NCBI GenBank assembly: GCA_963817895.1 | Contig: CAWFQB010000010.1 | Span: forward strand, 96,001 to 160,000 | Direction of reading: 5' to 3' | Length of the DNA stretch: 64,000 nt | Source: an uncultured Chthonomonadaceae bacterium | Lineage (GTDB): Bacteria > Armatimonadota > Chthonomonadetes > Chthonomonadales > Chthonomonadaceae | Part shown: one piece after another, positions 1 through 64,000 of the stretch | Numbering within the stretch: the first letter of the stretch is position 1 | How the letters are laid out: each line of letters begins with the position of its first letter | The notes under the pieces: generated by a model | The model's database searches: none | Seen by the model: only the letters and a program-made list of their open reading frames with translations | Told to the model about the DNA's origin: nothing | Position numbers and translations under genes: made by a program

Positions 1-29
1 AAGTCGGGCTTCATTCGGGCGAGGAAGCC

Positions 30-315
30 ATGACGATATTCAGGGACGTGGACGTTTAGCGCAGTCTGTGAAGAGGCGTGTCGTTGTTGCTTGCGCTGTT
101 AGGATGGTTTATCTATCAAGTGTACTTTTTGGATGAGGCGCTGGCGATTGCCGCAATGGAGGGTGGTACCGCTCAGGTTAAATTCCTGGCTGGCGAGGGG
201 AGCCAGTCCGAACGCGGAATTTAATGGACACGGAGCGCTTACATCCGCGATAGAACACAAGGACAAAGAAATTATTCGCCTGCTGAAACAGGCCGGGCAA
301 GATGATACCGGGTAA
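30..315 (+). CDS. small membrane-anchored ankyrin-repeat-like protein (frameshifted)
   Basis: One frame reads SLLLALLGWFIYQVYFLDEALAIAAMEGGTAQVK; after a shift near 185 it continues LARGASPNAEFNGHGALTSAIEHKDKEIIRLLKQAG, an ankyrin-like pattern. Start uncertain. Confidence 0.4.
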
Positions 316-364
316 AGCGGAGAAACTTAACAGCCTAACCCCCACAAAAATAAATATGGGGCGT

Positions 365-398
365 AAAAACCGCCCGGTCACTGTGACCGGGCGGTTTT
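365..398 (-). terminator. intrinsic terminator (possibly bidirectional)
   Basis: Perfect stem AAAACCGCCCGGTCAC-A-GTGACCGGGCGGTTTTT on the minus strand, with T runs on both strands. Confidence 0.8.
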
Positions 399-414
399 GT
401 TCGTCGCCTGCCGT

Positions 415-477
415 TTAGAAAGTGGGACTCCACCACATTTGACGGCGGGCTTTGTTGGTTTGGTTATGTGTAAACAT
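415..477 (-). CDS. 20-aa leader peptide with tandem Trp codons (TrpL-like)
   Basis: AGGAG 8 nt before ATG; translates MFTHNQTNKARRQMWWSPTF*; terminator hairpin follows immediately. Confidence 0.6.
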   Translation of the reverse strand: MFTHNQTNKARRQMWWSPTF

Positions 478-834
478 GGATGTTGCTCCTTCGATTGATG
501 GCAATGGCGTGATGGCCCTGCGCCCGCGTTTGCCGCCCCTCCGGGTTCCTGTTTACCCGTTCCCATCGTCTGCTGCAACAGGAACAGTTTCTATTATGCC
601 GCTTTCGCGACTTGACTTTGCTGGCAAGGATACCGGGTTTTCGGCAGCGTTCATGTCTCCGCCATCCTGACTTTGCTCCTATTTTCACAAACTCCGCGCG
701 TACGCGCAACAGCCGCATGCAAATATGTTGCAGCTTCGTAGTCGGCTAATGAAGGAATTTTTCATATCGTACAGGGAAAGAGGGACAATTGGAATTCACT
801 TGTAGCCATTGTGAGAATTACAACGGAGTAGCAG

Positions 835-2025
835 ATGAGCGATACCTCCTTTTCGGGCGCTCTGGACACGCTCAAAGAACATCTGGTCGGCTACGACGAC
901 GGCGTCGAGCAGTTCAAACTGGCCCTGCTGACGGGCCAGCACATGCTGCTGGTCGGGCGGCCCGGCACGCGGCAAGTCGTACCCCGCCCGCCTGTTCATC
1001 AACTGCGTGCGCGGCGCGCAGTCTTCCGCACGCAGATCACGGCCTACACCATGCCCGATCATCTGGTCGGCGCGCCCATTCCGCACACCTATCTGGAAGA
1101 GGGCCGGCAGGTCTACAATACGGACAACGGCATTCTCAACTGCGATCTGGCGATGCTGGAAGAGTTCAGCGACGGCCCGGTCGCGCTCGCCCGCAGCCTG
1201 AACACCATTCTCTACGAGCGCCTTTTCGAGGTAAAGGATCAGCCGCCCCTTCCCGCCACGCTGCATACCGCCCTGCTCACCGCCAACCAGGCCCCGCATG
1301 GCGAGGAGTGGAAAGCCGTCTGGAGCCGCATCGCGTTTCGCTTCACGCCGCCCGAAGTGACCACGCCCTGGGGACGGTTTCAGACCGGGCAGGTCTATCT
1401 GCACACGCACGGCCACGCGCCCGAACTGCCGCTCGTGGATATGGACCAGGTGCGCGAACTGTCCCATGCAGCGCGAGATGCTGGACGTGCCGCCGGGCGT
1501 TCTGCTGGTGGAAAGCTGGATTTCCGGCGAGTTTCACCGCCGCTGTCAGGAGGACGTGCATCTGGGACGCTCCGGCCTGTTCTCCTCCGACCTGCGGCGC
1601 GAAAACCTGTTTCTGGATGTGATTCGGGCGGGCGCGGTGCTGGAAGGCCGGCCGCGCGCCGACTACAGCCATGTCCGCCGCTATCTGCCCTACGCCCTGC
1701 CGCTTGGCGACGACGCCGACGGCATCGCCGCCCACGCCATTCTGGAAGACGTGCTGGAGAAAGTCCTGCCGCGCAAGATGAGCCGCGACGATCTGGCCGT
1801 ATACGACGCGCTGGGCGATCTGGCGCAGCAGATATTGGAGTATCAGCATCGGGGCACGCGCCGGCGGGCGAGTTTCGCCTGCGCTTTCCCGGCATGCCGA
1901 TGATTTTCGCCGCGCGCCGCGAACTGCTCGGGCATCTCGGCAAAGTGCGCAACGTGTGCGGCGCGATGTATCTGGTGGAAATTCTGCGGCAGGCGCTTGC
2001 CCGTCTGCCCGTTGAAATCGAGTAA
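835..2025 (+). CDS. MoxR/RavA-like AAA+ ATPase (several compensating frameshifts)
   Basis: HLVG...LALLTGQHMLLVGRPGT then GKS in the adjacent frame (Walker A split near 970); LNTILYER, LLTANQ and SRI motifs; the lid region is in frame 1466..1903; a VWA gene follows. Confidence 0.8.
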   Translation: MSDTSFSGALDTLKEHLVGYDDGVEQFKLALLTGQHMLLVGRPGTRQVVPRPPVHQLRARRAVFRTQITAYTMPDHLVGAPIPHTYLEEGRQVYNTDNGILNCDLAMLEEFSDGPVALARSLNTILYERLFEVKDQPPLPATLHTALLTANQAPHGEEWKAVWSRIAFRFTPPEVTTPWGRFQTGQVYLHTHGHAPELPLVDMDQVRELSHAARDAGRAAGRSAGGKLDFRRVSPPLSGGRASGTLRPVLLRPAARKPVSGCDSGGRGAGRPAARRLQPCPPLSALRPAAWRRRRRHRRPRHSGRRAGESPAAQDEPRRSGRIRRAGRSGAADIGVSASGHAPAGEFRLRFPGMPMIFAARRELLGHLGKVRNVCGAMYLVEILRQALARLPVEIE

Positions 2026-2096
2026 TTAGGTTGTTAGGTTGTTAGTTGCAAGTTCTGTCTATCTAACAACCTAACAACCTAACAACCTAACAACTA
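2026..2096. repeat. inverted short tandem repeat array (TAGGTTGT)n / (ACAACCTA)n
   Basis: 8-nt units read directly on both arms in the intergenic space. Confidence 0.85.
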
Positions 2097-2148
2097 TGCA
2101 ACAACCCTCCAAACGACACACGCCGACAATCATGGCGATTTTGCTGGA

Positions 2149-3399
2149 ATGCTGCGCGCGTGGCTGGTTCGGATGCACGAGCGTAATCCGCTTGCGCAGG
2201 GGAAACGCGCCCGCGCGCACCGTCCCTGGCAACTGCGCGTGTCTTCCCTGACGCCTCAACAGCCGGTTAATCTGCATCAGCGCGACGTGGATCGCCTGTT
2301 GCAGCGGCATCGCGACCTGAAGGACATGGACAAACTGGCGCAGGTGGCGGGCAGTTTCCGCCTGCCCGAAAGCGATTTTTTTGCCGACCCGCAGCAGGTG
2401 GAGCGACTGATCCGCCACTTTCTGGACGAAGACCCGCCCTGGCTGCACGTCGGCAAAATTCAATCGGGTAGTGAGGGCAGCGCACAGGGGCATGAGGCGA
2501 AGCAAGAAATGGTAATGCGGGAGCGCGTAACGCGGGAAACCGAGGACGTGACGCTGTTCGTGCCGGGGGAAAACTGGCGCGATCAGCCACTCGCGTCCCT
2601 GACCATGCGGCCCGCCCGTTATCTGGGAGAGATGCATCAGGCGCGGCTGCTGGATCAGATTTTGCCGCCCACCGTGCTGATGGACCGCATGAGCCGGGGC
2701 GAGATGCTGATTCCCAACCGTGACCGCGTTCGTCACCGCCTGGAATTCGAGGCGCAGCAGCGGCGATTGGAAACGGTCGTTACGCAGCCTGTCGAAGTGC
2801 CGATTGAAACCGAGGGCGCGGGCGGAACGAACGGGCAACTGCTGTATATTCTGCTGGATGCCAGCGCGTCCATGCAGGGCAAAAACGCCACGCTCGCGCT
2901 CGGGGTTATCACGGCCGCGTTGCGGGCGAACATGGGGCGGCGGGACACGCGCTATCTGTTCCGGCGGTACGCTGAAGAGGAAAACCTGTGGCCGCGCGAA
3001 GTGGAACCGCCATTACAGGCGCGAACCGTTCGGGAAAAAGACGCTTTTCTCGACACCATTCTGGAAACCAACTTCAACGGCGGAGCCACACACGTCAACC
3101 ACGCCCTGAATGTCGCCGTGACCGATATGGAAAACCTGCGGCGAACCGAAAACCTGGAAGCGCAAATCCTGCTCGTTACGGATGGAAAAGCGGAGATGCT
3201 GGAAAGCACATCCCTGCGCCTGCGGGCCGCAAGTATCAAGGTACACGCCGTCATGGTGACGCCCGAAACCAACCCCGGCCTGCAAGCCCTGGCGGAGAGT
3301 TTCACCGCGTTGGACATCCACACCGGCGCATCGTCAGAATCCGGCGAACAATCCTCATCCGCAATGGATCGCCCCCCTGTCCACGCCGCGCATATATAA
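2149..3399 (+). CDS. VWA-domain protein, ViaA-like partner of the AAA ATPase
   Basis: MIDAS motif LLDASASMQG, plus GGATH and LLVTDG, in a C-terminal domain; directly downstream of the RavA-like ATPase. True start may be the ATG at 2096 with a frameshift. Confidence 0.8.
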   Translation: MLRAWLVRMHERNPLAQGKRARAHRPWQLRVSSLTPQQPVNLHQRDVDRLLQRHRDLKDMDKLAQVAGSFRLPESDFFADPQQVERLIRHFLDEDPPWLHVGKIQSGSEGSAQGHEAKQEMVMRERVTRETEDVTLFVPGENWRDQPLASLTMRPARYLGEMHQARLLDQILPPTVLMDRMSRGEMLIPNRDRVRHRLEFEAQQRRLETVVTQPVEVPIETEGAGGTNGQLLYILLDASASMQGKNATLALGVITAALRANMGRRDTRYLFRRYAEEENLWPREVEPPLQARTVREKDAFLDTILETNFNGGATHVNHALNVAVTDMENLRRTENLEAQILLVTDGKAEMLESTSLRLRAASIKVHAVMVTPETNPGLQALAESFTALDIHTGASSESGEQSSSAMDRPPVHAAHI

Positions 3400-3678
3400 C
3401 GTTGAAACTTGTTGCCGGATGTGCTGAAACATTCCGCCAACAAAATACCTCTGCCTGACACCCGGTACCCGAAAATAAGAAAAATGCGGTACAATATAGT
3501 TGGTGATTAGTGTGTAGACTCTGTGCCTGCACAGGCTGACTCTGGAATTGATACGTGTTTTTGCCTCAATCAGCCCCGCGCAGTTTGACATGCGCTCATA
3601 CGAAAATGCTGGACGGTCTGAACACCTGAACACCGCAACTCTGAACACCGGCATTTTCACACGAGGAGTTTAGTTTTC

Positions 3679-4017
3679 ATGAAATCCACTTTTGCTTTGT
3701 TCGGCCTTCTTTCCTTTGTCAGCGCGTCTGTGGCCCTCGCCGCCCCGCCCAAAGAGGACACGAAGCCCGCGCCTAAAAAGCCCGTTGTCAAGACCACCGC
3801 CAAAGTCACCGATGTCTGGACATGCCCGATTACCGGCGAAAAGATCGCCGATCACAAAACCGAAGCGGGCAAGCCCGAAGTGGTCGGCGCGTATCGCGTT
3901 CACTTCTGCTGCGGTGGCTGCGACACGTCGTTCGCCAAACTGAGCGACAAAGACAAGAAAGTCAAGACCGAAGCGGCCCTCAAGAAGGACACCGCCCCCG
4001 TTGCCAAAAAGAGCTAG
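3679..4017 (+). CDS. secreted small YHS/TRASH-like metal-binding protein
   Basis: Sec signal ending VALA; CPITGE...YRVHFCCGGC motif; GAGGAG upstream. Confidence 0.7.
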   Translation: MKSTFALFGLLSFVSASVALAAPPKEDTKPAPKKPVVKTTAKVTDVWTCPITGEKIADHKTEAGKPEVVGAYRVHFCCGGCDTSFAKLSDKDKKVKTEAALKKDTAPVAKKS

Positions 4018-4057
4018 TTTTACGATTTTCAGGGAATGTCCCGAAAAAGGTTTTCGA

Positions 4058-4084
4058 CCCCGCGCATGTCCTTCATGCGCGGGG
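4058..4084 (+). terminator. GC-rich hairpin after the YHS-like gene
   Basis: CCCCGCGCATG-tcctt-CATGCGCGGGG; no clear U tract. Confidence 0.45.
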
Positions 4085-4185
4085 CGGAAATGTTTGTATA
4101 GCGTTAAGAAGCAGCAAAAGTTGATATTAATGGATTATGCTTTGCGCTTGAAGCTCAACGCTTTGTAGAAAGGGGGTGTTCCCTC

Positions 4186-6493
4186 ATGCCAAAAGAGATT
4201 GTTGTCAATGTGGGCGAACGCGAAACGCGCATCGCCGTGATTGAAGACGGCAAACTGGTAGAACTGCACATCGAACGCGCCGAGCGCGTGGTCGGCAGTC
4301 TGTACAAGTGCCGGGTTTCCAATGTAATACAGGGTATGGATGCCGCGTTTGTAGATATTGGGCTGGATCGCAACGCTTTTCTTGCCGTTGGCGACGTGCT
4401 GCCCTCCCCGGATATGGGCGGCGCAATGCCCGCCGCGGAACCCGCCAGACCGAATAACAGCCAACCGGCGAAATCCGACGCGAATCCCGCCAACGGGCGT
4501 GGCCGTCAGGATCGGCGCTATGGCAAAGACGCGCGCCCGGAACGCGACCGCAAAGAAACCTCTCGCCCCTCCCCCGCTGTGGAAGTTCCCGTCCGGACGG
4601 TGACAACGAGGGCAGGGTGAAACGCTTTTTGTGGATGCCATGCAGGAGAGTGAAGCCGCGCGGGGTGTTTTGAATTCCGCGCTTTCCGCTGCCGATGGAG
4701 TGGGAACCGGCGATATATTTGCGGCCTCTGTACTCGAAAGCGGCAATGAAAACGACGCTGAATTCTTCGAGAACGCGCCCGTCGCGTCTGCTGACGATGG
4801 CGGTTCCAACTCTTTGAACGGCGTAATGGAACAGTCGCGCCAGAATGAGAATGTAAACCGTCTTGATGAGGAAGACAACGACCTCGAAGACGATGACGAC
4901 GATTTTGAAGACGACGATGACGAGGAGGATACGGACGAAGATGGCGAGGACGGAACCGCCGCTTCGGGAACGGACCCCGCCCGCCAGCATCGGCCCATGC
5001 GGGCCAAAGCCGGGTATCGCCGTTCCACCCTGCGTTCACAGCGCATCAGCGACGTGCTGAAAGTCGGGCAAGAGGTGTTGGTTCAGGTTATCAAAGGGCC
5101 GCGCAGCACCAAAGGGGCGCGCGTTTCCACCCGTATCTCCCTGCCGGGACGTTACCTTGTCCTGATGCCGGAAGCCGACAATCTGGGCGTTTCACGCAAA
5201 ATCGAGGAGAGCAAGGAGCGCGACCGCCTGAAAAAGATCGGCGACAAAATCCGCGTTCCCGGTTTCGGCCTGATTATTCGCACGGAAGCCGAAGACAAGA
5301 CCGAACTGGAACTGAAAGCCGACATGGACTTTCTCGTCCAGAACTGGCGGCAGGTGCAGGAAAACGCCCGAACGATGAGCGCGCCCGCCCTTGTGCTGCA
5401 AGATTTGACGCTGCTGTACAAGACCATTCGCGACGTATTCGGTTCCGATGTCAGCAAACTGGTGATTGATGAGCCTGCCGAGTACGAAAAAGCGAACGAC
5501 CTGCTGGATCGCATTTCGCCCAAACTAAAAGGCCGGGTTCACCTGTATGATGGCGCGAAGCCGATTTTCGACGAGTACAATCTGGAAACCGAGATTGAGC
5601 GGCTGACCCGGCGCAAGGTATTCCTGCGTTCGGGCGGTTCACTCGTGATTGAAGAGACTGAAGCGCTGACCGTGATTGACGTGAACACGAGCAAGAACGT
5701 GGGCGGCTACAATCTGGCCGAAACCATTCTCAAAACCAATGTAGACGCGGCAACGGAGATCGCGCGGCAACTGCGGTTGCGCGACATCGGCGGCATCATC
5801 GTGATTGACTTCATTGACATGAACAATCCCCGCGATAAGCAGGCGGTCATCAAGTCGCTGGAAACCGCGCTGAAAAAAGATCGTTCGCGCACGAAAATTT
5901 CCAGTATCAGCGGGCTGGGCCTGATTGAAATGACGCGCAAGCGCACGGGCGAAACCCTGTCCGGTTCCACAATGGATGAGTGTCCGTACTGCAAGGGGCT
6001 GGGGCATCTGCCCTCTCCCGAAAGCGTTTCGCTGCTCGTGGAACGCGACCTGCGCCGTCAGGTGAATGTGCAGCAGAACGCCAAAAAAGACGCTTTTCTG
6101 CTGCGCTGTCATCCGGAAGTGGCGGAACTCATCATCGGGCCGGAGGGCGCGACAGTGGAGGAGATGGAGCGGCAAATGGAGCGGGCGTTATTCGTCCGCG
6201 CCGACGAGGACGCGCACATCGAAGCGTTCACGATCACGCCGGGTGAAATCGGCGACTTCGAGAAGAACAAACTCAATTACCGCCGCGCCCAGATCGTGGA
6301 GTGCCGCATCATGCGTTCCCTGCTCAAAGAGGGCAACAAGTGCGTGGGCTGGTCGGAGGGTTACATGCTTGATCTGGACGACGGCAGCCGCTTTGTCGGC
6401 CAGAAAGCCAAAGTGCGGATTACGGACATACGCCGCTCGTATGCGGCAGGAACCCTGATACCCGGCTCGAACAAACCGCTGGACGAAGGATGA
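4186..6493 (+). CDS. rng: RNase E/G family ribonuclease with an acidic insertion in the S1 domain and a C-terminal TRAM-like domain (frameshift near 4600-4630)
   Basis: MPKEIVVN..ETRIAVIEDG, AAFVDIG, KGARVSTRISLPGRYLV, IDVNT, IARQLRLRDIGGIIVIDFIDM, CPYC.G.G; ORFs 4186..4620 and 4631..6493. Confidence 0.93.
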
Positions 6494-6616
6494 TTGCAAA
6501 GGATGAAGGATGAAGGATGAAGGATGAAATCACTGCCGCTTCCTCCTGAACCTCATCTGGAGAACAGGACATAAGGAAAGGATTTGTCTTCATCCTTCAT
6601 CCTTCATCCTTTGCAA
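6494..6616. repeat. inverted heptamer array (GGATGAA)n / (TTCATCC)n
   Basis: TTGCAAA(GGATGAA)4 ... (TTCATCC)3TTTGCAA. Confidence 0.85.
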
Positions 6617-6663
6617 ATACGCCGGAAGGAGTTACCGCTTCTTCCGGCGTATTTCCTGTTTTA
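6615..6663 (+). terminator. intrinsic terminator of rne/rng
   Basis: Stem AAATACGCCGGAAG...CTTCCGGCGTATTT followed by CCTGTTTT. Confidence 0.7.
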
Positions 6664-6731
6664 ACTGGCTTTGAAGAGTAGGCTGTACAAATATCAGACT
6701 TGAACTACTCAGGTATATGAAGGAGAAGCGT

Positions 6732-7560
6732 ATGCCCGGCCCTTTCCCCGGAATGGACCCCTATCTGGAAGCGCCCTCACAATGGCAGGGCATTCACAAC
6801 ACCCTCACCGTAGATATGGCCTATGCGCTCAACGCTCTGATGCCGCGGGGGTATGCCGCTCGTGTGGAAGATCGCTGCCGTGTGGTGCAAACGCAACGCG
6901 GCATTACCCCGGATGTTGTGGTTCATCAAAAACAGACTCTGCTTCCAACGCCTTTCGGCTGTCGGGAATATTGCCGTCGCGCAACCGCCAATCTCTGCCG
7001 ACGTAGCGGCAGTAGTAGATGCGCCTGTTATCATCGAGTCCATTCCTGTTGAGCCACACGACACATACATTGACATCATCTCCACGACACATGGAGGGCG
7101 TATTGTCACCACGATTGAACTGCTCAGTCCTATCAACAAAGCGCCGGGAGAGGGGCAGAACCTGTACCTTACCAAGCAGCGAGAAATCATGCGCAGTCAA
7201 ACGCATTTGCTGGAAATAGATTTGCTGCGAGCGGATTCTTCAACGGTAGTGAGCGGGCGTCCTGCGCTTCCCGACATGCCGCGCTATGATTATATTATCT
7301 GTTTGCATCGCGGCGGGCAGGGAGAACGTTTTGAAATTTGGCCGACCTCAATTCGCCAGCGACTGCCGCGTATCTTTGTCCCTTTGATGGATTCAGACCC
7401 TGACGTTGTTCTGGATTTGCAGGCGGTCTTAAACCATTTCTATGACTTCGCGCGTCTTGCCGATCAGATTAACTATGCGCTGCCCCCGGAGGCAACGCTT
7501 AGAGATGAAGACGCGATATGGGCGGATGTGCTGCTGCGTGAGAAAGGCTTGCGTTCTTGA
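6732..7560 (+). CDS. DUF4058 family protein, copy 1 (frameshift near 6950)
   Basis: MPGPFPGMDPYLE..W..H start with AGGAG; IELLSPINK, HLLEIDLLR and LP.I.VPL...DPDVVLDLQ motifs. Confidence 0.85.
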
Positions 7561-7666
7561 TGTCGAGGTGAGCAGAAAATACGCTCCATTAACCTACGGG
7601 TAAAAGAACGGACGCAGTAATTTGCAGGGAAGCGGCTTCCGCGCCGCGATTCAGGAGTAACCCCAC

Positions 7667-10600
7667 TTGACAGCATCTTCATTCAGCGCAGAAATCCCAA
7701 CTGTTCAGAACGCCGGCGCGTTTGCGCTTCACATCACGGAAGTGACGGTGGAGGGAGGCCCGGAAAAAGGTTATGAGTATCGCGGCCTGCTCCGCTCCCT
7801 GGACGAAACCGGCAAGGTTCGGCTGAAGCAGGAATTACAAGCGCGGCGCAAACCGGAATGGCTGGTAAACGCGCGGCATCGGGGAAACGGCGAACTGCAG
7901 TTCAGCCTGTTGTGCCGCCGCTACGATACGCGCGCCTGGCAGGAGGTCGGGCAGGCCACATTGCGCCCACAGGAGCATCTCAACGACGAGAGCAGCGTTC
8001 TGGCGGAAACCGCAATCACCGGCTGGAAGGAAGCGCCGGAGTGCCGACTGCGCATACGGCTGTCGCAGTCCGAAGAAGCGCGCGAACGGAGCGCGCCCCC
8101 CGCCGGTATCAGCAAGGTTTCGCGCGCCATAGTGGCGCGCGAAACCGCTCCGGTCGCTGAGGAACTGGCGCTGTCGGCAGCGGAACTGGAAGCCGTTCCG
8201 CCCCTGAAGTCCCCCGAAATCGTGATCGTCAAAGACATCTGGAACAAACTGCTGGCCTTTCAGGATTTGCTGATCGAGATGTTTTTTGAGCGCCTGCTGC
8301 ACGAAGCCCCGGAACTAATCGAATCTTTCGGGGATGCCATAGACAACGCGCCGCGCTACTTTGCCGAAATGTTCGACGTTGTCGTTCGCGGCCTGAACCC
8401 GCATACGGAGCGCTGTTTGCGGGAGGGCTATCGCGGCGTGTATCCCGCGCCGCTCGATGGCTACAAAACAGTGGAAGAATACGCGCGAATTCTGGCGGAT
8501 CTGGGCATGAGGCCCAAACACTGGATGATTGCCCGACGCATCTGGGCGTGGGCGCTGCCGCACATTCCCTATCTGGAAGAGTATGACCGCGAAATCCTTT
8601 CCAAAGGCGTCCATTCGGCCCCGTACCGCTTTTTCAACAGGCACATTTTGCCGCCCGCGCTGAACGCGATCCGTCAGTTCGATGCCGCGTTGCCGCCGGA
8701 AATGGTTCGCGAAATGGTTCGCGAAGCGGAATTTCTGCTGAAAGATGCCCGCTCGGTCGGCATGGAATTCTACCGAACCCTGTTTGAAATGCACCCTGAT
8801 GTGCTTCCTTACTTCGGGCGCTCAGACATGGACGCGCTTTCCGAACACCTGATACAGGCGATCACATTTCTGGCGCGTTCGCTCGAAGCCGGACAGAGCG
8901 CGATGCAGGAGACGCTCAATCTGGCGCGCGTTCATGCCCATGTCGGCGTGCCGCCGGAAGCGTACCCGAAAATCGTCGCGCCGCTTTTCAAAGTGATGCG
9001 CAGGCGCCTGCCCGATTTTACGCCCGAATTGGAACACGCCTGGGAAACCTTTCTCAATCGCGTTATCAACACGCTGATTTAGCCGATGCTCAACCAGGCG
9101 CGCCTGCTGGCGCAGGCGCGCGAGTTTCTGGAGTTGGTTGCCCGCGAACAGGAGCTGGGAGGCTGCCGATTACGAGCGGCGATGGCTTGAAATCGAGCGA
9201 GAGGTTCACGCCACCGGGTCATACACGCACACCTATGAAGAATTGGCCTATGGCGCGCAGGTAGCGTGGCGCAACGCGGCCAAGTGTATCGCGCGTATCG
9301 CCTGGCGCAACATGATCGTGCGCGACCTGCGCCATGTGACCGACCCCGACGCGATGTTCCGCGAGTGCGTCGAACATGTCCGCATGGGGACGAACGGCGG
9401 CAACCTGCAAATCGTCATGAACGTGTTTCGCGCCAAAAAACCGGGCGAGCGGTGGGGGCCGCGCATCTGGAACTCGCAATATCTGCGCTTCGCCGCGTAT
9501 GAACAGCCAGACGGAACGATAGTAGGCGACCCGGCCAACCTGGGACTGACCAGAGCTTTGCTGCGGCAGGGCTGGACGCCGCCCGAAACCCGAACCGCCT
9601 TCGACGTGCTACCGCTCGCCATCGAAACGCCCGGACACGCGCCGAAATTGTATGAGTTCCCCGAAGAAGTGGTACGCAAAGTGTCGCTGGAACATCCGAC
9701 CATTCCGCAGTTCGCCGAGTTGAACTTGAAATGGTGTACCATCCCCGCAATTTCCAACTTCCGCATGGAAATCGGCGGTATCAACTATGGCTGCGTCCCC
9801 TTCAACGGCTGGTTTATGGGTACGGAAATTGCCCGCAACCTGTGGGAACCGGAACGCTACGACCAGGCCGAAACCATTGCCCGCGCGCTTGGTTTGGACA
9901 CGTCGAGCGAACAAACGCTGTGGCGCGACCGCGCTTTTCTGGAACTCAATGTCGCGGTTCTGCACTCGTTCGCCAAAGCCAAAATTTCGCTTGTGGATCA
10001 TCAAACGGCGTCCCGCCAATTTCTCAGTCACGATTTGCGCGAAAAAAAGGCGGGGCGCGAATGTCCCGCGCAGTGGTCGTGGGTCGTACCCCCGGCGGGC
10101 GGCAGTTCCACAGCGGTATGGCATCACGAAATGCGCGATTTCTACCTCAGCCCGCACTACCACTACGCGGCGGACAAGTGGGCCGTCGTTGACTCTGAAT
10201 TGGGTCTGGAAGAAGAGAATGAGAGTGGCGTGGAGGAGGCAAGCGCAAACCGCATCGTGATTTTGTACGGCTCGGAAACGGGAACGGCGGAGGGTTTCGC
10301 GCGCCAGGCCGCGCGCCGTCTGGCGCGTTTTCACCCTCGCGTTCTTGCCCTCGATGAGATTGCCGGCGAAGACCTGCGCCGCGAACAACTCGCGCTCATT
10401 ATCGCGTCTACCTTTGCTGACGGTGAAATGCCGGGTAACGCCAAAAAATTCCATACGTGGATTCAGGAGCAGCCGGGTGGGTCGCTGGACGGACTGAATT
10501 TCTCCGTAATGGCGCTGGGCAGCACGGTTTACCCGCGCTTTTGCGCGGCGGGCGTGGAACTGGATCGGCAGTTGGCGCGCGCGGGCGCAAGCCGCGCGCT

Positions 10601-12197
10601 CGCCCTGTGCCGGGGCGACGAAATCAGGGGACAGGTGGAAACGTTCCGGCAATGGCTGGACATGGTGGCGCGTATTCTGGGCGAAGACCCGACGAGCGGG
10701 CAGGGCAATGAGAACGACATTCAATTAAGTGTGTCATTTGTGGACATGGAACAAACGGGCGAGGTTCCCGCCATCCGCCGACTACAGGGAACTTTGGTTC
10801 CTGTTATCGCGAATCGCGAACTGCTCAAAGAGGTTGTGCTGGACAGCCGTTCCACGCGGTTTGTCGCCTTTGATATTTCCGGCACGGGCATGACGTATGA
10901 AACCGGCGACCACGTTGCCATTTATCCGCACAACCCGCGTCCGCTTGTGGAACGATTGTGCGCCCGCCTGCAAATTGATCCCGACGCCTGGTTTGTCACC
11001 TCGCTGACGGACAGCAGGGGCGCGTCTGTGGAAGGCGACACGCCCTATTCCCAGCCCACGCGCGTCCGGCAGGCATTGACGGAAGATTTCGACCTGTCCC
11101 TGCGCGAACCCTTTGAGGAAATGTTCGCCCTTCTGCTGCAAACCACGCAAAACGACCGGGACAATGCCGCCCTGAAAGCCTGGAGCGATACCCTGCGTTT
11201 GGGCGAACAGAACGAAGCCTGCCGCGACCTGAAAAAGCATATCAGCGCGAATTTTATCACGCTGGCCGATTTGCTGGAAGCGTTTCCCTCCGCCGCGCCC
11301 CGTCTGGAACAACTGCTCGAACTGCTGCCCAAACAGAAGCCGCGCCTGTATTCCATTTCGTCGTGTTCGCTGCTGCATCCGCGGCAGATTCATGTCACCG
11401 TTGGCGTGGTGCAGGTAACGACGGAGGCGGGCCGAACGCGACAGGGGTTGTGTTCCAATTACCTTGCCGGACTGGACCCGGAGCAGGGCGCGACCGCCCG
11501 CATCGCCGTTCTCGCGTCCAATTTCCGCCCGCCGCAGGATGTGAGCGCGCCCATTCTGCTGGTCGGGCCGGGAACGGGGCTGTCACCCCTGATCGGCTTT
11601 TTGCAGCACCGCGAACTGCAGATTCAGCAGACACACAGGGCGCGGGCAGGCAATGGGCGCGACAGCGCGATCCCTGGAAACGGGTCGAGCGGAAACGCGG
11701 GAACCGATGAGGCGCGCGAGGAACCGGGCATTATCATCGGCCATTCCCGCCTGTATTTCGGCTGCCGCAACCACAGCGACTATTTGTATCAGCAGGAGTT
11801 GGAAGCCTGGCGGGATGGGGGCGTCCTGACCCATCTTGGCGTCGCCTTTTCGCGGTTGGGCGAACAGAAGATGTACGTGCAGCATCTCATCGGGCAGCAC
11901 GCCAAAGATGTCTGGCAAGTCCTGTCGCAGCCCAACTGCCACTACTATGTTTGCGGCGATGCCAAAATGGCGGATGATGTATTCGAGGCGCTGATGACTA
12001 TTGCCGGAACACAGGGCGGATTGTCCCATGCTGAAGCGGTTGAGTTCTTTCAGCAGATGCAGGCGGAAAACCGCTATGTGATGGACGTATGGGGGGTGCT
12101 GCTGAACTTCCCCAAAGCCCTCGCCGATGTGCAGGAGTCCCGGTATACGCAGGGCGAACGCTGGCTCAAGCGCGTGTCCGCAAACGCAGTCGCTTGA
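7667..12197 (+). CDS. nos: multidomain nitric oxide synthase: N-terminal beta domain + pseudoglobin + globin + NOS oxygenase + flavodoxin + FAD/NADPH reductase (in-frame TAG at 9080-9082, frameshift near 9148)
   Basis: Heme-thiolate AWRNAAKCIARIAW; RIWNSQ; PFNGWFMGTEIARN; LVDHQTAS..F; WSWVVPP; FMN motifs LYGSETGTAE, STFADGE and LGSTVYPRFC; PRLYSISS; GPGTGLSP; YFGCR; YVCGD; DVWG; globin motif FYRTLF..HP....F...LARVHAHVGVPPEAY; AGGAG before the TTG start. Confidence 0.93.
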
Positions 12198-12249
12198 GCC
12201 GACTTGCGCATTTTGGCGACCTACGTTAGAATGGCTACAGGAGCAAGTT

Positions 12250-13065
12250 ATGCCTAATCCTTTTCCCGGAATGAACCCTTACCTGGAAACGCCCATGCGC
12301 TGGTCGAATATGCACGGGCGCTTGATTGCCGTTTTGATGGATGAACTGGATACGAAACTGCCGCCCGGATACAGCGTGAATATTGAAGAGCACTGTAGAG
12401 TAGCGCAAACGGAACGCGGCATCTACCCGGATTTGTACGTGAAACGCGATTTGCCCGAAATGCCTGCAACCGGCGGGGTGGCGGTCGCGTTGCCGCCGTA
12501 CCTTGCGACAAGCGAGGTTGCGGATAAGTCCTATATTGTCGCGCTCACGCCCGAAGCATCGCGCGAAACCTATATCAACATTGTGGACGTTGAAAACGGC
12601 AGTCGGGTCGTCGCCAGCATTGAGATACTGAGTACAATCAACAAGACTCCCGGCGCAGGACAAAATTTATACCTGACCAAGCAGCAGGAGGTGTTGAACA
12701 GTTCCACGCATCTCATTGAAATTGATCTATTACGGGCGGGAGCGGTAACGGTCGCTTGCGGACGTCCGGTTGTGCCGGAATCAGGCTATTACGATTACAT
12801 CGTTTGCCTGCATCGCGGCGGGGAAGGCGAACAATTTGAAATCTGGCCCTGTTCTGTTCGGCAGCGCCTGCCCCGCATTGCCGTGCCGCTGGCGGGTAAC
12901 GATCAGAATGTAACGCTGGATATACAGGCCGCCATAGACCGCTGCTACGAGCGCGGACGCTTCGCGCAGAAAATTGATTATACGCAGCCACCTAACCCAC
13001 CGCTTACAGAAGAAGATGCGCAATGGGCAGACGCCCTATTACGCGAGAAGGGATTACGCTCGTGA
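12250..13065 (+). CDS. DUF4058 family protein, copy 2
   Basis: MPNPFPGMNPYLE..W..H, IEILSTINK, HLIEIDLLR; ends REKGLRS like copy 1; AGGAG upstream. Confidence 0.88.
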   Translation: MPNPFPGMNPYLETPMRWSNMHGRLIAVLMDELDTKLPPGYSVNIEEHCRVAQTERGIYPDLYVKRDLPEMPATGGVAVALPPYLATSEVADKSYIVALTPEASRETYINIVDVENGSRVVASIEILSTINKTPGAGQNLYLTKQQEVLNSSTHLIEIDLLRAGAVTVACGRPVVPESGYYDYIVCLHRGGEGEQFEIWPCSVRQRLPRIAVPLAGNDQNVTLDIQAAIDRCYERGRFAQKIDYTQPPNPPLTEEDAQWADALLREKGLRS

Positions 13066-13080
13066 TGGCGTAAGAACTCT

Positions 13081-13659
13081 ATGGAGGGTTGTATGCAACG
13101 TCTCGGTTTCAAGGAGAGTTGGGAGTTTTTGCGCGAAACCACAAACTTCGTTGACGATGATGCGGTCTTTCCCGATAAACTTACACCTGTCGGCTTTGAT
13201 GAACCGGAGGGATGGCTGAATATTTACAAGTATCCCGACATATCTGATAGTGAAGAAGAAGATCAGCCGGAGCAGCAAGAGGTCTGGAAATTAGAAAACC
13301 TTACCATGCCCTGCATATTTCTGTGCCGTTGCGGTGTCTATCGAATCTCTTTCAAAAACACGTTTCTGGCAGATTCAAGTTGCTGCTGGAATGGCTTCAT
13401 AGACGTAGATTTCACCGACGCTGATTTATCCCGCTGTGACTTGCGCAGTTCCGAATTCGAGAATGTTGTTTTTGTTCGCGCCGATCTGACGGATGCCGAT
13501 CTGCGCTATTCGTCATTTAACCACTGCGATTTTTCAGGAGCGCAGATGCGCGGCGTAAAGCTAACGCGCTTACAGGCTAAAGAGTTAATTTTATCTGAGG
13601 AACAATGCGCTGCTATAGCATGGCAGCACAACGGCGGCCGACCTCCCAAAGGCGGGTAA
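13081..13659 (+). CDS. pentapeptide repeat protein
   Basis: VDFTD ADLSR CDLRS SEFEN VVFVR ADLTD ADLRY SSFNH CDFSG AQMRG. Confidence 0.85.
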   Translation: MEGCMQRLGFKESWEFLRETTNFVDDDAVFPDKLTPVGFDEPEGWLNIYKYPDISDSEEEDQPEQQEVWKLENLTMPCIFLCRCGVYRISFKNTFLADSSCCWNGFIDVDFTDADLSRCDLRSSEFENVVFVRADLTDADLRYSSFNHCDFSGAQMRGVKLTRLQAKELILSEEQCAAIAWQHNGGRPPKGG

Positions 13660-13756
13660 AACATGTCCGACAAAGAACAGTTTTCTTTGTCGGCATTTTT
13701 GTGCCTGCCGAACGTAGTACAACAAGAACATTCTTACAGCGGGAGCGGCAACGGAT

Positions 13757-14821
13757 ATGGGCAGGAATATAGCGATCATTGGAGCGGGCATGGCGGGGTT
13801 GGCGGCGGCGCGAGAACTGACGACGGCAGGGCATAGCATCACCCTTTACGAGAAAAGCCGGGGAGTGGGCGGGCGCGTAGCGACGCGGCGCATTGAGGGC
13901 TGCATCATGGATCACGGGGCGCAGAACATTAAGCCGGAGGGTTCCGCGCTGAAACAGGTGATGCTACATGAACTGCCGACCGAAGAACTGATTAAAATTG
14001 AACCGCCCGTTTGCCTGTACGACAGCAAGGGGACGATCTGGCCGCCCGATGAAGCAAGGAGCGCCGAGGCGAAATATTCCTACCGTAACGGCATGACCAC
14101 GCTTCCCAAACTGCTTCTCAACGCCCTGCCGCCCGAACTCGCGTCTATCCGCTACGAAACGCGCATTTTCCGATTGGAAGAAACCGACAGCGAAGTGATT
14201 CTGAAAGATGAGAACGGACAGGAAGCGGGCAGGGCGGAAATTGTGATTGTCACCGCGCCCGCCCCGCAAGCCGCCGACCTGTTGGGCGACAGCGCCCCCC
14301 GGATGCGCAGTACGTGGGAAACGCTGGATCGGGTGAAAGCGTTGCGGCAGGTGGACTATCATCGCAACATCACGGTTCTGCTCGGCTACGCCCCGCCCGT
14401 TCCCCCGCCGCCCGCGTATGCCCTGCTTGCCGAGGATCGAACCACAGACCTGCTCTGGCTAGCTTTTGAACAAACAAAGTGTTCCGAACGCGCTCCCAAT
14501 GGCGAGGCTGTGTTAATCGCGCAGATGAGTCCCAAATTCAGCAGTTTCTTTTATGATGGCGAAGATAATTTTCTTACGTGGCGCGTTCTGGACGAACTGC
14601 AAACCCTGTTCGGCAGCGCGTATGCTACGCCGTTCTGGTCACAGGTGAAACGCTGGAAGTTCGCGCAACCGCACGGCATGGTGCGCTTCGAGGAGGTAAA
14701 CTTTTCGGGCATGGCCTCGTCCGTCCTCATCTGCGGCGACGGACTGCGGCCAGAAGGCGGGCGCGTCCACCAGGCCTACGCAAGCGGACTGGAAGCGGCA
14801 CAGTTGGCAGCACAACTGTAA
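13757..14821 (+). CDS. renalase-like NAD/FAD-dependent oxidoreductase
   Basis: IAIIGAGMAGL; EKSRGVGGRVATRR; DHGAQ; RWKFAQP; CGD...AYASG. Confidence 0.88.
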   Translation: MGRNIAIIGAGMAGLAAARELTTAGHSITLYEKSRGVGGRVATRRIEGCIMDHGAQNIKPEGSALKQVMLHELPTEELIKIEPPVCLYDSKGTIWPPDEARSAEAKYSYRNGMTTLPKLLLNALPPELASIRYETRIFRLEETDSEVILKDENGQEAGRAEIVIVTAPAPQAADLLGDSAPRMRSTWETLDRVKALRQVDYHRNITVLLGYAPPVPPPPAYALLAEDRTTDLLWLAFEQTKCSERAPNGEAVLIAQMSPKFSSFFYDGEDNFLTWRVLDELQTLFGSAYATPFWSQVKRWKFAQPHGMVRFEEVNFSGMASSVLICGDGLRPEGGRVHQAYASGLEAAQLAAQL

Positions 14822-14827
14822 CACCAA

Positions 14828-14999
14828 GGAGAGGAGATTACACCACCAAGTCACCAAGTACACCAAGAAAACAAATGCAAAGAAGTGTAAGAAGCAGGGA
14901 ACAAAGCAAAAACGGCGCATAAATATGCTTGCAATGCTCTCCTTTTGTCCTTGTAATCTCTTGGTGTACTTGGTGACTTGGTGGTGTAATCTCCTCTCC
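14828..14999. repeat. 41-bp perfect inverted repeat with a 90-bp spacer (MITE-like)
   Basis: GGAGAGGAGATTACACCACCAAGTCACCAAGTACACCAAGA at 14828-14868 and its exact reverse complement at 14959-14999. Confidence 0.9.
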
Positions 15000-15019
15000 G
15001 AGTTCTTCGTGGTTTTATT

Positions 15020-15961
15020 CTATGGCTGATCGGCGTAGATGGAGTAGGTGGGCGTGGACAGGTAGCGTTCGCCGGTCGAGGGGATGATGACCACGATCAG
15101 TTTGCCCTCATTCTCGTCGCGGTTGGCGACTTGCAGCGCGGCCCACACCGCCGCGCCGGACGAGATACCCGCGAAAATGCCCTCTTCTTTCGCTAATCGC
15201 CGCGCGTAGTCCATGGAGTCGCTGTTGGCAACCTGAATGATCTCGTCGTAGATGTGCGTGTTCAGGTTGTTGGGAATGAAGCCCGCGCCGATGCCCTGAA
15301 TGGGATGCTGTCCGCGCGGCTTGCCGCTCAACACGGCGGACGCGGCGGGTTCTACCGCGACTACCTTAAAACTCGGTTTACGCGCCTTGATGACTTCGCC
15401 CACGCCCGTAATCGTGCCGCCCGTTCCCACGCCCGCCACCAGAATATCTACCTGCCCATCCGTGTCGCGCCAGATTTCTTCGGCTGTGGTTTTGCGGTGG
15501 ATTTCGGGATTGGCGGGATTGTTGAACTGCTGCGGAATGTAGTATTTGCCGGGCGTTTCTTCGGCCATTTCTTCGGCCCTGCGAATCGCGCCCTGCATCC
15601 CCTCGGGGCCGGGTGTCAGAATCAGATTCGCGCCAAGCGCGCGCAGCATCGCGCGGCGCTCGTGCGACATGGTTTCCGGCATCAGGAGGGTACACTTATA
15701 GCCTTTGGCGGCGCAGGCGAACGCCAGCCCGATACCCGTATTGCCGCTTGTCGGCTCCAGTACGGTAATATCCGGCGTTAAAAGCCCGTCCCGCTCCGCC
15801 GCCTCAATCATGGCGACGCCGATACGGTCTTTCACGCTCGATAGCGGATTGAAATATTCCAGTTTACACGCAATCCGCGCCTTCGCCCCGGCAGACACCC
15901 GGTTCAAGTACACAAGCGGCGTATTTCCAATCAATTCAGTTACGTTGTTTGCGATACGCAT
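15020..15961 (-). CDS. cysK: cysteine synthase A
   Basis: [23 protein letters not shown] (PLP lysine); [33 protein letters not shown]. Confidence 0.97.
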
Positions 15962-15973
15962 GGAAGGCTCCGA

Positions 15974-16079
15974 GAGGTAGATAGGTAGGTCGGTAGATGA
16001 GTAGTCGTCTGTTTGTGTACGTTGGGTCAGCCTGAATGAAGAGGCATTTCTACTATCTACTTACCTACCTATCTACCTC
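15974..16079. repeat. inverted short-repeat array (GGTAGATA-like / TATCTACC-like)
   Basis: GAGGTAGATAGGTAGGT ... TTACCTACCTATCTACCTC between the Rrf2 gene and cysK. Confidence 0.75.
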
Positions 16080-16080
16080 C

Positions 16081-16536
16081 TTAAATTCCTGACATCATAC
16101 TCAGTGAATCATCAATACCGGTTTTGCGGTGGACAAGGTCGGAAAGGGTAGTGGAGTCCAGATGGCGGGAAAGCAGGGTTTCTACCTGCTCCTCGAATTC
16201 GCGCACGACCCAGGTTACGCCGGGGGCGTTGACATCGGGGTTTTCGTCCTCGTTGTGGCAGGAGAACAGGCGGTCTCCGCGCATCAGGGCGCGAACAATG
16301 TCGCCCACGCTGATACGGTCGGGCGCGCGAGCCAGATTGTAGCCACCGCCCGCGCCCCGAACGCTGCGCACGATGCCCGCGCTTTTCAGCGCGGCGAGTA
16401 TCTGATCCAGATAGGGGCCGGGAATCTCCTGCCGGGCCGCGATTTCGCGGCTCTGGCAGGCGCAGGCAGGCGGCTGCATCGCCAGGTCTACGGCGGCGCA
16501 CAGCGCATAGCGCAATTTTGAGTTGAAAAATCCCAT
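16081..16536 (-). CDS. Rrf2 family transcriptional regulator (CymR-like by context)
   Basis: RYAL.A..DLA; IAARQEIP..YL.QIL..LK.AGIV.SVRGAGGGY.LAR.P..ISVGDIV; directly upstream of cysK; lacks the IscR three-Cys motif. Confidence 0.9.
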   Translation of the reverse strand: MGFFNSKLRYALCAAVDLAMQPPACACQSREIAARQEIPGPYLDQILAALKSAGIVRSVRGAGGGYNLARAPDRISVGDIVRALMRGDRLFSCHNEDENPDVNAPGVTWVVREFEEQVETLLSRHLDSTTLSDLVHRKTGIDDSLSMMSGI

Positions 16537-16601
16537 GCCGCCTGAACTTCCCGCTTCGGAGATGTCGCCATACCCGTACTCAGATGGGCATAGAAACGGA
16601 T

Positions 16602-16659
16602 AAACTTGACCTTTTAAGTAGGCTTAATTCAGTATACTTGGAAGGGGCGGGAATGTCAA
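16602..16659 (-). promoter_or_regulatory. sigma70 promoter with an overlapping Rrf2-type operator
   Basis: Minus strand TTGACA (16659-16654), 17 nt, TATACT (16636-16631); AAACTTGACCTTTTAAGTAGGCTTA at 16602-16626 resembles the IscR/Rrf2 imperfect palindrome. Confidence 0.75.
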
Positions 16660-16740
16660 ATAACGGCAACATGCCGCGAGGCGCAGCCATCGCGGCGTGT
16701 CGGTTCCCAACATTCGTTTTCAAACACTGAGATACGAAAA

Positions 16741-16923
16741 TTACTCGGCGTATTCGGAAATGTCGTTGCTGCTCATCAGGTTGATGCTCTGCGTGGCGGC
16801 GGCGAGTTTGACGGTCAGGGTGGAACCGTCCTCGAAATCAATGTCGAGTTCCGTTTCGCGCTGCCGAACGCTGTCCACTTTGCGGCCCGCCAGCAGTTTC
16901 GTGAGTTTCTGATTGGTTGCCAT
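16741..16923 (-). CDS. small hypothetical protein (60 aa)
   Basis: GAGG before the ATG at 16923; MATNQKLTKLLAGRKVDSV...IDFEDGSTLTVKL; protein-like composition. Confidence 0.6.
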   Translation of the reverse strand: MATNQKLTKLLAGRKVDSVRQRETELDIDFEDGSTLTVKLAAATQSINLMSSNDISEYAE

Positions 16924-17158
16924 GCTGTCCTCGTTTCTCTGCGTCCTGCGCAGGGTTGGGTTTCCGGTAGATAAAGACGGCGCATTTTCCGAACGCCAAT
17001 CTGTCCGCGTCAGGATTTCGGGCGCGCTGCCCCTTCTATTCTCCGCGTCCTGCGCATATTCCTGCCGCAATTGCCGGTTTGCCGGAACGTTTTACGACTG
17101 CAAACGGGTAATTGACTGCCAGGGAACCTTCCGCTTTATGCCGCGTATGCCCGCCGCC

Positions 17159-17187
17159 TTGACATTGCCCCGTTCGCCGTCTATAAT
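17159..17187 (+). promoter_or_regulatory. consensus sigma70 promoter of secDF
   Basis: TTGACA, 17 nt, TATAAT. Confidence 0.85.
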
Positions 17188-17210
17188 GTAGGGAATACTT
17201 TTGAATTTTT

Positions 17211-17302
17211 GGGAGTAGGGGGTAGGGAGTGGGGTGTAGGGTCATGCCATGAAATACTGGCAGTTCTCCTACTCCCTGCTCTCCACTCCCTACTCTCTCC
17301 CC
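17211..17302. repeat. inverted heptamer array (GGGAGTA)n / (TACTCCC)n, degenerate
   Basis: Read directly, within the inferred secDF 5' UTR. Confidence 0.75.
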
Positions 17303-17321
17303 TGAATACCGGAGGTTCGTT

Positions 17322-19992
17322 TTGACTGGCAAGCAGAATCGCTGGATGCTTCTGTTCATCCTCGCCCTGACCGCGCTCGCGGCGACAATCACATTCCGTA
17401 ATAGCCTGCCTGGATTTGGCGCTATTCCCTTTCGCACCGGTTTGGACATTCAGGGCGGCGCGCGAGTCGTGCTGCGCGCTAAAACCGAGGCCTTCAAGGG
17501 CAAATGGAACCCGGATTCCAATTTGGAAGCCGTGCGTAAGGTGCTGGAAAACCGCGTCAACGCGACGGGTGTCGCGGAACCGCAGATCATTACCAAAAAG
17601 CCCGACCAGATCATCATCGAGCTTCCCGGCCTGAAAAACGAGGGGGATGTTCGCAGCGTCCCTGCAATCTACGGCCAGCCTGCAATTCTATCTGTTGCCG
17701 CAACTTGGCGACAAAGACGGGCGTTTGCCCGCCAAATGGCGCGTTGCCCAGGTCAAAAACCCGAAAACCGGCGTGGAAGAAGAGACGCTTGTTTTCGCGC
17801 AAAACAACCTGCCGGTTCCTATCGAGATTTTGCGGGAAGAGGTTTTTAACCAGAATCCGATAGCCGCCGGGGGCGATCTTGCCGCCAGCAGCGCACAGCC
17901 TAACCCCACAACCGGCGAGGCCATCATTAACTTTGAACTCAAGGGTGAGGGTAAAGACCGGTTTCAGGAGGTGACGCGCAGCAACATCGGCAAGCATCTC
18001 GCCATTTTTCTGGATCAAAAATTGCTGACCGCCCCGGTCATCAACAGCATGATTCCGGGCAAGGGCGAAATTGAAGGCAGTTTCACGCTCGAATCCGCCA
18101 AAGCGCTTTCCGACCAACTGAACGCGGGCGCACTCCCCGTGCCGCTTGAAGAGGTGGAAGTCCGCAAACTGGAAGCCACGCTTGGGCAGGAAGCGGTTCA
18201 CACCACGTTTACCGCCGGTATTGTCGGGCTGGCCCTCGTTCTTGTCTTTATGCTGTTCTGGTATCGTCTGCCCGGTCTGCTCGCCAACTTCGCGCTCATT
18301 CTGTACGCGCTGTTTTCGCTTGCGCTGTTCAAAGTGTGGCCGATTACGCTCACGCTGCCGGGTATCGCCGGATTTATTCTGTCCATTGGAATGGCGGTTG
18401 ACGCCAATATCTTGATTTTCGAGCGGTTCAAGGAAGAGTTGCGCAGCGGCAAAAACCTGCGTTCCGCCATTGACGCCGGGTTCAAGCGCGCGTTCACGGC
18501 CATTTTCGACAGCAACGTGTGTACCATCGTGACGTGCGGAATTCTGTATGAATTTGGAACCGGGCCGATACGCGGCTTTGCCCTGACGTTGGGGTTGGGC
18601 GTCGTGGTCAGCATGTTTACCGCCATCGCGGTCACGCGCACGTTCCTGTTCGCGCTCGTGAATACAAATCTTGGCGCGAACCCCGGCGTGTTCGGTGTGG
18701 CGGACGAGGCGCATATCCGGCAGTGGAACGTGATGAAGCACAAATGGCGCTGGCTCGGCATTTCGCTGGCGATCATCATTCCCGGTCTTATCGCGTGGGG
18801 AATGGGCGGCATCAAGCAGAGCATTGACTTCACGGGCGGCACGGAACAGCAGATCGCGTTCGCGTCCCGGCACTCCCCCGATGAGATCAGCAAAGTCGTT
18901 AGTTCGCTGGGCAGCAAGTTCAAGGACAACCACGTTGTCATTTCGGAAGACCCCAAGCAGTTATTCCCGCATCAGGCGACAGTGACGACCGAACGATTGG
19001 AAGAGCCGGATCGCCTGAACCTGCTCAATACATTAGTACGGCAAGTCGGGCCGCTGGACAAAGTAAACGGCAAACCGCTTGCCGTAACCGACGTGCCGTT
19101 TTCCAATGTCAGCGGAACCATCAGCAAGGAACTGACCGTCAACGCTATCGAGGCCGTGATACTCGCGTCCGTGTTCATCGTCCTGTACCTCGCCCTGCGC
19201 TTCTCCATCGGCGGGTTCAAGGAGGGTTTGAAGTACGGAAGTTGCGCGGTTATCGCGCTGTTGCACGACGTTCTTGTCCTGTGGGGATCGTTCGCCATCA
19301 TGGGCAAGCTGTTTGGCTGGCAGATTGACAGCCTGTTCGTGACGGCGATGCTGACGGTCATTGGATTTTCCGTGCATGACACCATCATCGTATTCGACCG
19401 GGTACGCGAAAACCTGCACCATCGGGGAGTGGGCGAATCGTTCTCCGACCTGACCGACCGCAGCATTGACCAGACCATTGGGCGCAGCATCAAAACGTCG
19501 TGGACGGTTGTAATGACCCTGCTGGCCCTGTTCCTGTTCGGCGGCGTAGTAATTCACCAGTTCGCGGGCGCCCTCCTTATTGGCATCGTCAGCGGAACGT
19601 ATTCGTCCATCTTCAACGCAAGCGTCCTGCTGGTCATGGCGAAAAGCAAAGACATTGCGCCCATCGTGGCCGGCCCGTCTTCGGGAACGCCCAACCGCCG
19701 CGCGCCTGAAACCCTTCAGGAACGGGCGCGACGAGGCGCGCTGGAAGAGCGCAACATCACTCCCGTTGGCGCAATTCCCGCCCCCACGCCCGCCACGCGC
19801 CCGCAAATCGCCGCGCCCACTAATGGTGGCGCAACGGCCTACACCAACAATGAAAGCGTGTCGCAGGCCGAAGACGACGACGTGGAAGAAACAGAAGCAG
19901 GGGAAGTCCGTGGAACCACACGCCGCGCCTCTGAACCTCGTCCGACGCCTGCAACAGTACGCAAGCAGCCGACGCGAAGACGCAGGATGTAG
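17322..19992 (+). CDS. secDF: fused protein translocase subunit SecDF (frameshift near 17660)
   Basis: GLDIQGG; ENRVNATGVAEP; IIIELPG; LNAGALP; TLTLPGIAGFILSIGMAVDANILIFER; IDFTGG; GFSVHDTIIVFDRVRE; GTYSSIF; GGAGG before TTG. Confidence 0.95.
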
Positions 19993-20097
19993 GTTGTTAG
20001 GTCTTTGGGATATTAGGCTAAAGATGTTTCAGAATAGATGTTGAACTTCTAACGGTACAAGAACCTAACAACCTAACAACCTAACAACTAACAACTT
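19990..20097. repeat. inverted tandem array (TAGGTTGT)n / (ACAACCTA)n
   Basis: Same 8-nt unit as at 2026-2096. Confidence 0.75.
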
Positions 20098-20120
20098 CTA
20101 ACAGGGAGACTCTACTTATA

Positions 20121-21431
20121 ATGCGCGGTAATGATGGACGGGCGGAAAATACTTTGGGCGCTGCATGGCGTTTTCTGCTGCGTCTGGTGGTGATTGGGTT
20201 GACGCTGTACGCTTGCTATCGCCTGCGCAACATCATTACCACCGTTTTCATTGCCGCCATTATCGCGTATACGCTCAATCCGCTCGTGGACTGGCTGTGC
20301 CGCCAGGACAGTTTTGTACGGGTGCATCAGATGATTACCCGCATGGGCGCGCAGGTGCAAATTGCTTATCGCCGCTCCATTCATCAGCAATTGGTTACGC
20401 CTACAGGCCGCGTCCGCATCCATCGGCATGTGCTGCGGGTGTACGCCACGCTGTATGTGTTCGTCCTATCGGTGTTCGTGCTGTGGTGGGGAACCCGGCT
20501 GATTGTGACGCCGTTCGTATCCGAAATCAAGATCGCCACCAGTCCGGCGAAGGTTCAGGAAATCACGGACAGGATCAATGACAGGCTGGATCAGTACGAC
20601 GAAGATGCCCCGGACTGGCGCAGTTCCGACAAAATCCGTGAGCAAATCAAAAAAATTGATTTTTCTAAAGTGGCGCAGGGCGTGTTTGCCGAGTTGGGAC
20701 AGAAGGCGCTCGACAGCGCCAAAAACATTGTGGAAATAGTCGTGCTGCCCGTTCTCGCCTTTTACTTTCTAATTGATGGGCGCAAACTTAAACACGAATT
20801 TGTCGCTCTGATGCCGCGCCGCCACTTGCGCGAAACTGTGCGGATGGTGAACGAGTTCAACCGCATCATGCGTGACTTTGTGGTGGGGCAGGTGATTTTG
20901 TGCGCCCTTGCCGGCGTGGTCGTGGGCGTGGGATTGGCCGCGCTCCGTGTACAGTACCCGTTTGTTATGGGTGTGCTGGCGGGAATCACGCGCGCCATAC
21001 CCATCATCGGCCCGATTATCGGCGGTATTCCGATTGTGATTTTGACGCTGGTGAGCAAAGGGCCGGGAACCGCGCTGGCCGTGTTGGGATTTTTTACGCT
21101 GCTGCATCTGGTGGAAAGCAAGTTCATCATGCCGAAGTTGATTGGCGACCGCATGGAACTGCATCCCGTGATTATCATTGTGGTGCTGATTGCGGGGGGA
21201 GAGATCGGCGGCGTGTTGATCGGCGGCACGATTGGCAGCCTGCTGGGAATGTTCTTTGCCGCCCCGCTCGCCTCCATTATCCGCGTGATGATACGACGCT
21301 ACTGGCTCGGAATGAGGCGGGCGTCTAATCATCCGTTCCTCGAGTCGGATGCTCCTCAACCTGCGCTTTTGGGCCTGCCTCGCGCGGAATCGTTTGTGGA
21401 AGCCCTCCCTGCCACTAAACCTTTGAAATAA
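20121..21431 (+). CDS. AI-2E family (PerM-like) transporter
   Basis: AYTLNPLVDWL; FYFLIDG; IPIIGP; ESKFIMPKLIG...LHP; G.FFA.PL. Confidence 0.9.
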   Translation: MRGNDGRAENTLGAAWRFLLRLVVIGLTLYACYRLRNIITTVFIAAIIAYTLNPLVDWLCRQDSFVRVHQMITRMGAQVQIAYRRSIHQQLVTPTGRVRIHRHVLRVYATLYVFVLSVFVLWWGTRLIVTPFVSEIKIATSPAKVQEITDRINDRLDQYDEDAPDWRSSDKIREQIKKIDFSKVAQGVFAELGQKALDSAKNIVEIVVLPVLAFYFLIDGRKLKHEFVALMPRRHLRETVRMVNEFNRIMRDFVVGQVILCALAGVVVGVGLAALRVQYPFVMGVLAGITRAIPIIGPIIGGIPIVILTLVSKGPGTALAVLGFFTLLHLVESKFIMPKLIGDRMELHPVIIIVVLIAGGEIGGVLIGGTIGSLLGMFFAAPLASIIRVMIRRYWLGMRRASNHPFLESDAPQPALLGLPRAESFVEALPATKPLK

Positions 21432-21465
21432 ATTTGTTCGCGCGGGCAGCAAATTCGTCAAAATT

Positions 21466-21494
21466 TTGTTGTTTCTTGCGAATCGTGCTATAAT
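21466..21494 (+). promoter_or_regulatory. extended -10 promoter of mutM-rpsA-coaE
   Basis: TTGTTG, 17 nt, TATAAT preceded by TGn. Confidence 0.6.
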
Positions 21495-21547
21495 AGCATG
21501 TCAAAGACGGTAAAAGCGAAAAATAGTTTTACCTGATGGGTGTTTTC

Positions 21548-22435
21548 ATGCCTGAATTGCCGGAAGTTGAATTGCTGCGCCGCCTGCTTGCCCACCGCTT
21601 GTGCCATGCGCGTATTGTGGATGCCTGCTTTCCTTCCCCGGTTATTCTGCGTGGTACAACTCCCTGCGACTTTCGCGCCGAAATTCAGGGCCGAACGATT
21701 GCCGATATTGAACGGCGGGGCAAGTACCTGCTGTTTACGTTAAGCAATCCGGTGAACAATCACGATACAGCAGGCGTCCAACATTGCGACCTTCGCCTTG
21801 TCGTTCATCTTCGGATGCGGGGCGGCCTGCGCGTGGAACCCGGTGACACGGTTCCCGGCAAGTATTTGTGCGGGTTGCTTAATTTGGAAGATGGGCGCGA
21901 AATGCGCTATTATGATATGTGGCGGTGGGGAGAGTGGTGGCTTGCGCCGCCCGCCCCGCAGCCGACCGGACTTGCAGGGTTGGATGAGTTAGGGATTGAG
22001 CCGTTCGACGAAGAGTTTACGACTCCGTTTCTAATCTGGGCGCTGAAACGGCGTCGAACGCCAATTAAGCCGCTGTTGCTCGGTCAAAAAATCGTGGCCG
22101 GATTGGGCAATATTTATTGCGATGACAGCCTGCATCGCGCCCGCCTGCATCCTTCGCGACCCGCAAACAGCCTTTCTGTGGGGGAAGTCGAGCGGCTGCA
22201 TGAAGCGATAGTGGCGGTTTTGGAAAGGGCGATTCGGGAAGCCGACGCGACCGTTCAGCGATTGATTGCCGCCGACGCGAATTTAGAAACGTTCGAGGGA
22301 CTTTCCGCGCAAAGCGTGTATGACCGTCCCGGCCAGCCCTGCCCGACATGCGGGGTCAGCCTTCAAAAGATTGCGTTTTACGGGCGAGGCACCACCTTTT
22401 GCCCTGAATGTCAACCAGTCGCGGTTTCTGTCTGA
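21548..22435 (+). CDS. mutM: formamidopyrimidine-DNA glycosylase
   Basis: MPELPEVE; RRGKYL; HLRMRG; GLGNIY; zinc finger CPTC...RGTTFCPECQ. Confidence 0.95.
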   Translation: MPELPEVELLRRLLAHRLCHARIVDACFPSPVILRGTTPCDFRAEIQGRTIADIERRGKYLLFTLSNPVNNHDTAGVQHCDLRLVVHLRMRGGLRVEPGDTVPGKYLCGLLNLEDGREMRYYDMWRWGEWWLAPPAPQPTGLAGLDELGIEPFDEEFTTPFLIWALKRRRTPIKPLLLGQKIVAGLGNIYCDDSLHRARLHPSRPANSLSVGEVERLHEAIVAVLERAIREADATVQRLIAADANLETFEGLSAQSVYDRPGQPCPTCGVSLQKIAFYGRGTTFCPECQPVAVSV

Positions 22436-22483
22436 GTCGGCTTGCCGAACACGCGGAACGCGCCGAGAGGAGTGGATTGTCAT

Positions 22484-24229
22484 ATGTCTGACGAGATGGT
22501 TCAGGAAAAGACGAACCCGGTTATGGGAGCGGAGTCGGGCAACGGCCATGAGGAGGTCCAGCCCGGCGCTGTGGCGACGCCCGTCTCTTCCACCGCTGCT
22601 GCCGGAGCCGCAGTAACGGACGAACCGGCTCCGGCCCAACCCGTCGCCGCGCCCATCGCAGCGACTGATTCGGCTGCCGACGCCGCCAACAGTGTGGAAG
22701 CCCCGGCTGCCCCCGCAACGCCCGCGCCAACAGTGGACGTTCCGGCAACAGCGGAGGCCCCGCCTGTCCGCAGCCAGGCGGACGAAGACGCCAACGACTT
22801 TGAAAAAGAGATGCAGGCGTTGGGAATGGGCAAGCAATACGACCGCTCCCTGCAACAGTTGCGCGAAAACGAGGTGATTACCGGCACAGTGATGCGCGTG
22901 GATCGCCGCGAAGGCGTACTGGTGGATGTCGGCGCGAAATCCGAGGGCATCATTCGCCCCAACGAATTGTCGCGCGACGGCAACGTCAATCCTGAAGACG
23001 TTGTTAAAGTTGGGGACAAAATCAAGGTCTATGTCATCGAGCCGGAAAATCAGGACGGCATCCCCGTGCTTTCCAAAAAGCGCGCCGACTTTGAACAGGC
23101 GTGGGATAAGGTACAAATCGCCAAAGACACCGGCGAAACCCTGACCGCAATCGTTACGGATCGCGTCAAGGGCGGGCTGGTGGTTGATCTGGGAATTCGC
23201 GGCTTCGTGCCGGCGTCCCATGTCGGCAACGGCAGCCTGAAAACCAACCTGGACAAGTACGTGGGCCAGTCTATCCCGCTCAAAGTGATTGAAGTGGACA
23301 AGGAGCGCCGCAAGGTGGTTCTTTCCAACAAATCCGCTGTGGACGAGGAGCGACAGGCGAAATCGCAGGAGACCAAGTCCAGCCTTCAGCCCGGCCAGAT
23401 TCGGCACGGGGTGGTGCGCCGCCTGACAAACTACGGCGCGTTCATTGACCTGGGCGGCATTGACGGCCTGCTGCACATCTCCGAAATGTCGTGGACGCGC
23501 ATCAATGACCCGAAAGAGGTGTTGCGCGAAGGTCAGGAACTGGATGTCAAAATCCTGAAAATGGATCTGGAAAGCAACCGCGTTTCGCTTGGCCTGCGCG
23601 ACATTCTGCCCGATCCCTGGATCGAAGTGGGCAAACGCTACAACGAGGGTGATGTGATTAGCGGCACGGTAACGCGCCGGGTTCCCTTCGGCGCCTTTGT
23701 TCAGGTGGAAGGCGATGTCGAGGGTATCATTCCCAATGCGGAAATCCCCCGCAATCGTGGCGGACAGCCCGGACGCGATGTGGTTCAGGGCGAGATTGTA
23801 GAAGTGAAAGTTATCAGCCTGCGCCCGGAAGAGCGCAAAATGACTCTTTCGCTCAAAGCCCTGCTGCCGCCCGAGGAGCAGGAGCAGGCGCCGCCCCGCC
23901 CGCCCCGCCCTGCCGGTGACGCGGGAGCCGCAAGAGAACCGCGCCCTGCCGGTGACGCGGGAGCCTCGCCTCGCCCTGCCGCTGCCACAGAAGCGGGAGC
24001 CGCCGCGCCCAAACGCGAACGCGCCGGACGTGGCCGCGAAACGGAAGAGGACTTCGGCGGACGATTCGCTCCGGCCCGCCCGGACGAACCGCGCTTCAAC
24101 CAACTGGGCGAAGCCTTCGCCGCCGCGCGTCGCAGCAAGCGCGAACAGCGTGATACGGAAGCCGAGGAAGAGTTCGACATCAACAGCGTCGAATTGGAAC
24201 CGGAAGAAGAGACGGAAGAAGAGGGGTAG
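22484..24229 (+). CDS. rpsA: 30S ribosomal protein S1 (four S1 repeats) with long disordered termini
   Basis: VDVGAKSEG; VKGGLVVDLGIRGFVPAS; YGAFIDLGGIDGLLHISEMSW; PFGAFVQV; GAGGAG upstream. Confidence 0.9.
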   Translation: MSDEMVQEKTNPVMGAESGNGHEEVQPGAVATPVSSTAAAGAAVTDEPAPAQPVAAPIAATDSAADAANSVEAPAAPATPAPTVDVPATAEAPPVRSQADEDANDFEKEMQALGMGKQYDRSLQQLRENEVITGTVMRVDRREGVLVDVGAKSEGIIRPNELSRDGNVNPEDVVKVGDKIKVYVIEPENQDGIPVLSKKRADFEQAWDKVQIAKDTGETLTAIVTDRVKGGLVVDLGIRGFVPASHVGNGSLKTNLDKYVGQSIPLKVIEVDKERRKVVLSNKSAVDEERQAKSQETKSSLQPGQIRHGVVRRLTNYGAFIDLGGIDGLLHISEMSWTRINDPKEVLREGQELDVKILKMDLESNRVSLGLRDILPDPWIEVGKRYNEGDVISGTVTRRVPFGAFVQVEGDVEGIIPNAEIPRNRGGQPGRDVVQGEIVEVKVISLRPEERKMTLSLKALLPPEEQEQAPPRPPRPAGDAGAAREPRPAGDAGASPRPAAATEAGAAAPKRERAGRGRETEEDFGGRFAPARPDEPRFNQLGEAFAAARRSKREQRDTEAEEEFDINSVELEPEEETEEEG

Positions 24230-24335
24230 GTTGTTAGTTGTCAGGTTGTTAGTTGTTAGGAAGAGGGTTCATGCTAGAGCGTCTCTACGAGCCATATCTG
24301 TCCTTAACCTGACAACCTGACAACCTGACAACCTA
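24227..24335. repeat. inverted tandem array (TAGGTTGT/CAGGTTGT)n / (ACAACCTG)n
   Basis: Fills the rpsA-coaE intergenic space. Confidence 0.8.
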
Positions 24336-24937
24336 TGCGAATTGTTGGCATTACCGGCGGCCTGGGAACAGGCAAAAGCCTCGTGACGGAACTGCTGCGC
24401 GAACGGGGCGCGATTACGTTCAGCGCGGATGAGGCCGCTCGCGCCGCGCTGAATCCTTCCGGCCCGACCCTGCGCGAGATCGGGCGCGTGTTTGGCGTAG
24501 CCTCCCTGAATTCGGACGGCAGCCTGAATCGCGCCTATCTCGCATCCCTTGTTTTTAGCGACGAGCAGGCGCGGCATACGCTCAATCAACTCACCCATCC
24601 CCCCATTTTGCGGCTGCTGCGCGCGCAGATTGAAGCATGTCGCCCGGACTTTGCTCCCTCCACTATTGTCGTGGTCGAAGTTCCCCTGCTGTTTGAAACA
24701 AAAATGCAGAATTGGTTTGAACCAATCGTCGTGGTCAGCGCGTCCCAAACGTTGCAGGTAACTCGCCTGTGTAAGCGCAACGGGTTGTCGGCTGAAGAAG
24801 CGCGGCAACGCATCGCGGCGCAGATGCCACTGGAACTCAAAGTGGCGCAGGCGGATGTTGTTCTCCACAATGAGGGTACCCCGGCGGAACTCGAACGCGA
24901 CGTGGAAACCCTGTGGCGGCAATGGACGCAGGCATGA
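24335..24937 (+). CDS. coaE: dephospho-CoA kinase
   Basis: GITGGLGTGKS; L..LTHP; VEVPLLFE; RIAAQMP; ADVVLHN. Confidence 0.95.
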   Translation: MRIVGITGGLGTGKSLVTELLRERGAITFSADEAARAALNPSGPTLREIGRVFGVASLNSDGSLNRAYLASLVFSDEQARHTLNQLTHPPILRLLRAQIEACRPDFAPSTIVVVEVPLLFETKMQNWFEPIVVVSASQTLQVTRLCKRNGLSAEEARQRIAAQMPLELKVAQADVVLHNEGTPAELERDVETLWRQWTQA

Positions 24938-25014
24938 ATCCGGGCTGTTTGGACGTTAGGGAGCGAAAGTTTTCAGGGTTTCTCGTAAAAGCCGTCTGGA
25001 AACGTAAAAATCGC

Positions 25015-25043
25015 TTGCTTTCTCAAAACCAGTATGCTATAAT
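25015..25043 (+). promoter_or_regulatory. sigma70 promoter (extended -10)
   Basis: TTGCTT, 17 nt, TATAAT preceded by TGn. Confidence 0.7.
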
Positions 25044-25049
25044 CCGAAT

Positions 25050-25320
25050 TGTCAGGGATGTCAGTCCGAACCGGTAAACCCACCAACCGGGAACGCTGGC
25101 AAGCACACCGCGTAACGGTCTTCTCAAGACGTTTGACGGCTTCCCGTATGTTGCGCCCGGACTTCGCGCGTTTCCAACGATCATTACGAAGCCGGATGAG
25201 GATTGTAACCCCCAGCATTGTGCCGGACCTGTCACCGGTTAAGGGCGCGTTCCCTTGCCGACAGGTTCAAGTTAAGGGTCCTCCCTGCGCGGGCGTCACG
25301 CTCCACCCAACGCCTGTGTC
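25050..25320 (+). ncRNA. candidate structured non-coding RNA or long leader, family not identified
   Basis: Starts just after the promoter; hand-found stems GGGA-TGTCAG/TTGACG-TTCCC, CCGGT/ACCGG, ACCG/CGGT, CCGG-CTTCG/CGAAG-CCGG and ACCTGTC-AAGGG/CCCTT-GACAGGT; no credible ORF. Confidence 0.4.
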
Positions 25321-25459
25321 AACAACTCCGTTTTGCCTGAAGAACGTTTTCATAATTCATTCCAGACTGGAAATCACCCCACTTCGGTCGCGCAGGCTTT
25401 CCCCTTCAAGCGTGCCATTTGTGATCTGAGTCAGATCTAATGAGGAGGTAGGACTCGCC

Positions 25460-28400
25460 TTGAATAGAGCCAACAAACTTAATGTTGCCCTGCATCTGCT
25501 TTTGACCGTCGCCCTGCTTGGGCTGGCGTCGCTGGTGATCGCGCAAAATAACGCGCGCGCGCCGCGCCGTATTCTGCCTGCTGTCGCTAAAAAAGGGCAG
25601 GGACGCAAAGCTCCACACACGTTCATCGGCAAGATAACGAAATTGCCCGCCTACGTAACGCGCCGGCATCTCAGCGACAAACTGACCCGCATGGCGCATG
25701 CCTGGCATCCCAAAGGAACCCGAGCAATCGGAGATCAGGGCGTGGTTCGACAGACCATTCTGCTGACCAAACTGGTTCCCTCCTCCAACTTCACGCTCCA
25801 GTCCGCGCCGTCCATAGACCTGCACCCGTACTGGGACGCGAGCGAAACGTACATCTATTTCGACAGCGACCGACAGGCCGCCACGAACACGCCGGCGGCG
25901 CGCCTTTCAACATCTATCGCCTGCTTACCGATGGTTCCAGCGTGGAACAGATCACCACGGGCAGCGATAACAAAATCGAACCCAACATTTCCACATTGGG
26001 CAGCGCGGCGGGCAACCTCCTCTGCTATGTAGCGGGAGGCCAGATCACGGTTCCGAATCCCGGAACCCCCGAAACGCCCGGACAGCCGGCAACCAAAGTT
26101 CAAACTACAGGGTTCAATCTATTTTATATAGATCTGAAAGGCAATGCGGGTCCGCAGCAACTGACCAATCTGGGCGGCGCATTCCACTTCAGCGATGTGC
26201 GGCATCCCTCATTCGCGCCAGGCGGCACGGACATCTGTTTTGCCGGCAAACTGCAGGGTGATCCCAACAACGTCTATCATATCTTTACTGTTAATCTTGC
26301 CCTGGCCAACATCACGCAATACACGGCGGGGGCGTCCAACGACTACTCCCCGGCATGGTCGCCGTCCGTAGACGTTCCGCGTGGGGCAAGCGTGATCGCG
26401 TACACGAGCAACGCGCAGGCGTTCTCGACCACTGCGGCTCCGGTAATTTCCAACATCACCAATCCCGATGGGCATGATGACATTTTTGTGTTCCAGCCCA
26501 ACCCGCAGATTCCGGCAACGCGGCGCATCACCAATTTCGTCGCGCCTCCCGGCCCCGCCAATCCCAACGATCCCATGCCGCCACACGCTTCCAACCGCAA
26601 CCCGGCCTGGAGTACAACGCGCCTGGATACCCGGCCCACCGGCGTTCCGCCCGGACAGGGCAACACCTCGAACTCAGGGGCAGATACTGCTCGGTTTTGC
26701 CAGCACTCGCGTGGATAACAACCTGGACAGTAACGGCGAACCGGACGGCATTCCCAACGGACTTGCCGGTAACTTCACCACCGACATCTACTACATGAAC
26801 GCCACCATCGCCCCCGATCCCGCTAACCCTCGCGTGGTGACGGTGACGACGCCCGAAGTATCCTACGCCCCGGGCGCGGATTACCCGAACTACACGGGCG
26901 CGCACAAACTGCAAACCTACAATCCGCAGGTGGCAGTGGACGCGATGGACAAGGCCGGCCTGACGCAGTTCGACAACCTGCACCAAAGCAGCGAGGACTT
27001 TCCCACGTTCCCGCAGTTCATCAATACCTACCGTATCGCATTCCAGAGCGACCGGGGCGGCAACTACGACCTGTGGGCGGCCTCCATTCTCGACCTGGAT
27101 GCCCCGACACTGCTGAAGTTCGACCAGAGCACCAACGAAATCGTCCGCGTGGAACGCGCCGGTGACAACGGCTCCCTGTCGAGCCGCTATGTGGCTGCGG
27201 GGACGCGCGTTCGCTTCAAAATTCGCGCCGTGGATTACCAGAGCGGAATCCGCTACGCTTACCTTCAGATCAAATGCCCGGACAGCGCGGGACAATCCAG
27301 CGATCAAAAAGAACACAAAATCTTCTATGCGGGACCCGGCCTGCTGGGACCCGCGCCGCTGAACGTTGTCAGCGCCCCGTATGAATTCGATCAACAGGCA
27401 GTCAAAGCGTCGGATACCAGCGGACAGCCGGTCTTCCGACCGTTCGGCAGCGCGAACGCGCCTCTAAGCGTGGGCGGACCCGGCTCCACTCCCGCGTTCT
27501 GGCCCGGTTTCAACCGCTATACGCCCAACGTGGATGATGCCGGCGCCTACTCCGGCAACCTGAACCCGCCGGATGACGCGACCCTCGTTGCGCCCACCCC
27601 GCCCCTGTTCCCGGATGGGGACAACGGCTACTGGCTGCGGCTGCAGCCGGAAACCGACGCGAATGGCGCGCCGACAAACACGGGTACATTCGTGGCGGAA
27701 TGGGATACGCCCTCCACGTTTGCCAGCGATTGGATTATCGACGTTATTTTGTATGATAACGCCGTATACCCGTTCGATGCTTCCGGCGCGACGCAAAGCA
27801 ACTGGAAAATCTACGACAACGTATGGGGCTTCACCACGCGCCCGTTCACCGGCACGGGGCAGGTCTTGTATGTCAGCGACTACGATACGGGGCAGAAGTT
27901 TTTCAACGGCCGCTTCGGAACCGGGGATTTCACCGGTTTTACCAACTCCGCCAACCTGAGTTTCGAGGGCAATCCGACCGAGGCGTGGATGACCGAGATG
28001 GACCCGCAGTTGTTTCCCAGAATTGCGGTGGATCCAAGCACCACCTATACAATCCAGAACTTCCTGACGCCCCTGGGCGCGACCTCCTACGGAAGTTTTT
28101 CAAATGGAACCGGCGCTTTCGATCCGTCTACGGGCGCGACAATTACCACAGGCCCCATCACCGGGCAGTACGACATCTGGCGCGTTCAGTGTCGCGGCGC
28201 TGTGCCGGACAACGTTCTGAACAGCTACGGCGCGCGCAAAGTTTTACAGCCTGCCGATCCGGTTGCCGGCTTTCCGGCGCGTCAGGTGGTGGTCGCCGAC
28301 AAGTGCGTGATCTGGCATTCGCCGTACCTGGGCGACCTGTACGTCGGACCTGGCACACTGCTGGACAGCACCACTCAGACCAGTCTGGGGAACTTTGTCG

Positions 28401-31400
28401 CCAGCGGCGGACGCCTGTTCGTCAACGGGCAGGACATCGCCTTCGGTCTGACCCTGGGCGGCTCGCAGCCCAATAACTTCCTGACGAATGTCCTGCGCGC
28501 CACCTACACGAATGATAACGCTTTGGGAGCGCCGAACCCCAACGGGTTTGGCGGAGATTACGTCAACGATAGAATCAACTCGCCGGGCGACGCGTTCGCG
28601 GGCGCGGGGAATGGCGTCCACCCCATCGGCTGGTCAACCTGGTACGATTTGTTACATGCGTACCCCGATCTCACCCTGGCGGAAGATCCGCCCTTCAATT
28701 CGCCGCCGGTTTATTTCAGTTATACGACCTTTCCAACTGAAAACCGGGATTACGGCTGTCCGAATACCGGCGCGGAGGGCGGGTTCAATACGGGCATCGG
28801 TTCACCCGACCTCGTGACCTTCATTCCGCCGACAACCCTGCCGGCTGTGCCGCCAAATCCGATTCGCGCGCCCTCCGCAACCATATTTCCGGGCGTGTTC
28901 GGCGTGGATGCCGTTTATAGTTCCACAGCAACGCCCCTCGCCAACGCGGCCATCATGTGGTACAAGGATTTGAATTCGCAGGGCAAAGTGGTCTTTTCGC
29001 CGTTCGGCTGGGAAACCCTCAACCCTGAGTACTACATCATCGGCGCGCCGAAAATCATCGTTTTCAAGAACCGGCGCGTGGAACTGATGCACAACGCGCT
29101 GGACTATCTGCGCACCGGGCGGCTTGTCGGCCAGTTGCGTATCCGCAACGGCACGGGCAGCCCTGGTCAGCCGCTTGCGGGAGCGCTCATCCGCGCTTTT
29201 CGCAACGACCCGGTCAGCGGTCTGGTGACAGCCGCCACGACGTATACGGCCATCACCAAGAGCGATGGATCGTATATCATCGAGGGTCTGGACGCTGATG
29301 GCAAGTACAACCTGGATGCCGACAAATCGGGCTTCCTTGCCGAACACAAGTTCGCCAACGGCTTTCATGGCGGCTACCAGTCCTCCACGGACCTGTTCAT
29401 CACGCAGGCGCAGCCCGGAAATATTACGGGCACGGTTACGGCCGTCGGAACCAATCTGCCGGTTCCTAACGTGAGGGTGCAGGCGAAGGACAACGATCCT
29501 AATAATCCCGCCGTGTTTGTGTCCCAACCCACCGACGCGAAAGGCAACTACCAGATTCAAAACCTGCCCATCGGCACCTATACCGTGACCGTAGTTCCGG
29601 CAGACATCATCGCCGCAGGCTTCAACGGCAGCATCCCGCCCTCGCAAACCATTACGGTCACGTCACAGCAAACGGTGGGTGGGGTCAACTTCCAGTTGAC
29701 GCAGCCGCCGGGGGCTGTCACCGGACACGTTTATATCTTAGGCACGATGACGGGAATTCCGGGCGCGACCATCACGGCTGTCGGCGCGAACGGCATTGCC
29801 ACTACGGATGCCAATGGCCTGTACGGGCCGGTCAGCCTGACACCCGGCGCCTACCAGTTGATCGCCAGCGCGCCCGGTTTCGCGGCTTCGGCTCCGAAGG
29901 CCATCACCATTATCACCAATGGAACGGTGACGGTTGACTTCTTCCTCGTGGCGCTGCCACCCGGCTCCATTTCGGGGCTGGTGACAACCTCGCCGCCGAA
30001 TACCATCCCGGTTCCCGGCGCGACGATTACCGTCACTACATCGGCGGGACAGACGTTCACGACGACCACGACGGGAGTGCAGACCAACACGTCCAACGGC
30101 TCGAACTACCAGTACAACTATCAGCTCGGCAACATTCCGGCAGGCTCGACTGTTCAGGTATCGGCCAGCAAATCCGGGTATACGCCCAAGCCGAATCCGA
30201 ATACCCAGACTGTTCCCGTGACTACGGGGGCCGACACGCGCAACGTCAACTTCATACTCGACCCGCTGGCATCGTTCAACTCCGACCTGACGCTGGTTAG
30301 TTCGCCGTTCCAGTATCCGGGCGTCAGCATCACGGATTTGTTCAGCGTCCCCGGCAGCGACCTGAACGGCTCCTTCGCCTTCATCGCCTGGGACGCCACG
30401 CAGCAGAAGTATGTGTATCGCCCGAACCCGCCTGCGGACACCTTCCATCTGGGTGTGGGCTACTTCCTGCAAGAGACCAACACGGCCAGTATTCTGGCGC
30501 TGACCAACCCGAACTATCAGGAGGCTCCGAAGGACGCGCTCGGCAACTACCAGCCGTTCTCCATTCCCCTGCAAAACGGGTGGAACCTGATCGGGATGCC
30601 GTTCGCGACATCCGTAGACTTCTCGAAACTTCAGATTCAGGAGTCCAACGGCCAGCTCGTCAACGTGCCGGAAGCGCAAGGGGGCGGCAACCCGTCCCTG
30701 GGCGGCGCGCTGTTCACCTACGAGCATGGCTCCTACGAGATCGTGTTCACGCTCGATCCGTTCCGGGGCTACTGGCTGCGCGCGTTCCGACCCGTCACGC
30801 TGATCCTCACGCCCGGAGCGCAACAGGGCAGGGCGGCAAGCAACAAAGGCCGCGCGACGGTTGCCTCCAACGTGACCGGCGACGGCTGGAAACTGCAATT
30901 GAATGCCAGAGCGACGGATACGGCGGCAAGCAAAGCTTACCTGGGCGTGTCGCGCAAAGCGACGGACGGCTACGACACCTATAAGGTGGAAGCGCCGCCT
31001 GCCGCGACAAAAGAGAACGTGCAGATCGCGTTCGAGCATAAGGACTGGGGCAACAAATCGGCTGCGTACAGCATGGATGTCCGCTCCGCCAGCGCGGCCT
31101 CGTGGGAGTTCACGGTAACCTCCAACGTGCTGAATACGCCCGTTGTGGTTTCGTGGCCCAACATCACCGCGATCTCGCGCCATGAAGATATGCAGATCAC
31201 CGACCTGCAAAGTCAGCAGTCCTTCACTCTGCGCAACCGTTCCAGCATGACAATTCCGGCCAGTTCGAGCGTGATTTCGCATCACTACCGCCTGGATGTG
31301 AAGCGAACCACGCGCAACCCGCTCAGTCTGACCAATCTCTCGATTGTGCAGGCCGGGTCAGGCCGCGCGGCGGGCGCCCCTGTCAGCATCTCCTACCAGT

Positions 31401-31627
31401 TGTCGCGGGCCGCGTCCGTGACGATCAGGGTGATGCAGAATGGCCGCTCGATCCGCAACGTGACCGCAACCGGAACCCGCGACGCGGGAGCGAATCAGGC
31501 GACCTGGGACCTGAAGACGGACAACGGAACCTCGGTTCCCGCGAACCTCTATACGGTTGAAGTGCGGGCTGCCGATGAAGAGGGCCATGTGGTTCGACAG
31601 ATCGGCTCGGTGGTTATCACCCGCTAA
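25460..31627 (+). CDS. very large exported protein (~2050 aa): TolB/PD40-like propeller repeats, carboxypeptidase-regulatory-like repeats, shared C-terminal module and FlgD-like Ig domain (frameshifts near 25880-25900 and 26680)
   Basis: Signal peptide; repeats DLHPYW..IYFDSDR, RHPSFAPGG, DYSPAWSP, NRNPAWS and IAFQSDRGGNYDLW; four G.I.G.V...P.PGA.I...TD..G.Y repeats; ORFs 25460..26032, 25942..26718 and 26468..31627 joined by inference. Confidence 0.75.
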
Positions 31628-31644
31628 ACCTCTGCCCCGGCAAA

Positions 31645-31674
31645 TTCTCCTCTCCCTGAATAAGGAGAGGAGAA
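31645..31674 (+). terminator. hairpin after the large exported protein
   Basis: TTCTCCTCTCC...GGAGAGGAGAA. Confidence 0.5.
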
Positions 31675-31891
31675 CGGGGTTGAAATTGATATATCAGGAA
31701 AGGGCAGGGGTCCACAGTTGTTGCCGCTGCCATATATCCAAATAATTCAGGCGTGACCGTCTGGAAACGCGCGTAGGCAAACAAGTACGTGGTTGAGAGC
31801 GACCGTAAAAGCAAAACAGGGAAAGGCACCATGTTCCCGCTTCGTTTTTTCGGTTCGCGACTCACTCCCGACACCAAGAGGAGACGATACA

Positions 31892-34150
31892 GTGAATTCA
31901 CTGCGTAAGAGTTGGGCTGCCCGCAGCATATCATGGCTGCTGACAGTCGCGCTGCTTGTTCCCATGCTGATGCTGGGCCGCCGCCCGGCACAGGCACAGG
32001 CACAGCAGGCGATTACCGTGATTGTGGCAGACTTTGTCAATGTCCGCACCAAAACGACAGATGCAATTGCCATCCAGGCGCGCGACGCCGTAGCCGTTGA
32101 GTTAGCCTCGTCCGGGCAGGGCCGCTTCAACCCGATCCCCCAGAAAGAGTTGTATACCGAAGCGCGGCAGTTGGGTATTCGCGTACCCAGCAACCCCAAT
32201 CTACCCGCGAACTTCTCCCGCGCCGACCTGACCCGCCTGTCGAAAGCTCTGAGCGCTGAAGGCGTGGTGACGGGCAAAGTGAATGTGGCAATCAACAAAG
32301 CGGGCCGCGTCACGACCGTCGCCATTGACACCACGATTGTGGACGCGATTTCCGATAAGGCTTATCCCATCAATGGAGCCGTATCCAGGCAGGCAGTCGT
32401 ACCCCGCGCCGGTGAAGCGGTGGAAGAGGCCGTGACCCGCGCCATTGGCGATACGGGTCTGGATGTCGTGCGCCAGATGGTGCAGCGCCAACTGGTTACG
32501 GCGACTGTTCTCAACATCAACGTGGAAACCGTTATCATCAACCGGGGTACGCGGGATGGCCTGCACGTCGGCGATGACCTGCTGGTGCTGGAATATCAGC
32601 CCAACGGCTCTACCATCAGCAAGGGCACCATTCGGGTTGCGCGGGCGTATGCCACCGACTGCGAATGCGACGCCACGCTGAACAATGGAATTCGCCCGGA
32701 AAACATCGCCCGCGCCCTGTATCGTCCCAACGTAATTCTGGGCATTGACAATCTGGAATCCAGCAACGAGCGCAGCACCCGCATCAACTTCAGCACGGTC
32801 GGCAAAACACTCGCCGCTCTGGGCCTGGGCGTACTGATCGCGGTCGCCATCAAGGGCGGTCAGGGTTCGCTGACAAACGCCACGGCGGAAGCCACGACTG
32901 AAAGCAACACGCCTGCGGTTCGCGTTCGCTTCGCGGACAACATCTTCGGCCAGGGCGGCGTTTTGGAATATAAAGTTTATCGCGACCCGGACTTTCCGTT
33001 CACTTCCCCCGGCAGCGGCAGCAATAACGGCGGTGGCGGTGCGGGCGGTGGAACGAACGGAACTATCCTGCCCTCCATTCCGGTCGGCGTGACGGCGGCT
33101 ACCAATCGCGAATTTTTTGACCGGCCCTCACCTAACTTCCCCTTCAATACAGGAAGCTTTCTGGTGGCGCAAAGCAATGGCGGCAACAACACGGGCGGCG
33201 TCAGCAGCGGCAGCGGCAGCACCGGCGGCACCACAACCACAACCGGCGGCTGCGGCTCGGGAACCACAACAGTTGACCTGGGCTTTACGCCCGGACGCAG
33301 CTACCGATACGAAATTACCGCAATCATTCTGCGCCAGATTGTTCAAAACGACGCGGGTGGCGGCGGAACCGGAACCGGCGGATTGGGCGGCGGCGGCGCG
33401 GGCGGCTCCGTGGGAACCGGCGGCAGCACGGGTACGGGCGGCGGCGGCACAGGTAACGGCAATGGCAACGGCCAGTCCGGCAGCAGCAGCCAGTGTGTCG
33501 AAACCGATCCCATACGGACGGGAATCGCCACGCCGGTCAACCCGGTTCTGGTGACAACCCCCATCAATGGCGCGACCAACATTGACCTGCGCACCTTTTC
33601 GCCCTCCTTCGGCAGCCGAAACGGCGCAGACCTGTTCCAGATCGAAATTTCTACGGATCGGACATTTACCAATCCCAAACTGATCTTCCGCCAGCAGGTG
33701 ATCTCTACAGCGGCTTTTCAGGACAATGTGGCGCAAAACCTGAGTACGCCAATCAATCTGACCCAGGCGCCGGAACTGCTGGCAAATCAGACGTTTGCAA
33801 ACTTTGTCGGCTCGACCAGCACAACCACGCCGCAACTGCCGCAGCTGTATATGCGGATCGGCGCGCGGCATGACGAGGACGTTCCCGGCCCGGTGCATGC
33901 CATCAGCCAGAACGCTTCTGACCGGGACAAGACTTTCCGGTTCGTGTACAGCCAGATAGTAACGTTCCAGCCCGTTCCGCTGCCCCCGGCCAACCCGGGC
34001 AGCACGTCCAAAGTGGCGGGCATCCTCAATCGCAACAACACCGCTTCGCGCGCCCTTCTGCCCCTGCCGGGTTCGCGCCGTTCGCTGACCGGTACGCACA
34101 CCTCCAGCCCGCAGGAAATTCTGTCGGGACGCGGCAGGCTGCGTAACTAG
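31892..34150 (+). CDS. exported protein with CsgG/FlgT-like N-terminal domains and Gly-rich FN3-like region
   Basis: GTG start after GAGGA; signal ending AQA; ITVIVADF alpha/beta domain; VIINRGTRDGLHVGD (FlgT C-terminal-like); YKVYR...F.D...GRSYRYEITA pattern with poly-Gly inserts. Confidence 0.6.
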   Translation: MNSLRKSWAARSISWLLTVALLVPMLMLGRRPAQAQAQQAITVIVADFVNVRTKTTDAIAIQARDAVAVELASSGQGRFNPIPQKELYTEARQLGIRVPSNPNLPANFSRADLTRLSKALSAEGVVTGKVNVAINKAGRVTTVAIDTTIVDAISDKAYPINGAVSRQAVVPRAGEAVEEAVTRAIGDTGLDVVRQMVQRQLVTATVLNINVETVIINRGTRDGLHVGDDLLVLEYQPNGSTISKGTIRVARAYATDCECDATLNNGIRPENIARALYRPNVILGIDNLESSNERSTRINFSTVGKTLAALGLGVLIAVAIKGGQGSLTNATAEATTESNTPAVRVRFADNIFGQGGVLEYKVYRDPDFPFTSPGSGSNNGGGGAGGGTNGTILPSIPVGVTAATNREFFDRPSPNFPFNTGSFLVAQSNGGNNTGGVSSGSGSTGGTTTTTGGCGSGTTTVDLGFTPGRSYRYEITAIILRQIVQNDAGGGGTGTGGLGGGGAGGSVGTGGSTGTGGGGTGNGNGNGQSGSSSQCVETDPIRTGIATPVNPVLVTTPINGATNIDLRTFSPSFGSRNGADLFQIEISTDRTFTNPKLIFRQQVISTAAFQDNVAQNLSTPINLTQAPELLANQTFANFVGSTSTTTPQLPQLYMRIGARHDEDVPGPVHAISQNASDRDKTFRFVYSQIVTFQPVPLPPANPGSTSKVAGILNRNNTASRALLPLPGSRRSLTGTHTSSPQEILSGRGRLRN

Positions 34151-34241
34151 ACAGTTGATACTTCATCGTTGATAGGGATACAAGAACTGTGAACTATCAA
34201 CGATTGGCGGTTTAGAAACGCAGAACAGCATAGAGTGGAAC

Positions 34242-34287
34242 AGCCAATCGCTTTTAAGGGAAGCAATTCCTCTTCAGGCGATTGGCT
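34242..34287 (+). terminator. intergenic hairpin
   Basis: AGCCAATCGC...GCGATTGGCT. Confidence 0.4.
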
Positions 34288-34576
34288 CCCCCCTTGATAT
34301 GTCTGGAATGATAGATTATGATGCTTCTGAACAGCATCCCTTGCGATTGTCAGGTATACTGTTGGTAACTAAAAATGTTCGAGTGTTCCAACACTCTGAG
34401 ATGCGGGCCGAACCCCCAACCTGCATCACTGCATAGCATCCACCGGCGCGAGCTGTTCTGTGTCGGTTCAAACGCCTTATTCATTTTTCGCGTTATCCCT
34501 GGTGTCGCTCCCTCCGCGCTGACACAGTCTGCACGGCGTATGCTCCGGCATACCGCACGGACAAGGAGTTTCTCTT

Positions 34577-37500
34577 ATGCTTCATTTTCGCAAATCTCTC
34601 TTGAGCCAGACACTGCTCGTCACCGGGGCTTTGGCTTCGGTGGCAGGCGTGGCGTCAGGGCAGGCAAGGCGTCTGCGTCGCGCTGCCCCGCAAGTTGTAC
34701 AATCCGTGCCAGGACAAATTCTACTCTACTGCCAGCCTAATACCACTCGAAACGATGTGAATCGCCTGGCAAATCTTGTCGGCGCTCAGGTAAAGCCTTT
34801 GCTGCTCACCGATGGGTATCTGTTTACCCTGGATGCCGATCATTCCACGCAGCCGGCAACCGCTGCCGCCATTGCGACACTTCAGGTTGACGCTTCGGTG
34901 CGGGGCGTGGGACCGAACAATCTTTCGTATAAGCGTCAGACCGGCGGCGGCTCCGGCACGGGAATAAGCCCTAATGATCCCCGTTATGTGAAGGGCGATC
35001 AGTACGCGCTGCCGGAAATCAATATGCCTCTGGCATGGACGCTGCAAAAAGGGAACGTCAACTTCAGTGTCGCCTGCATCGACTCCGGCTGCGACCCCAA
35101 ACACGAGGATGCGCCCATTATTTCACCCGGGAGTTTCGATGTTGCCGATAACGACACCGATGTGACTGCCGATGGAGCCGATGGTCCAGGCGAATACGAT
35201 CACGGCACCGGCACGAGCGGCGTCATGCTGGCGCATACCAACAATGGGCTGGGCATAGCGGGCGTGATCTGGAACCAGATGCCTTTGTTCTTTGTCAAAG
35301 TGGAAAAAAAGGGCGATACAACGGGCGGGTTTACTAACGACGTTTTGATCAACGCGTTCGTTTATGTGGCGAAAAACGCTCAAAAGTATAACATCGTTTC
35401 CGTGAACTTCAGTATCGGAGCGGATGCCGCGCCCAATGTTCTCGATCCAACGGGGATGCTTGTGGCAGCGCAGCAGTCGTGTATCACAAACGGGGTGCAT
35501 GTCGTGGCAGCTGCCGGCAACAGCACGTACGGGGGACCGGACAGCGCGGATGTGCCAGGCGTGCTGAAAGTTTCCGCTGTGGGCAAATCTACAACTCAAT
35601 TGGCCTACTATTCCAACTTCAATAACATCGCGATTGCTGCCCCGGGCGGCGACCAGCAGGCGGATACCGGCGTACTGGTATTGAACCAGTCCACGGCTCC
35701 CAGTCCCGCGCCTTACAGCTTTGAGCAGGGAACGTCCTTTGCGGCCCCCCATGTCACCGCTGTGCTGGCGCTTCTGCGCTCCGTGCCAGGCGTTACTTAC
35801 GCCCGCGCCGAATCCGCGCTGCTGACGCAGGCCAACCACAACATCACCGGGCAGACAAGCGTGCCGGATAACAGGTTCGGAGCCGGATTGCTGGATGCCT
35901 ACGCCTCCCTGATAAGCGTTTCCAACGTGGTTTTCATTACCGACCCGCAGGGCGTGGACCCGGCAACGAACTCGTCTACGGCTCCCAATCAGGCCGCGCC
36001 CCTGCCGGTGGAAACTCTGCGCCCGCTGATTCGGTTCCGCGCCACCAATACCAAAGTGGTGAATGGCGTGCCGCAGTTCACCGTAACGCTGACAACTCCC
36101 TCCGGTATCTCGGCCCCTGATTACCAACGGCCTGGTTGATCCGGGCGCGACCTCCTTGGTGACAAACTTCTATGTCAACAATGTCTCCACCGATCCGTCT
36201 TTCGGGCAGTACGATGTGTCGTTTCGCTATACGGCAGGCACCTCAGTAACCACACAGCAGCAGCAGATTACGGTTGTCTCGACGCCCATTGATCCCACTT
36301 TCCCTGCCGCATCGGCATCGCTGTCGTACAACGTGACGCCGCATATCTTCCCGGCGGGGATTTCGATGGTGTCCTTCCCCGTTGCGGAAACCCCGGCGGA
36401 CTCGCCGACCGGAAGCTATCGGGATATCAAGGCGATTTTGGGAGACAACAACGTTATTCTGTACCGCTGGATCAATGCGCCGGTAGTAAACGCGAAGGGC
36501 AGCCAGACGGTTCAGGGGCAGTACGCCATCAATGGTTCCGGGACGAGCGATACGCTGAATCAGTTCGCGACCCTGCATCCGAGCGATGTTACGACCACTC
36601 CCATTCCTACCATTGACCCGCGCGATAATCCCAATGATCCATCCAGCGCTACGCCGGACTCGACGCCGGTTGGCCTGGGGTACTTCATCAATCTGACCTC
36701 CGGCGCGGCCGTGCAAAGCTACGGGCGCACCTTTACGCAGCAAACGATTCGCGTTCCGCTGCATGAGGGCTGGAACATGATCGGCGATCCGTTCCAGTTC
36801 CCGATTGCGTTTGCCAACCTGACTGTTCAGGCTCCCAATGGAACGCTGTACGCCTCTTCGGACGCGGTGACGGCAAAACTGGTGCTGCCATTCATCTATC
36901 GCTTTGTGGGCGGTGATTACCAGTTCCAGGCGCTGCCCAATGGCACGCTGTATCCCTGGGAAGGTAACTGGATTTATGTGATTCCGAAGGACCCGACCAA
37001 CGTAAATCCAAGCCCCAACGCCCTGACCCTTGTGATGACGCCCACACAGGCGGGAACCACGCGCGGCATTCGCGGCGCGGTCTTGAATAACAGCGTCACG
37101 CGGGCGGCGCAATCTATGGCAGCCAAACCGGATGTGCGCGGGCCGGGAAGCTGGGCGTTGCGACTGGTGGCGCGCTCCAAAAACATGGTGGACGCGCACA
37201 ACTACATCGGCATGTCGTCAACGGCGAAAGATGGCGACGATCTCACCAAAGCGCCCAAGCCGCCGCGCGTCGGCTCCAACGTCACGCTGGGAATTCAGCG
37301 GAGTTCGCATGGCGGATTGTACGCGCAGGATTTGCGTTCCCTGGGCGGCACAAAGACCTGGGATATCGTTGTCACGACGGATCAGCCCAATGCGGATGTA
37401 TCGCTCTCGTGGCCGGATGCCCACGCGCTGCCACGCAACTACCAGTTCACGCTCAAGGATAACACGACAGGGCAGGTAGTGGACATTCGCAATCGCTCTA

Positions 37501-37895
37501 CATTCCAGTTCAATTCCGGCCCGAAAATGCAGGCGCGCGCGTTCACCGTCACAGCGGAACCCGGCAACAGCGGAGAGCGAGTTGTCTTCAATAGCGTGTT
37601 TGTCACGCCGCGCGGACTCTCCAAAGCGACGGGGCTGTCAACCTATCAGATTGACTACAACGTGTCGCATGAAGCTCAGGTAGATGTGTCTATTCTGAAC
37701 ACGGGCGGACGCGTGATCTCGCAACTGGAAACAGGACGCGCGGCAACCAGCGGCGATAATCATACCGTATGGAACGGGCGGGACAGCCAGAATCATGCCG
37801 TGCCTGCGGGAGCCTATATCGTTCGTCTGCGCGCGGTCTCCTCTGAGGGCCGGGTGACGCAGTACCACTACCCGCTCACTGTGACCGGGCGCTAG
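34577..37895 (+). CDS. secreted S8 subtilisin-like serine protease with the shared C-terminal module and FlgD-like Ig domain (frameshift near 36110)
   Basis: Catalytic triad motifs CIDSG, DHGT and GTSFAAPHV; oxyanion AAAGN; signal peptide and propeptide; AAGGAG; C-terminal WNGRDSQNHAVPAGAY. Confidence 0.88.
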
Positions 37896-37959
37896 AAAAC
37901 AACTCGTTTCGCATTCGCAGTGAAACCAGGGAAAAACTGCGAAGATGCCGCGCAAGATG

Positions 37960-38016
37960 TTCTGAACTTTTTCAACAATTCGGCATACCCCGTGCCGGAT
38001 TGTTGAAAAGTCAGAA
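37960..38016 (+). terminator. long intergenic hairpin
   Basis: TTCTGAACTTTTTCAACAATTCGGCA...TGCCGGATTGTTGAAAAGTCAGAA. Confidence 0.55.
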
Positions 38017-38182
38017 CCCGGTGTGTGGGCGCGGACCGCAAAACCGTCGTGATACAACTGCCATAAGCAACGGCAAACAGCCTTAGCGGGTCACGAATGC
38101 AATCTTAACTTATCAACCTAGAAGCATGGTGGTTCCCCCAGCTATGCTGTGAGAGAACAAACGTCTCCAGGGAGGACTTCCA

Positions 38183-41100
38183 ATGGGGTGGAAACACAGA
38201 ACAGCCAGGCGCATCGCCGAATTTCTGCTGATGACGATGGCAATGGCGAGTATATCGAAGGTAGCGGCGCGGGCGCAGGAGATATTTCCGCCCGGCAATG
38301 GGCCAGGCGTTTATAATCCTGGCACTCGTCCCGCGATTGGCGATAATGAATTTATCACCATCGGCAACAGCGACCTGCTTTTGTCTATGGGCCGGGGCAA
38401 AAACTGCGGCGGCTCCATCGGCATATTCACGACCGGCTCGAATTCGACGGATCCGGATAATACGCTGTTCTTCTATGGCAAGCTGATCCCGCCAGCCAAC
38501 ATCCGCCTATTTGGAACGCGCGTGTTTGTGCGCGTGGATGGCGGAATCAATGGCGGGCAGTCCGGTTTTGATTATGAGTTCGGGCAGCCGGATACCGCCA
38601 GGGGCGGCGTGTGGCTTACCCTACCCTACCTGGTGAACAGCCATCTTGTCGCCCGCTGGCAGACCTATCCTCATGCTCCCCTGGCGGGAACCGGTGGAAC
38701 GGGCGGTGGAACGGGCGGTATAGGCGGCGGAACGGGCGGCGGCACGACCGTAACGATCATTGATCCGAAAATTGAAGTTGATCTGGTGGCCTCCTTCGTG
38801 CATGACCAGATTCGCTTTCAGTTCAACATCATCAACAACGATACAGGCCACAGCCATACCGTAGGTCTCGCGTTCCTGCAAGATTATAATTTTGATCCGG
38901 TGAACTTTTCTACAAGCGCGCCGATTATCATTCCCAATCGGCCCTATCTTCGCGTAGAAACCGCTCTGGGCGGCAATGATGTGCCGTCTACCTGGCTGAT
39001 TCAGCGACCCGGACCGGTGCCGACCGGGAGCGGCACCACGCAGTCTATTCACACCGTAGAGGGCGTTCTGCGCCCGACGGCGACTTCCGGCAATGAGCCG
39101 ACCGTGCCATCCCGCTTTGTGCTGGGACGCGGACGTTTGCTGGAGGGCAGCGATCCGCCGCCCACTTCGCTGACAGGCCCGACGGGAACCACCACTTCGG
39201 TTCCCGGACCGAGCGGACGCTACTTCGACAGCATCTGGGGCTTTGTGCCAAATCCCAACATACGCTTCGATACCGCCGGTTCACAGGATGCTGCGATTGT
39301 CACATTTTATGACGAGCAGACGATTGCGCCAGGGCAAAACATCCCCATTACCACTTATATAGGGCAAGGCAGCGGCACAATAGATGCCGGACAGCCGATC
39401 AGCCTGTTTGTCACCGCTCCGAGCGCATTGCCGTTCAGCGCGAGTAAGCCGACTTCCACGTTCACCGTGTCGGCGTATGTCACCAACCTGCTGGACTTGC
39501 AGCCGGGAGCGGGCATCAGCATCAGCCCGGTCAGTCTCAGCCTCGACCTGCCCACCGGCTTGCAGCTTGCAAACGGAGATACAGCGACCAAAGCGGTCAG
39601 CAGTATCGCGCCCGGAAACGAGGGCGGCGTTTCGTGGCAGGTGCAGTCGAACGGAGCCGCTACCGGATCCCTGCGGTTTACGGTCACGGCTGCGGCGAAT
39701 GTGGGAAGCGGCAAGGTCGTTCAGCGCGACATCATCGTTCCGAGCGCGCCCGCCATTGACCTGAAAGGCAACGCCAACGCGAAGGGGCTGTACCAGATGC
39801 TGTCCTTCCCGCTGGATTTCCACGGGGTGACGCCCTCGACCGCGCTGTTCCCCGGCCAGGACCCCAACGTTGTCGCGCCCGACCTGGCGCACTTCGACGC
39901 CACAAGCGGCAAGTATGTCACGGTTCCAACCTTTGTGCCGGGACAGTCTTACTGGGTTCGCAGCCGCATCACGCAGGACTCGCACATTCTGCTGGATCCC
40001 ACAACCTACCCGCCGCTCAACAACCAGATTCAGCCCACATCGAACGCCTACAAAGTGGTGTACAATCTCGGCTGGAACCAGATCGGCAATCCGTATGTGT
40101 ATCCGATCAACTTTGCCGAGGTGCAAATCTTCGACCCGGATACGCTTGCGGTTTCCAGCGTGGGCGATGCGTCCAGCCCGACCAACCAACTGGTGCTTCC
40201 GGCTGTATACCAGTACGATACTTCCGATCCCAACCCGAGCAACTGGCACTACACTCTGGTAGACAGCATCGGATTTACCATGCAGCCGTATATCGGTTAC
40301 TGGCTGTACGTGAAAAAGGCCAATCTGCAGTTCCTGTATCCGGGCGTGGATATTCCCGGCACTTCTGTGGGACGCGCCGCGCTGATGGGCGTAGGCTTCA
40401 AGAGCCGCACACGCTCGGCAGGCGTGGAAAAACTGGGACGCGGCACGTCCGACAACTGGCGGCTGAAAGTGAGCGCGCGCAGCGCGGCGGGTTACGATCC
40501 TGATAACTTTATCGGCGTCGCGCCCAAAGCCACCGACAATATGGACGGCTACAAATACAGCAAAGCGCCGGAAATGAACAAGACGCTGACGCTGGACATC
40601 GTTCACAGCGACTGGCCGCAGGGGACGCGCCTGGCGCATGACCTGCGTTCGCCAGCCACAGGCGTGAAAACATGGAACATGGCCGTGCGTTCGAGCAAGG
40701 CCAATGACAGCGTGACCCTGAGTTGGAACAGCATTTCGCGGGATGTGCCGCGCAACTACACTCTGACGCTGATTGACCCCGCCACCAACAAGCGCGTGAA
40801 TATGCGCAGCGCGGCCTCGCACATTGTCAATGTGGGACCGACGGGAACGCAGAACGTTCAGATCGTGGCTGAACCGGTCAGCCGGGGCAGTCGGGTTCAG
40901 ATCACCGCGTTCGACGTGCTGACGTCCGGGGATGCGTCTCGCGCTACCCGCAGCGCCAACATTCACTTCACGCTGACGCGAGCCGCTTCGCAGATGAGCA
41001 TCAACGTTCTTAATGGACGCGGGCAGATTATCCGCCAGCTCAACAACCTCAGCACCCGCGACGCGGAGGGTGGCGCGGCTACGGGAACCGCGCTCTGGGA

Positions 41101-41218
41101 CCTGAAAACCCAGCAGGGTACAACCGTATCCGCCGGACAGTACAACGTGGAGCTGCAAGTGCAGACGGAAGATGGACAGCGCGCGCGCCGAGTTCAGCCG
41201 CTGGTCATCACCCGTTAG
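38183..41218 (+). CDS. exported beta-rich protein with the shared C-terminal module and FlgD-like Ig domain
   Basis: GGAGG; signal ending ARA; CARDB/NEW3-like segment (LDLPTGL....IAPG...VSWQV); GWNQIGNPY; WDLKTQQGTTVSAGQY. Confidence 0.8.
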   Translation: MGWKHRTARRIAEFLLMTMAMASISKVAARAQEIFPPGNGPGVYNPGTRPAIGDNEFITIGNSDLLLSMGRGKNCGGSIGIFTTGSNSTDPDNTLFFYGKLIPPANIRLFGTRVFVRVDGGINGGQSGFDYEFGQPDTARGGVWLTLPYLVNSHLVARWQTYPHAPLAGTGGTGGGTGGIGGGTGGGTTVTIIDPKIEVDLVASFVHDQIRFQFNIINNDTGHSHTVGLAFLQDYNFDPVNFSTSAPIIIPNRPYLRVETALGGNDVPSTWLIQRPGPVPTGSGTTQSIHTVEGVLRPTATSGNEPTVPSRFVLGRGRLLEGSDPPPTSLTGPTGTTTSVPGPSGRYFDSIWGFVPNPNIRFDTAGSQDAAIVTFYDEQTIAPGQNIPITTYIGQGSGTIDAGQPISLFVTAPSALPFSASKPTSTFTVSAYVTNLLDLQPGAGISISPVSLSLDLPTGLQLANGDTATKAVSSIAPGNEGGVSWQVQSNGAATGSLRFTVTAAANVGSGKVVQRDIIVPSAPAIDLKGNANAKGLYQMLSFPLDFHGVTPSTALFPGQDPNVVAPDLAHFDATSGKYVTVPTFVPGQSYWVRSRITQDSHILLDPTTYPPLNNQIQPTSNAYKVVYNLGWNQIGNPYVYPINFAEVQIFDPDTLAVSSVGDASSPTNQLVLPAVYQYDTSDPNPSNWHYTLVDSIGFTMQPYIGYWLYVKKANLQFLYPGVDIPGTSVGRAALMGVGFKSRTRSAGVEKLGRGTSDNWRLKVSARSAAGYDPDNFIGVAPKATDNMDGYKYSKAPEMNKTLTLDIVHSDWPQGTRLAHDLRSPATGVKTWNMAVRSSKANDSVTLSWNSISRDVPRNYTLTLIDPATNKRVNMRSAASHIVNVGPTGTQNVQIVAEPVSRGSRVQITAFDVLTSGDASRATRSANIHFTLTRAASQMSINVLNGRGQIIRQLNNLSTRDAEGGAATGTALWDLKTQQGTTVSAGQYNVELQVQTEDGQRARRVQPLVITR

Positions 41219-41220
41219 GA

Positions 41221-41306
41221 AGTTGATAGTTGATAGTTGATAGTTGATAGTTGATAGATTGCGGCTATCGTCTTGCTATCAACTATCAACTATCAACTAT
41301 CAACTA
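41221..41306. repeat. inverted heptamer array (AGTTGAT)5 / (ATCAACT)4
   Basis: Read directly. Confidence 0.9.
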
Positions 41307-41335
41307 CTTAGCCTTCGGGCAATGGAGCAGACTGT

Positions 41336-42226
41336 ATGTTCACCAACAAGCAAGACCAATTGAACATTGTTACCGGGCAGGCGAAGTTCGCGCGCGTGTC
41401 CCGTTGGAGCGGATTCGCGGCGGCAATGCTGTTGCTCGGCGTCTGCGCAGGCCCGGTTCGCGCGCAGCAGGACAGCACCGATGGCGTACCTCGAACCGGT
41501 GATAAGCCCGATACGACGGTCAAAAAAGACAGTGTTCCCATGGGGGCCAAAACAAAACAGGCCGCCAAAAAGAGCGACAAGAAAACCGATAAAGGCATGG
41601 CAAAAACCACGCCCATGAAAACATCGGGCAAGGACGCTAAAAAGGGCAGCGGCAAGACCGGGTATGTCGCCAAACGCGTGGTACTGGTGTTTCCCGTAGA
41701 CGCCAAAGGAGCCGCCGCAGAGCAGTTGTCCGACATCATCACCGATGTGGAAAAAGCGCGTCTCGCGGCTACAGGCAACTTCGGCACAGTCTCGTTCCTC
41801 GCCTCTCTGCCGTCCATCCGGCGCGGATTGAGTGAGCAGTCCCTGACCCCTACCGACATTCACGCGCCATTTGCCACCACCGCCAAAGCGCAGCGCCTGA
41901 CCACCGCCGCCGGTTACGACGCGGCTATGATCAGTTCGCTGGACTCATACGAGTACAATGCCGATAACCAGAATGTCACTATGGTATTGAGCATTCAGAT
42001 GATTGATTATTCCGGCGCGACCCCCCGCAACTACACCGCCGCCAATACCGTGACCACACCGGCAAAATCGGTCAAGAACGCGACGGACACAACCGCTACA
42101 ACGGAAGCCGCGCGCAATCTGACCGAACAATTGATGACCGATGTATTGAAAGCGGCTGCTGCCGCCAAAGCCATGCCTGCCGGAGGAACCGGAACCACAG
42201 GCGCGGCAACGCCCCCCGCTAAGTAA
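41336..42226 (+). CDS. exported protein with a Lys-rich linker and a CsgG/TolB-N-like alpha/beta domain
   Basis: Signal ending VRA; KRVVLVFPVD...LSDIITD...L..TGNF..V; AGYDAAMISSL..Y; helical C-terminus. Fold assignment is inference. Confidence 0.55.
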   Translation: MFTNKQDQLNIVTGQAKFARVSRWSGFAAAMLLLGVCAGPVRAQQDSTDGVPRTGDKPDTTVKKDSVPMGAKTKQAAKKSDKKTDKGMAKTTPMKTSGKDAKKGSGKTGYVAKRVVLVFPVDAKGAAAEQLSDIITDVEKARLAATGNFGTVSFLASLPSIRRGLSEQSLTPTDIHAPFATTAKAQRLTTAAGYDAAMISSLDSYEYNADNQNVTMVLSIQMIDYSGATPRNYTAANTVTTPAKSVKNATDTTATTEAARNLTEQLMTDVLKAAAAAKAMPAGGTGTTGAATPPAK

Positions 42227-42234
42227 ATTCGTAC

Positions 42235-42322
42235 AGGGAGTAGGGAGTAGGGAGTAGGGAATAGGACACTTCGCGAGTTGAACAGAGCCTTTCCTACTCC
42301 CTACTGCCTACTCCCTACTCCC
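42235..42322. repeat. inverted heptamer array (GGGAGTA)n / (TACTCCC)n
   Basis: Read directly; same unit as at 17211-17302. Confidence 0.85.
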
Positions 42323-42354
42323 AACCTTTGCCCCCTTCGGAGAACCACTTCGCC

Positions 42355-44321
42355 ATGCGGACTCGAACTGTGCTGACATTGTGCTGCCTGCTGTTGACAA
42401 CCCTGTTTGCATGTTTGACGACGCTGACAGCGCATGCCGTAACGACTATCTCGCTTCATGCCAACAAAAGCGCCCTGCTTGCGGATGGCAAGCAGCAGGT
42501 AGAGTTGTTTGTCACCGTTCAGGGCAATCCGGTCAGCAATTCCGAAGTGACGTTTACCACGACAAAAGGCACTCTGCGCGAAAGCCGGGTTCGCTTTTTC
42601 GGAGGCAGCGCGCATACCACGCTGACCAGCGCGCCGATTGCGGGCTATGCCGATGTGACCGCGTTCGTTAATGGAGCCGCCAGCAATACCCTGCGCATCG
42701 AATTTACCGATGATCCCGAAGCCACGTTCGAGGGGAATAACTACATTCTTATCACCGGCAAAGGCTACCTCGCGTATAGCGCCAATGATAAGGTTATTGA
42801 AGCGGAGGGCAAGGACGGGGGAGCGCATCTGGCGTTTCGTAACTATGATTTGACGGCGGACGGATTCAACTGGAGTGCAACGACGTTGCCAACATTCGCG
42901 CCAGCGGCAACATTACGCTGAAGCGCGGCAAAGATGTCATTCATGCCATCAAAATGCACTACAGTCTGCAAAGTGAAGAGGGACAGGCCATCGGCGAACT
43001 GGACGGCAAGGTACAGCCGATTACTGTTACCGGGGCGCATCTGCTCGCCAAAGCCGATCCCGCCCCCGCGCCCTCCTCGCGCTATATCTACCCCGAACTC
43101 TCGGTTAAACTCGTCATTACCGCGCGCAGCATTACGTACTTCCCCGGTGACCGTCTGCAATTCCGCGCGCCCAACTTTTTTCAGGATCAGGCTAAAATCC
43201 TGACGCTGCCCTACTATGAAATCGGGCTGAACTCGGATGAGTTGTTCTCGGATCATTTTGTCAGCGTCGGCACAAACGGCTTTGGCCTGGAAGTGCCGTT
43301 TTACTACAATCTTTCGCCGCGCGGGTCGGGCATCGCGTACCTTCGGCATGGACAGCAGATTGGACGCAGTTACTTCGCCACAGATCCCGGCTGGGCAGTG
43401 GATGTGATACAGGGGTATAACTCGCAGGGAGACAAGCACGTCGAGGGCGCGTATGGCTTTACGGGCCTACTGCGCGGCGACTGGGGATTCCGCTGGACGC
43501 ACAATCAGGAATTCAATCCCTCCACGCAAGGCTCGATGTATATAGATTTCCCGCATCACGACAGCGTGTATGCTAATACCAGCCTTTCCAAGCAGACCAA
43601 TACCATGCGCTTTGGCATCAACGCGACGGAGGGGCAGTCGTTTACCAGCGACGGCGAAAACACCTTCCATAACGACGCTTACGCGGAAACTCTGCCGCAC
43701 CGACTGTTCGGTTCCAAAGACGTGCAGTATGTGTTCGGAGGCAGTTTCAATACCAGCCACCTGACCAGCCACTTGACAACCGTGCCGGGTATCAGCGATA
43801 CGTCCGAACAGGTGACGATGCGCGCCTTTACCCGTCCTCTGAAACTGGACACGCGCACCACGCTGACCAACAGTTTCACGTTCGGGCAATTGTGGAACGG
43901 ACGCGCCAATACCGGGTTGCTTGGCCTGGCAACCATGTCCCTGGACCATACAGTCAAGGGCGGCGGCTCCATCAACCTGACCTATGATTATCTAACGCGC
44001 CCGCAAAGTTCGCTGGATACAGGCGGCAAGCACCGCATGAGCCTGAACTTCAATGTCGCGAATACCAAAAAGTTCCAGATGTCCATTTTTGGCAGCACGT
44101 TTCTGGATGCGCAGGACACCAGCGTTCTGGCGGATGCCGCGTACCGTTTGAACAGCAACTGGCGGCTGCTGACTTCGGCCACGCTCCAGCGCTTCGAGGG
44201 GCAAAGCTACAGCGACCTGGAATTCACTCTGGGTCGGCGTATCGGCGCGCGAGAACTGCAACTGACCTACTCCACGTTCAACCATCGCATCTCTTTCGAC
44301 CTGACGGCGACACGATTTTAG
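42355..44321 (+). CDS. outer-membrane beta-barrel protein, LptD-like, with an N-terminal invasin-type Ig (Big_1) domain (frameshift near 42865)
   Basis: Signal ending AHA; LLADGKQQV..FVTV.GNPV....VTFTT..G.L; KILTLPYY and G.GLEVPFYYNL (LptD-like); alternating aromatic beta strands; terminal Phe (FDLTATRF). Confidence 0.65.
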
Positions 44322-44359
44322 TGGTTGGTGACTGGCGATTGGTTCAACGTAATGAATAC

Positions 44360-44396
44360 ATCCCTGACAGAGTTCTTCTGTCAGGGATATACTTTT
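44360..44396 (+). terminator. intrinsic terminator closing the exported-protein cluster
   Basis: ATCCCTGACAGA-gttct-TCTGTCAGGGAT followed by ATACTTTT. Confidence 0.7.
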
Positions 44397-44597
44397 GTTG
44401 GCGCAAAAAGAAAAACAAACATCCGGTAGGTTTGCGTGTACAGATTTACACAGGGGCGTGGAAAAACCCTGATGGAGGGCGTTTACGCGCGGCAGTCTCT
44501 TTTCCGGGAGGGCTGTTGTGGGTGTTTATGCAGACGGCAGAGGGCCGACGACACGCATAAATGCGCTGAGAGGCACCAGCGCAGACGGTTTCCGAAA

Positions 44598-44660
44598 AGT
44601 GAGAGTGGAGAGTGAGAGTGAGAGAACATGCGTCTTTACTCTCACTCTCCACTCTCACTT
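44598..44660. repeat. inverted hexamer array (GAGAGT)n / (ACTCTC)n
   Basis: Immediately downstream of the leuD stop codon. Confidence 0.85.
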
Positions 44661-45273
44661 ATACTGCTACTCCCCGTTTCCATGCGGGACGCCGCGCTTC
44701 AAACGCGCCAATATCCGCTACGCGCTGAAGCGACAGGCCGATGTCATCCAGCCCGTTGAGCAGGCAGTGACGGCGGAAACTGTCCACTTCAAAATGCTCT
44801 TCAAACCCCTGCGCGTCGGAAATCGTCTGCTTTTCCAGATCAATAGTCATTTGATAGCCCGGATTGGCTTTCGCTGTTTCCAGCAGCGCGTTGACAGTGG
44901 CTTCCGGCAACACGATGGGCAAAATGCCGTTCTTGAAGCAGTTGTTGTAGAAAATGTCGGCGTAGGAGGGGGCGAGTATGGCGCGGAAGCCATACTCCTG
45001 CAAGGCCCAGGGCGCGTGTTCCCGCGACGAACCGCAGCCGAAGTTCTTGCCCGCAATCAGAATGGACGCTCCCTGCAAAGTGGGCGCGTTCAGTTCAAAC
45101 TCCGGGTTGGGCGTTTTGCCGTCCTCCCGATAGCGCCAGTCAAAGAACAGAAATTGCCCGAAGCCCGTCCGCTCAATCCGCTTGAGAAACTGCTTGGGAA
45201 TGATCTGATCGGTATCCACATTGACGCGATCCAAAGCCGCGGCGATTCCCGTCAACCGTATAAATGCTTCCAT
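44659..45273 (-). CDS. leuD: 3-isopropylmalate dehydratase small subunit
   Basis: [50 protein letters not shown]. Confidence 0.97.
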
Positions 45274-45295
45274 ACTGAAGTTATCCTTAGAGGTA

Positions 45296-45967
45296 TTAGG
45301 CAGCGCGGCGTTGTTGCTTCAACAAACGACGCGCAATGTTTTGAGCCTGATCGAACGTTGCAACCGTAAGATTGCTGGCGATATGTCCGTGAGCGGCTTG
45401 ATTGCGCGCGGATAGGATGCTCATAAGAACATCGTAGTTATCACGACCAAGATTGCCTTCGGACACGAGTCTGGTAATCAGGGTGGCAGGAGTATCACCA
45501 GAGGACTCCAGGTTACACTTTTGCGCCAACTTGCGCAGAAGCGCTTCCAGGGCTTGCCAGGTGACAACCAGGGCGCTGTCCAATAAACTGTTTTGAGCAA
45601 GTTGATTGCCGGCTTCCAGGCGTTTCTCAATATCTTCGTTGGTAAGCAGAGGCTGAAAGCCGTTGAGCAATTCCTCCTCCCGCAATTTCCGAACAACAAT
45701 CTGTAATTGCCAATTCGGATTGGCGGCAATAGCGTGTCTCAAATGCTGCCAGTATTCTTTGCCTCGTACGTCTCCTTTGCGCCTGACTTCCACGTAGAGA
45801 TATGTGTTTTGAGGCATTGCTACGATTAAATCCGGTTGGAATTCCTGTAAAGAGGAAGGCATTTTCTCTTTATCGGGTTGGATTTCGACACCGAAATCTT
45901 TTTGTCTGTACGACTCGGCGACCTCACGCACCAACTGTTGATGCGCCTGTTCAGTAGCAGTAGACAT
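45296..45967 (-). CDS. restriction-endonuclease-like domain fused to a HEPN-like domain
   Basis: N-terminal [13 protein letters not shown]......L..FQPDLIV...YVEVR (PD-(D/E)xK-like); C-terminal [15 protein letters not shown]...RNQAAHG (RxxxxH). Confidence 0.6.
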
Positions 45968-45971
45968 TAGA

Positions 45972-46443
45972 CTAAATCTCCTCACTTTCCCAGGTAAGCA
46001 CGAGATGCAGAAACTCATCGAATTTAGCAATAGCATCGGTAACAAGGTCAGAAGGCAACTTGAAATCAGCGCTTCTCAGATCAATACGTTCGCTGGTAAT
46101 CTTGTAAATCAACGCATCATCTTTGTAAATGCGCTTGTAAGTGTTGGCAATCTCTCGCTGATTTCTGTTTGATAGTAGGGGAGGTTCGTTCGCGTTTAGG
46201 CCGTCGAGCGTCCATTTAAGAACATTATCCACATCGTAGAGAACATCTCTACAATACGTCGTCACGTAGACTTCCATTGCAGCCGTAACAGGCAGTGCAT
46301 CGCGGGAACGTCCTTCTGCTATCCATTGCCTGTAGGCAGCAACTCCGACCGCCTGCTTCCTTTCCGTTTTACGCTTTGAGTTATCATTATTTGCTGTACA
46401 GGGAGGGCCTTCAACAACAAAATTCGAATCTGTTTTGCGGCAT
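45972..46443 (-). CDS. RusA-family endodeoxyribonuclease (homopolymer frameshift near 46420)
   Basis: With one T removed the frame reads MPQNRFEFVVEGPP...; acidic catalytic pattern DVDNVLKWTLDGL...IYKDDALI. Confidence 0.7.
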
Positions 46444-46481
46444 TACAGGTTAGTGGCCCTCCTTAAAAGTTGACTTTGCTG

Positions 46482-47918
46482 TTAATTCTTTTTCCAGTCC
46501 CGAATGTCTACTAAATGACCGGCGATGGCGGCGGCGGCGGCCATTTGTGGGCTGACGAGATGGGTGCGCCCCCCCTTGCCCTGCCGCCCCTCGAAGTTGC
46601 GGTTGGACGTGGACGCGCAGCGCTCTCCCGGCTGCAAAATGTCGGGGTTCATTCCCAGACACATGGAACAGCCCGCTTCGCGCCAGTCGAAACCGGCGGC
46701 CTTGAAAATCACATCCAATCCCTCCGCTTCGGCCTGTAGTTTCACCTGCGCGGAACCCGGCACGACAAGGGCGTGAACGCGGGAATTTACATGCTGTCCC
46801 TGCGCAATCGCCGCCGCCGCCCGCAAATCTTCAATGCGTCCGTTAGTGCAGGAGCCGATGAACACTTTGTCCAGTTGCAGGGATTGCAGCGGCATACCCG
46901 GCTCCAGCCCCATGTATTCCAGAGCGCGGCGCGTGGCGCGTTGTTCGGCCTCGCTTTCGAGAGCGTCCGGGGTGGGAACCAAATCGGTAATCGGCAGCAC
47001 CATGCCCGGACTGGTTCCCCACGACACGTAAGGCGCTATTTCTCCCGCGTTCAGGACGATGGTTGTATCATAAACCGCGCCCTCATCTGAAGGCAACTGC
47101 TTCCATTCAGCAAGCGCGGCTTCCCACTCCGCGCCCCGCGGCGCGAACGGACGGCCTTTCAGATATTCGTAAGTCTTCACATCCGGCGCAATCATACCCG
47201 CACGCGCTCCCGCTTCGATGCTCATATTGCACACAGTCATGCGGCCCTCCATCGAAAGCCTGCAAATCGCTTCACCCGTGTATTCCACCGCGTAGCCCGT
47301 CGCGCCATCCGTGCCGATTTTGCCGATGATGGCGAGAATAATGTCTTTGGCCGTGACGCCGCTGCCCAACTGCCCGTCCACGCGGATTTCCATGGTTTTC
47401 GGGCGCGACTGCGGCAGGCACTGGGTGGCGAGAACATGTTCCACTTCGCTGGTTCCGATTCCGAAGGCGAGCGCGCCGAACGCGCCGTGTGTGCTGGTAT
47501 GGCTGTCGCCGCAAACAATGGTCAATCCGGGCTGCGTCAGTCCCAATTCCGGGCCGATGACGTGAACGATGCCCTGTCGTTTGTCGTGGATGTCGTAAAG
47601 CGTGATGCCGAACTCGTTGCAGTTGCGGGCCAGCGCGTCCATCTGGCGGCGCGAAATATCGTCAGCGATGGGAAGGGAACGGTCGGTCGTCGGCACGTTA
47701 TGATCCATTGTGGCGACCGTCAGTTCGGGGCGGCGGACGCTGCGCCCTGTCAGGCGCAGGCCATCGAACGCCTGCGGACTGGTCACTTCATGGACAAGAT
47801 GCAGGTCAATGTAAAGCAGGGCGGGCTGTCCCGCCTCCTGTGTGACGACATGCGCTTCCCAAATCTTCTCGAACATGGTTTTGGGGGCTTGATACGGCGA
47901 GGTTGTAGATACTGTCAT
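46482..47918 (-). CDS. leuC: 3-isopropylmalate dehydratase large subunit
   Basis: [65 protein letters not shown]. Confidence 0.98.
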
Positions 47919-47951
47919 AGTAAAAAAGACTCCTGTCAGGGTTGTACTCCT

Positions 47952-47981
47952 ATTATAACCCTTCTTGCAGGACTGGCGCAA
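47952..47981 (-). promoter_or_regulatory. putative sigma70 promoter of leuC
   Basis: Minus strand TTGCGC, 18 nt, TATAAT. Confidence 0.5.
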
Positions 47982-48183
47982 ACTATTGGGTCAATTCATC
48001 GCGCAGGCAATCGTTAATGAGAGTAAGGAGCTTCTGCTTACCGAACGGGCAAGCGCGGTGTAACCACTATGAACTCGTATCAGCGGCAACAAATGTCAGT
48101 GTGAAGCGTATACCCATTAGTATCAGCCTGTGCAGAGATTTTTGCGACGAGTCTGCATTTTGCTGTGAAAGGACTTATGAGAT

Positions 48184-48999
48184 ATGAACCGACGAATTTT
48201 TATACGCTCGCTTGTGGGAACGGGATTGCTCGCGTTGACTGCGGCGGGAGTGAGCGCGCGGCAGGAACCCAATGCCAGCCAACCCACGCCCGGCGCTGCT
48301 CCCATGGCGATGGTACGCATTATTCACGCTTCCCCGGATGCCCCCGCTGTGGATGTTTTGATGGATGGCAACAAGGTTCTGGAAGCCGTGCCGTACAAGC
48401 GGGTTTCTGATTACCTGCCCGTAGCAGCAGGCAAACATATCGTGAAAGTGGTGGCGGCGGGCAGCGACAACGCCGTGATAGATACCACGCTGAATTTCAA
48501 GTCCGGCGTCAACTACACCGCGCTTGCGATTGGCAAAGCCTCCGATAAGAGCATCAAATCGCTGGTACTGGAAGACGTGACGCCGACCACGCCCAAAGGC
48601 AAGGCGCGCGTTCGCGTGATTTACGCTATTCCCGACGGCCCGCCGGTTGATCTGGTGATTCCCGGCGACGCGACCAAAAAGGGATCGCCCAAATACATCG
48701 CCAAAAACCTGAAAACGGGAACGGCAACCGCGTACTTGACGGTTCCGACCGGCCCCTACGATGTGGAAGTGCGCCCCGCGGGAATGAGCAACGTGGTCAA
48801 AAAGGTGAGCGTCACGGTTGCGAGTGGAACGGCTTACTCGGTCGTCACCTTCGGACTGGTCAGCGACTCGGCCAACATTGACGTGCAGCCTTTGACAGAC
48901 AAGACCCTGTCCGCTAAAAAGATAAACAAAGACCACACGCCTAATATTGATCCCAAAGGCCGTCCCATTGATTCGACGCCCGTGCCGCCAAAGTTCTAA
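48184..48999 (+). CDS. DUF4397 domain protein with a Tat-like signal
   Basis: MNRRIFIRSL; VRIIHASPDAPAVDV...SDYLPV.AG; second repeat VRVIYAIPDGPPVDL...YLTVPTG.Y. Confidence 0.85.
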   Translation: MNRRIFIRSLVGTGLLALTAAGVSARQEPNASQPTPGAAPMAMVRIIHASPDAPAVDVLMDGNKVLEAVPYKRVSDYLPVAAGKHIVKVVAAGSDNAVIDTTLNFKSGVNYTALAIGKASDKSIKSLVLEDVTPTTPKGKARVRVIYAIPDGPPVDLVIPGDATKKGSPKYIAKNLKTGTATAYLTVPTGPYDVEVRPAGMSNVVKKVSVTVASGTAYSVVTFGLVSDSANIDVQPLTDKTLSAKKINKDHTPNIDPKGRPIDSTPVPPKF

Positions 49000-49179
49000 C
49001 GGGCTGGCAGTAACTCCGTCGGAACCGGAAAGTGCAGGGCAAACGCATCTAAAATTGTGAACAGCTATCAAGGCCGTCGTTGGAGTAAACTAAAGCCTCC
49101 TTTTTCTGGAGGCTTGTATGCTTCCGGCGCATGGCGTCTTGAGTATGATGACCGAGTAGTTGCGCTTCGCAGGCGGCGG

Positions 49180-49491
49180 TTTGTTCGCGCCAATTCCACG
49201 CTTTGTAGAGGAGGTCGCGTTGGCGATAGGTTCGGGCGGAGTGCCTGCCAGAGCCGCCACAAGACGCTCGGCAGCCCGATATTCGCCGCAATCCAACGCT
49301 AACGTTGCCGCGCTGCGATGCAATACAGAGCGCGTCGGTTCCGTCTGCGCCTGTTCCGCCGCCTGCTTTTCCAGTGCAAAAGCGCGATAAGCCAGAGAAC
49401 GCGCGGCGGCGAGATCGTTGTGCTGTCGAGCAATAAACGCCTGCTCCGCCAACTCCATTGCCTGCCGATGCTGTTCGTTAAGACTACTCAT
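49180..49491 (-). CDS. small helical hypothetical protein (3' end frameshifted)
   Basis: GGAG before ATG; HRQAMELAEQAF...AFALEKQAA...EPTRSVLHRSAATLALDCGE...PPEPIA; the RDLLYK tail lies in another frame, so the end is uncertain. Confidence 0.55.
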
Positions 49492-49732
49492 CTCGCTCCA
49501 TCCATGCTTGTGGCGTATGAAACTCCACAACGATAATATACGCCGAGTATGCGCCTGTGAAACGAGCGCAGAGGATAGCGCAACATCACCCGTGCAATTT
49601 CTTCAATCTGAGATCACAACATCTACGCTACAGGTAATTTCGCTATATACAACCTCCATAAAAAGTAAGTGGCTGTTATCAAGGCGAGGAACAGCAGTAT
49701 TTTAGGCTGTTCAAGTTCATTCGTCGTCGTAT

Positions 49733-50017
49733 TTAGAGCGCTGTATGTGGATAGTTTCTTGTGGGTTGTTTAAAAATTCTATCAGTTCTTTTATGACAAT
49801 TAAGTCCATCTCTCTGACCACTTTGTACATTCGTCACGACATGAGTAATCCCGGGATATTGCCTCTCCCAAAGGTTATTGGGGTCAAGCAGAGAAGTAAT
49901 CTTGTAACTTCCTTGATAATCGCTTCCGGTTTCCCATACAACCACTAAACCCAAGTCTTTGGGATTCTTATCTCCATTGCCGATGTCTTCAATCAATGCA
50001 TCTAGTGCAGACGGCAA
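49733..50017 (-). pseudogene. AT-rich gene remnant of unknown family
   Basis: Protein-like stretch LDALIEDIGNGDKNPKDLGLVVVWETG...YPGITH with no credible start or upstream domains. Confidence 0.35.
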
Positions 50018-50186
50018 AAGTGCATGTCATGATGGTCTTACCCTTACTGCCTGATAGCTCTGTCCACAGAATTCGCAGGAAGTGCTTTCGATTGTCGGGA
50101 ACGTTTGCGCCGATTTACTACAGCAGCTAGAAGATTCCGGACGCGCTGGTTGCGCTCGGAATCTTCATCGCCCGAATGCGGGCCAA

Positions 50187-51959
50187 TTACTTCGCGGTGG
50201 GGCTGATGTCGGTGAAGGGAATAGTGGGCGAGCCTATCATCGGCGGCCTGCCGTCCCAGCGCTCTATCGCCATTTTTTGCAGTTCCAGACGTTTCAGTTC
50301 CACCATTTTGTCGTTGCCCTGCTGCAACAGCCGGTTGAGTTCCGCCTGCTTGCTGGCATTAGTCAGCGAGGTTTTAGCTTCAATGTCCGCCCGCTGCCGC
50401 TCGTTCTTCGCCAGTTCGAGTTGGTTTTTCAGCGTGATGCGCTCCTCGATTTTCCGCTTTACTTCCTCGTTGGGATACACTTCCCCGATGTACACGTCGT
50501 CTACAGTTATGCCCCATCCGAGCAGCAGGGGCGCAATCGCCTTTTTCACATCCGGCCCGAACTGCGCCCGTTCTTTGGACGACAGATCGAAAATAGATTT
50601 TGTGCCGGAAACCGTGTTGACGCCGTAGATGGTCGTCCAGCGGATGAACTTGCGCTGAATCACGCCCAAATTTTCCGTGCCGAAATTGTTGAACGCTTTC
50701 AGCACGTCTTCGGGCGCGACGTGGTAGGCGACGGTTATATCAACGGGCAAAATCGCGCCTTCCGATGTGCTTGCCGGGATGCTGTCATCGCCGTTTTTCT
50801 CGCCCTCATGCGCGCTTTTGACATACGTAGCATTCTTAATGCTTGTCGGATACACGATCAGCTGTTCCCGCCAGCCCATCCAGACCACCTGCGGCTTGAC
50901 CAGTTTCGTCGAAATGCCCGAATTGGCGTTGAACTGGACGCCCACAGACGCGGGCGGAACCTGCCGGGTACAGCCGTTCAGGAGGGGCAAGGCCAGCAGC
51001 GTCAATGCTGCGCCCGCATAATTTCTGCCGTTACTGATTTTCATTGCCGTTGTTCCGCCGGGTTGGCCGTTCGCCGCGCCGCTTGTCATGCCGTTCATCA
51101 TGTCCTGCCCCACGATAATGGTTTGATTGGGTTTGGATTCGAGTACGGGCAATTGTCCGTTCCACTTTTTCAGGGCGGCTTCCGCCACATCGAGTTTGAG
51201 CATCTGGATACTTTTGCCCTGCACCTGCGCCGCGCTCACTTGCCGCGATTGGGCTTCCGCATTTGCCCGCACGAGGGCTGTTTCTTTCTCAATGTCCGCC
51301 AATTGTCCGCGCAGCCGCGAAATTTGCAGTTCCGTCAGCGAGTTGACGCGGGCTGTAATTTTGCTTTGCACTTCGGGCGTGGGATAGCAGCCGCCGAGCA
51401 TCACATTTTCAACGGAAATGCCCTTGCGCGATAATCGGTTTTGCAGCTCTTTCGTAATCAATTCGGAGGCTTCCTGACGCTTCGGCCCCATCAGTTGAAA
51501 CACATCGTACTGCGTTCCGACCACATTCACGGCTTCCTTGACCGCGCGGCGAATATGCTGAACCTGAATATCCTCAATCGGGATCGGGCCGAACTCGTTG
51601 AACACGGTCAGCACGTTCTCCGCCTGAACGCGGTACATCACGACCACATCGAAAACTGTGTTGGCGTTATCGTTCGTGGTGATGAGAATGCCGTCCGCCG
51701 ACCTGTCTTCGCCCTCGTTTACATCCTGCGTGTAAATGGCGGCCTGCAACTGCGTGGGATAGGTGTACAACTGCTGCCGCCAGCCGACGTACACGGCGCG
51801 GGGCTTGATAACATTTTTTTGCAGTCCGCCCTGCGCGTCGTAAATCACGCCGATGTGCCCTGCGGGAATCCATTGCGTCCGCGAATAGACAAACCCCTCG
51901 TACAGCGCAAACACCCCGACGAGGCCGCCGACAATCGCCAATGCGCGTTTAAGCTTCAT
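50187..51959 (-). CDS. two tandem SPFH/band-7 domains (fused in this sequence; possibly two genes, the second starting at 51044)
   Basis: IPAGHIGV..YTYPT and VPPASVGV..IVYPT repeats, each followed by a coiled coil and ..KW.G.LP; internal lipoprotein-like signal ..LLALPLLNGC. Confidence 0.88.
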   Translation of the reverse strand: MKLKRALAIVGGLVGVFALYEGFVYSRTQWIPAGHIGVIYDAQGGLQKNVIKPRAVYVGWRQQLYTYPTQLQAAIYTQDVNEGEDRSADGILITTNDNANTVFDVVVMYRVQAENVLTVFNEFGPIPIEDIQVQHIRRAVKEAVNVVGTQYDVFQLMGPKRQEASELITKELQNRLSRKGISVENVMLGGCYPTPEVQSKITARVNSLTELQISRLRGQLADIEKETALVRANAEAQSRQVSAAQVQGKSIQMLKLDVAEAALKKWNGQLPVLESKPNQTIIVGQDMMNGMTSGAANGQPGGTTAMKISNGRNYAGAALTLLALPLLNGCTRQVPPASVGVQFNANSGISTKLVKPQVVWMGWREQLIVYPTSIKNATYVKSAHEGEKNGDDSIPASTSEGAILPVDITVAYHVAPEDVLKAFNNFGTENLGVIQRKFIRWTTIYGVNTVSGTKSIFDLSSKERAQFGPDVKKAIAPLLLGWGITVDDVYIGEVYPNEEVKRKIEERITLKNQLELAKNERQRADIEAKTSLTNASKQAELNRLLQQGNDKMVELKRLELQKMAIERWDGRPPMIGSPTIPFTDISPTAK

Positions 51960-52392
51960 CGCTGATTTCTTTCTGAACCGATTTGCTGAACCGGTTCTTC
52001 CTCAACCCTGGTTCCGGCGGCTTGCCCGCTGATTCACCTTCCGCCGCTCCGAAATATACGTAGGAATTCTTGTGCGCCGGTTGTGGAACTGTCCGCGCCA
52101 CTTTGCGAGGTGGTTTCCGGCGCTGTAAAATGTCGTCATGGCAATATTCGCGCATTTCCATCTGCGCCTTGCGCCGACACTCCGCTTCCTCACGCTGCTG
52201 CTGTTCCAGTCGCATATCCCGTTCATACCAACGTCGAAAATACGTGGCAATGCGCGGCCAGAACGGTTTTGTTAGAAAGGCAAAACCGGCCAGCGCGATC
52301 AGAACCAATCCCACTGCGGTAAGAAACACCTCTAATGCCGGTCCGATGAGAACCACCTCCTCATACCAAAACCACAGGGTGCGCAACACCAT
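51949..52392 (-). CDS. small membrane protein upstream of the SPFH genes
   Basis: Transmembrane segment VFLTAVGLVLIALAGFAFL followed by a charged coiled coil; overlaps the SPFH start. Confidence 0.55.
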   Translation of the reverse strand: MVLRTLWFWYEEVVLIGPALEVFLTAVGLVLIALAGFAFLTKPFWPRIATYFRRWYERDMRLEQQQREEAECRRKAQMEMREYCHDDILQRRKPPRKVARTVPQPAHKNSYVYFGAAEGESAGKPPEPGLRKNRFSKSVQKEISDEA

Positions 52393-52514
52393 TTACCATA
52401 GACGCGCCAAACCCTTTATCCGCTACCATTTGTTAAAATTAGACGAGCGAGGCCACTCTCCTGCCCGCGCCAACAATGTAAAAGAAATACCCACCGAAAT
52501 TATTCGCGACCATA

Positions 52515-52543
52515 TTGACAATTTTAGAAAAGCCCCCTATAAT
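52515..52543 (+). promoter_or_regulatory. consensus sigma70 promoter of a candidate antisense RNA
   Basis: TTGACA, 17 nt, TATAAT, with no credible ORF directly downstream. Confidence 0.85.
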
Positions 52544-52549
52544 AAAGAT

Positions 52550-52628
52550 GTCCCTGTCGGCAGCGGCCAGCCACCGACAGGAACGCCTATGCTCTAAAGC
52601 ACTTTAGAGCGGCGGCGCTGGCGTTTTC
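52550..52628 (+). ncRNA. candidate ~80-nt antisense sRNA (type I antitoxin-like)
   Basis: Hairpin CCTGTCGG/CCGACAGG, then AACGCC-GCTCTAAAG/CTTTAGAGC-GGCGTT ending in TTTT; overlaps the 3' end of the convergent peptide gene. Confidence 0.6.
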
Positions 52629-52725
52629 GCTGCTGTCGTTTAAGCCAGCGGCACAGCAAGTAAATTGCCGTACCGATGGTGACGACGTTGGCGGCAACAG
52701 CCAGCCAGAACAGGAAGCTTGTCAT
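52594..52725 (-). CDS. 43-aa hydrophobic peptide with a basic tail (type I toxin-like)
   Basis: AAAGGAG Shine-Dalgarno; MTSFLFWLAVAANVVTIGTAIYLLCRWLKRQQRKRQRRRSKVL*. Confidence 0.7.
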   Translation of the reverse strand: MTSFLFWLAVAANVVTIGTAIYLLCRWLKRQQRKRQRRRSKVL

Positions 52726-52878
52726 CAGCTTCTCCTTTCTGCGAGAAAATCAGCGTTTGCGCGCTGACCACTCGAGTTTGATTTGGGAGTGTGGCGTTGG
52801 CGCGCTGCACTCCCGTTTTATTTTACCTCCTCGCTCGCTTGTTTTTACCTCACTCCACCCGTCCTGCCCGACAACTTC

Positions 52879-52916
52879 AATGAGCGGGTCCGCTGCGTAG
52901 CGGACCCGCTTCATTA
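52879..52916. repeat. strong palindrome/hairpin
   Basis: AATGA-GCGGGTCCGCT-gcgt-AGCGGACCCGC-TTCATT. Confidence 0.6.
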
Positions 52917-52989
52917 CGCCAGAGGAGGGGCTTTTCTTGCCTGGAAAATCAACGTAAATCATGCAAAATATATAGAAATATTATCGCGG

Positions 52990-53018
52990 TTGCGGCGCGT
53001 TCCTGAGACTGGTACAAT
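52990..53018 (+). promoter_or_regulatory. putative extended -10 promoter of the YyaL-like gene
   Basis: TTGCGG, 17 nt, TACAAT preceded by TGn. Confidence 0.5.
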
Positions 53019-53074
53019 GGTTTATCAATATATTTATCACCCATTGACTTTGAGAATAAGGATGAACATTCGAT

Positions 53075-55154
53075 ATGAACGCCGTGAAACATACCAACCG
53101 CTTGGCGCAGGAAACCAGTCCGTACCTGCTTCAGCATGCCCATAATCCCGTAGACTGGTTTGCGTGGGGTGAAGAGGCGTTTGCGCTTGCCCGAACTGAG
53201 AACAAGCCAATTTTGCTGTCTGTCGGCTATTCCGCGTGTCACTGGTGTCACGTCATGGAACGCGAGAGTTTTGAAAACGAGGCTATTGCCGCGATTATGA
53301 ACCGCGAGTACGTGTGCATCAAGGTAGACCGCGAAGAGCGCCCGGATGTGGACGCCATTTATATGAGCGCGGTGCAGTTGATGACAGGACAGGGCGGCTG
53401 GCCTATGACCGTGTTTATGACGCCGGATGGCAAGCCGTTCTTTGGCGGCACGTATTTCCCGCCCGAAGATATGTACGGACGCCCCGGCTTTCCTCGTATT
53501 CTGGAAGCCGTCGCGACTGCATGGCAGACGGAACAGGCGGGCATCGAGGCGCAATCCGACACCATCCTGTCCCACATGGATCAGGGCAACGATTTGACAC
53601 GCGATTTGCAGGACAGTCTCTTAACGCCTAAAATTCTGGAAAACGCTTATACAACGCTTTCTTCCTCATTCGACCGGCAGCACGGCGGGTTCGGCAATGC
53701 CCCGAAGTTCCCGCAGCCCGCCAATCTGGATTTTCTGCTCCGCTTCCACGCGCGCAGCAAGCGTCAGGAACCCCTGCAAATGGTGGAAAAGACGCTGCAA
53801 AAAATGGCATTGGGCGGCATGTACGATCAGTTGGGCGGCGGTTTCCATCGTTACAGCACAGATCAAGTCTGGCTTGTCCCTCATTTCGAGAAAATGCTGT
53901 ACGACAACGCGCAGCTTGCGCAAACGTATGCCCATGCGTTCCAAATCACGGGCAAAGCGTTTTACAAGGGCGTGGCGGAAGAGACATTGGAATATGTTCT
54001 GCGCGAAATGACCAGCGTGGAGGGCGGCTTTTACTCGGCGCAGGACGCGGACAGCGAGGGCGAAGAGGGCAAATTCTTCGTATGGACGCCCGAAGAGGTG
54101 ACGGCCATTTTGGGCGAACAGGACGCCAAAGTGTTCAATGCCTTTTACGACGTAAGCAAGGGCGGCAACTGGGAAGGCAACAACATCCTGCACGTTGTTA
54201 TGGATGCGAAGGACGTAGCGCAGCAGTTCGGTTTAACGGTGGAACAGGCCGCGCAAATTCTGGACAAGGCCCGCATCGCAATGCTGCAAGCCCGCGAAGC
54301 AGCGCGTGAAGCCCGGACTGGACGATAAAATTCTGACCGCATGGAACGGCCTGATGCTGGCCGCGTTTGCCGAGTGCGGCGCGATCTTCAACCGTCAGGA
54401 TTTCATAGACGCGGCGGTTAAGAACGCCGACTTTATTTTGAGCGAGTTGGCGCAGCCGGACGACAAAACGCGCTTATTGCGAACCTACCGCAATGGGCAG
54501 GCGAAACTGAACGGCTACCTGGAGGATTACGCCTTTTATGCCGATGGCCTGCTGCATCTGTATCAGGCAACTTTTGACACAAAATGGCTGGCTGAAGCGC
54601 AGACGCTTGCCGACACCATGCTGGAACATTTCTGGGACGAGGCGCATAGCGGTTTTTACACGACCAGCAACGACCACGAACAACTGGTACAACGCCTGAA
54701 AGATTTGGACGACAACGCCACGCCAAGCGGCAATTCCGTTGGCGTGGAAGTTCTGCTCAAACTATGGGCATTTACGGGGGGTGAGCGGTATCAGCAAGCC
54801 GCCGCCCGCGTGTTGCGCAAACTCGGTCCGGTTCTGGAAAAGCATCCCTACGGTTTCGCCCGACTGCTCGGCGCGTTGGATTTGTATCTTGCTGGCCCGC
54901 AGGAAATCGGACTGCGCGGCGAACCGTCCGATCCAATCACGCAGGCCATGCTCCGCGCCGCCTTCACGCCCTTCCTGCCCAACAAGGTAATCGGCTTACT
55001 GCCAAATACCAACGCCGCCGGAAACAATATTGCGTTCCTCAATGACCGTCCCGCCGTGAATGGTCAGCCGACTGCGTATGTGTGCCAGAAGTTCGCCTGC
55101 AAAGCGCCTGTTACGACTACGGAAGCCCTTGTGAGACAGTTACAGGAGGGATAA
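53075..55154 (+). CDS. thioredoxin-domain YyaL/SSP411 (DUF255) family protein (frameshift near 54300)
   Basis: [73 protein letters not shown]. Confidence 0.93.
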
Positions 55155-55174
55155 TTCACCACCCGCTGCGCTAG

Positions 55175-55305
55175 AGACACAGAGGCGCAGAGGAAAAGCC
55201 AGTACGAGAAGGAGATACGAGAGGGAACCGCGAAATACACGAAATACACCAAAAATCAAAACGAAATAGACAGGATTAACAGAGTTTTCAGGATTAACAG
55301 GATCT
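55175..55305. repeat. cluster of 9-nt tandem repeats (CACAGAG.., CGAAATACA, CAGGATTAA units)
   Basis: Read directly; related reverse-complement units occur near 58005-58030 and 58640-58722. Confidence 0.6.
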
Positions 55306-55315
55306 TCGTACAAAC

Positions 55316-55645
55316 AGTCTTCGTTGATTTGGGCGCGGAAAGGCCACTCGCGGCGGAAAAGAGGGGCGCAAGATTGCCGTTGAGATCAAGGGATACAATC
55401 CTTTGTCGCCCATTTACGCCATACAAAGAGCGTTGGGCCAGTATCTTTTTTATCGCTATCTCGTGCAGCAGCGGCAACCTGAGCGTGTTGTTTGGCTTGC
55501 GCTACCGCAGCAGACATTGGAATTGTTTGAGCAGGAACCCGAAATTGGCGACATGATGCAGTATTATGGCGTGTTCAGGCTCATCTATGATGCAGAAGAG
55601 GAGACGATTATTCAATGGATCGAACCGAACGCTACCGAATCGTAA
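55316..55645 (+). pseudogene. xisH: XisH family protein, 5'-truncated and frameshifted
   Basis: FVDLGAERPLAAEK.. / KIAVEIK / ALGQYLFYR..Q.QPERVVWLALP..IYDAEEETIIQWI; the N-terminal part is missing. Confidence 0.7.
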
Positions 55646-55950
55646 TCAAGGAACTGCTTCAAGAAGTGGCAGGCTACGTGCCTTCCACAGACAGCGTTCG
55701 CACGGAACTTCTGTTTGACGATGAGCGCGGGCATTATCAACTCTGCGTTGTGGGGTGGGAAGGAAAAAAGCGCGTCCATAATATTATGATGCACTTCGAC
55801 CTCATAGACGGCAAGATATGGGTTCAGGAGAACGCAACGGATATTGATATTGAACACTACTTTTTTCAGGCAGGTGTCCTCTTCGAACATATTATGCCGG
55901 GATTGGTTTCGCCGGAAGAGCGGCAGTACTCCGGTCTTGCTGCCGCCTGA
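55615..55950 (+). CDS. xisI: XisI family protein
   Basis: MDRTERYR..IKELL; LLFDDERGHYQL..VGW...RV....HFDLIDGKIWVQEN.T. Confidence 0.88.
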   Translation: MDRTERYRIVIKELLQEVAGYVPSTDSVRTELLFDDERGHYQLCVVGWEGKKRVHNIMMHFDLIDGKIWVQENATDIDIEHYFFQAGVLFEHIMPGLVSPEERQYSGLAAA

Positions 55951-56099
55951 CTAGACTAATCGCTTGTACGGCTTCGTTACAACAAACTGTTCATCCGCAA
56001 GCACCTGAAACTTGCCAAACTTCCGCTCCTCCCAGGTAATGAACAATACCGACAGTTCTTTGAACGGTACATGACTTTGATTCAATTTCAGGGTATCAA

Positions 56100-56380
56100 A
56101 TAACGCCCCAATTCTGCCGCAGCGCGAGGCGGAACTTCTTGCAGGCATGGCGCAAACCGCTAAGTATGAGGGACAAGCCCGCTACCACGACTTGAACGCA
56201 GAGTTGGGACACTGCGTCCTGACACCGGGCGAACAAAGCGAACTGCGCGAACTCATCGCCCTCTCCCAAGCGCAAACCGCGCAACGACTTTCCCTGTTGC
56301 TTGAGTTGTCTCAACTGCGCCGTATTTCGCTTTCCACTCTGATGAAACAACTGCAAATCAAGGCGCCCGGCGTCGTCTGA
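56100..56380 (+). pseudogene. C-terminal remnant of a helical hypothetical protein of the type often found before HNH nucleases
   Basis: LPQREAELL...RYHDL......LTPGEQSEL..L.......QRL..L.EL.QLR.ISL.TLM.QL.I; no clear start. Confidence 0.45.
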
Positions 56381-56456
56381 ATATGTATCGAAGCGGCTCC
56401 GCGCGGAGATTGCCCGCCACGCAGGAGGCCGTTGTAAATACTGTCGAAAGAGTATT
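56373..56456 (+). pseudogene. N-terminal remnant of an HNH endonuclease
   Basis: SSEYVSKRLRAEIARHAGGRCKYCRK resembles the HNH N-terminal CxYC knuckle; the rest is absent. Confidence 0.5.
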
Positions 56457-57953
56457 ATGAACGAACGCTTTAGAAGAATATCGCGGCTTTTGAGTGTTGT
56501 TGCGTTTCTTACGCTTGCCAATGCCGTGTACTCGCAGGCACGGACAGAGGAAGGCGCCGAAACCCGCTATCTGGCCTTTCAAGTGTTCACCGGTTCGCCC
56601 GACCCGGCAGTACCCATTGGCGATTCGGGGCTGCTTCCGCTCGGCCCTATCCCTTCGCAAGACGAACTGAGCGCGTTTGTTCAGGACGTTGTTCACCGGG
56701 TTGGCAGGAGTGGCGATAAACATACCCATCTGGCAATCATCTTCGGCCCGCTGTCGTTTGACCATTCTGATACGGAGGCGCGACACCTCGTCGCGTCGGC
56801 CTTTGCTATCGCTTTGAAACAGAACGTCGCCATCGGGTTTCATCTGGACGATTCGATGTTCTGGGCGCGGCGCGCCGACCTGTTGCGCAGCCCGGATAAT
56901 GTAGAATGGCTGGACTGGAACGGAACGCCATCAACCGGGCGGCGCATTGAGTGGGGGCCGCAGCCCAAAAAGATTCCGCCACAGATGTGTTTCAACAGCA
57001 AATCAGTTCAGGCCGAAGTACGGCGACGCGCCACTGAAGTCATCGGCAAAGCCATCAAAGTGGGTGTAGACCAACTCCGGCAACAGAGAAAAGAAGACCT
57101 TTTCGTGGGCGTGATTGCGGGATGGGAAACGCAAATTGGGCAGGACTTCGACACGGGGCGCTATTTGGGCTACCATGCGCTTACCAATCGCGGTTTCAGC
57201 AAGAATCATCTGCCTCCCGATATGGATAAAGAGCGCGAAAAGATCGTGCAGGAGTTTATTAACGTCTGGTGCAAAGGGCTTGCGGACGCGGGGATTCCAA
57301 CCGACAAAATATACTCGCACACCGCTTTTTTGTCGCGCCGGTTATTCGAGGGACAGCCTGCGCAGACCGTTTCTTACTCGGAACACAACCATTTCGCGTC
57401 GCCGTCCATCGCTTTTGGGCCGTCGCATCGTCCCGGCTTCAGCACGTATCCGCAGCCCGGACTTTTCGAGCAAATCTATGCGGAAACCGCGCAGCGCGGT
57501 CAGACCGGGTGGGCCTCCAGTGAAGGCACGAACTTGCAGCTCGGCAGCGGGCCGGGGCAGTCGGGCATGAACATGGAAACCTATCTGGCGAAGATGTTCA
57601 ATCATGGGGCTACGCTGGTAAATATTTTCTCGTGGGGCGTTGGCGGCGAAGCGAACAGGAAAATAGACTTTCGCGTGGTGACGGAGGGGGAAGAAGCCCT
57701 GAACGCCTATCGGAAGTTTTTGCAGGGCGAACGGCTTGTGGAAACCGTGTCCACCTCAACCTCCTATCTGGAGCGGCTTCCCGCCAAAATCCATCGTATA
57801 CAGCAGGAGTTGCCCGCATGGATTCAGAAAACCGGGAAGCAGGCGCAGGCCGAACCGTTGATGCGCAAATTGGAGGCCGCGCTGAAAGCCAACAACTTTA
57901 CGGAAGCGGAACAGACTGCCGATAGTCTCTTGAAACTGCTGGCCTCCCCATAA
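56457..57953 (+). CDS. secreted hypothetical protein, possibly a glycoside-hydrolase-like TIM barrel
   Basis: Signal peptide; GFHLDD, VGVIAGWET and GWASSEG spacing is reminiscent of clan GH-A glutamates (inference). Confidence 0.6.
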   Translation: MNERFRRISRLLSVVAFLTLANAVYSQARTEEGAETRYLAFQVFTGSPDPAVPIGDSGLLPLGPIPSQDELSAFVQDVVHRVGRSGDKHTHLAIIFGPLSFDHSDTEARHLVASAFAIALKQNVAIGFHLDDSMFWARRADLLRSPDNVEWLDWNGTPSTGRRIEWGPQPKKIPPQMCFNSKSVQAEVRRRATEVIGKAIKVGVDQLRQQRKEDLFVGVIAGWETQIGQDFDTGRYLGYHALTNRGFSKNHLPPDMDKEREKIVQEFINVWCKGLADAGIPTDKIYSHTAFLSRRLFEGQPAQTVSYSEHNHFASPSIAFGPSHRPGFSTYPQPGLFEQIYAETAQRGQTGWASSEGTNLQLGSGPGQSGMNMETYLAKMFNHGATLVNIFSWGVGGEANRKIDFRVVTEGEEALNAYRKFLQGERLVETVSTSTSYLERLPAKIHRIQQELPAWIQKTGKQAQAEPLMRKLEAALKANNFTEAEQTADSLLKLLASP

Positions 57954-58031
57954 ATTTTCATCACAACGCGCCCTGTTTGTTCTTTTTTGTATTCTGTTCT
58001 TTTTTCGTTTATTTCGCGTGTTTGGCGATTT

Positions 58032-58613
58032 CTACTCTCTTCTCCTCTCTATTCCGGCAAGCAGTTCATTGCGGTGGGCGGCGAACTCTTCCTCTGACAG
58101 CGCAGGCGTCAAGTTGTGAAGAGGAAGCGGGCGGTCGAGTGTAACCCATGATTTACAGCCGACATATGCGGCCTGCATATCCAGCGTGACGGGGTTGGGC
58201 AGGTTGTAAACGCGCAGGATGAGCAGGTACAGCGGGTCGTAGGGATTAAAGTCGAAGCGCTGCTTTACGTAAGCGGCGTTCCAGATGTGGCTGTCGGCAA
58301 GCGCATTTACCTGCGCATCATCCCGCGCCTGTAAAATGGTGTCCACAATGGCGTACGCGGAAATCGTGACTCTGTCCGAGTCGCTCGGCTCGGCTTGCAG
58401 GGCGTGAAGGCGCGACACCCATTCCGGTTGTAATAGCGCGGCGTCCTGATGCTCATACGTGGGCATCAGGAAGAACTCGCGGTCTGTAATGGTAAAGTTT
58501 CCCTCTTCCTCGCGTATCCCGCCCTTGCGAATCAGCAGGATTTGCTTTCCGCACTGCAACGCCTCACAGGAAACCGCCCACTCCTTAAACGCCCGGTCAC
58601 ATTCTGCTTTCAT
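58032..58613 (-). CDS. DUF1802 family protein
   Basis: AFKEWA..C.AL..G.QILL.RKGGI.E; F.L.PTYEHQ; Y.GCKSWV. Confidence 0.9.
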   Translation of the reverse strand: MKAECDRAFKEWAVSCEALQCGKQILLIRKGGIREEEGNFTITDREFFLMPTYEHQDAALLQPEWVSRLHALQAEPSDSDRVTISAYAIVDTILQARDDAQVNALADSHIWNAAYVKQRFDFNPYDPLYLLILRVYNLPNPVTLDMQAAYVGCKSWVTLDRPLPLHNLTPALSEEEFAAHRNELLAGIERRRE

Positions 58614-58742
58614 TGAGATTGCTCTCCCTTTCTCGTCTTTTCTCGTTTATTTCGCGTGTAATGCGGTACTCTCTCCTCAATTTCCTCTTCTTTTCTCTGT
58701 GAAGTCTCTGTGTCTCTGTGGTGAACCGTATTTTCGTTTTTG

Positions 58743-60431
58743 CTAATCGGCGGATTCGCAGCCGTGCCGGAGTACGTTCAACGCGCTTTTGGCTTGCGGG
58801 GCGATGACGGCGGTGACGCGGGTATGGGGTTCCAATCGGGTGTCGGCAATCGGAACCCATTCGCGGCTGCCCTCCCGGCAACTGATAAGGATGCAGCCGG
58901 GGGGCAAGCCGAGTTCGCGCACCAGTTTGCCCGCGAACGGCGCGTTCGGCTCCACTTCCAGTTCCAGCACGAGGGGTTCTTTGGGATCGGGAAGCGGGCC
59001 GCCGCGCAATAGATCGCGTTCCAGCAGGTTCTCGTAAATGGGCAGTTCGCCCAACCCTTCGGCAACCGCATACGCGCCGAAACACGCCACGAGCAGGGGC
59101 AGCATCTGCGCGTAATTGCCGGTCATTTCAATAATCAGCACGATGCCGGTCAGCGGGGCGCGAACAATGGCGGTGAAGTACGCGGCCATGCCCACGACGG
59201 CGAAAATGGCGGGATTGGGAACCAGATGCGGGAACAACTGCCCCGTCACTTTGCCGATTCCTAATCCTATCAGCGCGCCAAGCACGAGCAGGGGCGCGAA
59301 AATGCCGCCCGGAGCGCCTGTGCCGTAACTCGCCATTGAAAGGACGAAGCGCAGCCCGAACCAGAGCGGTATGGCCCATAATGCGGCGTTGCCATCCAGA
59401 AACATTTCCGCAAGTCCGTGTCCACCCCCAACACTCAGGGGTGAAAACCACGCGACTAATCCCACCAGCCCGCCCGCGACAATGGCGGGAAGCAGGCGCA
59501 GGCGTTCCGGCAGGCGGGCGACAAGATTGAGCGTGGCGATAAGCGAACGGTTGTACAACACGCCGAGCAGTCCGCACGCAATGCCGAGCAGGGCGAAAGC
59601 GGGCAGTACGCTCAGGTCGGGAACCGGATAACTCGGAACACGGAACACGGGAACCTGCCCGGACGCGAAACGCGCCACAATGTCCCCGGTTGCCGCCGCG
59701 ACAAAAGCCGCGCCGAAAACCGCCTGCCGAAAATCTTTTTGCACCTCTTCCAGCACGAAGATCAGGCCGGCAAGCGGCGCGTTGAACGCGGCGGCTAACC
59801 CGGCTCCCGCGCCCGCCGCCATCAGCGTCAGGCGGTCACGCTGCCCGACATTCAGCCAACTCGCCACTGCCGCGCCCACCGCGCCGCCCATCTGCACGGT
59901 CGGCCCCTCCCGTCCCAACGCCAGTCCGCTCCCCAGCGCCAACGCGCCGCCGAAGAACTTTACGGGCAGAACGCGCTTCCAATTCAGTTCACGCAAACGG
60001 TGCAGCACGGCCTCTAAATGCGGGATGCCGCTGCCGGACGCTTCCGGCGCGTAACGGCGAACAAGGTAAACCGAAGCCGTCGCGCCCGCCATGCCGAACA
60101 AAACGGGAAATATCCAGCCAAACACGGGCCAGTGATGGGCGCGGACAAGCAGCAGGTTACGCAGGTTGTCCCCGCCGGTTAAAATCGCCCGGAACGCAAC
60201 CGCCAGCAGTCCCGCCAGCAATCCCACAAGCGCGGCGCGGGGGAACAGGCGGCGGCGCTGCTGCTGAAAACTCAGATAGTCCTGTATTTCGGAGCGTACC
60301 TGCGCGGAGGACGCTTCTACTTCCGCCACCGTTGCTTTTCCTTCAGTTGTGGCAGTATTCACGTCTCGCGCGGCAGTGGAAGCGTTTTCCGCAACCGTTT
60401 CTATGGATTCGTCGGCGTGTTCTGGTTTCAC
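58743..60431 (-). CDS. clcA: ClC-type H+/Cl- exchange transporter with a C-terminal TrkA-C domain
   Basis: GSGIP; GREGP (gating Glu); FVLEEV (proton Glu); GGIFAP; PIYE; GKLVRELGLPPGC. Confidence 0.92.
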   Translation of the reverse strand: MKPEHADESIETVAENASTAARDVNTATTEGKATVAEVEASSAQVRSEIQDYLSFQQQRRRLFPRAALVGLLAGLLAVAFRAILTGGDNLRNLLLVRAHHWPVFGWIFPVLFGMAGATASVYLVRRYAPEASGSGIPHLEAVLHRLRELNWKRVLPVKFFGGALALGSGLALGREGPTVQMGGAVGAAVASWLNVGQRDRLTLMAAGAGAGLAAAFNAPLAGLIFVLEEVQKDFRQAVFGAAFVAAATGDIVARFASGQVPVFRVPSYPVPDLSVLPAFALLGIACGLLGVLYNRSLIATLNLVARLPERLRLLPAIVAGGLVGLVAWFSPLSVGGGHGLAEMFLDGNAALWAIPLWFGLRFVLSMASYGTGAPGGIFAPLLVLGALIGLGIGKVTGQLFPHLVPNPAIFAVVGMAAYFTAIVRAPLTGIVLIIEMTGNYAQMLPLLVACFGAYAVAEGLGELPIYENLLERDLLRGGPLPDPKEPLVLELEVEPNAPFAGKLVRELGLPPGCILISCREGSREWVPIADTRLEPHTRVTAVIAPQAKSALNVLRHGCESAD

Positions 60432-61826
60432 GAGGCTGCGCTCCTGCCGGATTGCGCGTGATCGGAGCCGTCAGGAGAGCGCGAAAGGCCATTGCCGGAA
60501 GCGGCGGAGGCAAGACTTGCAAGGGCTTCGGGCATGTTCTGGATAATCACGGTTTGAATATCGGTGGGCATGGAGATATGTTCGTGGTCGAAGGCGTCCT
60601 TCACGCGCCGCATACACCGGCTGCCGACGCGCATGTAATCAGCTCGCTGCGAACTGGCATAAAAGCGGATGCGCAGATTGACCGTTGAGGCGGCGAGTTC
60701 ATCAATCAGCACATCGGGCGGCGGGTCTTCCGCCACGCCATCGGTGCCGCGAACGGTTTCCAGCGCCACTTCCTGCGCCCGGTCAATGTCGTCCTCATAG
60801 CCGATGCCGATAATAAATTCGCGCCGCCGGTGCGGACTGGCCGTGTTCGATGTGACAATGGACGTAAATACGTCGCCGTTAGGGATAATTACGAGCCGGT
60901 TGTCATAGGTGCGCAGGTACAGGGCGCGGAGTTCGATACGCTCTACCGTGCCTTCAAACTCCTTGACGACAATCTGATCCCCGATGTGGAACTGCCGCCC
61001 CATCAGCAGCATAAAGCCCGCGAAGAAATGCGACAGTATATCCTTGAAGGCGAAGCCAAGCACAAAGCCGGAAATTCCCAGCGTGGTGGCGATGCTACCG
61101 CTATCCAGTCCGATTGTGGACAAAATGGCGAGCGCCCCCACTGTCCACGTTCCGTAAAACGTGAGCGCGATAAATAATTGTCGCAGATTGGCGTCGAAGC
61201 GGGCGTGGGAGATCAGGAACTTCGCGATTTTTCTATTGATGCGGGCCAGCCCCCAGAAGATAAAGGTGAGGACTATAGCCCCGGCGAAGTGCGGAATCCA
61301 GCGCAGCACAGACGCCAACAGGTCGGAAAACGAGTTGCGAATGAGTATGCCCGCGCCCGTCACCGGGTTACTGTGCGCGGTGCGCAGCGTCAATCACGGC
61401 CCGCGCCATTTTCTCGCCCCATTTTTGCGCCAACGCCTGCCGGGTGGTCAGCGCGTCCTGCGCGTCCGCGTCCGTAATGGTCATTACGGTGTCGCCGCCG
61501 ATCTGAACGATTGTCTGATTGTCCTTCTCCTGCAAATCCTGCGGCGAAAACGGCGGCACGTCGTTGGTGCGCAAAATCAGGTTGACCAGACGGCGGTGTA
61601 TTTTGTCGGCGCGTTCGGCAGCCGTCAGGCCACTCCCGGCAAGCACATCGAACAGTTTACGATTGTCCAGTTTTACAGAGGCGTAGGCTCCCGCAGGCGC
61701 GGCAGGCGCGCTGCTGTCCGGGGCTGTGCCTCCCGGCGTCTGCGCCCGGATAATTACGGGAAGAAGTAATCCAAACACAACAAGCGCAAACAGGGTGACA
61801 AGGGTAAGGCGTCGAACCAATTTCAT
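60428..61826 (-). CDS. MscS mechanosensitive channel with an N-terminal extracytoplasmic domain (frameshift near 61385)
   Basis: LGFAFKDILSHFFAG; F.IGD.I; GTVERI.LR..; IIPNG; IGIGYEDD; the upstream ORF has a signal peptide and AERA..I...L / TITDADA motifs. Confidence 0.85.
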
Positions 61827-62007
61827 ACGATTTCCTTTTGAATACAGCGTAAAGGAGTGTTCCTGTCGTAAATACGTCAGGAACACTCCTAATGTTGTCT
61901 GTCTGCTCATGCCTGCCATCATACATGCTCACGAGTCAGTCTGGCGCGTTTGTCGGGGCGCGTAATTTCCAGAGAACAATCGTAATCTACCAGAACGCAA
62001 CGGGGCT

Positions 62008-63894
62008 TTATTGTGCCCCGGTGGTTGTGGCCGGTTTCTGAGTGATAGGTGTCGTAATTGCCAGGTGTAGATCAGAACTGTCTACTATACCTATTGCCGT
62101 CTTTCGTGGCCGTAGTCCCAACAACATCTGTCGCTCGTGACGATCCTTATAGACATGCAGCAGAGGCTGTAAATACAGGGTCTGTTGCTCCTGGTCGCCT
62201 GTCAGAGTGTTGAAGTTCAACTCTCCCTTCAGTAAGGTCGTCCGTTGGTCGGCATTCAAGCTTGCATAGAACAGCATCAGGCGATAGTGTAACACTAAAA
62301 TTTCTATCTGTTGTCTGAAAGGGGCATACGGGGTTCGTGCCTGCGGAGCATCAGAAGGTATGTGCCTTATATCCATCCCCCAGGCATACTGTTCCCTGTT
62401 CTCCGGTGGAAGAGTGACATAAGCAAGCCCATTGAAAATCTGCCAGGGCGTGAGCGTACTCACGACTTCCGCCTGCCAGTCCAGCATACTTCGCGTCAGC
62501 GCTGCCTTTGCCTCCGGGGAAACGGGCGATTTGCTGGCCGATGCCTTTGCCCATTCTCGAACGTTTTGAACCAGCCACCGGCGCAACAGGGGAGCGGGAA
62601 CCTCCAATCCGTCGTCCCGGTACCAGCGATTGTCGCGGCACAGGTAGATGTCGCCCGACTGCTTCCAACTTAGGTCCAGTTCCGCAGCGCACAGATTTAG
62701 TTCTTCCTTGAGGCCCATTCTCAATTGGGCAGGCATTGTCGTGGGATGCGTTCCCCCCATCAAAGAGTAATAATCTGCGACAAACTCCAGGTGTGCCAGG
62801 TCTGCCAGCCACTCCAGCGCCTCCGCGCGATTTTGGTAAGACAGGTGGGTTTTGGAGGGCAAATCATTGGGCCAGACGCGACTCTCCTGATAAGCGGCGA
62901 GTTCTTTCCAGACGGAAGGAGCATTGCGCCCCATCTGTTTGACCCTTCTGGGCAAAGCCTCATGATCAATGCGAAAAGCAGGCTTTTCGGCATCGAAGTT
63001 TACGTCAATGTGGAAGCCGGCGGGCAGCAAGTCGCCATTGAGATTTACCACATCCGCCGAGATGATGCTTCCGACGTTCTCAAAAAGAACATAACTATTG
63101 TCCAGCGTATCGGTTTGGGAATTGTAAAGGCGCAATCGGGCCGATAACTGCTCCTGAGCCTGGGGAGGCAGGGCGTTTAAGGGAACGATTACGGCACCCT
63201 CATCCATGCCATTCTGCCAGATGTGGCCTCTTTCCTGATAGTAAGGCGTCTGATTAAGGCTGTACGCGATCTTCTCCTGGAGGGGAGCGGACAGCAGATT
63301 GAAAAATGTAGGGCCGGCGAGGAGCTGCTGTTTGAACCCCTCGTGGTTGCCGTCGGCGGAAGTCACCTCTCCTTTGATCTCCGGCCGCGCCTGCATCGTT
63401 TGCAATGCCCGCCGGGGTATCTCCTCCCATAGCCGCTGTCGCTCTCCCAAAAAGAGATTCCACCAGCGCTGACGACGGCTCACTGCGGACTGGCTCATCC
63501 TCAGAATATAACCTTTGCCGTCAGGGGCGTGATACCAGGCGCCCGGAACCAGTTGAGCCAGTGAGTTCATAAGTTGACGCACAGGACGATTGAGTAGATT
63601 CAGATGAAGTTTGAGAGTGTCACAGTTCCGATCCGCTGCAAGGGCAAGGTCATCGTGGTTTACTTTGATCAGGAGCGAGTTCAGCGGAATACCGATCTCA
63701 TGCAGGCTGATTTGGCGATCCAGACGGGTATCGGCAGCAAGATCAGCGGGGCGGGTATCATCTTTGCCATTCATAGACGTGATGCTGTGAGATGCAGGAG
63801 CCTTCTGCGCGTGTGCTGGATTACAAAGACAGAGGCAGCAACCGAAATTCAGCCCCAACAAGAGATACGCAAGCGGATTTCTGAGCAGTGCCAT
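62008..63894 (-). CDS. exported hypothetical protein (628 aa) with an STN-like N-terminal segment
   Basis: Long ORF with signal ending AHA; DTRLDRQISL....IPL..LL; FVADYY; no family recognised. Confidence 0.65.
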   Translation of the reverse strand: MALLRNPLAYLLLGLNFGCCLCLCNPAHAQKAPASHSITSMNGKDDTRPADLAADTRLDRQISLHEIGIPLNSLLIKVNHDDLALAADRNCDTLKLHLNLLNRPVRQLMNSLAQLVPGAWYHAPDGKGYILRMSQSAVSRRQRWWNLFLGERQRLWEEIPRRALQTMQARPEIKGEVTSADGNHEGFKQQLLAGPTFFNLLSAPLQEKIAYSLNQTPYYQERGHIWQNGMDEGAVIVPLNALPPQAQEQLSARLRLYNSQTDTLDNSYVLFENVGSIISADVVNLNGDLLPAGFHIDVNFDAEKPAFRIDHEALPRRVKQMGRNAPSVWKELAAYQESRVWPNDLPSKTHLSYQNRAEALEWLADLAHLEFVADYYSLMGGTHPTTMPAQLRMGLKEELNLCAAELDLSWKQSGDIYLCRDNRWYRDDGLEVPAPLLRRWLVQNVREWAKASASKSPVSPEAKAALTRSMLDWQAEVVSTLTPWQIFNGLAYVTLPPENREQYAWGMDIRHIPSDAPQARTPYAPFRQQIEILVLHYRLMLFYASLNADQRTTLLKGELNFNTLTGDQEQQTLYLQPLLHVYKDRHERQMLLGLRPRKTAIGIVDSSDLHLAITTPITQKPATTTGAQ

Positions 63895-64000
63895 GAATCA
63901 TCTCCATACGAAAGGGTTCAAGGAGTTTTCCACCAGAGGAGGTAACGTACTGAACGCCTTGCAGTTGCTGGCGCTCAGTACGTCAGGGAACGTAATTCGC

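Follow-up and report, generated by a model that had tools for sequence, protein, structure and literature searches.

The closest described relative of the gene discussed here is the nitric oxide synthase (NOS) of Synechococcus sp. PCC 7335 (syNOS; PDB 9Q05, 9Q06, 9Q0X, 9Q0Y and 9Q15), whose complete six-domain architecture was published in 2026 (PMC12922734; see also PMC6104048). In that enzyme residues 179-339 constitute a ‘pseudoglobin’ that binds no heme, the globin that follows it carries Phe380 and His422, Tyr716 is named as an arginine-binding residue, there is no calmodulin-binding domain, and removal of the C2 domain leaves no NOS activity in vitro (PMC12922734; PMC6104048). It requires BH4 and not THF, according to the accessible part of PMC7554344. 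In nNOS, Tyr588 bonds the alpha-carboxylate of the substrate, and its mutation strongly alters both substrate binding and oxidation (accessible part of PMC6120233). A NOS from Spirosoma linguale (WP_012930711.1) was already listed with the cyanobacterial-type enzymes in 2015 (accessible part of PMC4648414) and again in 2018 (PMC6104048).

The locus compared with these systems lies in a stretch of 64,000 nucleotides (‘the window’, meaning the whole stretch that was analysed) from the genome assembly of an uncultured Chthonomonadaceae bacterium.

Domain organization of the synthase gene

Judged by its alignments, the interval 7667-12197 (Table 1) is a colinear orthologue of syNOS (PDB 9q05), covered in the assembly by two open reading frames (7667-9082, 471 aa; 9138-12197, 1019 aa). 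The best solved relative of both is syNOS (E 8e-94 across residues 11-469 of the first; E 0 for the second), the region spanning the stop shows a gap-free alignment to syNOS residues 410-494 when the stop is replaced by X, and the C-terminal tail matches at E 2e-54. A domain-by-domain search with Pfam found a globin (PF00042) at residues 367-469 of the first frame and NO_synthase, Flavodoxin_1, FAD_binding_1 and NAD_binding_1 in the second; alignments and Pfam together give the syNOS order of C2, pseudoglobin, globin, oxygenase, flavodoxin, FNR and tail.

By sequence the N-terminal domain matches syNOS alone, at E 2e-4, and its 138 residues are predicted to form an eight-stranded sandwich (pLDDT 90.4). 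Foldseek ranks four syNOS chains highest for this model (TM 0.77-0.79), and eukaryotic C2 domains come next. Three of five C2 contacts are retained, as the equivalents of Arg57 (Arg60 here, invariant in the homologue alignment), Lys37 (as Arg) and Arg81, while Glu replaces Lys35 and Ser replaces Arg107, as they also do in most non-cyanobacterial C2 rows. Natural copies that lack C2 exist among the syNOS-type relatives, in Spirosoma lacussanchae and in the Amaricoccus type. In the pseudoglobin, the site placed at the proximal-His position by the motif comparison of an earlier, sequence-only reading is Leu276, in a column that holds Phe in 129, Leu in 52, a gap in one and His in none of 182 homologues; the second globin keeps its proximal His423.

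The oxygenase scores 462 bits against PF02898 (cut-off 22.7) and retains the heme Cys (9285-9287), the Trp715 equivalent and the substrate Glu; the heme Cys, substrate Glu, pterin Arg and Trp and flavin motifs, all kept here, are 97-100% conserved among the 182 homologues, and the residues of the oxygenase site (Cys, Glu, Arg and Trp) are unchanged in 182 of 182. The sole CxxxxC motif lies inside the FNR domain and none is found at the oxygenase hook. An insertion of low complexity, about 34 residues long (near 11619-11720), is likewise part of the FNR module and splits its alignment to syNOS. Assignment to the mammalian type was considered and rejected, given the acidic linker, the hook without CxxxxC and an Ile at the switch position (Val/Ile), where the mammalian-type Val is absent.

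The sequence-only reading had proposed a full-length, syNOS-type enzyme with a possibly C2-like N-terminal domain, one globin without and one with a proximal His, an acidic linker in place of a calmodulin-binding helix, and no Zn-binding CxxxxC site, and these features are borne out. The exception is ‘full-length’: in the assembly the gene is cut at two points. The surprise attached to the architecture was overstated, as syNOS is already known to have the C2 domain, the pseudoglobin and the tail and to lack the Zn site (PMC12922734).

Table 1. Features of the NOS locus, in window coordinates.
Feature	Position	Strand	Basis or remark
Upstream DUF4058 gene, frameshifted	6717..7560	+	Pfam, sequence comparison
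syNOS-type nitric oxide synthase gene (by homology)	7667..12197	+	About 1,509 codons, with two breaks in the assembly; gap-free to P0241 at 91-92%
C2 domain, about residues 11-136	7697..8074	+	Alignment to syNOS, predicted fold, Foldseek
Long linker L1, C2 to pseudoglobin	8075..8209	+	Alignment to syNOS; boundaries from PMC12922734
Pseudoglobin, without proximal His	8210..8692	+	Alignment to syNOS, homologue columns
Globin, NO dioxygenase type	8693..9088	+	PF00042; proximal His423 at 8933-8935, CD1 Phe383, B10 Tyr369
In-frame TAG	9080..9082	+	Gln in intact P0241; CAG in genome G002
NOS oxygenase	9089..10181	+	PF02898, alignment to syNOS
Single extra base, frameshift	9155 (approx.)	+	Absent from the 92%-alike run X2 contig and from G002
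Acidic oxygenase-flavodoxin linker	10182..10253	+	Sequence; no calmodulin-binding helix
FMN-binding flavodoxin domain	10260..10655	+	PF00258
FNR module (FAD- and NADPH-binding)	10794..11981	+	PF00667, PF00175
DVWG (Trp1440 equivalent) and C-terminal tail	12084..12197	+	Aligns to syNOS tail up to residue 1466
Downstream DUF4058 paralogue	12250..13065	+	Pfam, sequence comparison

Interruptions in the assembled gene

The two breaks are probably assembly errors, because a relative that is 91-92% identical (P0241, 1,509 aa) is intact and aligns without gaps, and because 30 of the 166 genes tested in this assembly are likewise broken. Across the 55,061 codons that were aligned there are 37 frameshifts, a rate that predicts about one per 1,500 codons, and breaks are also found in the upstream DUF4058 gene, in the neighboring rne and in a NasC-like gene, unlinked to NOS, that lies in three frames. 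The TAG is less well explained in this manner than the frameshift: the same 55,061 codons contain a single in-frame stop, which corresponds to a chance of about 3% in a gene of this length, and the TAG is therefore not routine noise.

That rarity is the first argument for an alternative which nevertheless seems unlikely, namely that the strain carries a recent, true pseudogene in which the TAG, and perhaps the frameshift as well, exists in the organism, and of which at most a C2-pseudoglobin-globin fragment is left. The two lesions lie within 75 bases of one another, the copy in a second genome of the genus (G002) is also split, although at a different place, and the gene appears dispensable in the genus, because it was not found in a third genome (G001, 97% complete). 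Beyond the intact relative and the frameshift rate, the substitution record speaks against loss of function: the window lineage shows no excess of change (36 derived changes versus 37 on the P0241 side, 11 versus 11 at conserved columns, and terminal branches of 0.022 versus 0.052). Related loci are intact in at least 65 of 80 cases, most of the others ending at contig edges. Among the sequencing runs searched for reads of this strain over both breaks, none contained a spanning read; in run X1 the near-identical contigs are short (8797-9036 and 9263-9413) and do not extend over the breaks.

Host and descent of the gene

The host belongs to the Chthonomonadaceae (Armatimonadota), a non-photosynthetic group: the RpsA protein encoded in the window has named relatives in the Chthonomonadaceae and Chthonomonadales, and no reaction-centre or RuBisCO match was found in the assembly (G000). 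The non-cyanobacterial host proposed from the sequence is upheld. A cyanobacterial or chimeric origin of the locus, for which no supporting evidence was found, was rejected as highly improbable; in addition to RpsA and the lack of matches to photosynthetic genes, an orthologue is present in the same-genus G002, an independent contig of run X2 extends from the upstream DUF4058 gene across NOS into the downstream one, the GC3 of the NOS gene (0.70-0.72) matches that of rne, secDF and rpsA, and in the tree the protein does not group with the cyanobacteria.

In that tree the window protein and P0241 are joined at 100/100 and sit within a set (99/98) that includes nine Bacteroidota rows, with the cyanobacteria on a separate side (100/100); the nearest named branch comprises Spirosoma/Cytophagales copies at 61-67% identity, a grouping which suggests that the gene was gained horizontally. 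The ‘unexpected lineage’ of the sequence-only reading stands in so far as the phylum is concerned, with NOS present in two of 401 Armatimonadota genomes, but is weakened by the earlier listing of Spirosoma and by the best 80 genome loci, of which 39 are non-cyanobacterial and 41 cyanobacterial. A search by title and start of abstract, with subscription papers mostly outside its reach, showed no on-topic paper on NOS in Armatimonadota or Chthonomonas among those listed, and the text of the syNOS supplement (PMC12922734), alignment figures aside, contains no mention of Spirosoma, Armatimonad or Amaricoccus.

The arginine pocket

The equivalent of syNOS Tyr716 is Phe (codon 9813-9815) and that of Asp724 is Asn. 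At the first site Phe is found in all 39 non-cyanobacterial loci and Tyr in 40 of the 41 cyanobacterial ones (one was unread); the second is mostly Asn in the heterotroph branch. No published mention of Phe at this position across the non-cyanobacterial copies was found in the literature searched.

So regular a split, taken with the role of Tyr716 in syNOS and of Tyr588 in nNOS, argues that the heterotroph branch may have been retuned, a weaker grip on the alpha-carboxylate admitting agmatine, amides, esters or peptide-bound arginine, or leaving a slow NOS that would act mainly as an NO dioxygenase. This too is judged improbable: because the loci are related, the split may represent one old substitution, and 79 of the 80 loci retain the Gln and Arg that in nNOS structures also line the carboxylate site. 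Moreover, the second site is Asn in eNOS, which uses arginine. A search for literature linking agmatine, this Tyr and bacterial NOS, in which subscription papers were mostly not covered, found none. Were the Phe pocket to change the substrate, this branch would link NOS to a physiological input not seen before.

Genomic context and proposed function

The two DUF4058 copies that flank the NOS gene match at only 65% over 466 bases, and the corresponding place in G001 holds one DUF4058 gene but lacks NOS. Neither IS ends nor long direct repeats were found at the gene’s flanks, and a promoter/terminator scan gave chance-level counts (4 versus 3.6; 10 versus 9.0). A search of the assembly for pterin and nitrate genes was partly successful: FolE, a PTPS-family gene and NirB were above cut-off and the broken NasC-like reductase was recovered, but no terminal BH4-forming reductase was identified and the nitrate-assimilation genes are unlinked to NOS. 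Of the 41 genomes of the family that were searched, 21 have a full-length NasC-like gene, the NOS-less G001 among them, and no pterin or nitrate gene appeared among the recurring neighbors of NOS (16 proteins scanned).

Elsewhere, the neighborhoods point in another direction. In the fetched flanks an H-NOX gene adjoins 27 of the 39 non-cyanobacterial NOS loci (Bacteroidota 10/18, alphaproteobacterial-type 17/19) and none of the 41 cyanobacterial ones, a proximity to globin-type NOS of which no published mention was found in the literature searched; LytTR regulators and PAS kinases also recur near NOS in other heterotrophs. By this analogy the main job might be NO signalling or stress protection and not nitrogen recovery, and H-NOX signalling fed by another type of NOS has been shown in Silicibacter (accessible part of PMC4436077). 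Such a role is doubtful here, as no H-NOX was found in G000, G001 or G002 and no sensor or kinase gene beside NOS in the window, although a missing H-NOX is no proof of absence, since G000 is 81% complete. A broader scheme, itself unlikely, would have the Tyr-to-Phe change mark a widespread heterotroph branch (Armatimonadota, Bacteroidota, Alphaproteobacteria) with another guanidino substrate or a retuned rate and a rewired or dropped C2 switch, most hosts coupling it to H-NOX signalling and this lineage having acquired the enzyme but not the sensor.

The account that seems rather more probable is that one gene, intact in the organism, encodes a homodimeric, self-sufficient, syNOS-like NOS that was gained sideways and is most likely used for NO homeostasis and for recovering arginine nitrogen. 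In the best reading it would be a Ca2+/C2-switched enzyme that converts arginine to NO and NO to nitrate. The domain order, the predicted C2 fold and the cofactor and catalytic residues are in evidence here, and the mechanism is drawn by analogy with syNOS. NADPH would supply electrons that travel by way of FAD and FMN to the oxygenase heme in the partner subunit, where L-arginine would be converted to citrulline and NO with a tetrahydropterin; the FNR would reduce the globin, which would oxidize NO to nitrate; and Ca2+ would release C2 from the oxygenase/FNR interface and bring it to the globin, turning NO removal into NO synthesis. The source of the gene was probably the heterotroph branch to which Spirosoma belongs, and its recipient a single Chthonomonadaceae genus. 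The weakest step is the use itself, NO homeostasis with arginine nitrogen recovered as nitrate, which is favored because no H-NOX was found in the genome and nitrate and nitrite reductase genes are present. We only infer the arginine-to-nitrate role for this organism, because its nitrate-assimilation genes lie apart from NOS and are often found in relatives without a NOS, and because Tyr716 is replaced by Phe.

Several features weigh against the best explanation: the Phe at Tyr716, a C2 domain without two of the basic contacts named in syNOS, the rarity of in-frame stops such as the TAG, the unlinked nitrate genes and, given the BH4 requirement of syNOS, the failure to identify a terminal BH4-forming reductase.

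Comparison with known systems

The locus extends syNOS-type enzymes to the Armatimonadota and shows that they are not confined to cyanobacteria, heterotrophs contributing about half of the best loci. It matters modestly, as a known kind of enzyme in a group for which the literature searched gave no report of it, the only open twist being the Phe at Tyr716 that is common to all non-cyanobacterial relatives examined; the Phe716 copies, the altered C2 patch and the C2-less copies are natural variants for probing the 2026 syNOS mechanism.

Among other self-sufficient bacterial NOSs from heterotrophs, those of Sorangium (scNOS) and Silicibacter (SiliNOS) have an N-terminal FAD/2Fe-2S reductase and a C-terminal oxygenase, with no FMN domain or globin (accessible part of PMC4436077); the window protein differs by Pfam and identity with that type was rejected. 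The diatom globin-NOSs, eukaryotic and cyanobacterial-type with or without a globin, are likened to it by description and not by sequence (accessible part of PMC4648414). Flavohaemoglobin (Hmp) uses a globin and an FNR as an NO dioxygenase, and the window globin matches NF009805 weakly (E 9e-13), but is built into a NOS, in which the FNR is distant from it, toward the other end of the polypeptide. Closer are Spirosoma linguale and the other Spirosoma/Cytophagales copies, for which no biochemical study was found in the literature searched, and which share the architecture and the Phe/Asn pocket but, unlike the window gene, often lie beside H-NOX and two-component genes (10/18 loci).

With syNOS the agreement covers the linear arrangement of all six domains, of the linkers and of the tail, the lack of a Zn site and calmodulin helix, and equivalents of Cys539, Glu523, Glu568, Asn575, Trp715, His422, Phe380, Arg382, Trp1440, Tyr1458, Arg57 and Arg81. 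The window enzyme differs from it in host phylum, in the breaks of its assembled gene, in the 34-residue insertion in the NADPH domain, and in the replacement of Tyr716 by Phe, Asp724 by Asn, C2 Lys35 by Glu, Arg107 by Ser and, in the tail, Asn1457 by Arg and Arg1460 by Gln.

Gene layout and domain identity

Both long frames of the NOS region (see table) find syNOS, the solved six-domain enzyme of Synechococcus PCC 7335, as their top solved-structure match, the N-terminal frame with an E-value of 8e-94 over residues 11-469 and the C-terminal frame with an E-value of 0. The stretch spanning the stop, when the stop is read as X, aligns without gaps to syNOS 410-494, and the tail is alignable up to syNOS residue 1466. 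For the first 138 residues, syNOS is the sole sequence match (E-value 2e-4); their fold, predicted with a 25-row alignment, is an eight-stranded sandwich (pLDDT 90.4) whose four top structural matches are syNOS chains (TM 0.77-0.79), followed by dysferlin, cPLA2 and other C2 domains. The sole CxxxxC motif lies in the FNR domain. The features listed in an earlier, sequence-only reading (a beta-rich N-terminal domain, two globin-like domains, oxygenase and reductase, without a Zn motif) are all present. Its structural inferences were correct, but had already been published for syNOS (PMC12922734). The observation is real and well explained, and, the breaks apart, the enzyme qualifies as syNOS-type on all features open to a sequence test. 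Two more globin matches occur in the genome (table), and none in the same-genus genome G001.

Coordinates of features in the window, its genome (G000) and related proteins and loci
Feature	Location	Strand	Remark
N-terminal frame	7667-9082	+	471 aa; globin (Pfam)
C-terminal frame	9138-12197	+	1019 aa; NOS oxygenase, flavodoxin, FAD-binding, NAD-binding (Pfam)
In-frame TAG	9080-82
Extra base	near 9155
MoxR-type gene	835-2025		appears split across frames
rne	4186-6493		appears split across frames
DUF4058 gene	6717-7560		appears split across frames
secDF	17322-19992		appears split across frames
Repeat after rne	6494-6616		perfect 29-nt inverted repeat of GGATGAA heptamers
Globin match	G000:C1:1617789-1618097		162-aa frame
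Globin match	G000:C3:590298-590513		197-aa frame
EF-hand pair	P0095, residues 406-464
Carbonic anhydrase domain	P0054, residues 1482-1695
NOS of relative G016	L007:3546-6926
H-NOX gene	L045:4237-4842	-	alphaproteobacterial-type
H-NOX gene	L022:1517-2068	+	Bacteroidota

Integrity of the reading frame

The two breaks could reflect either assembly error or decay of the gene. The extra base is absent from a contig of sequencing run X2 that is ~92% alike over 7507-12246, and P0241 (1,509 aa), an intact relative that joins the C-terminal frame as the second member of its 90% cluster, is colinear with the window without gaps (91.3% and 92.0% identity) and carries Gln at the stop position. Measured against ORFs taken from 380 kb of G001 (19 stretches), 30 of 166 comparable genes in the assembly, rne included, are broken (some breaks could be real, or G001's), totalling 37 frameshifts and one stop over 55,061 aligned codons. 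At that background 1,500 codons should carry about one frameshift, so that the one near 9155 is ordinary noise, probably an error of the kind typical of unpolished long-read assemblies; the other split genes of the window are consistent with this indel rate. The TAG is not ordinary noise, having a ~3% chance under the assembly background. The changes that separate the window's gene from P0241 fall evenly on the two sides (36 vs 37 of 124; 11 vs 11 at conserved columns), which argues against a decayed gene. No reads of the window's own strain spanning either break were found. On balance, we consider it quite probable that the gene is intact in the organism.

Host, rarity and origin

As the sequence-only reading had supposed, the host is not cyanobacterial: of the four named rows among the best 120 RpsA relatives, three belong to Chthonomonadaceae or Chthonomonadales (the last, which is also the weakest, is labelled Chloroherpetonaceae), and neither reaction centre nor RuBisCO was matched in the genome (81% complete). 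The closest titled NOS locus among those listed is a Chthonomonadaceae record (L008, 71%). A chimeric locus is unlikely, because the X2 contig spans both flanks.

NOS is rare in the host's group, occurring in two of 401 Armatimonadota genomes examined (this one and the same-genus G002) and, among 61 closer relatives, also in G016, whose NOS is of another type. That protein, from the same family, has two cNMP-binding domains together with a BFD-like 2Fe-2S, an FAD and a NAD domain and a C-terminal oxygenase, a scNOS-like order. The window's NOS is flanked by two DUF4058 paralogues; in G001 rne, a single DUF4058 gene and an amine oxidase follow one another with no NOS between, and the G002 gene has a different neighbourhood. 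GGATGAA arrays of at least three units (92 in the genome, many also in G002) are an intergenic repeat family.

A tree built on 42 oxygenase-plus-flavodoxin rows unites the window and P0241 at 100/100 within a 99/98 set holding nine Bacteroidota rows, and cyanobacteria and alphaproteobacteria form separate 100/100 sides, placing the enzyme outside the cyanobacterial side; a 123-row oxygenase tree gives the same grouping with weaker support. Patchy presence and this grouping suggest a sideways gain, probably not recent, and the GC3 of the gene equals that of host genes; since the 42-row tree is unrooted, no donor can be inferred.

A search for pterin and nitrate genes found FolE and, adjoining it, a PTPS-family gene of two domains, as well as NirB and a NasC-like nitrate reductase; behind the latter lies a transporter that we take by eye to be NarK-like. 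All are unlinked to the NOS, and 21 of 41 family genomes, the NOS-less G001 among them, have a full-length NasC-like gene; the nitrate genes therefore allow, and do not indicate, a role in nitrogen recovery.

Comparison with syNOS and its relatives

By alignment, the enzyme retains the heme Cys, substrate Glu and pterin-site Arg and Trp; equivalents of syNOS Trp715, Glu523, Glu568 and Asn575 and the Ile switch; the globin His, Phe and Tyr; and the flavin and NADPH motifs with Trp1440 and Tyr1458 equivalents. syNOS is a homodimer whose pseudoglobin binds no heme and stands in for the Zn site; without Ca2+, C2 keeps the flavodoxin from its docking site and the FNR is able to reduce the globin, which converts NO to nitrate, and with Ca2+, C2 shifts ~85 angstroms to the globin, freeing NO synthesis (PMC12922734). 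PMC7554344 reports an NO:nitrate output of ~1:3 and a requirement for BH4, not THF. Because these residues are retained, the window's enzyme most likely operates likewise, each catalytic step being drawn from this analogy: C2 would block docking until Ca2+ moved it to the globin and permitted NO synthesis, and the FNR-reduced globin would turn NO into nitrate.

Natural C2-less syNOS-type enzymes exist (~1,320-1,385 aa where complete, with the frame closed 5' in the loci), although syNOS minus C2 loses NOS activity in vitro (PMC12922734). They comprise every one of the 19 alphaproteobacterial-type loci together with some from Spirosoma (L045, L046, L049, L050, L052, L058, L059, L065, L067, L068, L072, L074-L076, L078, L079, L082, L086, L087; L022, L023; proteins P0002, P0036, P0040, P0042), and the loss of C2 appears to have happened on more than one occasion. 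Some cyanobacterial NOSs (P0095, P0119, L026, L054, L062, L069), their globin half-matched, carry an EF-hand pair directly before the oxygenase, a putative second route to Ca2+ control; P0054, P0061 and P0071, also cyanobacterial, end in an LCIB-type beta-carbonic anhydrase domain. L081 and L083 are short forms (~580-600 aa) of pseudoglobin and oxygenase only, L083 adjoining an H-NOX gene.

The window departs from syNOS in its substrate pocket, with Phe for Tyr716, an Arg-binding residue according to PMC6104048; PMC6120233 has the equivalent nNOS Tyr bonding the substrate carboxylate, its mutation strongly altering binding and oxidation. Among the best 80 of 133 genome loci, Phe occupies this position in 39 of 39 non-cyanobacterial loci and Tyr in 40 of 41 cyanobacterial ones (one unread), and Asn replaces Asp724 in 32 of the 39. 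Since related loci are not independent, Phe may be a single old change. In C2 the window's enzyme has Glu in place of Lys35 and Ser in place of Arg107, as do most of 12 non-cyanobacterial C2 rows, and Lys or Arg stands at 35 in 13 of 13 cyanobacterial rows.

In the examined flanks, several of which end at contig ends, an H-NOX gene accompanies 17 of 19 alphaproteobacterial-type loci (head-to-head with the NOS) and 10 of 18 Bacteroidota loci (upstream, same strand, with recurrent kinase and LytTR genes), as against 0 of 41 cyanobacterial loci and 0 of 2 remaining ones; G000, G001 and G002 yielded no H-NOX gene. In the loci that have one, the arrangement suggests a self-contained unit in which NOS would signal to H-NOX, with the globin as damper.

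A literature search, with most subscription papers outside its scope, found no report of NOS in Armatimonadota, of the Phe pocket or of an H-NOX link for syNOS-type NOS. A non-cyanobacterial host is not new, because Spirosoma linguale, whose protein P0030 has the globin, was assigned to the cyanobacterial globin-NOS branch by PMC6104048 (worded ambiguously, as an exception by host or by architecture) and appears in PMC4648414, and because 39 of the 80 loci are non-cyanobacterial. A new host phylum alone adds little; the interest lies in the non-cyanobacterial syNOS-type enzymes of Armatimonadota, Bacteroidota and Alphaproteobacteria as a whole, with their Phe pocket, altered or lost C2 and H-NOX neighbours.
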